A stretch of 64,000 nt of DNA from an uncultured Ruminococcus sp. (GTDB lineage: Bacteria > Bacillota > Clostridia > Oscillospirales > Ruminococcaceae), in contig UQYQ01000001.1 of NCBI GenBank assembly GCA_900545345.1, positions 34,426 to 98,425 of the forward strand. The letters are read 5' to 3'. How positions within the stretch are numbered: the stretch's first letter is position 1; every line of letters starts with the position of its first letter. The notes below the pieces were generated by a model. That model saw only the letters and a list, made by a program, of their open reading frames with translations. It was not told where the DNA came from and made no database searches. The translations under genes were made by a program, and so were the position numbers. This document shows positions 1 through 64,000 of the stretch, in pieces.

Positions 1-929
1 CCTCTGAATATAAACAGTGCAAATAAAAGCATTACTATGACCGCACCTATAAGACCCAATTCCTCACAGATAATCGAGAATACAAAGTCGTTTTGTGATT
101 CAGACAAATACAAAAACTTTTGCTTTGATTCACCAAAGCCCAGTCCGAATACTCCTCCGGAACCTATTGCAAGCAATGACTGCCATGTCTGATATGTTGA
201 CCCTTTAATATCAGATGACGGATCACGCCATGATTGAAAACGCTCTGAAATATATCCCATATTTCCGTCTGTTATTGACTTAAACAGCAAAAACATTACT
301 GCCGCACCTGCACAAACACCGACAAATGCCCAAAAGTTTTTTCTGGGAACTCCTCCGACAAACATCAAAGAAAGTCCTATCATTCCGACAATTAAAACGC
401 CTGACATATGCCTTTGCAAAACAAGCACCATTGCACACAGACCGATAATTATCGCAAACGGAACAATACCGTATGTCCATTTTTTCGTAAACTTAGAATA
501 GTTCATTGAAATTATATATGCAAAAATAATTATTATCGCTACTTTTAAAAGCTCTGACGGCTGAAATTCAATACCGATAGTTATCCATCGTCTTGCGCCC
601 GCAACATCACGCCCTTTAAATGCAGTGAACAAATTCAAAATCCATGTAAATATAAAAAATAAGTACGCAAGCTTTGTATTTTGATACATATGATAATCAA
701 AGTGAGAAACAAAGTACATTACCACAACGCCCATTACAGCAGCAACTATCTGCTTTTTTGCATAGTAATATCCGTCTCCGTAATCATAAAGCCCCCAGGC
801 ATAACTTGCGGAAAACATCATAACAATACCAAGTATCAGCAATGTCATTACAATTATTAAAAACGGCTTATCCATATCAAACTTCATCCATCGGATATTC
901 CATCTTTTTCTGGTTTCAGAAGCCGGCAT
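1..929 (-). CDS. ftsW: SEDS-family peptidoglycan glycosyltransferase (FtsW/SpoVE), 5' part; gene runs off the left edge
   Basis: Reverse-strand translation from ATG at 929 reads MPASETRKRWNIRWMKFDMDKPFLIIVMTL... and continues ...IGSGGVFGLGFGESKQKFLYLSESQNDFVFSIICEELGLIGA, the classic FtsW/RodA motif; multi-TM; directly downstream of murF in the dcw cluster. The six-frame track shows only a 66-aa off-frame ORF here because this CDS has no stop inside the window. Confidence 0.8.
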   Translation of the reverse strand, partial: MPASETRKRWNIRWMKFDMDKPFLIIVMTLLILGIVMMFSASYAWGLYDYGDGYYYAKKQIVAAVMGVVVMYFVSHFDYHMYQNTKLAYLFFIFTWILNLFTAFKGRDVAGARRWITIGIEFQPSELLKVAIIIIFAYIISMNYSKFTKKWTYGIVPFAIIIGLCAMVLVLQRHMSGVLIVGMIGLSLMFVGGVPRKNFWAFVGVCAGAAVMFLLFKSITDGNMGYISERFQSWRDPSSDIKGSTYQTWQSLLAIGSGGVFGLGFGESKQKFLYLSESQNDFVFSIICEELGLIGAVIVMLLFALFIFR

Positions 930-1024
930 TTGTGATGGATCATATCTTGTCGACTTAGCTCTGCGATTATTCGCAGCTCCGGAATTAGTCTGCACTCTTC
1001 TCTCTCCCTTATCAGTTTATCTGT

Positions 1025-2383
1025 TTATTTTATCATCTCAATTATTTCTTCAAATTTCATACCTCGGCTTGCTTTGAATAAAATTGTGTCACCTTTGACC
1101 ATGATACCTTTAATATATTTAGCAAGCTCACTCTTAGAAGTAAATATCTTTGTGTTTTTTTCATTAAAACCTTTTTTAACTGCACCCTTTATATAAAACT
1201 CGGAAAATTCCCCAACACAAAGAAGAATATCTATACCGTTTTCACAAACCGCTTCTCCAACCGACCTGTGAAGTTCCTTAGACATCTTTCCAAGCTCCAG
1301 CATATCTCCGAGCACAGCAATCTTTTTGCCTTTATTCCCCACTTGTGAAAGAGTTCGGACAGCTGATTTCGCAGAATCAGGAGATGAGTTATAACAATCT
1401 GCAATTATCTTTACTCCGTTAATATCAGTGATATTCTGACGAATTCCGTCAGGAGCAAACTCACCGATAGCCTGAACCATAACCTCAGGGTCGATATTAT
1501 ATTCCCGTCCTACACAAAAAGCAGCAAGTGCGTTTTTTACATTATGCTCACCAAGACAGTTAATAACGGCTTTATGAACCAATCCGTCACAGTTTATATT
1601 GAACTCTATCCTGCCACCGACAGTTTTTATATCAGTCGCATAAACATCAGCTGATGAATCAGAAATCGAATAAAATATCAGCTTCCTTGACTCTCTTACT
1701 TCAACATTCTTTAAAAGTTTATCGTCTTTTGAAACAATCAGCGGTGCTGTTTCATCTGCTCCGTCAAGAATTTCAAGCTTTGCCTTTAATATATTTTCCT
1801 GAGAACCCAGATTTTCAATATGTGAAAAACCTATGTTAGTTATAAGACAAATATTCGGTTTAGCAGTCAGCGACAGTCTTGATATTTCTCCTGAATTAGA
1901 CATACCCATTTCAATAACTGCGGCTTCATGCTCGTTTGACAGGTTAAATAAAGTCATCGGAAGCCCAATCTCATTATTAAAATTTTTCTGAGTTTTGAGC
2001 GTCTTAAACCGTTTTGACATAACAAGCGACACAAATTCCTTTGTCGTCGTCTTTCCGACACTGCCTGTAATACCGACAAGCTTTATGTCAAATTTGTCCC
2101 TGTAATATCCGGCAATGTCAAGAAGTGCCGTTTGAGTAGAATCTACTATTATACATTTCGCATCATCTATTGCGCGCTCGGTTACAACAGCTGCTGCACC
2201 AAGCTCCATTGCTTTTTTTGCATAATCGTGTCCGTCAAAATTCTTGCCCTTAAGTGCAATAAAAACCGAACCTTTTTCTATTGTTCTTGTATCTGTTGAA
2301 ATTGATGTAACTTCTATATCACCCGGATATCCAAAGCTACCCTGTACTGCTGTCACTATCTCACTTAACAATAGCTTTTCCAT
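1025..2383 (-). CDS. murF: UDP-N-acetylmuramoyl-tripeptide--D-alanyl-D-alanine ligase
   Basis: 452 aa; Mur ligase P-loop GITGSVGKTTTKE; length and order (after murE) fit MurF. Confidence 0.9.
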   Translation of the reverse strand: MEKLLLSEIVTAVQGSFGYPGDIEVTSISTDTRTIEKGSVFIALKGKNFDGHDYAKKAMELGAAAVVTERAIDDAKCIIVDSTQTALLDIAGYYRDKFDIKLVGITGSVGKTTTKEFVSLVMSKRFKTLKTQKNFNNEIGLPMTLFNLSNEHEAAVIEMGMSNSGEISRLSLTAKPNICLITNIGFSHIENLGSQENILKAKLEILDGADETAPLIVSKDDKLLKNVEVRESRKLIFYSISDSSADVYATDIKTVGGRIEFNINCDGLVHKAVINCLGEHNVKNALAAFCVGREYNIDPEVMVQAIGEFAPDGIRQNITDINGVKIIADCYNSSPDSAKSAVRTLSQVGNKGKKIAVLGDMLELGKMSKELHRSVGEAVCENGIDILLCVGEFSEFYIKGAVKKGFNEKNTKIFTSKSELAKYIKGIMVKGDTILFKASRGMKFEEIIEMIK

Positions 2384-2447
2384 AATAAATTACCTTTTCC
2401 CAAACATTAATCGTAATATTTTAAATTAATATGATATTATAACTGTT

Positions 2448-3950
2448 TTATTTTAACTCTTTTAAAGCCTCTGCTACTACTTCTCTTTCATCGAGATGAA
2501 TTTTTACTCCTCCTGGAAGAATCTGATAATCCTCATGTCCTTTTCCGGCTAGAATAATTATATCGTCTTTCTGTGCATTTTTAACTGCCCAATGAATAGC
2601 TTCTATTCTGTCGGCAATTGTAATATACGGTGTATCAGTTCCTTCTAATCCCGTTAAAACATCCTTAATGATATCTTCAGGGTCCTCATCACGCGGATTA
2701 TCTGATGTAACAACTAGAAAATCCGCATTTTCAGCAGCAGCTCTTGCCATCAGCGGACGCTTTCTTTTATCTCTGTTTCCGCCGCATCCGAATAAGCATA
2801 CAACCCTTCCCGAAGAACAGCTTTTTATAGCGCTCAAAATATTAACCAAAGCGTCGGGCGTATGTGCATAATCGCAAATCACTGTAAAATCTCTGCCTGT
2901 AGGAACGACTTCCGCCCTGCCTCTGACACCCGATGTTTTGTCAATGAGTTTTATTATCTTCTCAGTTTCAAATCCCAGCTTATCCAAGCATGCAATAACT
3001 GCCAACGAATTAGAAACATTAAAGTGTCCCGGCATATTGAATCTTACGGGAAGCCTTGCTTCGCCATCACTGAAACTGTATTCAACGCCGCTCGCAGAAA
3101 GTCTTATATCATCAGCTTTAAAATCTGCATTTTCGGTTGTGGAAAACGAATACTTCTCACATTGTATCTCTTTTAAATATCTCTTTCCGCTTTCGTCATC
3201 TATATTTATCAATGCTTTATCACACATAGAAAAAAGAAGTTTTTTTGCCTTGTAGTAGTTTTCCATTGTACCATGCACATCTAAATGGTCCTGAGTCAAG
3301 TTAGTAAACAAAGCTATATCAAAATGGAGAGGTCCTACCCTTTTTTGCTCAAGCGCCTGAGATGAAACCTCCATTACTGTAAATTCGCATTTTTCCTCAG
3401 CCATTTGTGCTAACAGTTCATATAAATCATAAGGTTCGGGCGTTGTTCTTTCCGTATGAAGAATTTTATCGCCGATTTCATTTTGACAAGTTCCTATAAG
3501 CCCGACCTTAACTCCAAGTTCTGTTAAAACCTTTTTAATAACAGTTGTAATCGTTGTTTTTCCATTAGTTCCCGTAACGCCTATAAGCCTTAGCTTTTTC
3601 TGAGGATTAGAAAACCAATTAGCGCATAAAGCAGGATAAATCTCTCTTGTATCAGAAACAATTATCTGATTTTCAATCCCTAAATCTTTTTGTACAACGA
3701 CACACGACGCACCTTTTTCTATCATCTGCCGAGCAACACTGTGTCCGTCAAAGGTATTCCCTTTAATACATACAAACATAGCACCCTTTTTGAAATCTTT
3801 TCTGTTATCTGATGTTAAGTCTGTAATTTCAATATTTTCGAGAGTTGTTTCTGCCAATCCCTCAATCAAATCATATAATTTCATTTTAATAATGCTTCCG
3901 AACGAAGCCGTTCTCCTTTCATGAGCATTTGCTTTCTTCTTAAAACTCAC
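2448..3950 (-). CDS. murE: UDP-N-acetylmuramoyl-L-alanyl-D-glutamate--2,6-diaminopimelate ligase
   Basis: 500 aa ORF; GVTGTNGKTT P-loop, DNPR motif region, Mur ligase C-terminal domain; true start may be the internal MKLYDL at 3884. Confidence 0.9.
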   Translation of the reverse strand: MSFKKKANAHERRTASFGSIIKMKLYDLIEGLAETTLENIEITDLTSDNRKDFKKGAMFVCIKGNTFDGHSVARQMIEKGASCVVVQKDLGIENQIIVSDTREIYPALCANWFSNPQKKLRLIGVTGTNGKTTITTVIKKVLTELGVKVGLIGTCQNEIGDKILHTERTTPEPYDLYELLAQMAEEKCEFTVMEVSSQALEQKRVGPLHFDIALFTNLTQDHLDVHGTMENYYKAKKLLFSMCDKALINIDDESGKRYLKEIQCEKYSFSTTENADFKADDIRLSASGVEYSFSDGEARLPVRFNMPGHFNVSNSLAVIACLDKLGFETEKIIKLIDKTSGVRGRAEVVPTGRDFTVICDYAHTPDALVNILSAIKSCSSGRVVCLFGCGGNRDKRKRPLMARAAAENADFLVVTSDNPRDEDPEDIIKDVLTGLEGTDTPYITIADRIEAIHWAVKNAQKDDIIILAGKGHEDYQILPGGVKIHLDEREVVAEALKELK

Positions 3951-3999
3951 ATTTTAAAATATTCCTATAAATTATCTGTTTTCAGCGTTTAACTAAGTT

Positions 4000-6237
4000 T
4001 TACTGTGAACCGGCCTTTGCAACAGCAAATGTAACAGATACAATCGTTCCGACCTGTACTTCGCTTCCCGCTTTATAATTTTGGTCTGTTCCGGCAACTG
4101 CCCCGACTTCATCAACGGCATTGCCCTGTGCATTAAGATTGAGCCCTACGCTTTCAAGCCTGCTTTCAGCCTCACTTAAAGTCAGTCCCTTTAATTTCGG
4201 AACCGTAACCGTTTTAGCCTTATAATTACTTTCTGTATAGAGATAAATTGTTCCGCCGTGCTGAATTGAACCGTTAGCTGGAACCTGTGCTAAAACAGAC
4301 TTCCCGTTTCCTACTATTTCACAGTTAAGTCCCAATCCCTCAATTGTTTTCTGTGCATTTGAAATATTCGTCTCAAGAACATTAGGAACAGAAACAGGAA
4401 CCTTTTCAAGCTCTTCTTTTGTATATTCAGGGAAATATCCCAGATAAGGAAGTACATCATTCAGCACCTGAACACAAATCGGTGCTGCAACCATACTTCC
4501 GTAATAGTTTCCTCCTGTTGGGTGGTCAACCATAACAAGCATAACCAGTTCAGGGTCATCTGCAGGATAAAATGCACAGTAAGACGCAACATAAGTATGA
4601 CCTGAAACATCCTCGTCGATTTTTTGTGATGTTCCCGACTTTCCGCCTATTCTGTAGCCTTTTATATATGCATTTGAACCCTGCTGTGTATTTACCACAT
4701 TCTCTAAAACTTTTCTCATTGAAGCTGAGGTTTCTTCTGAAATAACCTGTCTCTTTTTAACAGGAGTAATATCTTTAACAATGTTACCGGATGAATCGAC
4801 TATTTTATCAACAACCTGAGGTGTCATAAGATATCCGCCGTTTATTACAGCAGAATAAGCAGTTATCATCTGAATAGGTGTAACTTTATTTGTCTGACCG
4901 AATGAACTTGAAGCAAGTTCAACTATTCCCAATGTTTCAGGGGTAATATGAATACTTGCAGATTCAGACGGGAGGTCTATCCCGGTTAACTCAGTAAAGC
5001 CGAACGCTTTGAAATAATCATAGAACCTTGTTCCGCCCAAGGCCTGACCTATCTGTATAAATGCAGGGTTACATGAGTTTACCATTGACAATGCAAAATT
5101 CTGAGAACCATGGCTTGTATATGTCCAGCAATGGAATGTTCTGTCCTCAACCTTAATTTTTGTATTACACGAAAATGTCTGATTGAGATTAATCGCACCG
5201 CAGTCCAGTGCTGAAGAACCGGTTACAACCTTAAATACCGATCCGGGAAAATAAAGTTCCGAAATAGCTTTATTCTTCCATTGCAATGCCCATGCAGCAG
5301 ATTGAATTTTTGAATATTTTTTGCTGTCCTCGTCAAGCCCCGCCAGTTCTTTTAGAGTATCCTCATCGGTAATTTGAGAAGGATTATTAAGATCATAGCT
5401 AGGATTTGTTGCCATTGCATAAACTGCACCTGTCTTAGGATTCATAATTATTCCGCAGGCTCTGTCAGTCGGCATATTTGTTGCAACGGCTTCTTTAAGT
5501 GCTTTTTCAAGATAATACTGAATATTCACATCCATATTAAGCACAAGAGAATTTCCGTCCTGTGCGTCATAATTCTGTTTATATCTATAAGGAATTTCTG
5601 TTCCGTGAGCGTCTTTTGCAGTCACAACTCTTCCGTCCACCCCGGAAAGATAATCATCATAATACTGCTCAAGACCATATATTCCATATCCGTCGTAATG
5701 AAGATGACCTATAACATTTGAAGCAAGTTCATTCTGAGGATAAAATCTCTTTGTTGTTGGAGTCAGCCCGATAGCGTCAAGTCCTATTTCGGTTTTATAT
5801 TGCGTGATTTTATCAGCAACTGTCTTTTCAACATTTTTCTTTATAATCTGATACATGTTATTCTGCTGACAAAGCTTTAATACTTTCTTCTGGCTCACCT
5901 CTAAAATTTCAGATAACTTTGATGATATCTGATTAATATCGGCTTTCGGATTATCCTGTGCCAAATAGTCTTTAAGCATCTGCGGGTCAACATAAACCGT
6001 ATAAACAGACGCACTTCTTGCAAGTGCCTGCATATTAGAATCATATATAGAGCCTCGGTTTGCAGTTACAACAGTACTCTGAAGCTGCTGCGAAGAAGCA
6101 AGCTCCTGATACTTATCAGCCTCTTTAACTGAAACCTGAAACATATTTATAAATATCCAGACCATGAAAATAAGTATACCCAGTGCTATCCAGATATTAA
6201 GCCTGCGTTTCATAAGTCCTGTTGGTCTTTCGTCCAT
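4000..6237 (-). CDS. Class B penicillin-binding protein (FtsI/PBP2B-like transpeptidase) with two C-terminal PASTA domains
   Basis: 745 aa; N-terminal TM anchor; transpeptidase motifs (SxxK region FPGSVFK, SxN, KSGT = KSGTSQK); two PASTA-like repeats at C-terminus; dcw position between ftsL and murE. Confidence 0.85.
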   Translation of the reverse strand: MDERPTGLMKRRLNIWIALGILIFMVWIFINMFQVSVKEADKYQELASSQQLQSTVVTANRGSIYDSNMQALARSASVYTVYVDPQMLKDYLAQDNPKADINQISSKLSEILEVSQKKVLKLCQQNNMYQIIKKNVEKTVADKITQYKTEIGLDAIGLTPTTKRFYPQNELASNVIGHLHYDGYGIYGLEQYYDDYLSGVDGRVVTAKDAHGTEIPYRYKQNYDAQDGNSLVLNMDVNIQYYLEKALKEAVATNMPTDRACGIIMNPKTGAVYAMATNPSYDLNNPSQITDEDTLKELAGLDEDSKKYSKIQSAAWALQWKNKAISELYFPGSVFKVVTGSSALDCGAINLNQTFSCNTKIKVEDRTFHCWTYTSHGSQNFALSMVNSCNPAFIQIGQALGGTRFYDYFKAFGFTELTGIDLPSESASIHITPETLGIVELASSSFGQTNKVTPIQMITAYSAVINGGYLMTPQVVDKIVDSSGNIVKDITPVKKRQVISEETSASMRKVLENVVNTQQGSNAYIKGYRIGGKSGTSQKIDEDVSGHTYVASYCAFYPADDPELVMLVMVDHPTGGNYYGSMVAAPICVQVLNDVLPYLGYFPEYTKEELEKVPVSVPNVLETNISNAQKTIEGLGLNCEIVGNGKSVLAQVPANGSIQHGGTIYLYTESNYKAKTVTVPKLKGLTLSEAESRLESVGLNLNAQGNAVDEVGAVAGTDQNYKAGSEVQVGTIVSVTFAVAKAGSQ

Positions 6238-6455
6238 AATAATCCCCCTTTCACCATTTAAGAACCTATCTGTTAAAAGCTAAAGAAATTTCTGCAATAA
6301 AAATAATTTATATAAAACTTAATTCACTCATATTCTTTATTCTTTTAGCTTTTTCATCAAAATTCATAAAATTCCATATAAGTACAAAAAAGCTAAGTTT
6401 AAAACTTCCGCCAAGAAGTATAAGCTTAACTTTTTAACTAATAATATCCTATTCA

Positions 6456-6932
6456 TTATGCTCCAAAGTATTCCAAAACACCTCTGAACCATTTCTTAAC
6501 AGACACAAAAATATTATCATCTTCGGTTTCAACAACCTCAGCCACGCTGTCATTTTCAACCTCGACATACTCAATCTGAGATTTATCAAGCTTTTGAAGC
6601 CCAAGCTTTTTTTCAGCATACTCTTCAACCTGAGTAAGTCCCGTTTTAGACTCGAGCTCTGACTCAAGGCTTAAATTCTCATCTTTAAGCTTTGACAGCT
6701 CAGCAGCCAGGCTTGATTGTTCCGAATAAACTTCACTAAGCTCAACTTGTCCGAAAACCATTGAGCATAGCAACGCTAAACCTATAAACCCTAAGATGGT
6801 GAACTTCATGGCAGATGCCGCTTTCGGCTGAAGCTTCAAATTTCTTTTGTGTTTGATTTTTGGCTTTGGCAAACTTCTCTCATCTAAGTCATAAGCCGCA
6901 TAATCATAAGCAAGATTATTGGTCTTCGCCAT
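6456..6932 (-). CDS. ftsL: Cell division protein FtsL-like (bitopic, coiled coil)
   Basis: 158 aa; single TM (FTILGFIGLALLCSMVF) followed by coiled-coil; sits between rsmH and pbp as FtsL does. Confidence 0.6.
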   Translation of the reverse strand: MAKTNNLAYDYAAYDLDERSLPKPKIKHKRNLKLQPKAASAMKFTILGFIGLALLCSMVFGQVELSEVYSEQSSLAAELSKLKDENLSLESELESKTGLTQVEEYAEKKLGLQKLDKSQIEYVEVENDSVAEVVETEDDNIFVSVKKWFRGVLEYFGA

Positions 6933-7173
6933 TTGTTCTACACCTCATTCTTTGGCGTATTTGTTTTCTCTCTTTCTCTTGTCTACAGTTCTTTTATTCT
7001 GTCGCCCAAGGCTTATTTTATTTTTATCAAAGCCTTTTCTTTTTCATGTCTTTTTCTTTTGTTCTAAGATAGCTTTTTTATCTGTCGCTATTCTTATTTT
7101 TTGTTGTAACCTTTTCTTTTCCCTTTAGTCTTTTTATTTTGCTGCTTGTCCGAAGCACACGCTTAGCATTTGT

Positions 7174-8094
7174 CTATATCTTTTCTATAATACGCAGCTT
7201 AGCACTTCGGCTTCTGTTGTTAACCTCAAGCTCGTCTTGTGACGCTGAAATAGGCTTTCTGTTCACAAGCTTGCCTCTCGGTTTCTTACCGCAGACGCAC
7301 TGCGGAAAATCAGGCGGACAAATACACCCTTTGCAAAAACTTGCAAACCTTTGTTTAACAAGCCTGTCCTCAAGCGAATGAAATGAAATAATACAGAGCC
7401 TGCCGCCGCTGTTTAATGCGTCAAAAGCCTTGTCAAGAGCAATGTTTAAATGCTCTAACTCCGCATTCACTTCAATTCTTATTGCCTGAAATGTTTTTTT
7501 GCACGGATTTTTCTCACGCCTTACCCTTTGAGGAACTGAGTCTTTTATTATCTCTGCCAGTTCAAGGGTTGTTTCAATTGGTTTTGTTTCTCTTGTCTTC
7601 ACAATAGCTGATGCAATGCTTCTTGAAAACTTCTCTTCGCCGTATTCAAACAAGATTCTTGAAAGTTCCTCATAAGAGTATGTATTAACTACATCTCTCG
7701 CCGAAAGACCTTCACCGCTCATTCTCATATCAAGCGGAGCGTCATTATGATAAGAAAAACCTCGCTCAGCTTTATCTAATTGGTACGACGAAACACCCAA
7801 ATCCAGTAGGATTCCGTCAACACCGTTTATTGAAAGGTTTTTTAAAACCTCATCAATCTCAGAATAATTTGCCTTCACAACCACAGCATTGTAATTTTTC
7901 AGCCGTTCGGATGCTGCTTTGACAGCTGCCGGGTCACGGTCAATAGCAATGAGCTTCCCTGTTTTCAGTCTCTTTGCTATTTCTTTTGAATGACCTGCAC
8001 CGCCTGCGGTCCCGTCAACATATATACCGTCTGGTTTTATGCTAAGTCCTTCAATACATTCATCCAGTAATACTGATATGTGTGAAAATTCCAC
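7174..8094 (-). CDS. rsmH: 16S rRNA (cytosine1402-N4)-methyltransferase RsmH (MraW)
   Basis: 306 aa; SAM-binding GYVDGTAGGAGHS motif; follows mraZ. Confidence 0.9.
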   Translation of the reverse strand: MEFSHISVLLDECIEGLSIKPDGIYVDGTAGGAGHSKEIAKRLKTGKLIAIDRDPAAVKAASERLKNYNAVVVKANYSEIDEVLKNLSINGVDGILLDLGVSSYQLDKAERGFSYHNDAPLDMRMSGEGLSARDVVNTYSYEELSRILFEYGEEKFSRSIASAIVKTRETKPIETTLELAEIIKDSVPQRVRREKNPCKKTFQAIRIEVNAELEHLNIALDKAFDALNSGGRLCIISFHSLEDRLVKQRFASFCKGCICPPDFPQCVCGKKPRGKLVNRKPISASQDELEVNNRSRSAKLRIIEKI

Positions 8095-8115
8095 TTAGCC
8101 ACCATCTCTCATAAA

Positions 8116-8556
8116 CTAAAAGTCAAGCTCTTCAAGCTCTTCAACAAACTTGTCGTCGTCATATTCTTCATTCGCCTTGTCCCAAGCCTGCTTATCCCAA
8201 ATTTCAGCCCTTGATGAAACTCCTGCCACAACGACTTCTTTTGTAAGGTTTGCAAGCTCTCTTAAACTCTGCGGAACAAGTATTCTGCCCTGCTTGTCAG
8301 CTTCTACCTCACTGGCCCATGCCATAAAATGCCTTTGAATTCCTTTTCCTTTACCCATAGGCAAGGAGCTGATTTTTTCAGCCATAGCCTCAAAGTCTTC
8401 AAGTGAATATACGAAAAGACAACCGTCAATTCCTCTTGTTATGATGAACTTTTCGCCGACTACTTCTCTAAGCTTTGTCGGAAAGCTCATTCTTCCTTTA
8501 GCATCCATAGACTGAAAATATGTACCTTTTAACATACTTGTCGGCAAACCGTTCAC
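8116..8556 (-). CDS. mraZ: Transcriptional regulator MraZ
   Basis: 146 aa; duplicated SpoVT/AbrB-like MraZ halves (DAKGRxxxP and DKQGRIL motifs); first gene of dcw cluster. Confidence 0.9.
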   Translation of the reverse strand: MNGLPTSMLKGTYFQSMDAKGRMSFPTKLREVVGEKFIITRGIDGCLFVYSLEDFEAMAEKISSLPMGKGKGIQRHFMAWASEVEADKQGRILVPQSLRELANLTKEVVVAGVSSRAEIWDKQAWDKANEEYDDDKFVEELEELDF

Positions 8557-8639
8557 CTCCCTTACAGAATTTAAAGCAATCCAATCATTAACAATGCAAA
8601 ATCATCATTGTTGATTTTTGTTGAAAACTTTTTAAAAAT

Positions 8640-8676
8640 CAATAGTTTTCAACGGTTTCAACAGTTTTTTCAACAG
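8640..8676 (-). promoter_or_regulatory. Three direct repeats TCAAC(G/A)GTT at ~10-13 bp spacing upstream of mraZ; candidate MraZ operator
   Basis: Sequence ttcaacggtttcaacagttttttcaacagtt lies 85-120 bp upstream of the mraZ start; MraZ proteins are known to bind arrays of short direct repeats in their own promoter. Confidence 0.35.
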
Positions 8677-9204
8677 TTAGGGATTGGCCACCACTTTTTT
8701 GCACTGTTTGCCACTTAAAGTTATTATACACTAATAATTCATCAATTGCAACCGCCTTACAGCAATTTTAATGTTAGATAATTCGACAATGTTTATATAT
8801 ATGTTTTATGCAACTTTACCAAATATGCTGATAAATCATAGGTCGTTCGACAATTTACTACATAATATTCTTGTTAAATTGCACTTAATTACCATTCCCT
8901 ATTTTTGAACTATATATTTAAAGTATGTTTATTGTCTAAATTGATACAAATTTTATTCTACCTTTTGCACAAGTGATGATATAATTTATCCTCAATCAAT
9001 TATGTTATTTGCACATAAGTAAAATTGACCGTCGGTTTTACACTGAAATTCATTGTTGATTTACAACAATCAGAATGAAAAACAAACCGGAAAACTTATG
9101 CTATACATACAATTGCGTGATAAGATTTTCCGATATTCTAAAATTTGCAATGGTCGGAAAAAACAGCTAAAATTAAACTATCAAAACAGAAAGGTGTAAT
9201 TGAA

Positions 9205-9720
9205 ATGAAAAAAAACTCTGACTTAAAACTTCGTATTATCGTATTCACGGGATTGTTTGCTGCTCTTGTATGTGTGCTGACAATGCTTCATATTCCTGTC
9301 GGCAACGGATATATTCATGTAGGTGACTCACTGATATATCTTTCAAGTATGCTCCTTCCTTTTCCGTGCGGTCTGATTGCAGGCGGCATCGGCGGAGGTT
9401 TGTCAGACCTGTTCTCAGGATACCCTGTTTATTTTCTGCCGACTCTTATCATTAAATCAATAAACTCGCTTATTGTATATATTGTTGCAAAGCGTGACGG
9501 AAAAATAATAAATGTGCGTTCAGTACTGGCTGTAATTCTTTCAGGTGCTGTAACCGTTCTGGGGTATTATCTTGTAGCCGTTATTCTTTACGGAGGATTC
9601 GGGTCACAGCTTGCTACAATTCCGGGAAACATAATCCAAGCTGTCGGAAGTGCCTTGATATTTATTATATTGGGTCTGGCCTTTGACACGGCAAAATTAA
9701 AGGAAAAAATCAAATTTTAA
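9205..9720 (+). CDS. Small polytopic membrane protein, ECF-transporter S-component-like (substrate unknown)
   Basis: ~171 aa from MKKNSDLKLRI; 5-6 TM helices and glycine-rich GGIGGG segment typical of ECF S components (ThiW/QueT-like); preceded by a >250 nt untranslated leader. Confidence 0.45.
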   Translation: MKKNSDLKLRIIVFTGLFAALVCVLTMLHIPVGNGYIHVGDSLIYLSSMLLPFPCGLIAGGIGGGLSDLFSGYPVYFLPTLIIKSINSLIVYIVAKRDGKIINVRSVLAVILSGAVTVLGYYLVAVILYGGFGSQLATIPGNIIQAVGSALIFIILGLAFDTAKLKEKIKF

Positions 9721-9890
9721 ATAACACAGTTACATAAAACAGTAAATACATCTGCATAATATAATTGCAGGTGTATTTTTTTATTCAGATTACTTATATC
9801 GTGACAAATAAAAATTATTGTGATATACTATAACTGATTATAGAGTACCATTATAATAAGATAATTATTCGACATAGTAACGGAGGATTA

Positions 9891-11378
9891 ATGATGGGCA
9901 GCAAAAGAAAAAGCGGAATTTTAATGCATATATCCAGTCTCCCGTCTGAATACGGAATCGGAAGATTCAGCAAAGAGGCTTATGATTTTGTGGATTACCT
10001 AGCGGGCTGTGAACAAAAATACTGGCAGATTCTCCCCCTTTCACCGACCAGCTACGGTGATTCGCCGTATCAGTCCTTTTCCATTCACGCAGGCAACCCG
10101 TATTTTATCGACTTAGAAACCTTAGCTGAAGAAGAACTTTTAAATAAAAACGATTTTGAAAGTATTAAATGGTATGATGACGAGAGATATGTAGACTATG
10201 ATAAGCTGTATAAAGAAAATTTTAAGGTTCTCAGAAAGGCATATGCCAAGTTTAAAAATAATGTTCCGAAAAAATTTGATGAATATATAAAATGCAACGA
10301 TTACTGGCTTTCAGACTATGCATTATTTATGTCTTTAAAAGACGCACATAACGGCAGAGCTTGGAACTATTGGGAAACTCCGCTTGTAAAACGTGAAGAA
10401 AAAGCAATAAAACAAGCAAGAGAAAAATACAAAGATGATATAGGCTTTTGGAAATTCACACAATATAAATTCTTTGAACAATGGTTTAAACTGAAAGAGT
10501 ATGCCAATAAAAGCGGTATTGAAATTATCGGTGATATTCCTATTTATGTTGCATATGACAGTGCGGATGTCTGGTGTTCTCCTGAATTGTTCGAGCTTGA
10601 TGAAGATTTGTCGCCGATTAATGTAGCAGGCTGTCCGCCTGATATATTCTCTCCTCTAGGTCAGCTATGGGGAAACCCTCTATATAACTGGGATTTAATG
10701 AAGAAAGACAACTATTCATGGTGGATAAACAGGATAGAAACCGCTAAGAACACATATGACATTGTCAGAATCGACCACTTCAGAGGTTTTGACAGCTATT
10801 ATTCAATACCGTTCGGTGACAAAGATGCGACAGGCGGCCAGTGGAAAGACGGCCCTAAAATCGATTTGTTCAAAGCGGTAAAAGAGAGCCTCGGCAAAGT
10901 AAATATAATCGCCGAGGATTTAGGATTTATTACACCTTCGGTTAAAAAGCTTTTAAGACAATCCGGATATCCCGGAATGAAGGTTTTAGAGTTTTCATTT
11001 GAGCCCGATGCCGACAGTATGTATCTTCCTCAAAATTTTAAAACATCTAACTGTTTTGTATACACAGGGACTCATGATAACGATACTTTAAAAGGCTGGA
11101 CCTATACTGAAAATAAAAACAATGTAAAATACGCCATGGATTATCTCGGAGTAAAAAGAAAAAAAGATCTTCCATGGGCAATTATCCGTCTTGCATGGAC
11201 CTCAACTGCAAAAACCGCAATCGCACAGCTTCAGGATTTTTTAGAACTCGGAAGTGAAGCAAGAATGAATATTCCTTCAACAGTCGGCAATAACTGGAGA
11301 TGGAGAGCATTAAAAAGTGATTTCACCCCGGAACTTCAGAAAAAAATAGCAAAGCTCACAAGATTATGCGGAAGATAG
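9891..11378 (+). CDS. malQ: 4-alpha-glucanotransferase (amylomaltase, GH77)
   Basis: 495 aa; N-terminal SGILMHISSLPSEYGIGRF and catalytic region DHFRGF typical of GH77 MalQ. Confidence 0.9.
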   Translation: MMGSKRKSGILMHISSLPSEYGIGRFSKEAYDFVDYLAGCEQKYWQILPLSPTSYGDSPYQSFSIHAGNPYFIDLETLAEEELLNKNDFESIKWYDDERYVDYDKLYKENFKVLRKAYAKFKNNVPKKFDEYIKCNDYWLSDYALFMSLKDAHNGRAWNYWETPLVKREEKAIKQAREKYKDDIGFWKFTQYKFFEQWFKLKEYANKSGIEIIGDIPIYVAYDSADVWCSPELFELDEDLSPINVAGCPPDIFSPLGQLWGNPLYNWDLMKKDNYSWWINRIETAKNTYDIVRIDHFRGFDSYYSIPFGDKDATGGQWKDGPKIDLFKAVKESLGKVNIIAEDLGFITPSVKKLLRQSGYPGMKVLEFSFEPDADSMYLPQNFKTSNCFVYTGTHDNDTLKGWTYTENKNNVKYAMDYLGVKRKKDLPWAIIRLAWTSTAKTAIAQLQDFLELGSEARMNIPSTVGNNWRWRALKSDFTPELQKKIAKLTRLCGR

Positions 11379-11406
11379 AAAACATTTTTGAAAGGAACAC
11401 AGATTA

Positions 11407-13779
11407 ATGGAAAAAGAAACATTTTTAAAGGAATTTAAAAAGGATTTGCAAAACAAATATAAAACAGAGCCGAAAAATGCGTCCCCATACCAAATCCACG
11501 AAAGTTTATCAAGCGTTCTTATGAATATGGTTTCAGACGATTGGAAAAAAAGCAACCAATCACATGATAACACAAGAAAAGCCTGTTACTTCTCTGCAGA
11601 ATTCTTAGTAGGACGTGCTATATACAACAATCTGTTAAATCTGGGATTAACAGATGAGGTCGAAAATGCTTTAGAAGAAGCAGGCTGTTCACTTTCATCA
11701 CTTGAAGAAATTGAAGACGCAGCACTGGGAAACGGTGGACTTGGCAGGCTTGCTGCCTGTTTTATGGACTCAGCTGCCACACTGAATCTTCCTTTAGACG
11801 GTTATGGAATAAGATATAAATACGGCTTATTCAAGCAAGGTATAAAAGACGGATTTCAGACAGAAGAGGCAGACAACTGGACAAAATACGGCGACCCATG
11901 GTCTAAACGCTGTGAGGCTGACACTCAGCTTGTATCGTTCAAAGGTCAGACAGTAAAAGCAGTACCGTATGATATGCCGATAATAGCTTATGGTACTAAA
12001 CATATAGGTACTCTTAGGCTATGGCAGTCAGAACCTGTTGAAGAGTTTGACTTTAAACTTTTTGACAGCGGAAATTATGAAAAAGCAAGCCTGGAAAAAA
12101 TTTATGCTGAAGACATTTCAAGAGTATTGTATCCTAATGACAATACTTACGAGGGCAAAGTTTTAAGATTAAAGCAGCAGTATTTCTTCTCAAGTGCTTC
12201 TCTGTCTGATATAATAAAACGCCACAAAAAGACTTACGGCACACTTGAAAATCTCGCTGATAAAGTTACTGTTCAGCTCAATGATACCCACCCTGTTATT
12301 TCTATTCCCGAACTTATCAGACAGCTTCTTAATGAGGGAATTTGCTTTGATGAAAGCTATAAGATTGCACAAAAGGTATTTAACTATACTAATCACACTA
12401 TTATGGCCGAGGCATTGGAAAAATGGAATATCGAACTTTTAGAAAATGTAATTCCCGATGTGTATTCGATTATACTCATGCTCAACGAACAGTTTATAAA
12501 AGAAGCTTATATCAAAGGTCTTTCAAAAGATAAAATAAATACCATGAAACCTATAATCGGCAATATGGTTCATATGGCTAACCTTGCAGTATTCTGTTCC
12601 GGCCATACAAACGGCGTTGCAGAAATTCACACGCAAATTCTAAAAAACGATGTTTTAAAGGATTGGTATGAGCTTTATCCTGAGCGTTTTCAGAATAAAA
12701 CAAACGGTATTACTCAGCGCCGCTGGCTTGCACTTTGCAATAAGGAGCTAAGTAAACTTATCACTGAACTTTTGGGTGACGACAGCTGGATAACCGATTT
12801 AGATAAGCTTCATGAACTTGCAAAATATGCAGATGATGAAAATGTTATAAACAGATTTATTTGTATAAAGAAAACTAAAAAGAAAGAGCTTTCGGAATTT
12901 ATAAAATCACATGACGGAATTCAGATTAATCCTGACACAATATTTGATACTCAGATAAAAAGACTTCACGAATATAAGCGCCAGCTTTTAAACGCATTTT
13001 CTATATTATATATTTATTTCGGAATTAAAGACGGAAGCATAAAGGATTTTACACCGACAACATTTATTTTCGGTGCCAAATCAGCACCGGGCTATGCAAG
13101 AGCAAAGGGTATAATCAAGTTTATAAATGAAATAGGGAAACTTGTAAACTCCGATCAACAGACAAAAGACCTATTGTCAGTTGTATTTGTTTCAAACTAT
13201 AATGTTTCATATGCGGAAAAGCTGGTCTCGGGAAGTGATGTTTCCGAACAGATTTCAACCGCAGGTACAGAAGCATCGGGAACAGGAAATATGAAACTTA
13301 TGCTGAACGGAACGGTAACCTTAGGGACATATGACGGTGCAAACATTGAAATAGTTCAGGAAGCAGGCGAAGAAAACAACTATATTTTCGGTGCAAAAGT
13401 TGAAGAATTAGAAAAAATTATGCCTGATTATGACCCTCGTAATATAAGCGAAAAAAACGAGAAAATAAAACGTGTTGTGAACACTCTCATCGACGGTACT
13501 CTTTCAGACGGTGGAACAGGTATATTCAGAGAGCTGTATTTCTCACTTATGGACGGTGCAAGCTGGCACAGAGCTGACAACTATTATCTTATCGGCGATC
13601 TTGAAAGCTATGTTGAAGCTAAACTCAAAGTAAATAAAGACTTTAAAAATGAAAAAGCTTTCTATAAAAAATGCTGGCTTAATATGTGCAATGCAGGTAA
13701 GTTCAGTTCAGACCGAACAATTAAGGATTATGCACAAAACATCTGGAAAATAGAACCTATTAAAGAATTTCAAAAATAA
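11407..13779 (+). CDS. glgP: Alpha-glucan (glycogen/maltodextrin) phosphorylase, GT35
   Basis: 790 aa; pyridoxal-phosphate site EASGTGNMK; overall GT35 architecture. Confidence 0.9.
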   Translation: MEKETFLKEFKKDLQNKYKTEPKNASPYQIHESLSSVLMNMVSDDWKKSNQSHDNTRKACYFSAEFLVGRAIYNNLLNLGLTDEVENALEEAGCSLSSLEEIEDAALGNGGLGRLAACFMDSAATLNLPLDGYGIRYKYGLFKQGIKDGFQTEEADNWTKYGDPWSKRCEADTQLVSFKGQTVKAVPYDMPIIAYGTKHIGTLRLWQSEPVEEFDFKLFDSGNYEKASLEKIYAEDISRVLYPNDNTYEGKVLRLKQQYFFSSASLSDIIKRHKKTYGTLENLADKVTVQLNDTHPVISIPELIRQLLNEGICFDESYKIAQKVFNYTNHTIMAEALEKWNIELLENVIPDVYSIILMLNEQFIKEAYIKGLSKDKINTMKPIIGNMVHMANLAVFCSGHTNGVAEIHTQILKNDVLKDWYELYPERFQNKTNGITQRRWLALCNKELSKLITELLGDDSWITDLDKLHELAKYADDENVINRFICIKKTKKKELSEFIKSHDGIQINPDTIFDTQIKRLHEYKRQLLNAFSILYIYFGIKDGSIKDFTPTTFIFGAKSAPGYARAKGIIKFINEIGKLVNSDQQTKDLLSVVFVSNYNVSYAEKLVSGSDVSEQISTAGTEASGTGNMKLMLNGTVTLGTYDGANIEIVQEAGEENNYIFGAKVEELEKIMPDYDPRNISEKNEKIKRVVNTLIDGTLSDGGTGIFRELYFSLMDGASWHRADNYYLIGDLESYVEAKLKVNKDFKNEKAFYKKCWLNMCNAGKFSSDRTIKDYAQNIWKIEPIKEFQK

Positions 13780-13795
13780 CTTCTGATATGTTTAA

Positions 13796-13830
13796 AGGAC
13801 GCTTCAAGTGAGGCGTCCTTTACTACTGTT
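13796..13830 (+). terminator. Hairpin terminator after glgP
   Basis: aaggacgcttcaagtgaggcgtcctt inverted repeat; weak T tract. Confidence 0.5.
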
Positions 13831-13931
13831 TAAATTTACTAATGCTTAAAGACAAACGCCTAACTTAAAAATAAGGATACAAATTGGTTATTATTACTTT
13901 ACCGCTTTAAAGTATTTGTTCAATTTGTCAA

Positions 13932-13960
13932 TTGACAAAGCCCAAATTTGGTAATATAAT
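13932..13960 (+). promoter_or_regulatory. Sigma-70-type promoter (TTGACA-17 bp-TATAAT) overlapped by the 16-bp palindrome TTTGTCAATTGACAAA
   Basis: Perfect -35 TTGACA (13932-13937) and -10 TATAAT (13955-13960) with 17-bp spacer, ~90 bp upstream of the ABC transporter operon; perfect palindrome 13927-13942 overlaps the -35. Confidence 0.6.
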
Positions 13961-14050
13961 ATAAACAATGATTTTGATATCCGTCTTTTAGGTTTATCTT
14001 TGTCAGAAATACACGGGTTGCACCCGTATGAAATATGGAGGAATCCTTTT

Positions 14051-15019
14051 ATGAAGAAGTTAAAAAAAATAACTGCTGTTGCCATGGCGATAGCTATGAC
14101 ATGTGCAATTACAGCTTGTGATGACAAAAAATCTTCCGATACATATACAATCGGTATTTGTCAGTTGGTTCAGCATGAAGCACTTGATGACGCAACAAAG
14201 GGCTTTAAAGATGCTTTAAAAGAAAAGCTCGGTGACAAGGTTGAATTTGATGAGCAAAATGCATCAGGTGAAAAAACAAACTGTACTACAATTATTTCTC
14301 AGTTCGTTTCTTCAAATGTAGATTTGATTATGGCTAATGCAACTGACGCACTGACAGCAGCTGTATCAGCTACTGAAGATATTCCGATAGTAGGAACTTC
14401 AATTACTGACTATGCAACTGCACTTCAAATTGAAGACTGGAAGGGCACAACAGGAATGAATGTTACAGGAACAGCAGACCTCGCTCCGTTAAAAGAACAG
14501 GCTGCAATGATTAAAGAGCTTTGTCCTGATAAAAAAACTGTCGGCATTTTATACTGTTCTAATGAAGCAAATTCAAAATATCAGGCTGACATTATTAAGT
14601 CAGAGTTAGAAGGTCTTGGTTACACCTGCAAGATATACACATTTGTTGATACTAATGATGTTACAGCTATCACTCAAACAGCTGTTGATTCATCAGATGT
14701 TTTGTATATTCCTACTGATAACACAGCCGCTTCAAATACAGAAGCAATCAACAACATTACAGAACCTGCTAAAATCCCTGTATTTACGGGTGAAGAGGGC
14801 ATCTGCAAAGGCTGCGGTGTTGCTGCACTTTCTATAAGCTATTATGACATCGGTTTCCGTGCCGGTGAAATGGCATATGAAATTCTTGAAAACGGTGCAA
14901 AACCGGAAGAAATGAAAATTGATTACTCAACTGATTTAACCAAGAAATATGTTGCTAAGCGTGCAGAAACTCTCAATTTAAAAATCCCTGAAAGTTATAA
15001 GCCGATTACAATGGATTAA
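14051..15019 (+). CDS. ABC transporter substrate-binding lipoprotein (COG2984 family)
   Basis: Signal peptide with lipobox ITAC; size and operon with COG4120-like permease and COG1101-like ATPase. Confidence 0.75.
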   Translation: MKKLKKITAVAMAIAMTCAITACDDKKSSDTYTIGICQLVQHEALDDATKGFKDALKEKLGDKVEFDEQNASGEKTNCTTIISQFVSSNVDLIMANATDALTAAVSATEDIPIVGTSITDYATALQIEDWKGTTGMNVTGTADLAPLKEQAAMIKELCPDKKTVGILYCSNEANSKYQADIIKSELEGLGYTCKIYTFVDTNDVTAITQTAVDSSDVLYIPTDNTAASNTEAINNITEPAKIPVFTGEEGICKGCGVAALSISYYDIGFRAGEMAYEILENGAKPEEMKIDYSTDLTKKYVAKRAETLNLKIPESYKPITMD

Positions 15020-15179
15020 TAACACCGTTAATATAACCGGAAGGGACAGCTCCCATGTCGTAGTGTTTAAATGACAGGTGAAGTTAATCCCTTATTGAAT
15101 CATTGAATATTGATAAAGCGGTAAGATTTTCTTATCGCTTTATTGTCTGTTATTTTATTTCTAAGGAGTTATGTTTTAG

Positions 15180-16106
15180 ATGTTTATAGAATTTTTACAA
15201 TCCTTGCCTTCTCCTATTGCACAAGGTATGATATGGGGAATCATGGCAATCGGTGTATACATTACTTACAGAGTTCTGGATCTTGCCGACCTTACAGTTG
15301 ACGGTTCTTTAGGAACCGGCGGTGCGGTGCTTGTAGTTCTGACAACAAGCGGGGTTAACATATACATATCCATGATTGTCGCATTTTTTGCCGGATGCCT
15401 TGCAGGTCTTGTAACCGGTATATTGCATACAAAGTTTGGTATTCCTGCAATTTTAGCAGGAATTTTAACTCAGCTTGCGTTGTATTCCGTAAACCTTTTA
15501 ATCATGAGCGGAAGAGCTAACACACCTATCAGCAACAGAAAATTCGATTTGATTGTTTCATCAAATACAAATTTACTGACAAAAACTATTATTGTTACAG
15601 CAATTATTATTGTCGTTATCATTGCTTTGCTTTATTATTTCTTTGGTACAGAGCTCGGACATTCAGTTCGTGCAACCGGTGCTAATCAGGCTATGGCCCG
15701 TGCTAACGGCATTAATACCGATTCAAGGAAAATACTCGGTTTAGTTCTCTCAAACGGTATAGTTGCATTATCGGGCGGTTTATTAGCACAATTCAGCGGA
15801 AACGCTGATGTCAATATGGGCAGAGGTGCTATTGTTATCGGTCTTGCAGCTGTAATTATAGGTGAAGTAGTATTCAGCAAAATATTCAAAAACTTTGCAT
15901 TAAAGCTTCTTGCATGTGTTGTAGGCGGGGTTATTTATTATATTGTTATTGCCATTGTTTTAAAACTGGGTCTTAACGCAAATAACTTAAAAATGTTCTC
16001 AGCTGCAGTTGTTGCTGTATTCTTAGGCTTGCCTTATTGGAAAAACAAATATGCCGGCAAGATAAAGAAAACCGCAAAAAGCAAAGGGGGCGTTACAAAT
16101 GCTTGA
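15180..16106 (+). CDS. ABC transporter permease (COG4120-like)
   Basis: 308 aa, ~8-9 TM segments; translationally coupled to ATPase (overlap 16099-16106). Confidence 0.8.
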   Translation: MFIEFLQSLPSPIAQGMIWGIMAIGVYITYRVLDLADLTVDGSLGTGGAVLVVLTTSGVNIYISMIVAFFAGCLAGLVTGILHTKFGIPAILAGILTQLALYSVNLLIMSGRANTPISNRKFDLIVSSNTNLLTKTIIVTAIIIVVIIALLYYFFGTELGHSVRATGANQAMARANGINTDSRKILGLVLSNGIVALSGGLLAQFSGNADVNMGRGAIVIGLAAVIIGEVVFSKIFKNFALKLLACVVGGVIYYIVIAIVLKLGLNANNLKMFSAAVVAVFLGLPYWKNKYAGKIKKTAKSKGGVTNA

Positions 16107-16893
16107 AATCAAAAATGTTTATAAAACTTTCAATCCGGGAACTATTAACGAAAAAAAAGCTCTCAACGGTGTAGACCTCACTTTAAATGACGGGGATTTT
16201 GTGACAGTTATCGGAGGAAACGGTGCAGGTAAATCTACTCTTTTAAATATGATTACCGGTGTGTATTCTATTGACAGCGGCTCAATTGTTATTGACGGCA
16301 TAGATGTTACCAACATGTCTGAACATAAACGAGCTAAATTTTTCGGCCGTGTATTCCAGGACCCAATGACAGGCACGGCTGCCACTATGGAAATAGCTGA
16401 AAATCTTGCACTGGCAGCCCGCCGTGGAAAAAGAAGAACCTTAAAGTTCGGTGTAACTAATAAAGAAAAAGAAAAGTACAAAGAAATGCTTAAAGTTTTG
16501 GATTTAGGTTTGGAAAATCGTCTGACATCAAAGGTTGGATTGCTTTCAGGCGGACAAAGACAAGCTATTACATTGTTAATGGCAACTCTGCAAAATCCTA
16601 AGCTTTTGCTTCTCGATGAACATACTGCGGCACTTGACCCTAAGACCTCTGCAAAAGTTTTAGAAATCAGTGATAAAATTATTAAAGAAAACAGCTTAAC
16701 AGCTATGATGGTTACCCATAACATGAATGACGCAATAGCCTACGGAAACCGACTGATTATGATGCATGAAGGCAGAGTGATTTTAGATATTTCAGGCGAA
16801 GAAAAGAAAAAACTGACTGTTGAAATTTTGCTGCATAAATTTGAAGAAGTCAGCGGTTCTGAATTCGCAAACGACAAAGCTTTGCTTTCATAA
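16099..16893 (+). CDS. ABC transporter ATP-binding protein (COG1101-like)
   Basis: 264 aa; Walker A GGNGAGKST, signature LSGGQRQ, Walker B LLLDE. Confidence 0.85.
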   Translation: MLEIKNVYKTFNPGTINEKKALNGVDLTLNDGDFVTVIGGNGAGKSTLLNMITGVYSIDSGSIVIDGIDVTNMSEHKRAKFFGRVFQDPMTGTAATMEIAENLALAARRGKRRTLKFGVTNKEKEKYKEMLKVLDLGLENRLTSKVGLLSGGQRQAITLLMATLQNPKLLLLDEHTAALDPKTSAKVLEISDKIIKENSLTAMMVTHNMNDAIAYGNRLIMMHEGRVILDISGEEKKKLTVEILLHKFEEVSGSEFANDKALLS

Positions 16894-16907
16894 AATTTCA
16901 TTATAAA

Positions 16908-16957
16908 AAAACAAAGCCTTGGAAAGACTTGAAAAGTTTTCTTCCAAGGTTTTTTAT
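16908..16957 (+). terminator. Rho-independent terminator of the ABC operon
   Basis: ccttggaaagacttgaaaagttttcttccaagg hairpin followed by tttttt. Confidence 0.7.
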
Positions 16958-16961
16958 ATTG

Positions 16962-17001
16962 CAAAACAAGGCAAGGATAACACCCTGCCTTGTTTTTTTA
17001 A
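16962..17001 (-). terminator. Terminator hairpin after cls (also readable on + strand)
   Basis: caaggcaaggataacaccctgccttg hairpin flanked by A and T runs. Confidence 0.5.
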
Positions 17002-17005
17002 ACTG

Positions 17006-18583
17006 CTATAACAACGGTCCGAAAATCTTTAAAATTCCGCTGAAAATTTTATCAAATATATTTCTTCGGTCCATATCTTCAGCTGTAATTTCGGTACAAT
17101 CATTTTTAATCATATCATCTATATCTTTTTTTACATCTGAAACTAACTTGTTCTTATAAAACACTATACCGTCTTCAAAATGAAGATAAAGACTTCTGTA
17201 ATCTAAGTTTACTGTTCCCACCGTTGCAATTTTGTCATCAGAAACGCAGTCCTTTGTATGAACAAATCCCGGATTATAACGATAAAATTTTACACCTTGG
17301 TCTAAAAGCGCTTTATAATAGCAATTAGAAATTTTCTGAACATACCACTTGTCTGAAATACCGGGAACAACAATTTTAACATCAACACCGCTTTTCGCAG
17401 CATAACTTAACGCTGACAAAAGCTCTTCGTCTAAAATCAAATAAGGTGCTGTAAAGTATATATAATCCCTTGCCTTATTGATAATGTCCATATAAATCAT
17501 CTTTCCGACATTTTCATTATCAAGCGGCGAATCACCGTATGGTATTACATATCCTTCGCCTTTAAATTCATCCTCATGATATTTATGCGGAGCAAAATCA
17601 ATGTAATTTGCAGGTATCTTTTCATTCAGTTCCCACATTTGAAAGAACATTATAGTAAAGCTCCACACAGCGTCACCCTTTATCATTACTGCAGAGTCTT
17701 TCCAATAGCCGTACTTTGTTTTAGCATTTATATATTCATCAGCCAAATTTGTCCCGCCTGTAAATGCAGTATGACCGTCGATCACTACGATTTTTCTGTG
17801 GTCACGATTATTCTGCACAGAGGTTAAAAACGGAACAAAAGGATTAAAGACCTTGCATTTGATACCATAGTATCTTAGTGTTTCATCATACTTACCCGGA
17901 AGTATCGTCTGAGCTCCGACACCGTCATACATAAATCTGACATCTACTCCCTCTTCTGCCTTATCTATAAGTATGTCGATAATCTGGTCGAGCATTACAC
18001 CTTTTTCAACTATAAAAAATTCTATAAATATAAAATGCTTTGCTTTTCTAAGCTCGTCCAAAAGGACTTCAAACTGTTCTTCACCGCATTTGAAATACTG
18101 TGCTGTTGTATTTTTATATGTTGGAAATTTTCCGTAACCTGCGATATAATCAGACATTCTTAAAAATGACTTTTCTTCTTTTTTCTCTATTTCCTCAGCA
18201 ATTTTTTTATCCTGCTTTAAGTACTTTTCGGTTTCGATGATTTTCTTCTGCACTATCTTTTTGAAAAAATGCCTTGAAATAGAAATTTTCAAAAATAAAT
18301 AAACCAATGCCATAAAGCTCGGAAATATAACAAACGGGACCAGCCACGCAATTTTATATCCTGCATTTTCATTTGAGCTTGCTATATACGCCACAAGCAA
18401 AATCGCCAAAACAGTTAAACCGAGATAAATATATATAAACTGGTCATACAAGCTGAAAAAAGCTAATGTTACAAAACCAACTTGAATAGCCAAAAGTATA
18501 ATCACTGTTATCTTTCTTGAAAACAAAAAACTCAGCTTTTTTCTAAGTCCTGCTTTCATAATATCCTTATCCGGTTTTTTCAT
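17006..18583 (-). CDS. cls: Cardiolipin synthase (two PLD/HKD domains)
   Basis: 525 aa; N-terminal TM helices; two HxKxxxxD motifs (HRKIVVIDG... and HTKDCVSDD...). Confidence 0.85.
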   Translation of the reverse strand: MKKPDKDIMKAGLRKKLSFLFSRKITVIILLAIQVGFVTLAFFSLYDQFIYIYLGLTVLAILLVAYIASSNENAGYKIAWLVPFVIFPSFMALVYLFLKISISRHFFKKIVQKKIIETEKYLKQDKKIAEEIEKKEEKSFLRMSDYIAGYGKFPTYKNTTAQYFKCGEEQFEVLLDELRKAKHFIFIEFFIVEKGVMLDQIIDILIDKAEEGVDVRFMYDGVGAQTILPGKYDETLRYYGIKCKVFNPFVPFLTSVQNNRDHRKIVVIDGHTAFTGGTNLADEYINAKTKYGYWKDSAVMIKGDAVWSFTIMFFQMWELNEKIPANYIDFAPHKYHEDEFKGEGYVIPYGDSPLDNENVGKMIYMDIINKARDYIYFTAPYLILDEELLSALSYAAKSGVDVKIVVPGISDKWYVQKISNCYYKALLDQGVKFYRYNPGFVHTKDCVSDDKIATVGTVNLDYRSLYLHFEDGIVFYKNKLVSDVKKDIDDMIKNDCTEITAEDMDRRNIFDKIFSGILKIFGPLL

Positions 18584-18740
18584 TTATAAAAGTCCTCTCT
18601 TCAAATAGATTGTCATTTATGCTAAAATTACTCACAGAAAATATAAAAATAAAATGAAATATAATCCATAAATATTATTATACCAAACATATAAAATTTA
18701 ATCAATATTCATACGATTATTTAATATTCTATTTTAATAA

Positions 18741-18779
18741 ATTATGAAAACTCTTAAGACAATCGACTTAAGAGTTTTT
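18741..18779 (-). terminator. Terminator hairpin after rmuC
   Basis: aaaactcttaagacaatcgacttaagagtttt perfect inverted repeat. Confidence 0.55.
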
Positions 18780-18783
18780 AAAG

Positions 18784-20130
18784 CTATTCTGTTTCAATAC
18801 CTAAAAGCTGTTCTGATTTAAGAGATGATGTTTCTAACGTCGTTACGCTCTTCAGTTTTCTGTTAATGGCTCTTGTTCTAACCCCAACCAAATCATCAAG
18901 CTGTTTTGAAGCCTGATTAAGGCTATTCTGTGCTTTTGTAATTACATCCTCAAACTTGCCGAACTCAGTTTTGACCGCACCCAGAACATCCCAAACCTCA
19001 CTGCTTCGCTTTTGAATAGCCAAGGTTTTAAAGCCCATCTGCAAGCTGTTAAGCAGTGCAGCCATGGTACTTGGTCCTGCTAAATTCACTTTAAAGCTTC
19101 GCTGAAGCTCTTCAACCATTCCTCTGTTTACAAGTTCAGCATAAAGCCCCTCGAACGGTACAAACAAAATACCGAAATCCGTTGAATCAGGAGGGCATAT
19201 GTATTTTTGATTGATATCCTTTGCTTCGTTTTTAACTGTTGTAATAAGTGTTTTAACAGCCGTTTCAATTTCTTCTTTAGAACCGTTATCATAAGCCTCG
19301 ACGAGCCTTGTATAGCTATCACCCGGAAATTTGGAATCAATAGGCAGATAAACTGTTTTATCGTCATCAGCAGGAAGCTTTATTGCAAACTCCACACGCT
19401 TGCCGCTGCCCCTTTTGATTTCTACATTTTCGTCATATTGTTCAGGTGCAAGTATTTCAGAAAGAATAGATCCAAGTTGAATTTCTCCCAAAATACCTCT
19501 GCTTTTAACATTAGTCAGAACCTTTTTCAAATCACCCACACCTGTTGCAAGCGTCTGCATCTCTCCAAGTCCTTTATAAACCTGCTCCAATCTGTCGTTT
19601 ACAAGTTTAAATGACTGTGTCATACGCTCATCAAGGGTCTTTTGAAGCTTTTCATCGACTACCATACGCATTTCATCAAGCTTTTTTGAATTCTCTTCCT
19701 GAAGTGAACCCAAACGCTTTTCCACTGTTGAACGAATATTATCAAGCTTCTGCTCATTTTCAACAGAAAAAGTTTTAAAACGCTCTTCCTGATGGGCCAA
19801 AGAATATGTAACCGATTTCTGAAGATTTTCCTGCTTGTCCGACAAATTTTTATCAAGCATTGATATCTTTTCTGATACCGCATTGTTCAAATCCTTTTGA
19901 TTATGAGATACCATCTCTCCCAAACTTTTAATTGAATCGCTTGTTGTTCGATTAATTTCCTGCCTGAAATCAGAAAGCTCTTTACCTGTGTCATTTTTTA
20001 TCTGCTGAACTAAAGAAAGCATGTTTTCACTGTTATCCGGATTTGTCTTTTTTAATAAAATTACTGATGATATAACAATTAATACTATTAATAATACTAT
20101 TGCCGAAACTAAAAGAAATACCTCAATCAT
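18784..20130 (-). CDS. rmuC: DNA recombination protein RmuC
   Basis: 448 aa; N-terminal TM plus long coiled-coil, C-terminal RmuC nuclease-like region (ICPPDSTDFGILFVPFEGLYAE). Confidence 0.8.
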   Translation of the reverse strand: MIEVFLLVSAIVLLIVLIVISSVILLKKTNPDNSENMLSLVQQIKNDTGKELSDFRQEINRTTSDSIKSLGEMVSHNQKDLNNAVSEKISMLDKNLSDKQENLQKSVTYSLAHQEERFKTFSVENEQKLDNIRSTVEKRLGSLQEENSKKLDEMRMVVDEKLQKTLDERMTQSFKLVNDRLEQVYKGLGEMQTLATGVGDLKKVLTNVKSRGILGEIQLGSILSEILAPEQYDENVEIKRGSGKRVEFAIKLPADDDKTVYLPIDSKFPGDSYTRLVEAYDNGSKEEIETAVKTLITTVKNEAKDINQKYICPPDSTDFGILFVPFEGLYAELVNRGMVEELQRSFKVNLAGPSTMAALLNSLQMGFKTLAIQKRSSEVWDVLGAVKTEFGKFEDVITKAQNSLNQASKQLDDLVGVRTRAINRKLKSVTTLETSSLKSEQLLGIETE

Positions 20131-20200
20131 AAACTAAACCTTCCTTGACTTTAAATACTTTAAAGTATATAATGTACTTGTAATTTAACATAAAATTTGT

Positions 20201-20368
20201 TTATGCAGCATCATTCCCGTTATTGTTTAAAATGTCATTTGATAAAACAGAAATATTTTTTCGTCTATTCTCTTCTGAAGACGAATCAATTTCGCATAAG
20301 TAATATACATATCCCATTGCTGATGAACCCAAAACTGCAAGCAGCATAAAAATTAAAGTGTTAAGCAT
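20201..20368 (-). CDS. Possible small membrane protein (55 aa)
   Basis: Hand-translated ORF MLNTLIFMLLAVLGSSAMGYVYYLCEIDSSSEENRRKNISVLSNDILNNNGNDAA; below the 60-aa ORF-track cutoff; single hydrophobic helix; upstream of rmuC on the same strand. Confidence 0.25.
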   Translation of the reverse strand: MLNTLIFMLLAVLGSSAMGYVYYLCEIDSSSEENRRKNISVLSNDILNNNGNDAA

Positions 20369-20593
20369 AAAAACCTCTCCTTGATATTTATAATGTTAAA
20401 ATTCAAAATCAAAACCAATAAGAAATTGAATCTTTAACTTGATTTTATTTTATCAGATATAAAGTCCATTTGTTTGGACAATATTATTAAATCCGGCAAA
20501 ATAAAACAATTTATTAAAGAGGATTTTTACACAAACATATTAGGTAAAAATGATGCTTCTTACAAATATCAGTATAACAGAAAGGGTCGAAAT

Positions 20594-21208
20594 ATGCAAG
20601 AAAATTTTAAGCTTATAGAAGGCTTGAACATTGAAAATACATTGGGTGTAAAATCATCATATATTAAAGTGAATGACAGTGAAATTTCCTGTGTTATCAG
20701 TGCCGAAAAAATAAAATCCATTATTTTAAAAGCCGTTAAATTAATAAAAAAACCTTACTTTTTCATTGAAGTTCCATGCACAGAGGCTCAAGAAGCCGAA
20801 CTTTCAAAAAACGGCGACAACGGACTTCACCTGCAGCTTTATAACCTTGAAGTTACAACTAAAGTTGCCGACGCTATTTTAAAAAGATACGGCGATTTGC
20901 TGATTAATGACGGCGTAACCAATTTTGGATTCGGTTCTCTTGAAACTGAAACAGAGATTTATGTTATGCCTTTTCAAAGCATAATGTTTTATAGTCAAAA
21001 TAACATAACGGTCTTTGAAAAAATTCTGAATGATTTTAATATCATAAAAACTTCAAATAAAGATTATATTTCAATAGACAGTCTTATTTCAAAAGAAAAC
21101 CCAGCCGACAGAGTTTTAGTAGAATTAAACGGCGAAACGGTTTTTGATGTTATAGATAGTTTACAAGACGAAGGTCTTACCGCTTGTGATATTATAAAAG
21201 AAAACTAA
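20594..21208 (+). CDS. Hypothetical acidic protein, no recognisable family
   Basis: ORF in track from 20474; better start at MQENFK (20594) with AAAGGG SD 7 nt upstream; 204 aa. Confidence 0.5.
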   Translation: MQENFKLIEGLNIENTLGVKSSYIKVNDSEISCVISAEKIKSIILKAVKLIKKPYFFIEVPCTEAQEAELSKNGDNGLHLQLYNLEVTTKVADAILKRYGDLLINDGVTNFGFGSLETETEIYVMPFQSIMFYSQNNITVFEKILNDFNIIKTSNKDYISIDSLISKENPADRVLVELNGETVFDVIDSLQDEGLTACDIIKEN

Positions 21209-21252
21209 CATAGTTTTTTTAATATGCAAAAAGAAAGGATGCGAATAATCTT

Positions 21253-21786
21253 ATGACAAATATATGGCATGATATTTCCCCGAAAAAGATTTCTCAGGAT
21301 AATTTTATGGCTGTTATTGAAATCCCTAAAGGGTCAAAAATCAAATACGAACTTGACAAAGAAACAGGACTTCTTATGATGGATAGAATACTTTATACAT
21401 CTACTCATTATCCTGCAAACTATGGCTTCATTCCAAGGACCTATGCTGCAGATGGCGACCCTTTAGATGTGTTGGTTTTATGTTCTGAAACCCTTGAACC
21501 TCTTTCCCTTGTAAACTGCTATCCCGTCGGAGTTATAAAAATGATAGACAGCGGTTCAACTGACGAAAAAATTATAGCTATACCGTTTAACGACCCTATG
21601 TATAATTGCTACAGTGATATTAAGGAGCTTCCAAAACACATATTTGATGAAATGTCGCACTTCTTTTCTGTATATAAAACACTTGAGGGAAAAGACACCG
21701 CAATAGAAGAGGTTGACGGAAAAGAAGTCGCTAAAGAAATTATTCAAAGCTGTATTGATAATTATATTGAAAGCTACTGTAAGTAA
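21253..21786 (+). CDS. ppa: Inorganic pyrophosphatase (family I)
   Basis: 177 aa; conserved EIPKGSKIKYELDK and DGDPLDVLV metal-binding motifs. Confidence 0.9.
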   Translation: MTNIWHDISPKKISQDNFMAVIEIPKGSKIKYELDKETGLLMMDRILYTSTHYPANYGFIPRTYAADGDPLDVLVLCSETLEPLSLVNCYPVGVIKMIDSGSTDEKIIAIPFNDPMYNCYSDIKELPKHIFDEMSHFFSVYKTLEGKDTAIEEVDGKEVAKEIIQSCIDNYIESYCK

Positions 21787-21878
21787 TTAGTCATATCCTC
21801 CGCCTTTATGGTTCGAGGATATCTTAATTTTATAATAACAATATGTCAGCTTAATTCAATGGAAGGATGCGATTTGTG

Positions 21879-23168
21879 ATGAAAATAAAAAAGTTTATAT
21901 GCTTATTTACAACAGGCATTATATTTGTAAGTTTATTTTTAAGTGTTCCAACAGTATCATCAACAGTACGTCGCGAAGAAGAACCTAAAATAAAAATCGG
22001 TAATTTTTCATACACATTTAAAGAAAATGTACAATATGGCTCAGTTAAAATTCCGTATTCTGCGACAGTTGTTGAATTTCCCGATATTCAAAAAGTTGAA
22101 TTACCGTCAAAGGTTACTTACAACGGAAATGAATATACAGTAACTGATATAAGGATATACGGCGGATATTATGTTGTCAAAAACAATTCATATATTTCTA
22201 AATGTAAGTATCCGAATATTGAAGAGATTGTATTACCTGATACAATATATAACATAACTGACTTAGGTTATTTTTCAAATCTTAAAAAAATTAATATACC
22301 GAAAAACACAGTGCTGCGCAGAAGTAAAAAATATTTTACTGAAAATTATTACTATGATTTTGAATTTACCGGAGGGCTTAGCGGCTGCCCTAATCTAAAA
22401 TTATCTTTAGACCCAGAAAACCCATATTACTGCTATAAAAACGATATGCTTTTGTCAAAGGACGGAAAGACACTATTTATATCTTTTAATTCTCAAAAAA
22501 ACATCGAAATTCCTGATGGTGTAGAAACATTACTCTACAGGGGAGGATACGGATTTGAATCAGTAGAAAATGTTAAGTTTCCTAATACACTTAAATACAT
22601 TGGTGACTATGTCTTCTCCGATTCAAATCTAACAAAAGTCACACTCCCAAACAGTGTTAAACAAATAAAAGACAGTGCGTTTTCAAATTCCGGCCTTAAA
22701 ACAATTAAATTCGGAAAGAATTTAACTCGTCTTGACATATCAGCATTCAGCAAATGCAAAAATCTAAAGGATGTAACAATCCCTAAAAAACTCAAAACGA
22801 TTGGTTATTATGCATTTGAAAATTGCAAAAACTTAAAAAGTGTAAAAATTCTTTCAAAAAACATTGTTATCCAAGGAGAAGCCTTTGCAGGTTGCCGTAA
22901 ATTAAAAATAGTTAAAATAAACGGTGCTGAAAAAATAAATGAAGAAGCATTTCGGGGATGTAAAAAGCTTTCTAAGGTAATAATTAACAACAAAAGAAAG
23001 GCTCCTAAAATCATTAACACAGCCTTTAGAAACACCAAAAAAGGCATAAAATTTTATGTAAAGAATAAGAAAGTAGCCAAGAGCTTAAAGAAACAGCTAA
23101 AAGGCAGCGGTGTGAGAAACGCAAAAATTTTGATAGGCAAAAAAGTTGTGTATAAGAATGTGAAGTAA
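21879..23168 (+). CDS. Secreted leucine-rich-repeat (BspA-type) surface protein with conserved K-rich C-terminal tail; paralog group A
   Basis: Signal peptide; repeated (I/V)xIPxxVxxIGxxAFxxCxxLxxV LRR units; C-terminus KFYVKNKKVAKSLKKQLKGSGVRNAKILIGKKVVYKNVK shared with 24480, 45780, 47273 and 48271 genes; N-terminal half closely paralogous to 48271 gene. Confidence 0.7.
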   Translation: MKIKKFICLFTTGIIFVSLFLSVPTVSSTVRREEEPKIKIGNFSYTFKENVQYGSVKIPYSATVVEFPDIQKVELPSKVTYNGNEYTVTDIRIYGGYYVVKNNSYISKCKYPNIEEIVLPDTIYNITDLGYFSNLKKINIPKNTVLRRSKKYFTENYYYDFEFTGGLSGCPNLKLSLDPENPYYCYKNDMLLSKDGKTLFISFNSQKNIEIPDGVETLLYRGGYGFESVENVKFPNTLKYIGDYVFSDSNLTKVTLPNSVKQIKDSAFSNSGLKTIKFGKNLTRLDISAFSKCKNLKDVTIPKKLKTIGYYAFENCKNLKSVKILSKNIVIQGEAFAGCRKLKIVKINGAEKINEEAFRGCKKLSKVIINNKRKAPKIINTAFRNTKKGIKFYVKNKKVAKSLKKQLKGSGVRNAKILIGKKVVYKNVK

Positions 23169-23268
23169 TTTTAAGCGGAACTAAATTGTTCCGCTTTTTT
23201 ATTTTAATTTTTTTTAAAATTAATGAGACTTTTTGCGTTTTGAAACGCTTAATAAATAGAAGGGAGGG
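23168..23268 (+). repeat. Copy A of ~95-bp intergenic repeat (terminator hairpin GCGGAAC-TAAATT-GTTCCGC + T-run + conserved AATTAGTGAGACTTTTTG..GAAACGCTTAATAAACAG)
   Basis: Near-identical copies at 43427-43516, 46950-47045, 48107-48210. Confidence 0.8.
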
Positions 23269-23429
23269 ATAAAGTCTAACATATTCTATATAATGTAATA
23301 TATGCACAAATATAAACATCTTTATTTGTGTGTGTATACAAATGTTTTTTATTTCCTTTACTTTACATTTAGTAAATGTTATAATATGGATGGAAATACT
23401 CCGTAATAACCATGAAAGGAAATATTAAC

Positions 23430-24458
23430 ATGAAACTCAGAAAAATTCTATGCTTATCACTTGCAGCAGCAGTCACATTCACTTCAGCAATTAATTTGAC
23501 AGTATCGGCTGAAATCGGCGGGGAGAATGCTAACGAAAATCAAAGCTTTGGCTGTATCATTCTGGACAAAATGAGGAATGAAAAATCTGATAACGACAAT
23601 TCGGGGATTTCTCCGCTTTGGACGGGTGATACACACGATGAAATCATCATGGGAGGCGATAGTAATTACATACCGGCCGCATATTCGGATTTAGTTTATA
23701 AAATTTGCAAATGGTGTGATGATGAAACCAAAATACCTTTTGCAACATGCTTGCACGGAAACAGAAACTATGTAGCAACATTAAAATTTTTATGGACTTA
23801 TGCACAAAAGATAAGTGTTAACAGCGGTGAAGCTTATCATGTACAATCTTCAAATGCTAAATCTCAATGTTTAGCAATGTTTGATAAACAAAAGTTTGAT
23901 AATTTAAATTCTTACGACAAACAAGATTATGTTCATTTGGTAAAACTAGCTGACACTACAGAATATGTTATTAATACATATGGAAAATTTAAAAACGGTG
24001 AGGGTAGAAAATATCTTATAGTCGGACTTATAATGCATTTTTTAGGCGATGTTACAGCACATAGGACTATAGTACCAAAATTTATGATTGATAGGGCAAC
24101 TGATTCTAATTATACAAATAGTATTAACAGATTCAATAAAAAAGATTTCTCAAATGCTGAATGGAACAAACTTATAACAGAATATAATAACGGTTCATTG
24201 GATTTTTCGTTAATACAAAATTTATTAATTAAAAGAAGCGGTGAAACAGACGAAGATTTAAATAAACGAAAAGTAAGTATTAGAAAAAGATATGAAGACA
24301 ATCCAAGTGTAGTTCCAAATAGAATATTACAATCTGAAACAATGGTTGATTATTTTTTCCACTATTTTAACAATGGATTTGATGACTCAATTTTCGACTC
24401 ATCATATTCGAACATAAACTTAATCTACTTAAATAACAAATACAAACGTCAAATATAG
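23430..24458 (+). CDS. Secreted protein with phospholipase-C/P1-nuclease-like zinc-binding domain (putative)
   Basis: Signal peptide MKLRKILCLSLAAAVTFTSA; motifs LWTGDTHDE (Trp/His N-terminal ligand region), LHGNRNYVATLKFLW, and HFLGDVTAHR resembling the H(Y/F)(L/I)GD..QP.H zinc motif of zinc-dependent PLC/P1 nuclease; paralogous to C-terminal half of 43621 gene. Confidence 0.55.
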   Translation: MKLRKILCLSLAAAVTFTSAINLTVSAEIGGENANENQSFGCIILDKMRNEKSDNDNSGISPLWTGDTHDEIIMGGDSNYIPAAYSDLVYKICKWCDDETKIPFATCLHGNRNYVATLKFLWTYAQKISVNSGEAYHVQSSNAKSQCLAMFDKQKFDNLNSYDKQDYVHLVKLADTTEYVINTYGKFKNGEGRKYLIVGLIMHFLGDVTAHRTIVPKFMIDRATDSNYTNSINRFNKKDFSNAEWNKLITEYNNGSLDFSLIQNLLIKRSGETDEDLNKRKVSIRKRYEDNPSVVPNRILQSETMVDYFFHYFNNGFDDSIFDSSYSNINLIYLNNKYKRQI

Positions 24459-24479
24459 AATCGAAAGGAATGTAACGAT

Positions 24480-25451
24480 ATGAAAAAGACTTTAAAAACT
24501 GCAATTGCTCTTATTTTATTTTTAATCTTGTGTACCAGTTCAGTAAATGCATTTCAATTTAACGGAAATATGGAGGTTCCAGGGTTTATAGTTGATGGTA
24601 TTATATACAAGCACTCCCCTGGTTCCACAGATGTAGAAATGGAAGGTACATTTTTACAGGGAAACCTTAAAACATTGTATATACCTGAAACCGTAAAAAA
24701 TGAAGGAAAACTTTATACAGTTACAAATATTTTTTTTGATGATTATATAGACGGTTTTCCTGAATGTGTTTATACTATCGATAATATAAATGTTTCTAAA
24801 AATTTGAAAGAATTTGTTACAGACACTGTATATAGATCTAAACCCGGAGCTTGGCAAAATCTCAAAACAATAAATATACCTAAAGATGCTCAGCTTAAGT
24901 CAATAGGATATTTTAAAAACTGTCCAAAGCTAAAAAGTGTTTATATCCCTGCGTCTGTTAAATCAATTGGCTTTAAAAACTGCCCTAATCTTAAAATGAC
25001 AGTTTCAAAAGACAATCCTAAATACAAAATGAGAAACACTCGGTATTTATGCTCAAAGAACGGTAAAACGGCATATGAGTATTTCGGAAAGCAAAAAAGT
25101 GTTACTATTCCTAAAGGTATAACTGCACTGTACGGTACATACTCAGATAATAAATATATAAAAAAAGTAACTATACCAAGCTCGGTAAAAACTATAAAGG
25201 GTTATACATTTAGTAACTGCAAAGGTTTATCCAAAGTAATAATTAAAAACGAAAAGAAAGCACCTAAGATTTCTAAAAAAACTCGTTATAATATCACTGA
25301 TAAAGTCTTTGAAAACACCAAAAAAGGCATAAAATTTTATGTAAAGAATAAGAAAGTAGCTAAGAGCCTGAAGAAACAATTAAAAGGCAGCGGAGTAAAA
25401 AAAGCTAAGATTTTAGTCGGCAAAAAAGTTGTGTATAAGAATGTGAAGTAA
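24480..25451 (+). CDS. Secreted LRR surface protein with conserved K-rich tail; paralog group B
   Basis: 323 aa; signal peptide; LRR units; same C-terminal tail. Confidence 0.7.
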   Translation: MKKTLKTAIALILFLILCTSSVNAFQFNGNMEVPGFIVDGIIYKHSPGSTDVEMEGTFLQGNLKTLYIPETVKNEGKLYTVTNIFFDDYIDGFPECVYTIDNINVSKNLKEFVTDTVYRSKPGAWQNLKTINIPKDAQLKSIGYFKNCPKLKSVYIPASVKSIGFKNCPNLKMTVSKDNPKYKMRNTRYLCSKNGKTAYEYFGKQKSVTIPKGITALYGTYSDNKYIKKVTIPSSVKTIKGYTFSNCKGLSKVIIKNEKKAPKISKKTRYNITDKVFENTKKGIKFYVKNKKVAKSLKKQLKGSGVKKAKILVGKKVVYKNVK

Positions 25452-25588
25452 ATTTTAAAGAGTCCTGATAACAAAAAAATGTTATCAGGACCTTTTAATT
25501 TCGATATAAAATGTTTGACAAAGCACGGTTTAATGGTGTACAATAAAAGGGTAATAAAATACAAAAATTCAAATTGGAGGAAGAATAA

Positions 25589-27112
25589 ATGGCATATGTA
25601 ATCGGTGTCGACTGCGGTACAAGCGGTACAAAAACTGTGCTTTTCGATGAAAGCGGAAAAGTTATAGCTTCAAAAACAATTGAGTACCCTATGTATCAGC
25701 CTAAGAACGGCTATGCAGAACAAGATCCTGCTGACTGGTCAAATGCTATGGTTAATACAATCAAAGCTGTTATGACACAAAGCGGTGTATCAAAAGATGA
25801 TGTCAAAGGTGTCGGTATATCAGGACAAATGCATGGTCTTGTTATGCTCGATAAAGACGGAAATGTTCTTAGAAAATCTATTATTTGGTGTGACCAGAGA
25901 ACAGCTAACGAAGTTGAAGAAATGAATCAAAAGCTAGGTGAGAAGAAGCTTATTGAAATTACGGCTAACCCTGCACTTACAGGATGGACCGCTGCAAAAA
26001 TTCTTTGGGTTAAAAATAATGAGCCTGAAATTTATGAAAAATGTGCTCATATTCTTCTGCCGAAAGACTACTTAAGATTTATACTTACAGGTGAGTTTGC
26101 AACAGAGGTTTCTGACGCTTCGGGAATGCAGCTTTTAGATGTTCCAAACAGATGCTGGTCTGACGAAGTTTTATCAGCTCTTGATATTGACAAAAGCCTT
26201 CTCGGCAAGGTTTATGAAAGCTGTGAAGTAACAGGAGAAATTACTGCAAAAATGGCTGAACTCACAGGACTTAAAGCAGGAACTATCGTTGTCGGCGGTG
26301 CCGGCGACAACGCTGCTGCCGCTGTCGGAACAGGGGTTGTTGAGGACGGAAAAGCCTTCACAACAATCGGTACTTCGGGTGTAGTTTTCGCACACACTTC
26401 AAACATTTCTATAGATCCAAAAGGGCGTGTACACACATGCTGTGCTGCCGTTCCGAATTCATGGCATGTTATGGGTGTTACTCAAGGGGCAGGACTGTCA
26501 CTGAAATGGTTCAGAGATAACTTCTGCAATGCCGAAAAGGAAACTGCCGCTTTAATGGGTGTAGACGAATACTATCTAATGGATAAGGAAGCTGAAACTG
26601 TTCCTGTAGGCGCAAACAGACTTTTATATCTTCCTTACTTAATGGGTGAGAGAACTCCTCACCTCGACCCTGATGCACGCGGAACATTTTTCGGACTTTC
26701 CGCTATGCACACCAAGAAAGATATGCTCAGAGCGGTTTTGGAAGGTGTATCATACTCCCTTCGTGACTGCGTTGAAGTTTTCAGAGAAATGAACATAAAT
26801 GTTTCTGACATGATGGCTTGCGGTGGAGGCGGAACTTCACCTTTATGGCGTTCAATGCTCGCTGATTTATATAACTGCCCTGTTAAAACAGTAGCTTCAA
26901 AAGAGGGCCCGGCTCTTGGAGTCGCACTTTTGGCAACTGTCGGTGCCGGAATTTACAGCAGTGTTCCTGAGGCTTGCAAGGCTGTAATTAAAACAGACAA
27001 AACTCAAGAACCTATTGAAAATAATGTTCCTGAGTATGAAAAATACTATCAGCTGTATCGTGAAATTTACCCTGCACTCAAGGCAAGTTTTAAAAAGCTT
27101 GGAACTCTTTAA
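25589..27112 (+). CDS. xylB: Xylulokinase-like FGGY carbohydrate kinase
   Basis: 507 aa; N-terminal VIGVDCGTSGTK and GISGQMHGLV motifs of FGGY kinases. Confidence 0.8.
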   Translation: MAYVIGVDCGTSGTKTVLFDESGKVIASKTIEYPMYQPKNGYAEQDPADWSNAMVNTIKAVMTQSGVSKDDVKGVGISGQMHGLVMLDKDGNVLRKSIIWCDQRTANEVEEMNQKLGEKKLIEITANPALTGWTAAKILWVKNNEPEIYEKCAHILLPKDYLRFILTGEFATEVSDASGMQLLDVPNRCWSDEVLSALDIDKSLLGKVYESCEVTGEITAKMAELTGLKAGTIVVGGAGDNAAAAVGTGVVEDGKAFTTIGTSGVVFAHTSNISIDPKGRVHTCCAAVPNSWHVMGVTQGAGLSLKWFRDNFCNAEKETAALMGVDEYYLMDKEAETVPVGANRLLYLPYLMGERTPHLDPDARGTFFGLSAMHTKKDMLRAVLEGVSYSLRDCVEVFREMNINVSDMMACGGGGTSPLWRSMLADLYNCPVKTVASKEGPALGVALLATVGAGIYSSVPEACKAVIKTDKTQEPIENNVPEYEKYYQLYREIYPALKASFKKLGTL

Positions 27113-27176
27113 TAAAATAATCGTATAATCCCTGTTATTCAGGAAATAATATAATATTGAAAGGAATTTATTTATT

Positions 27177-27824
27177 ATGAAACTATTTATTGACACAGCG
27201 AATGTTGACGACATCAGAGAAGCAAATGACCTAGGCGTTATCTGCGGAGTTACAACAAACCCTTCTCTAATTGCTAAAGAGGGCAGAGTTTTTCAGGATG
27301 TTGTTAAAGAAATCACAGAAATTGTAGACGGACCTATTTCAGCTGAGGTTATCTCACTGGAAGCTGACAAAATGGTTGAAGAGGCTAAACCTCTTGCAGC
27401 TATGCACAAGAACATCGTTATTAAAATTCCAATGTGTGCAGAAGGTCTCAAGGCGACCAAAAAGCTCACAGAACTCGGAATTAAAACAAATGTAACTTTA
27501 ATTTTCTCAGCTGCTCAGGCACTTTTAGCTGCAAAGGCCGGTGCAACATATGTTTCACCTTTCTTAGGCAGACTCGATGATATCGGCATGGAAGGTATGA
27601 ACTTAATTGAAGAAATCGTTGATATTTTCGATGCTCAGGCAATCGAAACAGAAATTATTGCCGCTTCTATCAGAAATCCAATTCATGTTACTGCTGCTGC
27701 AAGGCTCGGCTGTGATATCGCAACAATTCCGATGAGTGTAATCAAGCAAATGATTAAACACCCTCTTACAGACAGCGGAATTGAAAGATTCCTCAAAGAC
27801 TGGGAAGGCGTTGAAACTAAGTAA
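27177..27824 (+). CDS. Fructose-6-phosphate aldolase/transaldolase family (TalC/Fsa-type, 215 aa)
   Basis: [13 protein letters not shown]...GVTTNPSLI motif; catalytic Lys context IVIKIP; short Tal/Fsa subfamily size. Confidence 0.85.
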
Positions 27825-27852
27825 TAAATAAGATATTAAACTAATATTTTAT

Positions 27853-27895
27853 CAAACCGAAGTTTGAAAAATCATTCAAGCTTCGGTTTTTTATT
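27853..27895 (+). terminator. Rho-independent terminator after tal
   Basis: aaaccgaagtttg...caagcttcggttttttattt. Confidence 0.75.
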
Positions 27896-27907
27896 TATAA
27901 ATACACA

Positions 27908-27945
27908 TAAAAAATCCCGCATCATATTGACACGGGATTTTAGTA
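27908..27945 (-). terminator. Terminator for the convergent surface-protein gene
   Basis: aaaaaatcccgcatcatattgacacgggatttt hairpin. Confidence 0.6.
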
Positions 27946-27957
27946 TGTTAAATTTTA

Positions 27958-29799
27958 TTATTTAACTTTAACTTTTCTGAGCTTCTTATTCCACTTGCTG
28001 TATACTCTGATAGTCTTACCATTCTTATCCTTGTATGTAGCATAAGCTCTAACTCTTACGAAGTATGTCTTCTTGCTCTTAATCTTCTTATTCTTGATTG
28101 TGAGCTTTGTCTTCTTAACATCCTTCTTGAAGATAATCTTGCTCTTCTTGAACTTCTTGTTTGTTGAAACCTGAACCTGATAGCCCTTAGCTTTCTTAAC
28201 TTTCTTCCAAGTTACGTTGATCTTCTTCTTAGCCTTGCTCTTAACCTTTAGAGTATTAAGCTTAGCCTGTTTCATAGCTTTCTTAGCAGCTGCCTTTTCC
28301 TTAGCAACAACCTTAGGGTTTCTTGTAGTCTTTACTACAGGTTGCTTTGTTGGAGTTGTAACAGAAGGGTTTGGTCTTCCGCTATTTGTAGGATTAGAAG
28401 GTCTTACAATCTTCTTGAAGTTTGAAACTGTAAATGTAATAACCATCTCTTCGCCTACTTTGTAATCAACATCAAGCGGATCAATAGGTGCACCAACTGA
28501 ACTTGTATCACCCCAAGTATTATAAATCTCAAGTCTTAGATTATCATTGTCATCTTCAAGATCACCGAATAATGCTTTGCTAGCATCTTGAACAATTTCT
28601 TTTCCTGCTACTGTTATAGAATCAAGCTTTGCATCGAAACTAAAATCATTCTTACAATCTAAGAAATCTATAACCAAACACATTATACCGCTTACATCAG
28701 TCTCTGTACCATCTCCGTTTGCAGCAGGTATAACTAATTTGTATTGACCGTCTTTATCAATATCTACTGAAATTGTGCGTTCAATGCAAGGATAGTAGTC
28801 ACCGTCTGTGAAATATATTGCAGCAGTAACTTTATCTTTACTAGGTGTTGGGCCAGGAGTTGGATCTTTTTTAATCTCAGCACCCTTTAAAGTGAATTTA
28901 ACTGATATTGATGTAATTGTTGACACATCTGCAGGAAGTGCAATACTTCCGGCTGCGTTCCATGCATTATAAACATCAACTTTAATATCCTCTGGAGCAT
29001 CCCAACCATATACTGAAATATTCTTTAGAGCATTTGGTACATCAACTGATGTGCCGTTAACAGTTACCTCATCTACAGTGAGAGTTGCATTTTCATTAAT
29101 TAATGTACCCTTAACTGCACCAGTTGATCTAAGTGTAACAGCTGACTGCTTGTTTAAGCTAATACCTGTAGCTGAAACCTCATATTGACCGTCTTTATTT
29201 ACGCTTATTATATCTCCTAATTGAGTGCCATTGTTATCAATTAATCTGACTTTTGCAGCGTCTGAAGGGTCTGGGTCATCACCGCCGCCGATGTCACCAA
29301 GCTCATCTGTAGGATCTTCTAAATAGCATCCGATAAGCTTAGCACTTGTTATACCGTAATCGTCTTCTCCGTCATTCTTGAAGACTACAGCCATAAACTG
29401 TGTTACATCGCTGTCATTACCTTCAAATGTTGCAACATACTTACCGTTTTTAGGTGTTGAGATTGCAGGGTTTTTATCTCCTGGGTCCCATGCCTGTACA
29501 CTACTACCATTATTAAGGCAAATGTAAGCTGTAGTGTTTGCTGTTGCACCTGTAACTTCAAATGCAACATAGAATTTTTTGTTTTGAATCGCTGAGAATT
29601 TTGCGGTTGCACCATTATAGTCTTGAATTAGCTTAAGCTGAGAACCCTCAAGAGTACCTGTCTCGCCACCGCCGTACCAGCCTTTTGTAGGCTTGATAGG
29701 CTCAAGAGCAGCTGAAGCTGTTGTAAATGATGTAATAGCAACTGCAGAGAAAGCCATAATTGCCGCTGTTACACCAGACAGAAGTCTTTTTAACTTCAT
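27958..29799 (-). CDS. Secreted cell-surface protein with lysine-rich FN3-like C-terminal domain
   Basis: 613 aa; signal peptide ...TTASA; PT-rich linker; C-terminal KGYQVQVSTNKKFKKSK...YFVRVRAYATYKD pattern similar to C-terminus of 53330 gene. Confidence 0.6.
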   Translation of the reverse strand: MKLKRLLSGVTAAIMAFSAVAITSFTTASAALEPIKPTKGWYGGGETGTLEGSQLKLIQDYNGATAKFSAIQNKKFYVAFEVTGATANTTAYICLNNGSSVQAWDPGDKNPAISTPKNGKYVATFEGNDSDVTQFMAVVFKNDGEDDYGITSAKLIGCYLEDPTDELGDIGGGDDPDPSDAAKVRLIDNNGTQLGDIISVNKDGQYEVSATGISLNKQSAVTLRSTGAVKGTLINENATLTVDEVTVNGTSVDVPNALKNISVYGWDAPEDIKVDVYNAWNAAGSIALPADVSTITSISVKFTLKGAEIKKDPTPGPTPSKDKVTAAIYFTDGDYYPCIERTISVDIDKDGQYKLVIPAANGDGTETDVSGIMCLVIDFLDCKNDFSFDAKLDSITVAGKEIVQDASKALFGDLEDDNDNLRLEIYNTWGDTSSVGAPIDPLDVDYKVGEEMVITFTVSNFKKIVRPSNPTNSGRPNPSVTTPTKQPVVKTTRNPKVVAKEKAAAKKAMKQAKLNTLKVKSKAKKKINVTWKKVKKAKGYQVQVSTNKKFKKSKIIFKKDVKKTKLTIKNKKIKSKKTYFVRVRAYATYKDKNGKTIRVYSKWNKKLRKVKVK

Positions 29800-30124
29800 A
29801 ATAATTTCCTCCTTAAAAATTTTGAAATTATATCTTTTTGATACAATTTCATTTTATCATTAAACTTTTTAAATATCAATAGTTTTTGAATATATAATTT
29901 TTTTTTTGTATACTTAATCAAAAAATCAATTAATATTTTGTGCAAAATGGAAATTGACATATGAAACAAGCATACTTCTTGTCCCATATTGGTAAAAATA
30001 ATCAATTTTGTTGTATAGCTTTAACAAAATATTTGCCCTATAAGCACAATTTATTTTTCATTTTCCACTATATTTTTCATAATTACAAAAACAGCAGTTC
30101 CCTGCTAATAAAGTCTTTTCAGAT

Positions 30125-30160
30125 AAAAAATCGCATCCCGCAAAAAGCGAAATGCGATTT
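30125..30160 (-). terminator. Terminator after the tRNA operon
   Basis: aaatcgcatttcgctttttgcgggatgcgattttttatc on the minus strand. Confidence 0.6.
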
Positions 30161-30169
30161 GTGCAAATT

Positions 30170-30246
30170 ATGGAGCGGGCAACGAGGCTCGAACTCGCTA
30201 CCTCCACCTTGGCAAGGTGGCGCTCTACCAGATGAGCTATGCCCGC
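30170..30246 (-). tRNA. tRNA-Gly (anticodon GCC)
   Basis: Hand-folded cloverleaf: acceptor GCGGGCA/TGCCCGC, anticodon loop TTGCCAA, T-loop TTCGAGC, CCA encoded. Confidence 0.8.
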
Positions 30247-30250
30247 ATTT

Positions 30251-30326
<76 letters not shown>

Positions 30327-30337
30327 AAATAATAAAT

Positions 30338-30414
30338 TGGCGACCTGGATGGGAGTCGAACCCACGACCTCTAGCGTGACAGGCTAGCGTTCTAACCAAC
30401 TGAACTACCAGGCC
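30338..30414 (-). tRNA. tRNA-Asp (anticodon GTC)
   Basis: GGCCTGGTAGTTCAGTTGGTTAGAACGCTAGCCTGTCACGCTAG...GCCA; loop CTGTCAC. Confidence 0.85.
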
Positions 30415-30444
30415 ACAAGCCCCCGCTCTTGCAAGGACTAATTT

Positions 30445-30520
30445 TGGTGGGAACAACAGGGCTCGAACCTGTGACCCTCTGCTTGTAAGGCAGATGCTCT
30501 CCCAGCTGAGCTATGCTCCC
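30445..30520 (-). tRNA. tRNA-Val (anticodon TAC)
   Basis: GGGAGCATAGCTCAGCTGGGAGAGCATCTGCCTTACAAGCAGAGGGTC...CCACCA; loop CTTACAA. Confidence 0.85.
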
Positions 30521-30671
30521 ACCGTTTTGTCGCTATTTTTCAGCGACTTGTATATTATATAGTATTTTGGACGAGTTGTCAAGTAGTTTATACTTTTTTT
30601 AGCAATAAATTTATTAATTTTTTGTAACTAATGTTTTTATAACTTTAACCGGCATTCAAACCTATCTCAAA

Positions 30672-30698
30672 AAAAGACTGCTCAAACGAACAGTCTTT
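30672..30698 (-). terminator. Terminator after the 30705 gene
   Basis: aaagactgttcgtttgagcagtcttttttt on the minus strand. Confidence 0.65.
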
Positions 30699-30704
30699 AA
30701 TAAG

Positions 30705-31643
30705 TTATTCTTGCAAGTCTTTGTTTTCCTCAGTATCTTTAAGCTTATCAGTTTTTTCTTGAATATCCTGTGCCGCTTTTTCAGCTTTTGGAAGCTCCAG
30801 CTCTTTAAGCTTTGCATTTTCTTCTTCAAGAATTTTCATAAGCTCTTCTATTGCATTATTGGTAGGTTTCGTAAGGTCCTCTTTCATTTCAACCAGGTCA
30901 TCTTTATTCACGCCTTCTTCAATAAGCGGTTCATTAAGTATTTCAGAGCCTCTTGAATCCGAAAAATGAGTAATCCCTTTATTATTCAACATATCATTGT
31001 TTAACTTTTCATTTTCATTTACAAAATCATCGAATGACTTCTGTGCATCATTGTCCGAGTCATTTTTTGATTTATGATACTCTTCTCTGTTTTTCTCTCT
31101 TTTAGCTATTTGTTTTCTCTTATTTCGTTTATTCAAAACAAAGAAAATTATCACTGCAAGTGCAGGCACACCTATAAAAATAAAGTATCCTGTACCTGAA
31201 TTAGCCAGAACAATAATCTTTCCGAACAGCTCAAACTGATAGTTTGCAATTCCGACGATTTTGCTGCCTTTAGTCATAACAGTATCGGTTGAACGGTCAA
31301 ATTTAAGCTCATAATAAAGCTTATCATTCTCAACAGCTAAATTCACAAGACGCATAGCAGTTGTCCCATAATCTTTAACATTATCGGCAATGACAACTTT
31401 GCCTATATCGTCATTTGTAGGAACACCGTTTGTTGCAAAAATCAAAGTGTTTTTTTCAATGTTAGGTGCCATATAATCGTCATGAATAAGGTAAAGACTA
31501 TATCCGCCTATACTTGGAGTAACATTTTCATTCTTAAAAGCAATATGAACCATCACAACAAATGCAGATGCAAGAATGAGTATTATCAGAAATATTATTC
31601 CAAAGACTTTAAACAGAGAAGTTTTGATTTCCTTACTGCCCAT
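30705..31643 (-). CDS. Membrane protein with degenerate signal-peptidase-I-like (S26/S24) segment and acidic coiled-coil C-terminus
   Basis: 312 aa; N-terminal TM, second TM at ~aa 155-175; DDYMAPNIEKNTLIF resembles the SM(E)PTL...GD(L)L(I) box of S26 peptidases but lacks the catalytic Ser. Confidence 0.4.
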   Translation of the reverse strand: MGSKEIKTSLFKVFGIIFLIILILASAFVVMVHIAFKNENVTPSIGGYSLYLIHDDYMAPNIEKNTLIFATNGVPTNDDIGKVVIADNVKDYGTTAMRLVNLAVENDKLYYELKFDRSTDTVMTKGSKIVGIANYQFELFGKIIVLANSGTGYFIFIGVPALAVIIFFVLNKRNKRKQIAKREKNREEYHKSKNDSDNDAQKSFDDFVNENEKLNNDMLNNKGITHFSDSRGSEILNEPLIEEGVNKDDLVEMKEDLTKPTNNAIEELMKILEEENAKLKELELPKAEKAAQDIQEKTDKLKDTEENKDLQE

Positions 31644-31851
31644 AAAAGTAACATCCCTTCTTATTGTTTATACTACACAAAATTTCACAAAAACATTATA
31701 ACACAAATATTATAATTTTTCAATCACTTTTTTATTTCCACATTTATCACCATTACTTAGCAATAAAAATAAGGCTGTCTGCAACTTTTAAAAATAAAAA
31801 GTATTGACATAATATTTCCGTATGATATAATAGTCACTGACGATATCAGTT

Positions 31852-31927
31852 GCTTGTGTAGCACAGTTGGTAGTGCAGCTCATTCGTAATGAGCAGGTCG
31901 CAGGTTCGAGTCCCGTCACAAGCTCCA
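31852..31927 (+). tRNA. tRNA-Thr (anticodon CGT)
   Basis: GCTTGTGTAGCACAGTTGGTAGTGCAGCTCATTCGTAATGAGC...CACAAGCTCCA; acceptor stem pairs perfectly; one A-C mismatch in T-stem. Confidence 0.7.
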
Positions 31928-31935
31928 AACAGCAA

Positions 31936-31968
31936 AAATCACGCATTAAGTACAGTGCGTGATTTTTT
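31936..31968 (+). terminator. Terminator after tRNA-Thr
   Basis: aatcacgcattaagtacagtgcgtgattttttc. Confidence 0.7.
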
Positions 31969-31989
31969 CATTAAAACTCATAACCAAAA

Positions 31990-32030
31990 AAAGCAGACGC
32001 ATAATTCACTCATGTGTCTGCTTTATATTT
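31990..32030 (-). terminator. Bidirectional hairpin serving the sortase-substrate gene
   Basis: aaaaaagcagacgcataattcactcatgtgtctgctttatatttt. Confidence 0.55.
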
Positions 32031-32036
32031 TATATA

Positions 32037-33686
32037 TTACTTGCCTTTACTTCCGGCTTCAATCAATTTTCTTCTGTTAAAAAATCCATATAACCCCATA
32101 GCTAATAACAGTCCGCCGAGAACAACAGGTGTTGCTTTTCTGTCCTCAGTACCTGTATTAGGCATTTCCAGCATCAATGCAAGAGTCCTTCTTAAACTTT
32201 TGAGTTCTTTCTTCTGCTCTTCGGTCAAATCAGGTTTTTTTAACAACTCATCTATGTACGCAAGTGTTCTTCTGATTTGCTGAGGTGTTGGATTCTCAGG
32301 TACAGTAACCAATGGAGTTGTGGTAACCGTATTGGTCACTATCAAAGGCTCAGGAGCGGTAGTTGCAGAAGTAGTTGTTGAATTCTCGCCGGTAACTACA
32401 GTAGTTGGCTTTACTGTAACCTTTGTAGTCTCAGTCGGTTTCGTTTGTGTAGGTTTAGTAGGTGTTTTTGTCGGCGTCACGCTAGGATCTGTCGGATCAC
32501 TAGGTTTTGTCGGCGTTACGCTCGGCTTTGTCGGATCTGTTGGGTCAGTAGGTTTTGTCGGTGTTACATCTTCCGGCTTTTCACCAGTGTAGTACCATGA
32601 GTGTGATTCACCATTTATAGAACAGCTTTCGGCAATTAAAGTTCCGTCAAAATTTGAACTGAAGTTAACTTTTGCACCGGGTGCCATAATGCTTCCGATC
32701 CACTCATTAGGGAAGTTTATTGTTCCGTTATAAACTTTATCAGCTTTTGAACTGTCATAAAAATTCCAAAGAATCTTTGAGTTTTCCACATCGCATCTTT
32801 CCTTATTAGCCTCACCGTTGAATCTGACTCTTACAGGAACATATACCTCATCGCCTGTACCGGCCAAATCAACATTAACAATAAGGGTAGTTTTACTCGT
32901 ATCAGAAACCAAAACATTCAGCAAAGCATGATTACAAAGTGCAATAGTATCTTTATATTTTATATTTTTAACATGTACGCCATCTGCTGTTGTTTTAATT
33001 TCAGCACTGTTCATTTCAAATTTTGTTTGAACATTATCAGAGTTCTTAGCATTTGCGTATTCTTTGGACAGATTTTTTAAATTCTCAAATTCTTTATCTA
33101 AATCAATATATGGTTTTGATTCATCTTCAACAAAAAGCTTACAATCTTTAGGAGGCATTTCAGTAGTTGAAAAACCATTCATCTGAACTTTGTTCTTATT
33201 TCCGTTATCAGTTAAAACAACTTTCGCACCTTTGCCGAAAACGAACGGGTTGCCGTAAAATGCAGTGCTAAAACCAGTTGATAAATTTTTTATATAGTTA
33301 GGGAAATCGTTCTTGACAGTCTCTTTTCCGTCATCATCCTTTACAAGAGCCTGACCGAAAGTGCTGTTGATACTGACTAAATTTCCGACTGCTATATTTC
33401 CAAAACAATGTGCATTTATATTAGCGTCTTTCCTGATAAACATATGAAAATCAGTAGCAATACCCAGCGGCAAATCAGCGTCATATTTATACTCAGGTAA
33501 CTCAAAAACAGCAAAAACAGGCAATGAAATAATTAATAATAAAGATAAAGCTGTTAGTCCGCTGAAAATTCTCTTTATACATTTCACTATAATCATCCCT
33601 TCGCTAAAGTATATATTTTTTATCTGCTGCCTCTTATTTCTTATGTTTATACTATTATTATAAAAGAAAAAAGTCAAATCAACCAA
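32037..33686 (-). CDS. Sortase-anchored cell-wall surface protein (MPNTG sorting signal)
   Basis: Signal peptide (likely start MIIVKCIKR at 33596); Thr/Pro-rich linker TPTKPTDPTDPTKPS...; C-terminal LEMPNTGTEDRKATPVVLGGLLLAMGLYGFFNRRK = LPxTG-like motif + TM + RRK tail. Confidence 0.65.
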   Translation of the reverse strand: MVDLTFFFYNNSINIRNKRQQIKNIYFSEGMIIVKCIKRIFSGLTALSLLLIISLPVFAVFELPEYKYDADLPLGIATDFHMFIRKDANINAHCFGNIAVGNLVSINSTFGQALVKDDDGKETVKNDFPNYIKNLSTGFSTAFYGNPFVFGKGAKVVLTDNGNKNKVQMNGFSTTEMPPKDCKLFVEDESKPYIDLDKEFENLKNLSKEYANAKNSDNVQTKFEMNSAEIKTTADGVHVKNIKYKDTIALCNHALLNVLVSDTSKTTLIVNVDLAGTGDEVYVPVRVRFNGEANKERCDVENSKILWNFYDSSKADKVYNGTINFPNEWIGSIMAPGAKVNFSSNFDGTLIAESCSINGESHSWYYTGEKPEDVTPTKPTDPTDPTKPSVTPTKPSDPTDPSVTPTKTPTKPTQTKPTETTKVTVKPTTVVTGENSTTTSATTAPEPLIVTNTVTTTPLVTVPENPTPQQIRRTLAYIDELLKKPDLTEEQKKELKSLRRTLALMLEMPNTGTEDRKATPVVLGGLLLAMGLYGFFNRRKLIEAGSKGK

Positions 33687-33898
33687 AATAAGTTAATTGT
33701 TTTTATATTTGATTATATCATTAACTGTTTTTTAATAATTAATTCCTCACTTTAAATTGATAAAACAAAGAAATTTAGTTTTCCAGTTTTTCATCATGCA
33801 AACTTTCAAATATTAATTAATTTTTTATTAAAATACTGTTGAAAACTAAGCTTAATATCCTGAATTAAAATTTACAAAATATTAACTTATATAAACGA

Positions 33899-33935
33899 TA
33901 AAGACCGCCGAAGAGCCGGCGGTCTTTATTTTTTA
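33899..33935. terminator. GC-rich hairpin with T-run (bidirectional)
   Basis: aaagaccgccgaagagccggcggtctttatttttt. Confidence 0.6.
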
Positions 33936-33940
33936 TATAT

Positions 33941-34567
33941 TTAATAATCAACGATACTTTTTGTCGGAGCATTATCTCTTTTAGCTTTTTCCTTTTTCTT
34001 TTTCTTAAAAACTGTAAATATGGTCATAATAAATAAAATAAATGAACATAATAAAAACAGAAGTATAGGATAATGCCTGATCATAAATTCATATTCAGGA
34101 TGTATATTGCCGTTTTCCGTAACTCTTCCGGTCAGATAATCCACAAAATGTTTTTTTGTTATGAAAAAATATACTGATGTCGAAACAAGAGAAATTATAA
34201 AGCTTGAAAAATAAAGCCTTTTCAACGCAAGAATAACAGCAATGAGCATTGCAACTAAGCTTATAATAATTATCCATCCTATATATGTATTATCAATCCA
34301 TGGAACCCATTTCTTAAAAATATTTATCGCAGTAATTAATCCGTAGAAAAAACCCGAATATAAAAAAGGAAGTATCATTATAAATTTTATAATCTTATAC
34401 CAAATTGATTCTTTTTTCACAAATTTCCCGACAACTTTAGCTGAAGCTTCTTTACGCTTCTCTTCTTTTTTTCTGAAAGCTTCATCATTTTTCATTTTTT
34501 CTTCTTTTATTTTTCTTAGACGATCAGCTTTTGACATATCATTATATATGCTCTTAATGAAGAGCAC
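33941..34567 (-). CDS. Hypothetical membrane protein with charged N-terminal region
   Basis: 208 aa; K/E-rich N-terminus then 4 TM helices; no recognisable family. Confidence 0.45.
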   Translation of the reverse strand: MLFIKSIYNDMSKADRLRKIKEEKMKNDEAFRKKEEKRKEASAKVVGKFVKKESIWYKIIKFIMILPFLYSGFFYGLITAINIFKKWVPWIDNTYIGWIIIISLVAMLIAVILALKRLYFSSFIISLVSTSVYFFITKKHFVDYLTGRVTENGNIHPEYEFMIRHYPILLFLLCSFILFIMTIFTVFKKKKKEKAKRDNAPTKSIVDY

Positions 34568-34831
34568 TCCTCCTTTTTGAAAACTTAAAAATTAAAAGTT
34601 TTTATCACATATCAATAATCTACATATAAGTATAACATAATTCTACTATAAAACTCAACCCCTAATTTACATTACGACCAATGCAAATAATTCTATAAAA
34701 ACCATAGAATTATGCAGGTTAATCTGCAAAATATAATAGAGATGCGGCATCAAATTCATCAGATTCATGCTTTAAAAATTTGCTCATTCAAATTTTTAAA
34801 CACTTAAAATTACAAGAAAGGATAATTGTTT

Positions 34832-35983
34832 ATGAAGAAGACAATAAAATCTTTAACTGTTATTTTGATGACAGCTTTTTTTCTGATATCATCAATTACC
34901 TTTTTATCATCTTATAATTTTTATCTGCCGAAATCAATTGCGGTGATAAATTATTCAAATCATAACAATAAATTTTCAGCAAAAACAGACAACGCCTTAA
35001 AAGTTAATGCTTCTGTTAAAAAGGTTGTTCCTTGCGGACAGCCGTTCGGAATAAAAATGCTGACTGAAGGCATCATGGTTGTCAGACTGTCAGATATAAA
35101 CGGAAAAAATAATTCATGCCCGGCAGAGGAAGCCGGAATTAAAGTAGGTGATATTATTATTTCCATTGATGAAAAAAAAATAACTTCTAATGAAGATTTA
35201 TCAAAGGTAATTTCTGCTTCAGGCGGAAAAACAGTTGAAGTAGTTTTAAAACGAAATAATTGTGAAGACAATCTGACATTAAAGCTTACTCCTGAATATT
35301 GCAATAATGAAAAATGCTATAAAACCGGAATGTGGGTAAGAGATTCTTCTGCGGGCATCGGGACTATAACATTTTATAATCCATATACAGGAAATTTCGG
35401 CGGATTGGGACATCCTGTTTGTGATTCAGACACCGGAGACCTTCTTCCCCTTTTAAGCGGTGAAATATGCGGAGTATCTGTTACCGGATATAAAAAAGGT
35501 TCATCAGGAGCACCGGGTGAGCTTCACGGAAGATTTCTAAGCGGAAATGAGTTAGGTACTCTATCTCAGAATACTGAATCAGGAGTTTTCGGAAAAATTG
35601 ACGAATCACCGAGTAAGCACGAAGAAGTTGAAATTGCTGACAACAGCGAAATAAAAACCGGAAAAGCCGAAATACTAACCACAATAAACGGTTCAGAACC
35701 TCAAAAATATTCTATCAATATTGAACAGGTTAATCCTGATGATCCGGATTTAAAAAACCTTGTTATCAGAATCACGGATAAAACTCTTTTAGAAAAAACC
35801 GGAGGAATCCTTCAGGGCATGAGCGGCAGCCCAATAATACAAAACGGAAAACTGGTTGGTGCAGTCACACATGTTTTTGTAAATAATTCTTCAATGGGAT
35901 ACGGTATATTCGCTGACACAATGTACACTCAGTCACAAAAAAGCAATATAAGCGACAAAAGCTCTTTAAATTTTGCTGCATAA
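34832..35983 (+). CDS. spoIVB: Stage IV sporulation protein B, S55 serine peptidase with PDZ domain
   Basis: PDZ segment GIKVGDIIISIDEKKI; catalytic-region LQGMSGSPIIQNGKLVGAVTH; located immediately upstream of spo0A as in Bacilli and Clostridia. Confidence 0.85.
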   Translation: MKKTIKSLTVILMTAFFLISSITFLSSYNFYLPKSIAVINYSNHNNKFSAKTDNALKVNASVKKVVPCGQPFGIKMLTEGIMVVRLSDINGKNNSCPAEEAGIKVGDIIISIDEKKITSNEDLSKVISASGGKTVEVVLKRNNCEDNLTLKLTPEYCNNEKCYKTGMWVRDSSAGIGTITFYNPYTGNFGGLGHPVCDSDTGDLLPLLSGEICGVSVTGYKKGSSGAPGELHGRFLSGNELGTLSQNTESGVFGKIDESPSKHEEVEIADNSEIKTGKAEILTTINGSEPQKYSINIEQVNPDDPDLKNLVIRITDKTLLEKTGGILQGMSGSPIIQNGKLVGAVTHVFVNNSSMGYGIFADTMYTQSQKSNISDKSSLNFAA

Positions 35984-36494
35984 TCTACAAATCGCTATGT
36001 TTCGGGGTTTTTTCAATTTAATTCGTCGAATTAAACAACATTATGTAATATTTCATTATAATTATACTATTTGTAATATTTATTAAAGTATTATGTCATA
36101 GTTATGCCCTATTTGACGATAAAAAGGTGTATTTTTTTGCAATTTCCTATTGTAATTAATCTTCCTTTGTGCTAATATATGGAAGTGGAAACACATACCT
36201 AAAAAATCTGGCGATTTTGAGGTAATTTAAAATATTTTAAACACAATCCACGCTAAATCTGTGAAATTTTCTTTTATTCAGATTTATTAGCACTTTTACA
36301 CATCAAAAATACCTCAAAGAATTTTCGGATTAAAATCCGGCGAGCGAAAGAACTGCCCTTTAATCAAGACTCTTCTTTGGGAAAAAGATACCACTATTCA
36401 AGTTGATGACTTTGCTCTTAAATTATCAAGTCAAAAACTATGTTTCTCTGAATTATGGTATACAAAAATTTAACATTAAGGAGCGGTAAATACA

Positions 36495-37313
36495 ATGAGG
36501 AGCAGAATAAAAATACTACTAGGCGATGACAGCAAGGATTTCGGAGTTAATTTCGCAAGCCTGCTAAGAAACAAAGGATTTTATGTAATTGCAAGACCAA
36601 AGGACGGACTAATCTTATTTGACGCTATTAAAAATGAAACACCGGATATAGTAATTATGGATGTAATCATGCCTAATCTGAACGGAGCTGACCTTGTCGA
36701 AAAATTCAACCACACACCATACAAGAAGCCACACTTCATTGTATGTACTTCTTACTCGGATCCATATTTAGAAAAAACAGCTTTTGAAAAAGGAATTGAG
36801 TGCTATATTCGCAAGCCGGTTGACATCGACTATCTGGCAAAGCGTATAAATGAACTTATGGGAATTGAAGAAGTCCCTGCCGTTGAAGAAATTGATGTTA
36901 CTAAGTCATATGATTTGGTTTCACTTGAAATTGCTGTAACGGAAATTATTCATCAGGTCGGCGTTCCTGCTCATATCAAAGGTTATCACTATTTACGGGA
37001 AGCAATTATGCTGTCCGTTCAGAACAGGGAAATGCTTGACTGCGTGACAAAAGTGTTATATCCTACAGTTGCAAAACGATTTAACACAACAGCATCAAGG
37101 GTTGAGCGTGCAATCAGGCATGCAATTGAAATAGCATGGGACAGAGGAGATATAGAAACTTTAAATTCATTCTTCAGGTATACAGTAAATGTCGAAAAAG
37201 GAAAACCTACAAACAGCGAATTTATAGCACTTATCACTGATAAAATCTCTCTGAAACTCAAAGCTCAAAACAGAAATATTGCAAACAATTTTTCCAAAAC
37301 ACCATTAGTTTAA
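36495..37313 (+). CDS. spo0A: Sporulation master regulator Spo0A (response regulator)
   Basis: 272 aa; receiver domain with D residues ([13 protein letters not shown]), Spo0A_C signature [18 protein letters not shown]. Confidence 0.9.
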
Positions 37314-37519
37314 ATACCAGACTGAGTAGTATTCTGCAAAAAATCCACCATAAATATATGGTGGATTTTTGTTTTAAATGCCCATATATATGAAATTTCA
37401 AACTTTAATTTAGTGCATTTAGCGAATTTTTTGCAAGTTTCTTATAATCGGCTTGCATTTTATATCATTTTGTAATAAAATAAAGTATAATGAATTTATA
37501 ACTTGTTGGAGGTTTGCAA

Positions 37520-38806
37520 ATGCAACTTAAAGATATGTCAAAAGAGAAACTTGAAGTTTTTCTTGATGAAAATAAGTTAAAGCTTGAAGAATTCAAAGCC
37601 CGGAAACTGTCGCTTAATATGGCCAGAGGAAAGCCAAGCACTCAGCAGCTTGACCTTGCAGTCAAAATGCTGGCTTCTGTAAACAGCTTTGATGCTGACT
37701 ATACAGCTTCTGACGGAACAGACTGCCGAAACTACGGCGGACTTGAGGGCATCTGTGATGCTAAAGAGCTTTTTGCCCCAATGCTCGGTGTTTCAACTGA
37801 TGAAATAATTATAGGCGGAAACTCAAGTCTGAATCTTATGTATGATACAATTGCAAAGGGTATTATCTTCGGTGTGAACGGCGTTGATAAACCTTGGAAA
37901 GACTATGAAAAAATCAAATGGATTTGTTTAGTTCCCGGTTATGACAGACATTTTGCAATTTGTGAAAGCTTCGGAATTGAAATGATTAATGTTCCTCTGT
38001 ATTCTGACGGGCCTGATATGGATATGATTGAAAACCTTGTTTCAAATGATGAAACTATAAAAGGCGTATGGTGTGTTCCTATGTACTCAAATCCAACAGG
38101 AATAACTTATTCAGATGAAGTGGTAAGAAGATTCGCTAACTTAAAGCCAAAAGCAAATGACTTCAGAATTTTCTGGGATAATGCATACTGTATTCATCAT
38201 CTGACCGATACACCTGATAAGCTTTTGAACATTCTTGATGAATGTAAAAAGTCAGGAAATGAAGATATGGTTTATATTTTCGGTTCAACATCAAAAATTT
38301 CCTTTGCAGGCGGAGGAATAGCTGCCTTAGGTGCAAGCAAAAAAAATGTAGACTATCTTCTTTCACTTATGACCATACAAACTATAGGATTTGATAAAAT
38401 CAATCAGCTACGGCATGTTAAATTTTTCGGTAACTATGAAGGTCTTCAGGAACATATGAAAAAACATGCAGAAATTATTAAACCAAAATTTGATGTATGT
38501 TTGGAAGAACTGGAAACCGAAATTACACCTTTGGGAATAGGCAGCTGGCACAGACCTCACGGCGGTTATTTCATAAGCTTTGACGCAATGGAAGGATGTG
38601 CAAAAAGAATCGTTTCACTTTGCAAAGATGCCGGCGTTGTGCTGACAGGTGCAGGAGCAACATTCCCTTACGGAAAAGACCCTAAAGATTCAAATATAAG
38701 AATTGCACCGTCATTCCCTCCTGTTGAAGAATTAAAGCAAGCCATTGAAATTTTCTGTATTGCCGTTAAAATAGCATCTGCTGAAAAGCTTTTATCTGAA
38801 AAATAA
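37520..38806 (+). CDS. PLP-dependent aminotransferase, class I/II fold
   Basis: ~428 aa; GGNSSLNLMYD, SxSK Lys motif (GSTSKISFAGGGIA); start ATG 37520 with GGAGG 7 nt upstream. Confidence 0.65.
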   Translation: MQLKDMSKEKLEVFLDENKLKLEEFKARKLSLNMARGKPSTQQLDLAVKMLASVNSFDADYTASDGTDCRNYGGLEGICDAKELFAPMLGVSTDEIIIGGNSSLNLMYDTIAKGIIFGVNGVDKPWKDYEKIKWICLVPGYDRHFAICESFGIEMINVPLYSDGPDMDMIENLVSNDETIKGVWCVPMYSNPTGITYSDEVVRRFANLKPKANDFRIFWDNAYCIHHLTDTPDKLLNILDECKKSGNEDMVYIFGSTSKISFAGGGIAALGASKKNVDYLLSLMTIQTIGFDKINQLRHVKFFGNYEGLQEHMKKHAEIIKPKFDVCLEELETEITPLGIGSWHRPHGGYFISFDAMEGCAKRIVSLCKDAGVVLTGAGATFPYGKDPKDSNIRIAPSFPPVEELKQAIEIFCIAVKIASAEKLLSEK

Positions 38807-38815
38807 TATTTAAAA

Positions 38816-38850
38816 TCAAGCCTGCCGAAAATTCAAACTCGGCAGGCTGA
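38816..38850 (+). terminator. Terminator after aminotransferase
   Basis: gcctgccgaaaattcaaactcggcaggc hairpin. Confidence 0.55.
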
Positions 38851-39073
38851 CATTTTCGGAATAAAAAATGCTTTTAATAAGTAAACATTTACTTAATTAC
38901 AATGCAACTAAAAGCAATATATTGTGCAATATTGCTAATTTTTCTTTAAGTTATATTTCATAATAAACAATTTTATTTTTTTTGTTGTTTTTCTCTTTGC
39001 AATTGTAATAATTTATGTTAGAATGTGTATTAAAGGGGTTTTATGCTCTAAATAAATCAAAGGGGGAATTGCC

Positions 39074-39481
39074 TTGAATATTGCGTTAATAGCTCATGAC
39101 AAGAAAAAAGAACTTATGGTGCAGTTTTGTATTGCCTATTGCGGTATTTTAAGCCGGCATAACCTATGTGCAACTGGTACAACAGGCAAACAAGTTGCAG
39201 AAGCCACAGGACTTCGCATACAAAAATATCTAAGCGGTGCTCAAGGCGGTGATGAACAGATTTCTGCCAGAATTTCATGCAATGAAATTGACCTGCTGTT
39301 ATTTTTCAGAGATCCTATTACTCCTCAGCCTCACGAACCTAATGAAGCCAATCTTTTAAGGCTCTGCGATGTTCACAACATACCTGTTGCTACAAATACA
39401 GCAACAGCAGAAGCACTGATTCATGCGCTTGAACGGGGTGATTTAGATTGGCGTGACATTGTTAATCCTACAAAACGCTAG
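39074..39481 (+). CDS. mgsA: Methylglyoxal synthase
   Basis: 135 aa; [14 protein letters not shown]...ATGTTG motif; TTG start. Confidence 0.85.
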
Positions 39482-39510
39482 GCAGAATCAGAAATTTAAC
39501 ACAAATAATT

Positions 39511-39750
39511 AAAAGCGATGATTAGAAGAGTAATAAGCTGTTTCAACTCAGAGAGAGTGTATATGGTGAAAACACTTTTGAAATAACTTATGAAAGACAC
39601 CTATGAGTTCCCGTTTGAATAAAAAGGACGGGCGTTACCTGCGTTAAAGGACACGAGTGGTTCAGATAAAAATTATCCGAACAATTAGGGTGGTATCACG
39701 ATTATTACGGTCGTCCCTTTGGGGCGGCCTTTTATTTTTACAATAAGAAA
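39511..39750 (+). ncRNA. T-box riboswitch leader (His-specific by context) with intrinsic terminator
   Basis: Stem I elements (GCGATGA...AGAAGAGTA, AGAGA), conserved T-box AATTAGGGTGGTATCACG at 39683-39700, terminator GGUCGUCCC-UUU-GGGGCGGCC + UUUUAUUUUU directly before hisS; candidate CAC specifier in gaaagaCACctatgag. Confidence 0.8.
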
Positions 39751-39762
39751 CGGAGGACTATT

Positions 39763-41073
39763 ATGGCAAAATCAACTGTACAAAGACCGAGAGGAACACA
39801 AGATGTTACTCCAAACGAGGTGTACAAATGGCATACCATAGAAAAGATTTGCAGAGAAACGGCTGAAGGGTTCGGATTTAAAGAAATAAGAACACCTACA
39901 TTTGAAGACACAGGACTTTTTGTGCGTTCAGTCGGTGACACAACAGATGTTGTTCAAAAGGAGATGTATACTGTTTCTGCAAAAGGCGATTCTACATTCA
40001 CATTAAAACCTGAGGGAACTGCAGGAGTTATCCGTGCAATGCTGGAAAACGGAATACTCAACGAAGGTATTCCTCAAAAAATATTTTATATAACCCCTTG
40101 CTTCCGACACGAAAAGCCTCAGGCTGGCAGACTGAGAGAATTTCACCAATTCGGCTGTGAAATGATCGGTCCTTCATCGCCGTCAGCTGACGCAGATATT
40201 ATTGCTTTAGCAAAAAGTGTTATTGACAGATTGGGTATCAAAGATGTTTCACTTCACTTAAATTCAATAGGCTGCCCGGAATGCAGAGCAAAATATCACC
40301 AGGCACTCAAAGAATATTTTTCAGACAGAAAAGACGAACTTTGTCATACCTGCCAGGAAAGATTAGAAAAAAATCCTATGCGAATTTTAGACTGCAAATC
40401 ACCTGTTTGCTCGGAAATTGCAAAAGACGCGCCTGTTATATTAGATTATCTGTGTGAAGAGTGTGACACACACTTTAAAAAGCTTCAGCAAAATTTAGCG
40501 TCAATGGGCATTGAATTTGTTATTGATACAAAAATCGTAAGAGGACTTGACTATTATACAAAAACAGTATTTGAATTTATTACAGATTCTATTGGCTCAC
40601 AGGGGACTGTTCTAGGCGGAGGAAGATATGACGGTCTTGTTGAAGAACTCGGCGGTCAGTCTGTTCCTGCACTCGGCTTCGGTTCGGGAATCGAAAGACT
40701 TCTGCTGACTATGGAAAACTCAGGCTGTGACTTTATAGAGAAAAACACCTGCGATTTATATATAGCTTCAATGGGTGAAAAGGCTCAGCAGCATGCTGCT
40801 TCACTGGCATTGGCATTAAGGAACGAAGGCTTCTTTACAGAATATGACCTCATGGGAAGAGGCTTAAAAGCCCAGATGAAATATGCAAATAAAATAGACG
40901 CTAAATTCACTCTTGTTTTAGGTGACAATGAACTTGAAACAAAACAAGCTAAACTAAAGCAAATGGATACAGGTGAGGAAATCTCAATAACACTTGATGA
41001 AAAATTCTGCGACACTTTTTCAAATGAACTTACAAACTTTATGTTTAAAGATATTTTGCCAAATATAGATTAA
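39763..41073 (+). CDS. hisS: Histidyl-tRNA synthetase
   Basis: 436 aa; class II aaRS motifs, HisS N-terminus RPRGTQDVTP and FRHEKPQAGRLREFHQ. Confidence 0.9.
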   Translation: MAKSTVQRPRGTQDVTPNEVYKWHTIEKICRETAEGFGFKEIRTPTFEDTGLFVRSVGDTTDVVQKEMYTVSAKGDSTFTLKPEGTAGVIRAMLENGILNEGIPQKIFYITPCFRHEKPQAGRLREFHQFGCEMIGPSSPSADADIIALAKSVIDRLGIKDVSLHLNSIGCPECRAKYHQALKEYFSDRKDELCHTCQERLEKNPMRILDCKSPVCSEIAKDAPVILDYLCEECDTHFKKLQQNLASMGIEFVIDTKIVRGLDYYTKTVFEFITDSIGSQGTVLGGGRYDGLVEELGGQSVPALGFGSGIERLLLTMENSGCDFIEKNTCDLYIASMGEKAQQHAASLALALRNEGFFTEYDLMGRGLKAQMKYANKIDAKFTLVLGDNELETKQAKLKQMDTGEEISITLDEKFCDTFSNELTNFMFKDILPNID

Positions 41074-41104
41074 AACCCTTTAAATCAAAGAAAGGACACT
41101 GTTT

Positions 41105-51029: not shown

Positions 51030-52982
51030 TTATTTAGTAAAATAGAAAAATGGAAGTTCGCTGTTTTTGTCTTCTTTAATTTCTTCTAACCACAGCTTTG
51101 AAACTGCATCGCTCGGCATTCTTAAATCTCCTCTCGGTGAAAGCGTCACAGAACCGATTTTTGCCCCGTCAGGCAAACAAGAACGCTTGAACTGCTGAGA
51201 GAAAAACCTTGAATAAAATTTCTCAAGCCATTTTAAAATCACCATGTTATTATACTTTCCGTCAAATGCATACTCTGCAAGTCTTAAAACCTTTCTAGGC
51301 GGAAATCCCCACCTGACAATATAATATAAAAAGAAATCGTGCAGTTCATAAGGACCTACAATATCCTCGGTTTTCTGCGTGATATTTTCTTTGTTCTCAT
51401 CTGTCGGAAGAAGCTCAGGAGAAACCGGTGTATCAAAAACATCATAAAGAACATCTTTTACGGCACTGTCACCGCAGGTATCTGCATAGTATTTTATAAT
51501 ATGCCTTACCAGTGTTTTCGGTACAGAAGCATTAACTCCGTACATAGACATATGGTCTCCGTTATATGTTGCCCATCCAAGAGCAAGTTCTGACAAATCA
51601 CCCGTTCCGACAACAAGGCCGCCGACTTGGTTTGCAATATTCATCAAAACCTTTGTGCGTTCTCTTGCCTGACCGTTTTCGTACACAACATTATGGTTAT
51701 CTTCATCATGTTCGATATCTTCAAAGTGCTGAAGCACAGACTTTGTTATATCAACTTCTCTGAATGTTACACCAAGCGCATTGCAAAGAAGCTCAGCATT
51801 AGAACGAGTGCGCTTTGTTGTACCGAAGCAAGGCATGGTAACAGCAACTATATCCGCTCTGTTTCTATTAAGCAAATCCATAGCCTTAACACACACCAAA
51901 AGGGCAAGTGCACTGTCAAGCCCGCCTGAAATCCCGATAACAAGTGACTTTGAGTTTGTATGTGAAATTCTCTTTTTTAGCCCCTGTGCCTGCATTCTCA
52001 AAATAAGCTCACAGCGGCTGTTTTTCTCATCTTCATCATAAGGAATAAACGGCGTCCGAGCATAAAATCTCGTAAGCTCGGTATCTTGAAGCTTCATTGA
52101 AAACTCAATGATTTTATAGTCTGTGTCATTGCTCTTTGGAAAAGTTGAAAGCTTTCTTCTCTCACCGGCAAGCTTTGCTAAATCAATTTCCGAAACAGTC
52201 ATTTCATTTTCAAAAAGCCGACTTTCTTTGAGTATTGCACCGTTTTCCGCAATAATATTATGTCCTGAAAAAACCATGTCCTGAGTTGATTCTCCGTCCC
52301 CTGCCGAACAGTAAATATAGCCTGAAACAAGTCTTGCCGACTGATTTTTAACCAGCTCTCTTCGATAACTGTCCTTACCAATAACCTCATCCGAAGCAGA
52401 TAAATTTCCTATTAATAACGCACCTGCTAAGGCATGCTGATTTGAAACCGGACAAGGTGTCCATAAATCCTCGCAAATTTCAACTGCATATACAAATTCC
52501 TTCATCTCTTTACACTTAAACAAAAGCTTCGAACCGAAAGGATAGATTTTTCCGAACAATTCTATCTCTTCGTTTTCTTTCGGTGCAGGTGCGAAATGAC
52601 GAGCCTCATAAAACTCATTATAATTCGGCAGCGATGTTTTGGGAACAACCCCTAAAATATCACCGTTATATATAATGACACCACAGTTATAAAGTTTATT
52701 GTTCTTAATTATCGGACATCCGACAGTACAGATTATTTCTTTTCCTTCAGTAGACTTAACTACCCTTTCAAGCCCTTCCAAAGCCTTATCTGTAAGAAGG
52801 CTTTGATAAAATAAATCCTGACATGTATATGATGTTATACAAAGTTCGGGAAAAACACAAAGCTTTGTGCCTGATTTATATGCTTTATTTATACCTGAAA
52901 TTATGCTTTCAACATTAAAGTCTACATCTGCGACCTTAATGTTCGGTGTAATTGCCGCTGCTTTTAAAAATCCGTCTTTCAT
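51030..52982 (-). CDS. nadE: Glutamine-dependent NAD+ synthetase (N-terminal CN-hydrolase domain + NAD synthase domain)
   Basis: Start MKDGFLK at 52982 (GGAG SD 7 nt upstream); nitrilase domain with FPELCITSY; PP-loop SGGLDSALAL. Confidence 0.9.
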   Translation of the reverse strand: MKDGFLKAAAITPNIKVADVDFNVESIISGINKAYKSGTKLCVFPELCITSYTCQDLFYQSLLTDKALEGLERVVKSTEGKEIICTVGCPIIKNNKLYNCGVIIYNGDILGVVPKTSLPNYNEFYEARHFAPAPKENEEIELFGKIYPFGSKLLFKCKEMKEFVYAVEICEDLWTPCPVSNQHALAGALLIGNLSASDEVIGKDSYRRELVKNQSARLVSGYIYCSAGDGESTQDMVFSGHNIIAENGAILKESRLFENEMTVSEIDLAKLAGERRKLSTFPKSNDTDYKIIEFSMKLQDTELTRFYARTPFIPYDEDEKNSRCELILRMQAQGLKKRISHTNSKSLVIGISGGLDSALALLVCVKAMDLLNRNRADIVAVTMPCFGTTKRTRSNAELLCNALGVTFREVDITKSVLQHFEDIEHDEDNHNVVYENGQARERTKVLMNIANQVGGLVVGTGDLSELALGWATYNGDHMSMYGVNASVPKTLVRHIIKYYADTCGDSAVKDVLYDVFDTPVSPELLPTDENKENITQKTEDIVGPYELHDFFLYYIVRWGFPPRKVLRLAEYAFDGKYNNMVILKWLEKFYSRFFSQQFKRSCLPDGAKIGSVTLSPRGDLRMPSDAVSKLWLEEIKEDKNSELPFFYFTK

Positions 52983-53329
52983 AATAATACTCCGTTTCTT
53001 TGGAAAATAAATAATTCCGTCACACACAAATCACTAGGAATTCACAGTATTTATTTTATTTCCTATTGTAATTTAATTATATATAATTTTTTATTTATTT
53101 GCAAGTAACCAACTGACTGAAAAGTTTTATAAATCTTTGGAAACACAAGAATTAACAGAATATAAAAAAAGAATTTATATATTCATTATGATACAATTTT
53201 AACATTCTTTTTACTTGTTTTTTGGAAAACATTACAATTGACATAATTATTCTTTAGTTATATAATTTAAATATAAAATTTAATGTCAATATTTTGTTAT
53301 GTTTGTATAACAAAATAAAGGAGGAAAAT

Positions 53330-54544
53330 ATGAAGAAAGTAATTAGTTTATTAATGTCATTAGTAATGGCAGCAAGCCTTATTGCTACATTACCTGCTTC
53401 TGCTGAATCATATTTTGAAAACGATTCAGTTGCAACAGCTATACCGATTAGCTTAAATCAAACATATCCTATAAACTACGGCGTCAGCCCATCTTACGGT
53501 ACAGACTGTTTTGTGAAAATAACATTGCCTAGCAAAGGTTACATTTCTACTACTGTAAACAAGCCTATTGTTAACCAGAAGTATGAGGATATGAAAATTG
53601 TTATATGCAATTCTCAGGGCATTAAAATAGCTGAGCATTATCAAACTACTGAAGCAGCAGGTGCAATCAAGTTCAGCATTGGATTGAACAAAGGTACATA
53701 TTACATAAATATTATAAACCAATTCTCTTCTTATGAAGAGCCTCAAGATGTTACAACTCTTTTCAGAGTTGACTTCAAGGCTGACAACTATTGCGAAGCT
53801 GAGCCTAATAACGGAGTTACAACAGCTACACCTATGACTCTCGGCAAATCATATTTAGGTTTTATTGAACCTAATGGCGGCAACTACGATGATTACTACA
53901 AATTCGTTATTCCGTCAACAAGAAAAGTCAGATTTTATATCGGCAATTATACAAATGTAGTATCAAACTCCGGAACAAATACTTATTTCCGTTTATTTAA
54001 GTCCAATGACGCATATGAAAGCAGTATGTACTCTTACAGAGGAACAAATGACTACAATTCAAGCATTTATAAATTCAACATGGCAAACAACAAAATGAAA
54101 ATTCTAAGCAGCGGCACAGCTTATGTTGATAAATATTTAACCGCCGGCACATATTACATCAAGGTTACTTCTTTCCTTGACACAAACTCTGCATATTCAA
54201 TAAGTGTTAATAATGCACCTGCAACAACTGTCGGAGTTCAAAAGCCTAAATCAAACAAACCTTCACAGGTTACAGGATTGAAACTTAAAAAGGGCGGAAC
54301 AAAAACAGCTAAAGTTGTATGGAAAAAAGTAAAAGGTGCTAAGGGATACCAGGTTAAATATTCAACAAGCAAAAAGTTCAAAAAATCAAAGACTAAGACA
54401 AAAACCGCAAAGAAAAATAAGATTACTTTAAAGAATCTTAATAAAAAGAAATATTATGTAAAGGTAAGAGCTTATAAAAAAGTAAAAGGCAAAAAGGTTT
54501 ACGGTAAATACAGCAGAACTTTAATGCTTTATAGAATGTGGTAA
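53330..54544 (+). CDS. Secreted protein with two pre-peptidase C-terminal (PPC)-like domains and K-rich FN3-like C-terminus
   Basis: Start MKKVISLL with GGAGG SD; signal peptide ...PASA; DCFVKITLP... and DDYYKFVIP... PPC-like DYYKF patterns; C-terminal KGYQVKYSTSKKFKKSK...YYVKVRAYKK. Confidence 0.55.
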   Translation: MKKVISLLMSLVMAASLIATLPASAESYFENDSVATAIPISLNQTYPINYGVSPSYGTDCFVKITLPSKGYISTTVNKPIVNQKYEDMKIVICNSQGIKIAEHYQTTEAAGAIKFSIGLNKGTYYINIINQFSSYEEPQDVTTLFRVDFKADNYCEAEPNNGVTTATPMTLGKSYLGFIEPNGGNYDDYYKFVIPSTRKVRFYIGNYTNVVSNSGTNTYFRLFKSNDAYESSMYSYRGTNDYNSSIYKFNMANNKMKILSSGTAYVDKYLTAGTYYIKVTSFLDTNSAYSISVNNAPATTVGVQKPKSNKPSQVTGLKLKKGGTKTAKVVWKKVKGAKGYQVKYSTSKKFKKSKTKTKTAKKNKITLKNLNKKKYYVKVRAYKKVKGKKVYGKYSRTLMLYRMW

Positions 54545-54552
54545 TAAATAAA

Positions 54553-54593
54553 AAAATCAAATGCAATCCTGAATTCAGGATTGCATTTTTTTG
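54553..54593 (+). terminator. Terminator after the 53330 gene
   Basis: aaatgcaatcctgaattcaggattgcattttttt perfect palindrome + T-run. Confidence 0.8.
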
Positions 54594-54597
54594 CATA

Positions 54598-54640
54598 ATT
54601 AAAGCCTTGCTTATACAAGCAAGGCTTGTTGTTTTATTTT
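54598..54640 (-). terminator. Hairpin after rluA
   Basis: aagccttgcttatacaagcaaggctt. Confidence 0.5.
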
Positions 54641-55479
54641 ATTAAACTTGTCATATCTTCAGGTAACTCACTGTCAATAGTAATTATTTCTTTTGTTATT
54701 GGGTGACAAAACCTGACCGTCTTGCAATGCAGAGCCTGGCGGCTTATATCAGAACAGTCACCGCCGTACATTTCGTCACCTGCAAGCGGAAAACCGATAT
54801 ATGAAAAATGGACACGAATCTGATGTGTTCTTCCGGTTTCAAGATTAATTTTCACAAGCGTGTATTTTTCATCATATGAACATTTGACAGCTTTATAATG
54901 TGTTACTGCATTTTGCCCGGATTTTGAAACTTCCCGCTTTATGATAGAACCGTCTGTTCGTCCGATAGGCGCGTCAATAGTTCCGTCATTATCAAGCTTT
55001 CCGCAAACTACAGCATAATACGTTTTTTCTAAGCTCTGCTGAAGTGACTTAGCAGAAAAAGCATTTTTTGCAGCAACACAAACACCTGATGTATCCCTGT
55101 CAAGTCTATTTATCGGACGGAAAGTGAGACCGCTGCAAATATAGGAAAAATAGTTTCCGAGAGTGTCGCCCTGATGCTTTATCGACGGATGCACCGGCAT
55201 ATTATACGGCTTGTCAAAAACAATCAAGTCATCACATTCATACAAAACAGGAACACTTAGATGCCGACTAGCTTCAAGCATTTTTTCATCTTCAAGGGCA
55301 ATTGTTATGCTCTCACCCTTAAAAACCTTATCAACTGTTCTTATATGAACTCCGTTTTTAGTTATACCGTCTTTTGTTCTCTTTAGCTTTTTTATCAGTC
55401 TTTTAGAAACATTGTTTTTCGACAAAAGACTCATAACCGTTTGATTGCATTCAGCAACAAAACATATTTTACGCATCAT
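54634..55479 (-). CDS. RluA-family 23S rRNA pseudouridine synthase (RluD/RluC-like)
   Basis: 281 aa; N-terminal S4-like region, catalytic HRLDRDTSGV motif (INRLDRDTSGVCV). Confidence 0.85.
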   Translation of the reverse strand: MMRKICFVAECNQTVMSLLSKNNVSKRLIKKLKRTKDGITKNGVHIRTVDKVFKGESITIALEDEKMLEASRHLSVPVLYECDDLIVFDKPYNMPVHPSIKHQGDTLGNYFSYICSGLTFRPINRLDRDTSGVCVAAKNAFSAKSLQQSLEKTYYAVVCGKLDNDGTIDAPIGRTDGSIIKREVSKSGQNAVTHYKAVKCSYDEKYTLVKINLETGRTHQIRVHFSYIGFPLAGDEMYGGDCSDISRQALHCKTVRFCHPITKEIITIDSELPEDMTSLIK

Positions 55480-56182
55480 TTTCTCCGTTTATATCGGAAA
55501 ATTCAGCTTTATCTTTATAATAAAAACCGTTGATTTCATCTTCGCTGAGCGGCTCTGCCTCATCATCATAAACATAAGGAAAACGCCCTAAAATCTCAAA
55601 CGCCGTTGACCTCTGCCACATTGATGCCGAAATCATTACCTCAAAACCTTCACCGAAATCACAAACAAGATCGTTTGGGTTATATTTAGGAATACCGAAG
55701 CACGAAAGCATATTCATAATAATTCCTCCGTGAGTAACCACGGCACAGTTAGTTAAACCCTCCTGCATCATTGACGCTGCTATTTTTTCCATAGCTGCAA
55801 CGCATCTTTCAACGACAGTTCTCATACTTTCACCATTAGGCGGAGGATTGTCAAGTCCGCCCTTTAAAAACTTTTTATACTCAGGTTTGCACATGATATC
55901 CTCGGCCTTTTTATTTTCAAAGTCTCCGAAATCCATTTCAATAAGCTCCGGAATTTCTACCGTTATTGCTTCAGGATAAAGAATAGCTGCTGTTTCCCTG
56001 CATCGCTTCAAAGGGCTTATAAAAACTTTCTGAACACTGCCGTAATCATTTTCCTCCATCTTTGTATAAAGCTCATTTACACCCTCTGAGCAAAGAGGCA
56101 TATCTGTTATTCCTATATATTTTCCGTCAAGATTGCCTTGTGTTATTCCATGACGAATAATTTTAAGTCTATAACCTGTCAT
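55469..56182 (-). CDS. Histidine phosphatase superfamily protein (phosphoglycerate mutase/CobC-like)
   Basis: 237 aa; RHG motif (IIRHGITQGN), downstream His (VVTHGGII); 11-bp overlap with rluA start. Confidence 0.8.
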   Translation of the reverse strand: MTGYRLKIIRHGITQGNLDGKYIGITDMPLCSEGVNELYTKMEENDYGSVQKVFISPLKRCRETAAILYPEAITVEIPELIEMDFGDFENKKAEDIMCKPEYKKFLKGGLDNPPPNGESMRTVVERCVAAMEKIAASMMQEGLTNCAVVTHGGIIMNMLSCFGIPKYNPNDLVCDFGEGFEVMISASMWQRSTAFEILGRFPYVYDDEAEPLSEDEINGFYYKDKAEFSDINGENDA

Positions 56183-56357
56183 AATTTTCTCCTTTCAGAA
56201 ATTTTTTATAATTTATCTAATAATTAAACATTACATTAAGTAAAAATAGTACTATAATATACATAATAGTACAATTTACTACAAAAAAATTAATTTGTGT
56301 TACCGTAAGATTAGCGTGATACTCTTCACGCAGAAGCATAATATGGAGGAAATAACT

Positions 56358-56993
56358 ATGAACAAAGATTTTCCCAGAATCCTTACGCTTCTTCGAACTG
56401 AAAACGGGCTTAGTCAGAAAAAGGTCGCAAATGACCTTAAAATCTCACAAGGTCTGTTATCCCACTATGAAAACGGAAAGCGTGAATGTAATCTGGATTT
56501 ATTAGTAAAAATCGCAAACTATTTTGATGTTTCTTGTGATTATCTTTTGGGCAGAACAACCATGCCAAAACCAAACAAAAGAAGTCTTAAATCTAAAGAA
56601 AAACAAAAAAACATAACAAACACTATAAGTCATCTTGAAGATAAAATTAACAACGCTTTAAAAATTTACTATTCATTAATTGAAAGTTATGAATCACATA
56701 AGCTCATCAAAGATTCTGAAAAAGTTCTTTCACTTTCAATTTATTCAATGTTCAGGTGTGCATTCTTAGCAAACCCGAAAAACGATAAAAACTATTTCGG
56801 GATTAATAAGGATTATATTGCTCCTGCATTTGCTATACTGTCATCTTCACTTGAACAAGAATTGGCAAACACAAAAATCTCAGCTTCAAAAACTTCTTTG
56901 ATGAAGTTATATAATGAATTTCCGCTTGAATATAAATCTCTTGACGAGGTAATTCATTTCAGTGAAGATTTTATAAATAAAATTATAAACTAA
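56358..56993 (+). CDS. XRE-family helix-turn-helix transcriptional regulator
   Basis: Start MNKDFPRIL (GGAGG 8 nt upstream); HTH LSQKKVANDLKISQGLLSHYENGKR; divergent from the phosphatase and rluA genes, upstream of apbE-rnf. Confidence 0.7.
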   Translation: MNKDFPRILTLLRTENGLSQKKVANDLKISQGLLSHYENGKRECNLDLLVKIANYFDVSCDYLLGRTTMPKPNKRSLKSKEKQKNITNTISHLEDKINNALKIYYSLIESYESHKLIKDSEKVLSLSIYSMFRCAFLANPKNDKNYFGINKDYIAPAFAILSSSLEQELANTKISASKTSLMKLYNEFPLEYKSLDEVIHFSEDFINKIIN

Positions 56994-57061
56994 AACTTCA
57001 TTGTTTTATTGTAACACTTTTATACATAAAAAACAATACAGAAAAATAAGGCGGAATAACA

Positions 57062-58081
57062 TTGAAAAAAAGAATATCCTTAATTATATTCATTTTTATT
57101 TTATTGGCTGTAATATTTTTAACTCTATATAAAATAGAATTAAAAAAAGATACTTATAACACTAAAACCTTTTTATCTATGGACACATCAGTGAGCGTCA
57201 CTCTTTGGGGAGAGCAATTTAACGATAAGCTTTATAACAAAATAAGAAATCATATAAGTAATCTTAGCAGCACTTTTGACTCATACAATGAAAACGGGGA
57301 ATTATTTAAACTCAATAAAACAAGACATATGTCCTGTTCCCCTGAAATGATTGATATTATTTCTAAAACTTTAAGTTATCAAAAAAAGTATAAGAATGTC
57401 GATATATCTTCGGGAAAACTTATTTCCCTTTGGGATTTTCAATCAGAAAACCCTCGGCTTCCGTCTGAAGAAAAAATTTTTGATGCACTCAAATCAATAA
57501 ACTATGAAAATATAAATATAAACGATAACATAATCAATATTGATTCAGATACAAAAATAGACTTGGGTTCATCTGCAAAAGGATATACTTGCGATATAAT
57601 AAAAAACGACTTAATAAACAGCAATGCTGATTGTGCAATAGTGTCGTTTGGCTCGTCTGCTTTGCTGTATGGCCAAAAGCCTGACAACGATTATTTTTCT
57701 GTTGCATTGAAAGTTCCGAAAAAAAAATCAAAGGCTTCTATAGGAAAATTAAAAACAAAAAGCTGTGTTATTTCAAGCTCAGGAGGGTATGAGCGTTATT
57801 TTGAAATAGATAATAAAACATACTCACATATTCTTGACTTAAATACAGGCTATCCGGCTGAAACTGATTTATTATCGGTAACAGTCATATCGCAAAACGG
57901 ACTTTTAACAGACTTTTTATCCACTGAAATATATATAGGCGGAACAAAAAACATAGATAGCTATCTTAACAATAAAAACTATTCGGTTATTGCTGTCTCC
58001 GATAAAAATAAAATCTATATTTCCGACCGTATAAAAAATGATTTCAAAATCACAGACAATGAATACTCATTTGCAAAATAA
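57062..58081 (+). CDS. apbE: FAD:protein FMN transferase (ApbE family)
   Basis: 339 aa; N-terminal TM/signal; IDLGSSAKGYTCD matches the ApbE DLGxxAKGY motif; immediately precedes rnf genes whose D/G subunits need flavinylation. Confidence 0.75.
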   Translation: MKKRISLIIFIFILLAVIFLTLYKIELKKDTYNTKTFLSMDTSVSVTLWGEQFNDKLYNKIRNHISNLSSTFDSYNENGELFKLNKTRHMSCSPEMIDIISKTLSYQKKYKNVDISSGKLISLWDFQSENPRLPSEEKIFDALKSINYENININDNIINIDSDTKIDLGSSAKGYTCDIIKNDLINSNADCAIVSFGSSALLYGQKPDNDYFSVALKVPKKKSKASIGKLKTKSCVISSSGGYERYFEIDNKTYSHILDLNTGYPAETDLLSVTVISQNGLLTDFLSTEIYIGGTKNIDSYLNNKNYSVIAVSDKNKIYISDRIKNDFKITDNEYSFAK

Positions 58082-58095
58082 TTAAATATGAAAGG

Positions 58096-59391
58096 GTGAT
58101 ATTCTTGTCACTGAACTGCATAAAAATTTCGCACAGAAAAAACACAGAAAAATGTGAAACAATTAACTTGCCTATCCCAAAAAACGTTTCAATCCCGATG
58201 TCACAGCATATGGGTACACCTTGTGAACCTATTGTTACTGTCGGGGAAGAAGTTAAAGTCGGTCAGAAGATAGGCGACAGTGATGCTTTTATGTCTGCTC
58301 CTGTTCATTCAAGCGTTTCGGGAAAAGTTTCAGATATTAATGACTTTCTTCTTGCAAACGGCAGGGTTTGTAAAAGTATTCTTATTGAATGTGACGGCAA
58401 ACAAATTATGAGTGATGATATTACTCCTCCCGTAATTGCAGACAAATCTTCATTGATAAAAGCTGTAAGAGAAAGCGGATGCTGCGGACTCGGCGGAGCA
58501 GGGTTTCCGACACATATTAAACTTAATTTCGATGAAAACAAGACTCCTATCGACAGCCTTGTTATAAATGCAGCCGAATGCGAACCACACATAACAAGCG
58601 ACTACCGTGAAATGATAGAAAACCCTCAAGATGTACTGAGCGGAATTAAAACTATTCAGAAAATACTGAACATTGAAAAAACATATATTTGCATTGAAGA
58701 TAATAAACCTGATGCAATTAAGATTCTTACAGATTTAACTTCAAATGATAATTCTGTAAAAATCAAAAAACTTCCTGCATTCTATCCTCAAGGTGCTGAA
58801 AAAGTCATTGCATATAATGCAACAGGCAGAATAATCAAAGAAGGTGAGCTTCCTTCAAATCAAGGCATAATTGTTATGAATGTTTCAACTGCTTCATTCT
58901 TAAACAGATACTTTAAAACAGGAATTCCCCTCATACAACGCCGTATCACTATAGACGGCGATGCCGTTAAGTCACCCTGCAATGTTATTGCCCCTGTCGG
59001 AACTTCAGTTGCAGAGCTTTTAGAGTTTGCAGAATATGAAAAAGACAAAGTAAAAAAAGTTCTGACAGGCGGACTTATGATGGGAACATGTCTGTATGAC
59101 ATAAACACCCCTGTAACAAAAACCAATAATGCCATAATAGCGTTAAAAAAACAAACTGAAAAAGTTCAGACAAACTGTATCCGCTGCGGAAGATGTGTAA
59201 ACGCCTGCCCTATGGGGCTTATGCCGACAGAGCTTGAAAAAGCATATAATGCTAAAAACTATGATTTGCTTAAATCGCTCAAAGTCAATCTTTGTATGAA
59301 TTGCGGAAGCTGTTCTTATGTTTGCCCTGCTAAACGCAACTTAGCAGAAACAAATCAGCTGGCAAAAACACTTATTTCAAAGAACAAATAG
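58096..59391 (+). CDS. rnfC: Rnf electron transport complex subunit C
   Basis: 431 aa; two 4Fe-4S motifs CIRCGRCVNACP and CMNCGSCSYVCP; RnfC N-terminal IPMSQHMGTP; start GTG 58096 or TTG 58105. Confidence 0.9.
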   Translation: MIFLSLNCIKISHRKNTEKCETINLPIPKNVSIPMSQHMGTPCEPIVTVGEEVKVGQKIGDSDAFMSAPVHSSVSGKVSDINDFLLANGRVCKSILIECDGKQIMSDDITPPVIADKSSLIKAVRESGCCGLGGAGFPTHIKLNFDENKTPIDSLVINAAECEPHITSDYREMIENPQDVLSGIKTIQKILNIEKTYICIEDNKPDAIKILTDLTSNDNSVKIKKLPAFYPQGAEKVIAYNATGRIIKEGELPSNQGIIVMNVSTASFLNRYFKTGIPLIQRRITIDGDAVKSPCNVIAPVGTSVAELLEFAEYEKDKVKKVLTGGLMMGTCLYDINTPVTKTNNAIIALKKQTEKVQTNCIRCGRCVNACPMGLMPTELEKAYNAKNYDLLKSLKVNLCMNCGSCSYVCPAKRNLAETNQLAKTLISKNK

Positions 59392-59410
59392 AAAGAGAGG
59401 AATAATAACA

Positions 59411-60337
59411 ATGCAAAAGCTGACTGTTTCTCCATCGCCTCACACACGTTCAGATATGACAACACAAAAAATAATGTTGAATGTTATTATAGCTCTTTGT
59501 CCTGCTATAATATCCTCCGGATTTATTTTCGGGCTTCGTGCTGTATTTTTAATATTAATTTGTGTTTCAACTGCTCTTGTGTGGGAAACTCTCTTTAACA
59601 TTATAACAAAAAAACCAAATACAATATCAGACCTTTCAGCAGCGGTAACAGGAATTCTGTTAGCTTTTAACCTTCCTCCTTCACTGCCGTTTTGGATGGC
59701 GGCAATCGGAACATTTATAGCAATAGTTGTTGTAAAATGCCTGTTTGGAGGCCTTGGACAAAATTTTGCCAACCCTGCTATTGTCGGAAGAATAGTTTTA
59801 ATGCTATCATTCACAAACGCAATGACTAACTGGACTCTTCCTCTGTCACTTCAAACCTCTGATGTTACAACAGGTGCTACTCCGCTTGTCAGCAGCAACG
59901 CTGAATATTTAGATTTGTTTTTAGGAAAAACCGGTGGCTGCTTAGGTGAAACCTGTGCGTTAGCACTTATTATCGGCGGATTGTATCTGGTCATAAGACG
60001 TATTATTTCACCGATTACACCTTTGTTTTTCCTGCTTACTGTTGAGATTTTTTCTATTGCCGCAGGATTCGACCCGCTATATCAAATCCTATCGGGCGGA
60101 ATACTTCTCGGTGCAATATTTATGGCAACAGACTATGTTACAACTCCGATTACTATGTGGGGCAAAGTAATTTTCGGCATAGGCTGCGGAACAATCACTT
60201 GCATCATCAGATTTTACGCTTCAATGGCAGAAGGTGTTTCTTTTTCAATTTTAATAATGAACATTCTGACCCCATATATTGATATGATTACAAAAGCTAA
60301 GCCTGTCGGTATTTCAAAGACAAAGGAGGATATTTAA
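59411..60337 (+). CDS. rnfD: Rnf complex subunit D
   Basis: 308 aa polytopic NqrB/RnfD family; C-terminal TGAT flavinylation-like motif. Confidence 0.9.
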   Translation: MQKLTVSPSPHTRSDMTTQKIMLNVIIALCPAIISSGFIFGLRAVFLILICVSTALVWETLFNIITKKPNTISDLSAAVTGILLAFNLPPSLPFWMAAIGTFIAIVVVKCLFGGLGQNFANPAIVGRIVLMLSFTNAMTNWTLPLSLQTSDVTTGATPLVSSNAEYLDLFLGKTGGCLGETCALALIIGGLYLVIRRIISPITPLFFLLTVEIFSIAAGFDPLYQILSGGILLGAIFMATDYVTTPITMWGKVIFGIGCGTITCIIRFYASMAEGVSFSILIMNILTPYIDMITKAKPVGISKTKEDI

Positions 60338-60338
60338 T

Positions 60339-60914
60339 TTGAAAAAGCTTATTTATCCTCCTGTTGTGTTAATGATAATTTGTGTTGTTGTGTGCGGTAT
60401 TCTGGTCGGCGCTTACAAACTTACATATAAAAATACAACAGGGGTTATGACTGATGATTTAAAATCTGCATGCGAAGCTGTATTTCCCGATTCAAAGGGG
60501 GAAGACTTTAACATTGTTTTAGACCGTTCTAAAACCGAAAAAACACCGCTTACATTTGAAAATGAAAATATTAATTCTATTATTCTAAGTTCAGATAAAA
60601 GCAAATGTCTTGTCGAAGTCACCGCTGACGGTTATGCAAAGGGCGGTATACATATACTTGTCGGAATTAATCAGGCTGATGAAATTGCAGGAGTTGAATT
60701 TGTAAGCTGCGGTGAAACACCGGGACTCGGAACAAAGCTTCGTGATAAAAAAGAACTTTTTATAGATAAGCTGAAAGGCTTTTCATCTGATGACAATTTA
60801 GATAACATTGATAATGTCACCGGAGCTACATATTCTTCAAAGGGTATGAAAAATGCTGTGAAAACCGCCCTTGAAGTATACACCAAGCATAAGGAGGCGA
60901 TTTTAAGTGAGTAA
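60339..60914 (+). CDS. rnfG: Rnf complex subunit G
   Basis: 191 aa; N-terminal TM; FMN-binding motif TGATYSSKG. Confidence 0.9.
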   Translation: MKKLIYPPVVLMIICVVVCGILVGAYKLTYKNTTGVMTDDLKSACEAVFPDSKGEDFNIVLDRSKTEKTPLTFENENINSIILSSDKSKCLVEVTADGYAKGGIHILVGINQADEIAGVEFVSCGETPGLGTKLRDKKELFIDKLKGFSSDDNLDNIDNVTGATYSSKGMKNAVKTALEVYTKHKEAILSE

Positions 60915-61578
60915 TTTAAAAGACTTTACCAAAGGATTTATAAAAGAAAATCCTGTTCTTGTTACCCTGCTTGGAATGTGTCCGACCTTAGCCGTGACAA
61001 CAATGGCTTCAAACGGTATCGGAATGGGGCTTGCAACCACCTTTGTCTTGGTTGGCTCAAATATCGTTATTTCTTTGCTGAAAAAAATTATCCCCGATGC
61101 AGTAAGACTTCCTTGCTATATTGTTATTATCGCAGGGTTTGTAACTTTAATCGAGTTTTTGCTTAAAGGCTATCTGCCTGCGCTGTATGACAGTCTCGGA
61201 ATCTTTCTTTCACTTATCACGGTAAACTGCATAATACTCGGCCGTGCAGAAATCTTCGCTTCAAAAAACAAGCTGATACCCTCAATTTTAGATGGACTGG
61301 GAATGGGACTTGGATTTACTTTTGCGCTGTTTATCATGGGTGCTGTTCGTGAAATCATGGGAACAGGCTCGATATTCGGAGTAAATATACCTTTTATCGC
61401 TGAAAATCCTATGAGCATATTTATTATGCCTGCCGGCGGTTTTTTCACCTTAGGTATAATAATAGCTGTTGTAAACAGACTGAAAAATAAAAAGCCTCCT
61501 AAAGAAATCAGCTGTGCAAACTGCCCTAATGCTCATGCCTGCTCTCTTGGCACTGACGAAGGAGGTTGTGATAAATAA
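60907..61578 (+). CDS. rnfE: Rnf complex subunit E
   Basis: 223 aa RnfE/NqrD family membrane protein; overlaps rnfG and rnfA. Confidence 0.9.
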   Translation: MSNLKDFTKGFIKENPVLVTLLGMCPTLAVTTMASNGIGMGLATTFVLVGSNIVISLLKKIIPDAVRLPCYIVIIAGFVTLIEFLLKGYLPALYDSLGIFLSLITVNCIILGRAEIFASKNKLIPSILDGLGMGLGFTFALFIMGAVREIMGTGSIFGVNIPFIAENPMSIFIMPAGGFFTLGIIIAVVNRLKNKKPPKEISCANCPNAHACSLGTDEGGCDK

Positions 61579-62159
61579 TGATAAAGTTAGTAATTATTAT
61601 GGTGTCGGCTGTTCTTGTAAACAACATCGTTTTATCTCAGTTTATGGGTATATGCTCATTTTTAGGCGTTTCAAAAGTTATGAAAAACAGCCTTGGAATG
61701 GGCGGTGCTGTTATATTTGTTATGCTTTGTGCAACTGCTGTTACATATCCGGTTTATAAGTTTATTCTTGTTCCGCTTGAAATCGAATATTTGAAAACTG
61801 TTGCATTTATTCTTCTTATAGCTATGTTTGTTCAGCTTGTTGAAATTGTTCTGAAAAAGATAATGCCGCCTCTTTATAAGGCTTTAGGAGTCTATCTTCC
61901 GCTTATTACGACAAACTGTGCTGTACTCGGTGTGACAATAACAAACATCGATGAAGAATACACCTTTATTCAGTCAATAACAAATGCTTTGGGTACAGGA
62001 ATCGGATTTACCGTTGCGATTCTGCTTTTTTCAGGTGTTCGTTCAAGAATCGAAACTTCTGACGGAATTCCGAAAGCCTTTAAGGGCGTTCCGTCAACTC
62101 TGATAGCCGCTTCTATAGTATCGCTTAGCTTTATGGGCTTCGGCGGACTGTTTAGCTGA
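61578..62159 (+). CDS. rnfA: Rnf complex subunit A
   Basis: 193 aa RnfA/NqrE family. Confidence 0.9.
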   Translation: MIKLVIIMVSAVLVNNIVLSQFMGICSFLGVSKVMKNSLGMGGAVIFVMLCATAVTYPVYKFILVPLEIEYLKTVAFILLIAMFVQLVEIVLKKIMPPLYKALGVYLPLITTNCAVLGVTITNIDEEYTFIQSITNALGTGIGFTVAILLFSGVRSRIETSDGIPKAFKGVPSTLIAASIVSLSFMGFGGLFS

Positions 62160-62196
62160 TATTAGATATTAATCTCCTAAAGGAGGAAAATTTAAA

Positions 62197-62985
62197 ATGA
62201 ACTATGTTTTAACACTGCTGATTTTTGCAGGTATCGGTCTTCTGGCAGGTGTACTTTTAACAGTTGCTTCAAAAGTCTTTGCAGTGAAAACCGATGAAAA
62301 ACTCGAAGCTGTTCAAAACGTTCTTCCTCAGGCTAACTGCGGTGGATGCGGATTTTCGGGCTGTAATGACTATGCAGACGCTATTGTAAACAAAGGTGAA
62401 GCAATAAACAAGTGCAACCCGGGAGGAGAAGAAACGGCAAAAAAAATCAGTATTATTATGGGAAAAGACGCAGGGGATACTGAACCTGTTACTGCCTTTG
62501 TTCATTGCGGCGGAACTTGTGATGCAGCACCGAATAAATATGATTTTAACGGTCTGCAGTCATGTGCAGCAGCAACCAGATTATACGGCGGCACAAAGCT
62601 TTGTAATAACGGATGTTTAGGACTTGGGGACTGTGCTTCGGTGTGCTCAAACGGTGCTATAAAAATATGCAACGGCGTCGCTTTTATTGATGAAAACCTT
62701 TGTACAGGCTGCGGGCTGTGTGCAAAAGCATGTCCTAAAAATCTTATTACCCTAAGGAGAAAAAGCCAAAGATTTGAGGTTCTTTGCCGCAGCGAAGCAT
62801 CAGCAAAAACAACAAGAACGCTCTGCAAAAACGGCTGTGTCGGATGCAGATTATGTGAAAAGGCTTGTCCTGCCGATGCCATTAAAGTCAAAAATAATTT
62901 TGCCGAAATTGATTATGACAAATGCATAAACTGCGGTGAATGTGCAAAGGCTTGCAAGCTGGGCGTTATAAAAGCTGTAAAATAA
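62197..62985 (+). CDS. rnfB: Rnf complex subunit B (polyferredoxin)
   Basis: 262 aa; N-terminal TM then CGGCGFSGC and several CxxCxxCxxxCP 4Fe-4S motifs. Confidence 0.9.
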   Translation: MNYVLTLLIFAGIGLLAGVLLTVASKVFAVKTDEKLEAVQNVLPQANCGGCGFSGCNDYADAIVNKGEAINKCNPGGEETAKKISIIMGKDAGDTEPVTAFVHCGGTCDAAPNKYDFNGLQSCAAATRLYGGTKLCNNGCLGLGDCASVCSNGAIKICNGVAFIDENLCTGCGLCAKACPKNLITLRRKSQRFEVLCRSEASAKTTRTLCKNGCVGCRLCEKACPADAIKVKNNFAEIDYDKCINCGECAKACKLGVIKAVK

Positions 62986-63140
62986 AATTGTTTATATATG
63001 TTTTTAATTGTTAATTTTTATAAATATCTTTTTTACAAAAAATTTTTATTTGAGTATTGACAAAATTATATAATTGGATTATAATGGTTACGTAATATTA
63101 ATTATATGCTCCTTAATATTAGTCAGAAACCCGTCAACAT

Positions 63141-63172
63141 TAGTTTGCTGTCGGGTTTTTGATTTATAAAAA
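63141..63172 (+). terminator. Probable rnf operon terminator
   Basis: aaacccgtcaacattagtttgctgtcgggtttttgattt imperfect hairpin + T-run. Confidence 0.5.
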
Positions 63173-63184
63173 TTATAATTGCAA

Positions 63185-63364
63185 CTAATACTTCCGCTCC
63201 TGTTTTAAAAAAACTTCATCATATTCCTGTTCATATTTTTTAATTAAATCCCTTACCAGAATTAAAATCTGACTGTTGGCACTTCTGCCCTCATAAGCGG
63301 AAATAATATGCAGTTTATCTAAGCTTTCAGAATCAATTCTGATTGTCAAATTCCTAATTGCCAC
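63185..63364 (-). CDS. Small ribbon-helix-helix (CopG/Arc-like) protein, 59 aa
   Basis: Hand-translated from GTG 63364 (AGAGGTG SD 4 nt upstream): MAIRNLTIRIDSESLDKLHIISAYEGRSANSQILILVRDLIKKYEQEYDEVFLKQERKY; RHH pattern (beta strand TIRID, helices); below ORF-track size cutoff. Confidence 0.45.
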   Translation of the reverse strand: MAIRNLTIRIDSESLDKLHIISAYEGRSANSQILILVRDLIKKYEQEYDEVFLKQERKY

Positions 63365-63438
63365 AATTTCACCTCTTTATAACGGTATTTTGAAATCATT
63401 TTGAAATCATATTGATATTATATCATATAAATATTGAT

Positions 63439-63598
63439 TATGCAATTGTTTTGCACTACAAATGTATTATAAAATGATTGTATATTTTTCATAAAATGTA
63501 TTGCATACTGTTATTAAAGGAGGATGCAATTTATGTGGAAAATAGAAAAAGGATATGATACAGTCAGTAAAACATTTCGTTTACCTCAAAATTTAGTT
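63439..63598 (+). repeat. Tandem duplication unit 1 (leader + 5' end of RHH gene); unit 2 at 63830-63990
   Basis: ~160 bp at ~85-90% identity repeated ~392 bp downstream; contains inverted repeat TATGCAAT...ATTGCATA and direct repeats AAATGTATT. Confidence 0.7.
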
Positions 63599-63718
63599 AT
63601 TAAACTCGATAAGCTTGCATATGATAACAAATTATCACTTAACAAATTAGTAATACAATGCTTAAATTTCGCAGTTAATAACTTAGATATTGAAGCCGAA
63701 AATAGTGAAACAAATTAA
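63533..63718 (+). CDS. Small ribbon-helix-helix (CopG/Arc-like) protein, 61 aa; copy 1 of tandem pair
   Basis: ATG 63533 (AAAGGAGG 9 nt upstream); MWKIEKGYDTVSKTFRLPQNLVIKLDKLAYDNKLSLNKLVIQCLNFAVNNLD fits the RHH xFxLRLPxELxxKL...S.N motif. Confidence 0.55.
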   Translation: MWKIEKGYDTVSKTFRLPQNLVIKLDKLAYDNKLSLNKLVIQCLNFAVNNLDIEAENSETN

Positions 63719-63739
63719 ACACAACAGATAAATACAAAT

Positions 63740-63772
63740 CCCGACAGTCATATCTTGACCGTCGGGATTCTA
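63740..63772 (+). terminator. Terminator after first RHH gene
   Basis: aatcccgacagtcatatcttgaccgtcgggatt hairpin. Confidence 0.6.
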
Positions 63773-63925
63773 TTAATATTAAGGAGCAAACGATAATATT
63801 AACATTATAATTATAACATTTATATTTCGATAATGCAATTATATTGTATTACAAATATATTACAAAATGATTGTATATTTTTCACAAAATGTATTGCATA
63901 ATAACATTAAAGGAGGTTGCAACTC

Positions 63926-64000
63926 ATGTGGAAAATAGAAAAGGGATATGATACAGTCAGTAAAACATTTCGTTTACCTCAGCAATTAGCTGAGGAACTA
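63926..64000 (+). CDS. Second tandem RHH paralog (5' part; continues beyond window)
   Basis: MWKIEKGYDTVSKTFRLPQQLAEEL... identical first 18 aa to copy 1; same SD and ~90 bp conserved leader. Confidence 0.45.
   Translation, partial: MWKIEKGYDTVSKTFRLPQQLAEEL

Follow-up and report, generated by a model that had tools for sequence, protein, structure and literature searches.

Unequal recombination is already well known as a route by which paralogue arrays evolve, and terminators and ECF promoters are equally familiar. In Listeria, the internalin (LRR) gene families have common PrfA or sigma-B promoters. For the ECF sigma factor Tt-RpoE1 of Thermoanaerobacter tengcongensis, in vitro transcription and mutagenesis defined the recognised promoter as tGTTAC-N16-CGTC, in which the G at -12 is read by the DXXR motif in sigma region 2.4 (PMC3397946). 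The ECF promoters of Bacillus subtilis carry AAC in the -35 element and CGT in the -10 element, with a stimulatory T-tract beside the -35, as in tGAAACnTTTt (PMC5758882). ECF autoregulation is typically recognised by a sequence of the type xxxxAC-T tract-N16-CGxx that immediately precedes an ECF sigma operon (PMC5758882, PMC3397946). With regard to secreted gene families in clostridia, sigma-I/RsgI is described as governing the cellulosome genes of cellulolytic species (PMC6056542).

The window, by which we mean the whole 64-kb stretch of DNA analysed here, comes from the human gut and has about 35% GC; Spo0A, SpoIVB and a T-box point to a spore-forming, Clostridia-like Firmicute as its source. 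It contains four intergenic junctions, each consisting of a hairpin followed by a conserved block and all on the + strand, and inspection of the sequence confirmed that the four copies listed in a preliminary description are all present. The hairpin GCGGAACTAAATTGTTCCGC occurs exactly at 23175, 43433, 46957 and 48114 (+ strand). Its 20 nt are identical in all four copies, with 0.01 matches expected by chance, and allowing as many as 3 mismatches added no further match in the window. The block, TGAGACTTTTTG-N9-ACGCTTA, lies at 23224, 43480, 47010 and 48163 (+ strand), which is four occurrences against 0.03 expected by chance in the window; additional sites at up to 3 mismatches were again absent from the window, and the 13-mer GTGAGACTTTTTG by itself was not significant at 2 mismatches (5 found, 2.8 expected). 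An A/T-rich stretch of variable length separates the hairpin from the block, the similarity between copies stops sharply right after the block, and all four blocks face a gene start 23–178 nt downstream. As read from its sequence, each copy is a junction of two transcription units built from two independent signals, namely a terminator for the preceding gene and a promoter for which a dedicated alternative sigma factor of the ECF type is the most likely reader. Taken as a whole, we hold it to be quite probable that an intrinsic terminator and an ECF-sigma promoter stand side by side here and serve a regulon of secreted LRR proteins and proteases.

All features of the four junctions lie on the + strand. 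In copy A, the terminator at 23173–23200 (stem AAGCGGAAC/GTTCCGCTT, loop TAAATT, T6) serves the LRR gene at 21867–23168; its predicted stability is -14.3 kcal/mol (z -5.6), and the scan calls the site terminator-like. The candidate ECF-type promoter of this copy (23223–23251) has ATGAGAC and T5 at the -35, a 16-nt spacer and CGCTTA at the -10, and lies 178 nt upstream of the likely gene start at 23430, where the ORF opens at 23412 and the start with a ribosome-binding site is 23430. Downstream unit A (23430–25451) encodes a secreted 348-aa protein without a Pfam match and then an LRR_5 protein (24480–25451), and it ends at a different terminator (25462–25491). The terminator of copy B (43431–43458) begins 25 nt past the aspS stop codon (43405–43407), in agreement with the earlier placing of this copy downstream of aspS. 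Its candidate ECF-type promoter (43479–43507, GTGAGAC-T5 ... ACGCTTA) is 113 nt upstream of the start at 43621 of the S8 protease gene, and downstream unit B (43621–46949) encodes this S8 subtilase (715 aa) and an LRR_5 protein (389 aa). The gene at 43621 had been described as PLC-like; it is an S8 subtilase instead (E 1e-45), and its Zn_dep_PLPC match of 22.5 bits is under the Pfam cut-off of 26.8. Copy C has its terminator at 46954–46981, serving the LRR gene at 45780–46949 and carrying only T5, then CGTG. The candidate ECF-type promoter at 47009–47037 is 23 nt upstream of the ATG at 47061, with which downstream unit C (47061–48106; a 62-aa ORF and an LRR_5 protein at 47273–48106) begins. 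That LRR gene is in turn served by the copy D terminator (48111–48139). From the candidate ECF-type promoter of copy D (48162–48190) it is 80 nt to the start of the next LRR gene, at 48271; downstream unit D (48271–49527) consists of this one gene for an LRR_5 protein (418 aa), the last of the array, and closes with an unrelated terminator at 49537–49566.

The hairpin GCGGAAC-TAAATT-GTTCCGC with its T-run had been interpreted as an intrinsic terminator, and its predicted stability, T5-6 tail and position after stop codons bear this out. The four hairpins range from -14.3 to -15.3 kcal/mol (z -5.6 to -6.3) and start 6–8 nt past the stop codon of the LRR genes and 25 nt past that of aspS; copies A, B and D were called as terminators by the scan. 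Like Rho-independent terminators, they have a GC-rich stem of 9–10 bp, a 6-nt loop and a T5-6 tail, 6–25 nt past a stop codon. The hairpin and T5-6 would accordingly serve as the Rho-independent terminator of the upstream gene, aspS in the case of copy B and a BspA-type LRR gene at the other three junctions, and would shield each downstream unit from upstream read-through. Unlike ordinary intrinsic terminators, the junction hairpin is identical, loop included, behind at least nine different genes, among them the unrelated aspS. This uniformity exceeds what termination alone requires: the loop is invariant in the nine copies from the window and the related locus L004, and a terminator does not need an invariant loop. 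A search for the hairpin in the genome contigs of GTDB representatives gave three chance matches only, all in unrelated phyla, the source species being apparently absent from that set.

The block that follows is arranged, as far as its bases tell, like an ECF-sigma promoter, with GTGAGAC as the -35, then a T5 tract, exactly 16 nt and CGCTTA as the -10. Its presence in all four copies had been noted before, and this part of the description stands; copy A, however, reads ATGAGAC rather than GTGAGAC. The bipartite motif GAGAC-N16-CGCTTA is constant in length in all 24 variants. Its bases depart from the ECF consensus, with GAC in place of AAC at the -35 and CGC in place of CGT at the -10, a point that counts against the promoter reading. 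Not a single indel was seen in the -35 to -10 interval among these variants; indels occur just 5' of the block, and the spacer bases vary. Such a pattern, an invariant interval with indels outside the block, fits a promoter. The T5 comes right after GAGAC in all close copies and is T4-5 in distant orthologues. A second palindrome, gcgttttgaaacgc, had been proposed as a further conserved feature, but it is perfect in only one of 16 distinct variants, with the right arm fixed and the left arm variable, and is simply the promoter spacer plus the -10 element. Among the four roles suggested for the block, the evidence supports that of a shared promoter or regulatory module, and transcription would be expected to initiate at it. 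A promoter scan called no sigma-70-type promoter over the block.

Central to the promoter reading is that the same block, this time without the hairpin, sits 36–67 nt upstream of an ECF sigma gene that is paired with a membrane-protein gene. At L019 the distance to the sigma ORF is 36 nt. This locus shares a metagenome contig with L017, which is 99% identical to positions 46917–60008 of the window, and the sigma operon of L019 was assigned to the window's own species. The block precedes the sigma operon in four species (L024/L019, L023, L028 and L029), of which L023, L028 and L029 were reached through protein homology and not via the motif. Sigma identity to L023 is 74–85%, the DNA around the sigma operons shows no evident between-species similarity as judged by eye, and a block match at up to 3 mismatches is expected by chance 0.03 times per 20 kb. 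Distant sigma orthologues (47–54% identical) retain the -35 and the T-tract. In one of them, L035, the motif lies within the same 36–67 nt of the cognate sigma gene and reads GTGAGAC-TTTT-N12-CGCTTA with unchanged spacing; L033 and L031 keep (G/A)AGAC and the T-tract and differ in their -10 elements. AGACTAA and TGTCTAA are among the motif variants that accompany distant orthologues.

The sigma factor (P0011), the gene for which lies outside the window, is a 183-aa ECF protein. It scores 78.6 bits with the sigma70-ECF model TIGR02937 (cut-off 42.9), and its Pfam domains are Sigma70_r2 and Sigma70_r4_2 only, which places it in group 4. With this protein no named equivalog or subfamily model reaches its cut-off; the SigM subfamily scores best (94 bits against 147.95). 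Within the window, tblastn detected no ECF sigma gene; a 177-aa ORF beside the first LRR gene was considered as a sigma factor and rejected, being an inorganic pyrophosphatase. The sigma gene is overlapped by the gene for a 355-aa single-pass membrane protein, and this pairing is kept in all close species. We infer that the 355-aa protein is the anti-sigma factor of P0011. It has only about 27 cytoplasmic residues, matches nothing in Pfam or NCBIfam, and has 16 homologues only, all from one narrow clade. Its AlphaFold model is of low confidence (pLDDT 48), and with this model Foldseek found nothing in the PDB at E below 0.9.

Compared with the Tt-RpoE1 promoter, the block, as a predicted promoter, has an identical layout, in which a hexamer with AC at its end is followed by exactly 16 nt and CGxx, and it has different bases in both elements. 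The DXXR motif of region 2.4 is present in the sigma factor described here as DYIR, and both hosts belong to the class Clostridia, as judged for the window from Spo0A, SpoIVB and the T-box. The anti-sigma factor of Tt-RpoE1 is a TolB-like protein. With the promoters of sigma-W, -M, -X and -V of B. subtilis (tGAAACnTTTt ... CGTa/c), the block shares a -35 ending in AC, a T-tract 3' of it and a -10 starting with CG (PMC5758882). In both systems the motif precedes the sigma factor's own operon as well as the regulon genes, and a membrane-protein gene follows the sigma gene. In contrast to B. subtilis, the block has GAGAC and not AAC at the -35 and CGCTTA and not CGT at the -10, the regulon appears to consist of secreted LRR and subtilase proteins instead of envelope-stress genes, and the partner protein has no recognisable anti-sigma domain. 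The sigma-I/RsgI system resembles ours in combining an alternative sigma factor and a membrane partner with a shared motif and a secreted or surface gene family; its sigma family and promoter motifs are different, and its targets are carbohydrate-degrading enzymes, whereas here they would be BspA-type LRR proteins (PMC6056542). In our literature search we found no relevant report of a GAGAC-type ECF promoter and nothing relevant on ECF control of BspA-type LRR proteins in Firmicutes. As for the internalins of Listeria, clustered secreted LRR paralogues are co-regulated there via a short common promoter element, as they would be in the present case; the LRR type here is BspA/LRR_5, and both the regulator class and the motif differ.

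Related metagenome loci show that the hairpin and the block are separable. At L013, L014, L016, L018, L020 and L021, the block and the downstream leader of copy B stand behind a different terminator; in L021 and its relatives, the block heads an S8 protease-LRR operon with unrelated terminators upstream, and the first block of L015 has no hairpin and follows an unrelated gene. Since the block is kept with the downstream gene while the terminator changes, it belongs to that gene and not to the hairpin. The two modules were found apart in L019, L021, L013–L020 and L015, and the notion of a single ~95-bp element was abandoned. Nor is the block the 5' UTR of one duplicated gene, because unrelated genes stand downstream of it, these being genes for the ECF sigma factor, the S8 protease, the 348-aa protein, LRR proteins and a small 83-aa protein. 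At L004, all five of the junctions covered after aspS bear a copy. In the LRR tails next to the junctions, third-codon identity is 43–92% between most paralogues and reaches 100% only between window copy D and the L004 gene ending at 20194. The hairpin, -35 and -10 are invariant beside these diverged positions, which argues for selection and against recent duplication. It should be underlined that for most metagenome copies the exact motif itself served as the query, which partly accounts for their invariance; nine copies anchored on the hairpin and six anchored on the sigma gene make up the independent sets.

In the mechanism that we propose, some signal would relieve the putative anti-sigma factor and free the ECF sigma factor. 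RNA polymerase carrying this sigma factor would then bind the block upstream of its own operon, giving positive autoregulation, and also the blocks heading the surface-protein units (S8 subtilase plus LRR, 348-aa protein plus LRR, and LRR alone). The arrays themselves most likely grew through tandem duplication or unequal crossing-over of terminator-promoter-genes units. Such a duplication history fits the finding that each array closes with an LRR gene that has retained another terminator.

The block is not the only plausible promoter at these junctions, given the sigma-A-type extended -10 promoters found between block and gene in copy A (TGTTATAAT, ending at 23385) and copy B (TGGTATTAT, ending at 43581). 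The block could be an operator or activator site at which a DNA-binding regulator co-controls the sigma operon and the surface genes at sigma-A promoters; in copies of the C type and sigma type, the TATAAT -10 would then come from ACGCTTATATAAT, with the regulator at GTGAGAC taking the place of the -35. Several copies do read CGCTTATATAAT, which contains a perfect TATAAT, with a poor hexamer 16–18 nt upstream as activator-dependent promoters would have, and the perfect 6+2+6 palindrome GCGTTT-TG-AAACGC is present in copy A and in the sigma promoter of the window's species. However, the invariant part is ACGCTTA and not TATAAT, a sequence replaced by TAATAAAT or TAATTAAC in copies A, B and D. 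The palindrome, with variation confined to its left arm, is perfect in just that one variant among 16 and is lost in L035, and no gene for a regulator accompanies the block with any consistency. Moreover, a bipartite geometry upstream of an ECF sigma operon is what ECF autoregulation typically looks like (PMC5758882, PMC3397946), and we consider a conventional regulator unlikely.

Still somewhat less likely is that the junction, including the last ~150 nt of the LRR gene, is mainly a recombination substrate that shuffles, duplicates and deletes surface cassettes to give strain-level surface variation, with the hairpin perhaps a recombinase site. The invariant loop would suit such a role, as would the junction identity of 0.77–0.98 between about -150 and +88, counted from where the hairpin starts, which drops to ~0.5 beyond. 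At both loci, assemblies that are close relatives also differ in cassette number and content, L004 having one more S8 plus LRR unit and different LRR genes after aspS, and L015 having additional LRR cassettes at locus A. On the other hand, no recombinase, integrase or transposase was found among the ORFs of at least 150 aa (a few excepted) in this 64-kb housekeeping-chromosome window. One breakpoint between the window and L004, at ~44857, lies inside the S8 coding region and away from the junction, which points to general homologous recombination; a site-specific recombination site, as suggested earlier, is hard to reconcile with these two results. Genes present as single copies, such as the sigma operon and the L021 operon, carry the block as well, and the coding tail is conserved as protein, codon positions 1 and 2 being far more conserved than position 3. 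The integron attC core has the consensus GTTRRRY, which GTTCCGC does not fit. From the differences in cassette number, the repeats probably also mediate unequal recombination, and this is compatible with the terminator-promoter reading as a side effect of the repeats, not as their primary function. That the unit is a MITE-like mobile element, a gene for a small RNA or an RNA leader acting in cis, as its repetition, intergenic position and stable hairpin might suggest, is highly improbable. On both strands the block shows no more structure than shuffled sequence (z 0.03 to 1.26), its predicted folds disagree between copies, and no Rfam family reached its gathering score: the best E-values were 0.18–0.8, with scores far below gathering, and the stronger sub-threshold matches overlap the terminator hairpin. 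With regard to a MITE, the copies share no terminal inverted repeats, no inverted-repeat pair recurs at the same position in all four, the hairpin and block occur independently, and the boundaries vary with context. An inverted repeat of copy A, between 23117–23134 and the block, is absent from copy D and was judged a chance pairing.

With the terminator-promoter reading, an ECF sigma factor that is so far uncharacterised gains a concrete candidate regulon, in an uncultured lineage of human-gut Clostridia. A single pair of sigma factor and membrane protein appears to govern the arrays of secreted BspA-type LRR proteins and subtilases; these proteins are candidates for a role in interactions with the host or with other microbes, and their number varies between close assemblies. 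A search with the motif GTGAGAC-T5-N11-CGCTTA could list the members of the regulon in metagenome-assembled genomes (MAGs), and the sigma factor together with its promoter might serve as an orthogonal expression switch. A more speculative idea, to which we give a small chance though a slightly better one than to any of the alternatives above, is that the whole junction is selected as a "plug-and-play" cassette boundary made up of the conserved basic C-terminal tail of the LRR protein, the invariant hairpin and the ECF promoter. A surface cassette placed by recombination between any two of these junctions would then automatically be insulated and come under a single ECF sigma/anti-sigma switch, a gut member of the Clostridia would gain a strain-variable, coordinately switched repertoire of adhesin-like proteins, and the invariant loop would have a second function, for example protein binding at the DNA or RNA level.

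Two minor observations concern genes next to the block. At L011, from a different organism, a block lies ahead of a gene for a 493-aa secreted protein; this could be a random hit with the 19-base query and was left out of the evidence. The 62-aa ORF that opens unit C is a short relative of the 83-aa gene in L004.

The four intergenic copies of the repeat, A to D (23168-23268, 43427-43516, 46950-47045 and 48107-48210), were confirmed in the sequence where the preliminary description had placed them. We consider it highly probable that in each of them an intrinsic terminator is followed directly by an ECF-sigma-dependent promoter, and that the pair is repeated as a result of duplication of the surface-protein units between which it lies. 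A search of the window located the 20-nt inverted repeat GCGGAACTAAATTGTTCCGC exactly at 23175, 43433, 46957 and 48114, on the plus strand in all four cases, with no further match at up to three mismatches (0.01 expected by chance). The bipartite pattern TGAGACTTTTTG-N9-ACGCTTA likewise had four exact sites (23224, 43480, 47010 and 48163) and no extra ones in the window at up to three mismatches (0.03 expected). Alignment of the copies revealed three invariant islands: the hairpin with its T-run, (A/G)TGAGACTTTTTG and ACGCTTA. An A/T-rich stretch with indels separates the first two, and 9 nt with substitutions and without indels separate the last two. The hairpin starts 6-8 nt downstream of the stop codon of LRR genes and 25 nt downstream of that of aspS, and the block, the conserved stretch 3' of the hairpin, ends 23-178 nt ahead of the next co-oriented start. 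From about -150 to +88, counted from the start of the hairpin, the junctions are highly similar; directly 3' of the block their identity drops to about 0.5. Each array closes with an LRR gene, ending at 25451 in one and at 49527 in the other, that is followed by an unrelated terminator and no block.

The repeat had been regarded as a single ~95-bp element, but comparison with related metagenome loci resolved it into two separable modules. L004, an assembly 99% identical to the window across the housekeeping flank, carries hairpin and block at all five junctions covered, and its array after aspS differs in cassette makeup. Thirteen more loci emerged when metagenomes were scanned for the block pattern; the invariance seen among loci from this exact-motif scan is partly built in by the query, and the match in L011 is possibly due to chance. 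In L013, L014, L016, L018, L020 and L021 the block and the S8 leader stand behind a wholly different terminator, GGATACAGTG...CGCTGTATCC, and similarity to the window begins at 43454/43455, right past the hairpin; the operon end in L021 likewise has a different terminator. The first block of the array in L015 follows an unrelated gene without the GCGGAAC hairpin, and the block in L019 has no hairpin at all. The block therefore goes with the downstream gene and the hairpin with the upstream gene.

In L019, an ORF whose product has a textbook sigma region 2 begins 36 nt past the end of the block. This locus shares one 117.7-kb contig with L017, a match to window positions 46917-60008 at 99% identity, and the sigma gene thus belongs to the window's species. 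It lies outside the window, and no ECF sigma gene was found within the window. The full-length sigma, P0011, has 183 aa. Its L023 orthologue, which was the protein scanned, exceeds the 42.9-bit cut-off of the sigma70-ECF model TIGR02937 with 78.6 bits, contains regions 2 and 4 and no other domains, and stays below the cut-offs of all named equivalog and subfamily models. Orthologous sigma operons were retrieved via the protein, not via the motif. In all four species with a sigma 74-85% identical to the L023 protein, GTGAGACTTT(TT/CG)G-N9-ACGCT(T/A)A ends 36-49 nt upstream of the sigma start; the surrounding DNA has no evident similarity between the four, and 0.03 chance matches as good are expected per 20 kb. 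The much more GC-rich L035 (sigma 54% identical) keeps GTGAGAC-TTTT-N12-CGCTTA at equal spacing, and L033 and L031 (47% and 51%) keep (G/A)AGAC and the T-tract, with different -10 sequences. A block so placed and conserved is what one would expect of an autoregulated ECF promoter, and the earlier suggestion of a shared promoter or regulatory module thereby gains a specific form, a candidate ECF promoter.

ECF promoters defined by experiment have a -35 ending in AAC and a -10 starting with CGT, and several ECF groups have a stimulatory T-tract directly 3' of the -35 element, tGAAACnTTTt (PMC5758882). Tt-RpoE1, from the class Clostridia, reads tGTTAC-N16-CGTC via a DXXR motif in region 2.4 (PMC3397946). 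The block motif, tGAGAC-N16-CGCT with a T5 tract, departs from the AAC/CGT consensus, whereas it resembles the Tt-RpoE1 target in its hexamer-N16-CG geometry, and the sigma of the window's species has DYIR where Tt-RpoE1 has DXXR. A simple sigma-70 scan called no promoter over the block. Extended -10 promoters of the sigma-A type were predicted between block and gene at 23357-23385 (TGTTATAAT, copy A) and 43553-43581 (TGGTATTAT, copy B), with the same sequences in related loci; they are good promoter sequences and lie nearer the gene, so the units downstream of A and B probably have dual promoters. The block might instead be an activator site serving a sigma-A promoter, a minor alternative that we regard as improbable, as the invariant part is ACGCTTA and TATAAT follows it in some copies only. 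In copies A and D, as in L015 and L017, AGAAGGGAGG lies right 3' of the block (23257-23266 and 48196-48205); it is strongly Shine-Dalgarno-like, and the real start codon lies 65-165 nt away. With the predicted ECF promoter, it would be placed at the extreme 5' end of the transcript, and it could be a STAB-SD-type 5' mRNA stabiliser or serve the mini-ORF TTG GGG TAA (48212-48220).

Overlapping the sigma gene is a second gene (L024 1574-2641, outside the window) whose 355-aa product starts with a short N-terminus, crosses the membrane once and has a large part outside the cell. Anti-sigma factors are usually built in this way, and by position and topology alone the protein is a putative anti-sigma factor. 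Only 16 homologues, from a narrow clade, were found among 5.8 billion proteins; a family search gave no match, the structural model had a pLDDT of 48 and a fold search was uninformative. The protein may have a novel sensor domain on the extracytoplasmic side.

Judged by sequence, the hairpin with its T-run is an intrinsic terminator, as had been proposed, and this is backed by the fold energy (-14.3 to -15.3 kcal/mol, z -5.6 to -6.3), the following T5-6 and the position past a stop codon. Shuffled sequence folds as well as the block does, and the copies of the block fold differently, which speaks against a small RNA or leader RNA. Rfam gave no match at gathering thresholds, and its E-value mode only matches far under the gathering score. 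The supposedly conserved second palindrome is perfect in one of 16 variants, with the left arm alone varying. A MITE is contradicted by the lack of terminal inverted repeats common to the copies and by the separable modules. As to a site-specific recombination site, the window ORFs scanned contained no recombinase or transposase domain, and one window/L004 breakpoint, at ~44857, falls inside the S8 gene. General homologous recombination between repeated junctions and paralogous coding regions very likely reshapes the arrays, since cassette content differs between related assemblies at both loci: L004 has an extra S8+LRR unit (window 43621-49527 versus L004 12002-21788), and L015 has extra LRR genes at locus A (window 23168-25451).

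The arrays would have grown by tandem duplication of terminator, promoter and genes as one unit, which would keep hairpin and block linked. This model predicts the same hairpin after each internal LRR gene and after the head gene (aspS), and another, ancestral terminator after the last gene; such a pattern was found at both loci. All five LRR_5 paralogues end in a strongly basic ~50-aa tail (...GIKFYVKNKKVAKSLKKQLKGSGVRNAKILIGKKVVYKNVK before the stop; 23019-23168, 25302-25451, 46800-46949, 47957-48106 and 49378-49527) without a Pfam match. Codon comparison showed 78-99% identity between paralogues at positions 1+2; position 3 is 43-92% identical in most pairs, reaching 100% solely between the window D gene and the L004 gene ending at 20194. 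The tail is conserved at the protein level and may be a module that anchors the protein to the wall or membrane or serves in sorting. Third positions beside the element have diverged and the hairpin and predicted -35 and -10 are invariant in nine hairpin-anchored copies; neutral sites have thus diverged substantially and signals have been kept, which argues for purifying selection on these noncoding signals, not mere youth of the duplicates. The loop TAAATT (23182-23187, 43440-43445, 46964-46969 and 48121-48126) is identical in all nine window and L004 copies while nearby synonymous sites diverged by up to 57%; the sole variant seen, AAATTT (GCGGAACAAATTTGTTCCGC), occurs in L015. An invariant 6-nt loop is neither required for termination nor accounted for by the duplication model.

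The apparent regulon takes in the sigma's own operon as well as BspA-type LRR proteins and subtilases; one metagenome assembly contains at least nine of the candidate ECF promoters. The sigma, motif and regulon had no match in the searchable literature; the mechanisms (terminator, ECF promoter) are already known. As a whole, the window is ordinary chromosomal DNA of a Firmicute with low GC (~35%), found in human-gut metagenomes (exact-protein and DNA matches), with mur genes, PBP, mraW, glycogen phosphorylase, rnf genes, spoIVB, spo0A and a T-box leader (39509-39721, 134.9 bits) before the operon of hisS, a 167-aa ORF and aspS. Beside the copies lie genes for paralogous BspA-type LRR_5 proteins, an S8 subtilase and a family-less secreted 348-aa protein; the subtilase gene had been called PLC-like, a match under the Pfam threshold. 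The family-less 62-aa ORF at 47061-47249 starts 23 nt past the block and opens like an 83-aa L004 gene (20302-20553), the start of which recurs 3' of several block copies. On the minus strand, 27958-29799 encodes a 613-aa protein without a Pfam match. Over the last ~370 nt, at the 3' side, its gene shows ~72% identity both to DNA adjoining the block-S8 operon in L013, L018, L020 and L021 and to the end of an L023 gene of the cellulase family; this part may encode a C-terminal module common to secreted proteins.
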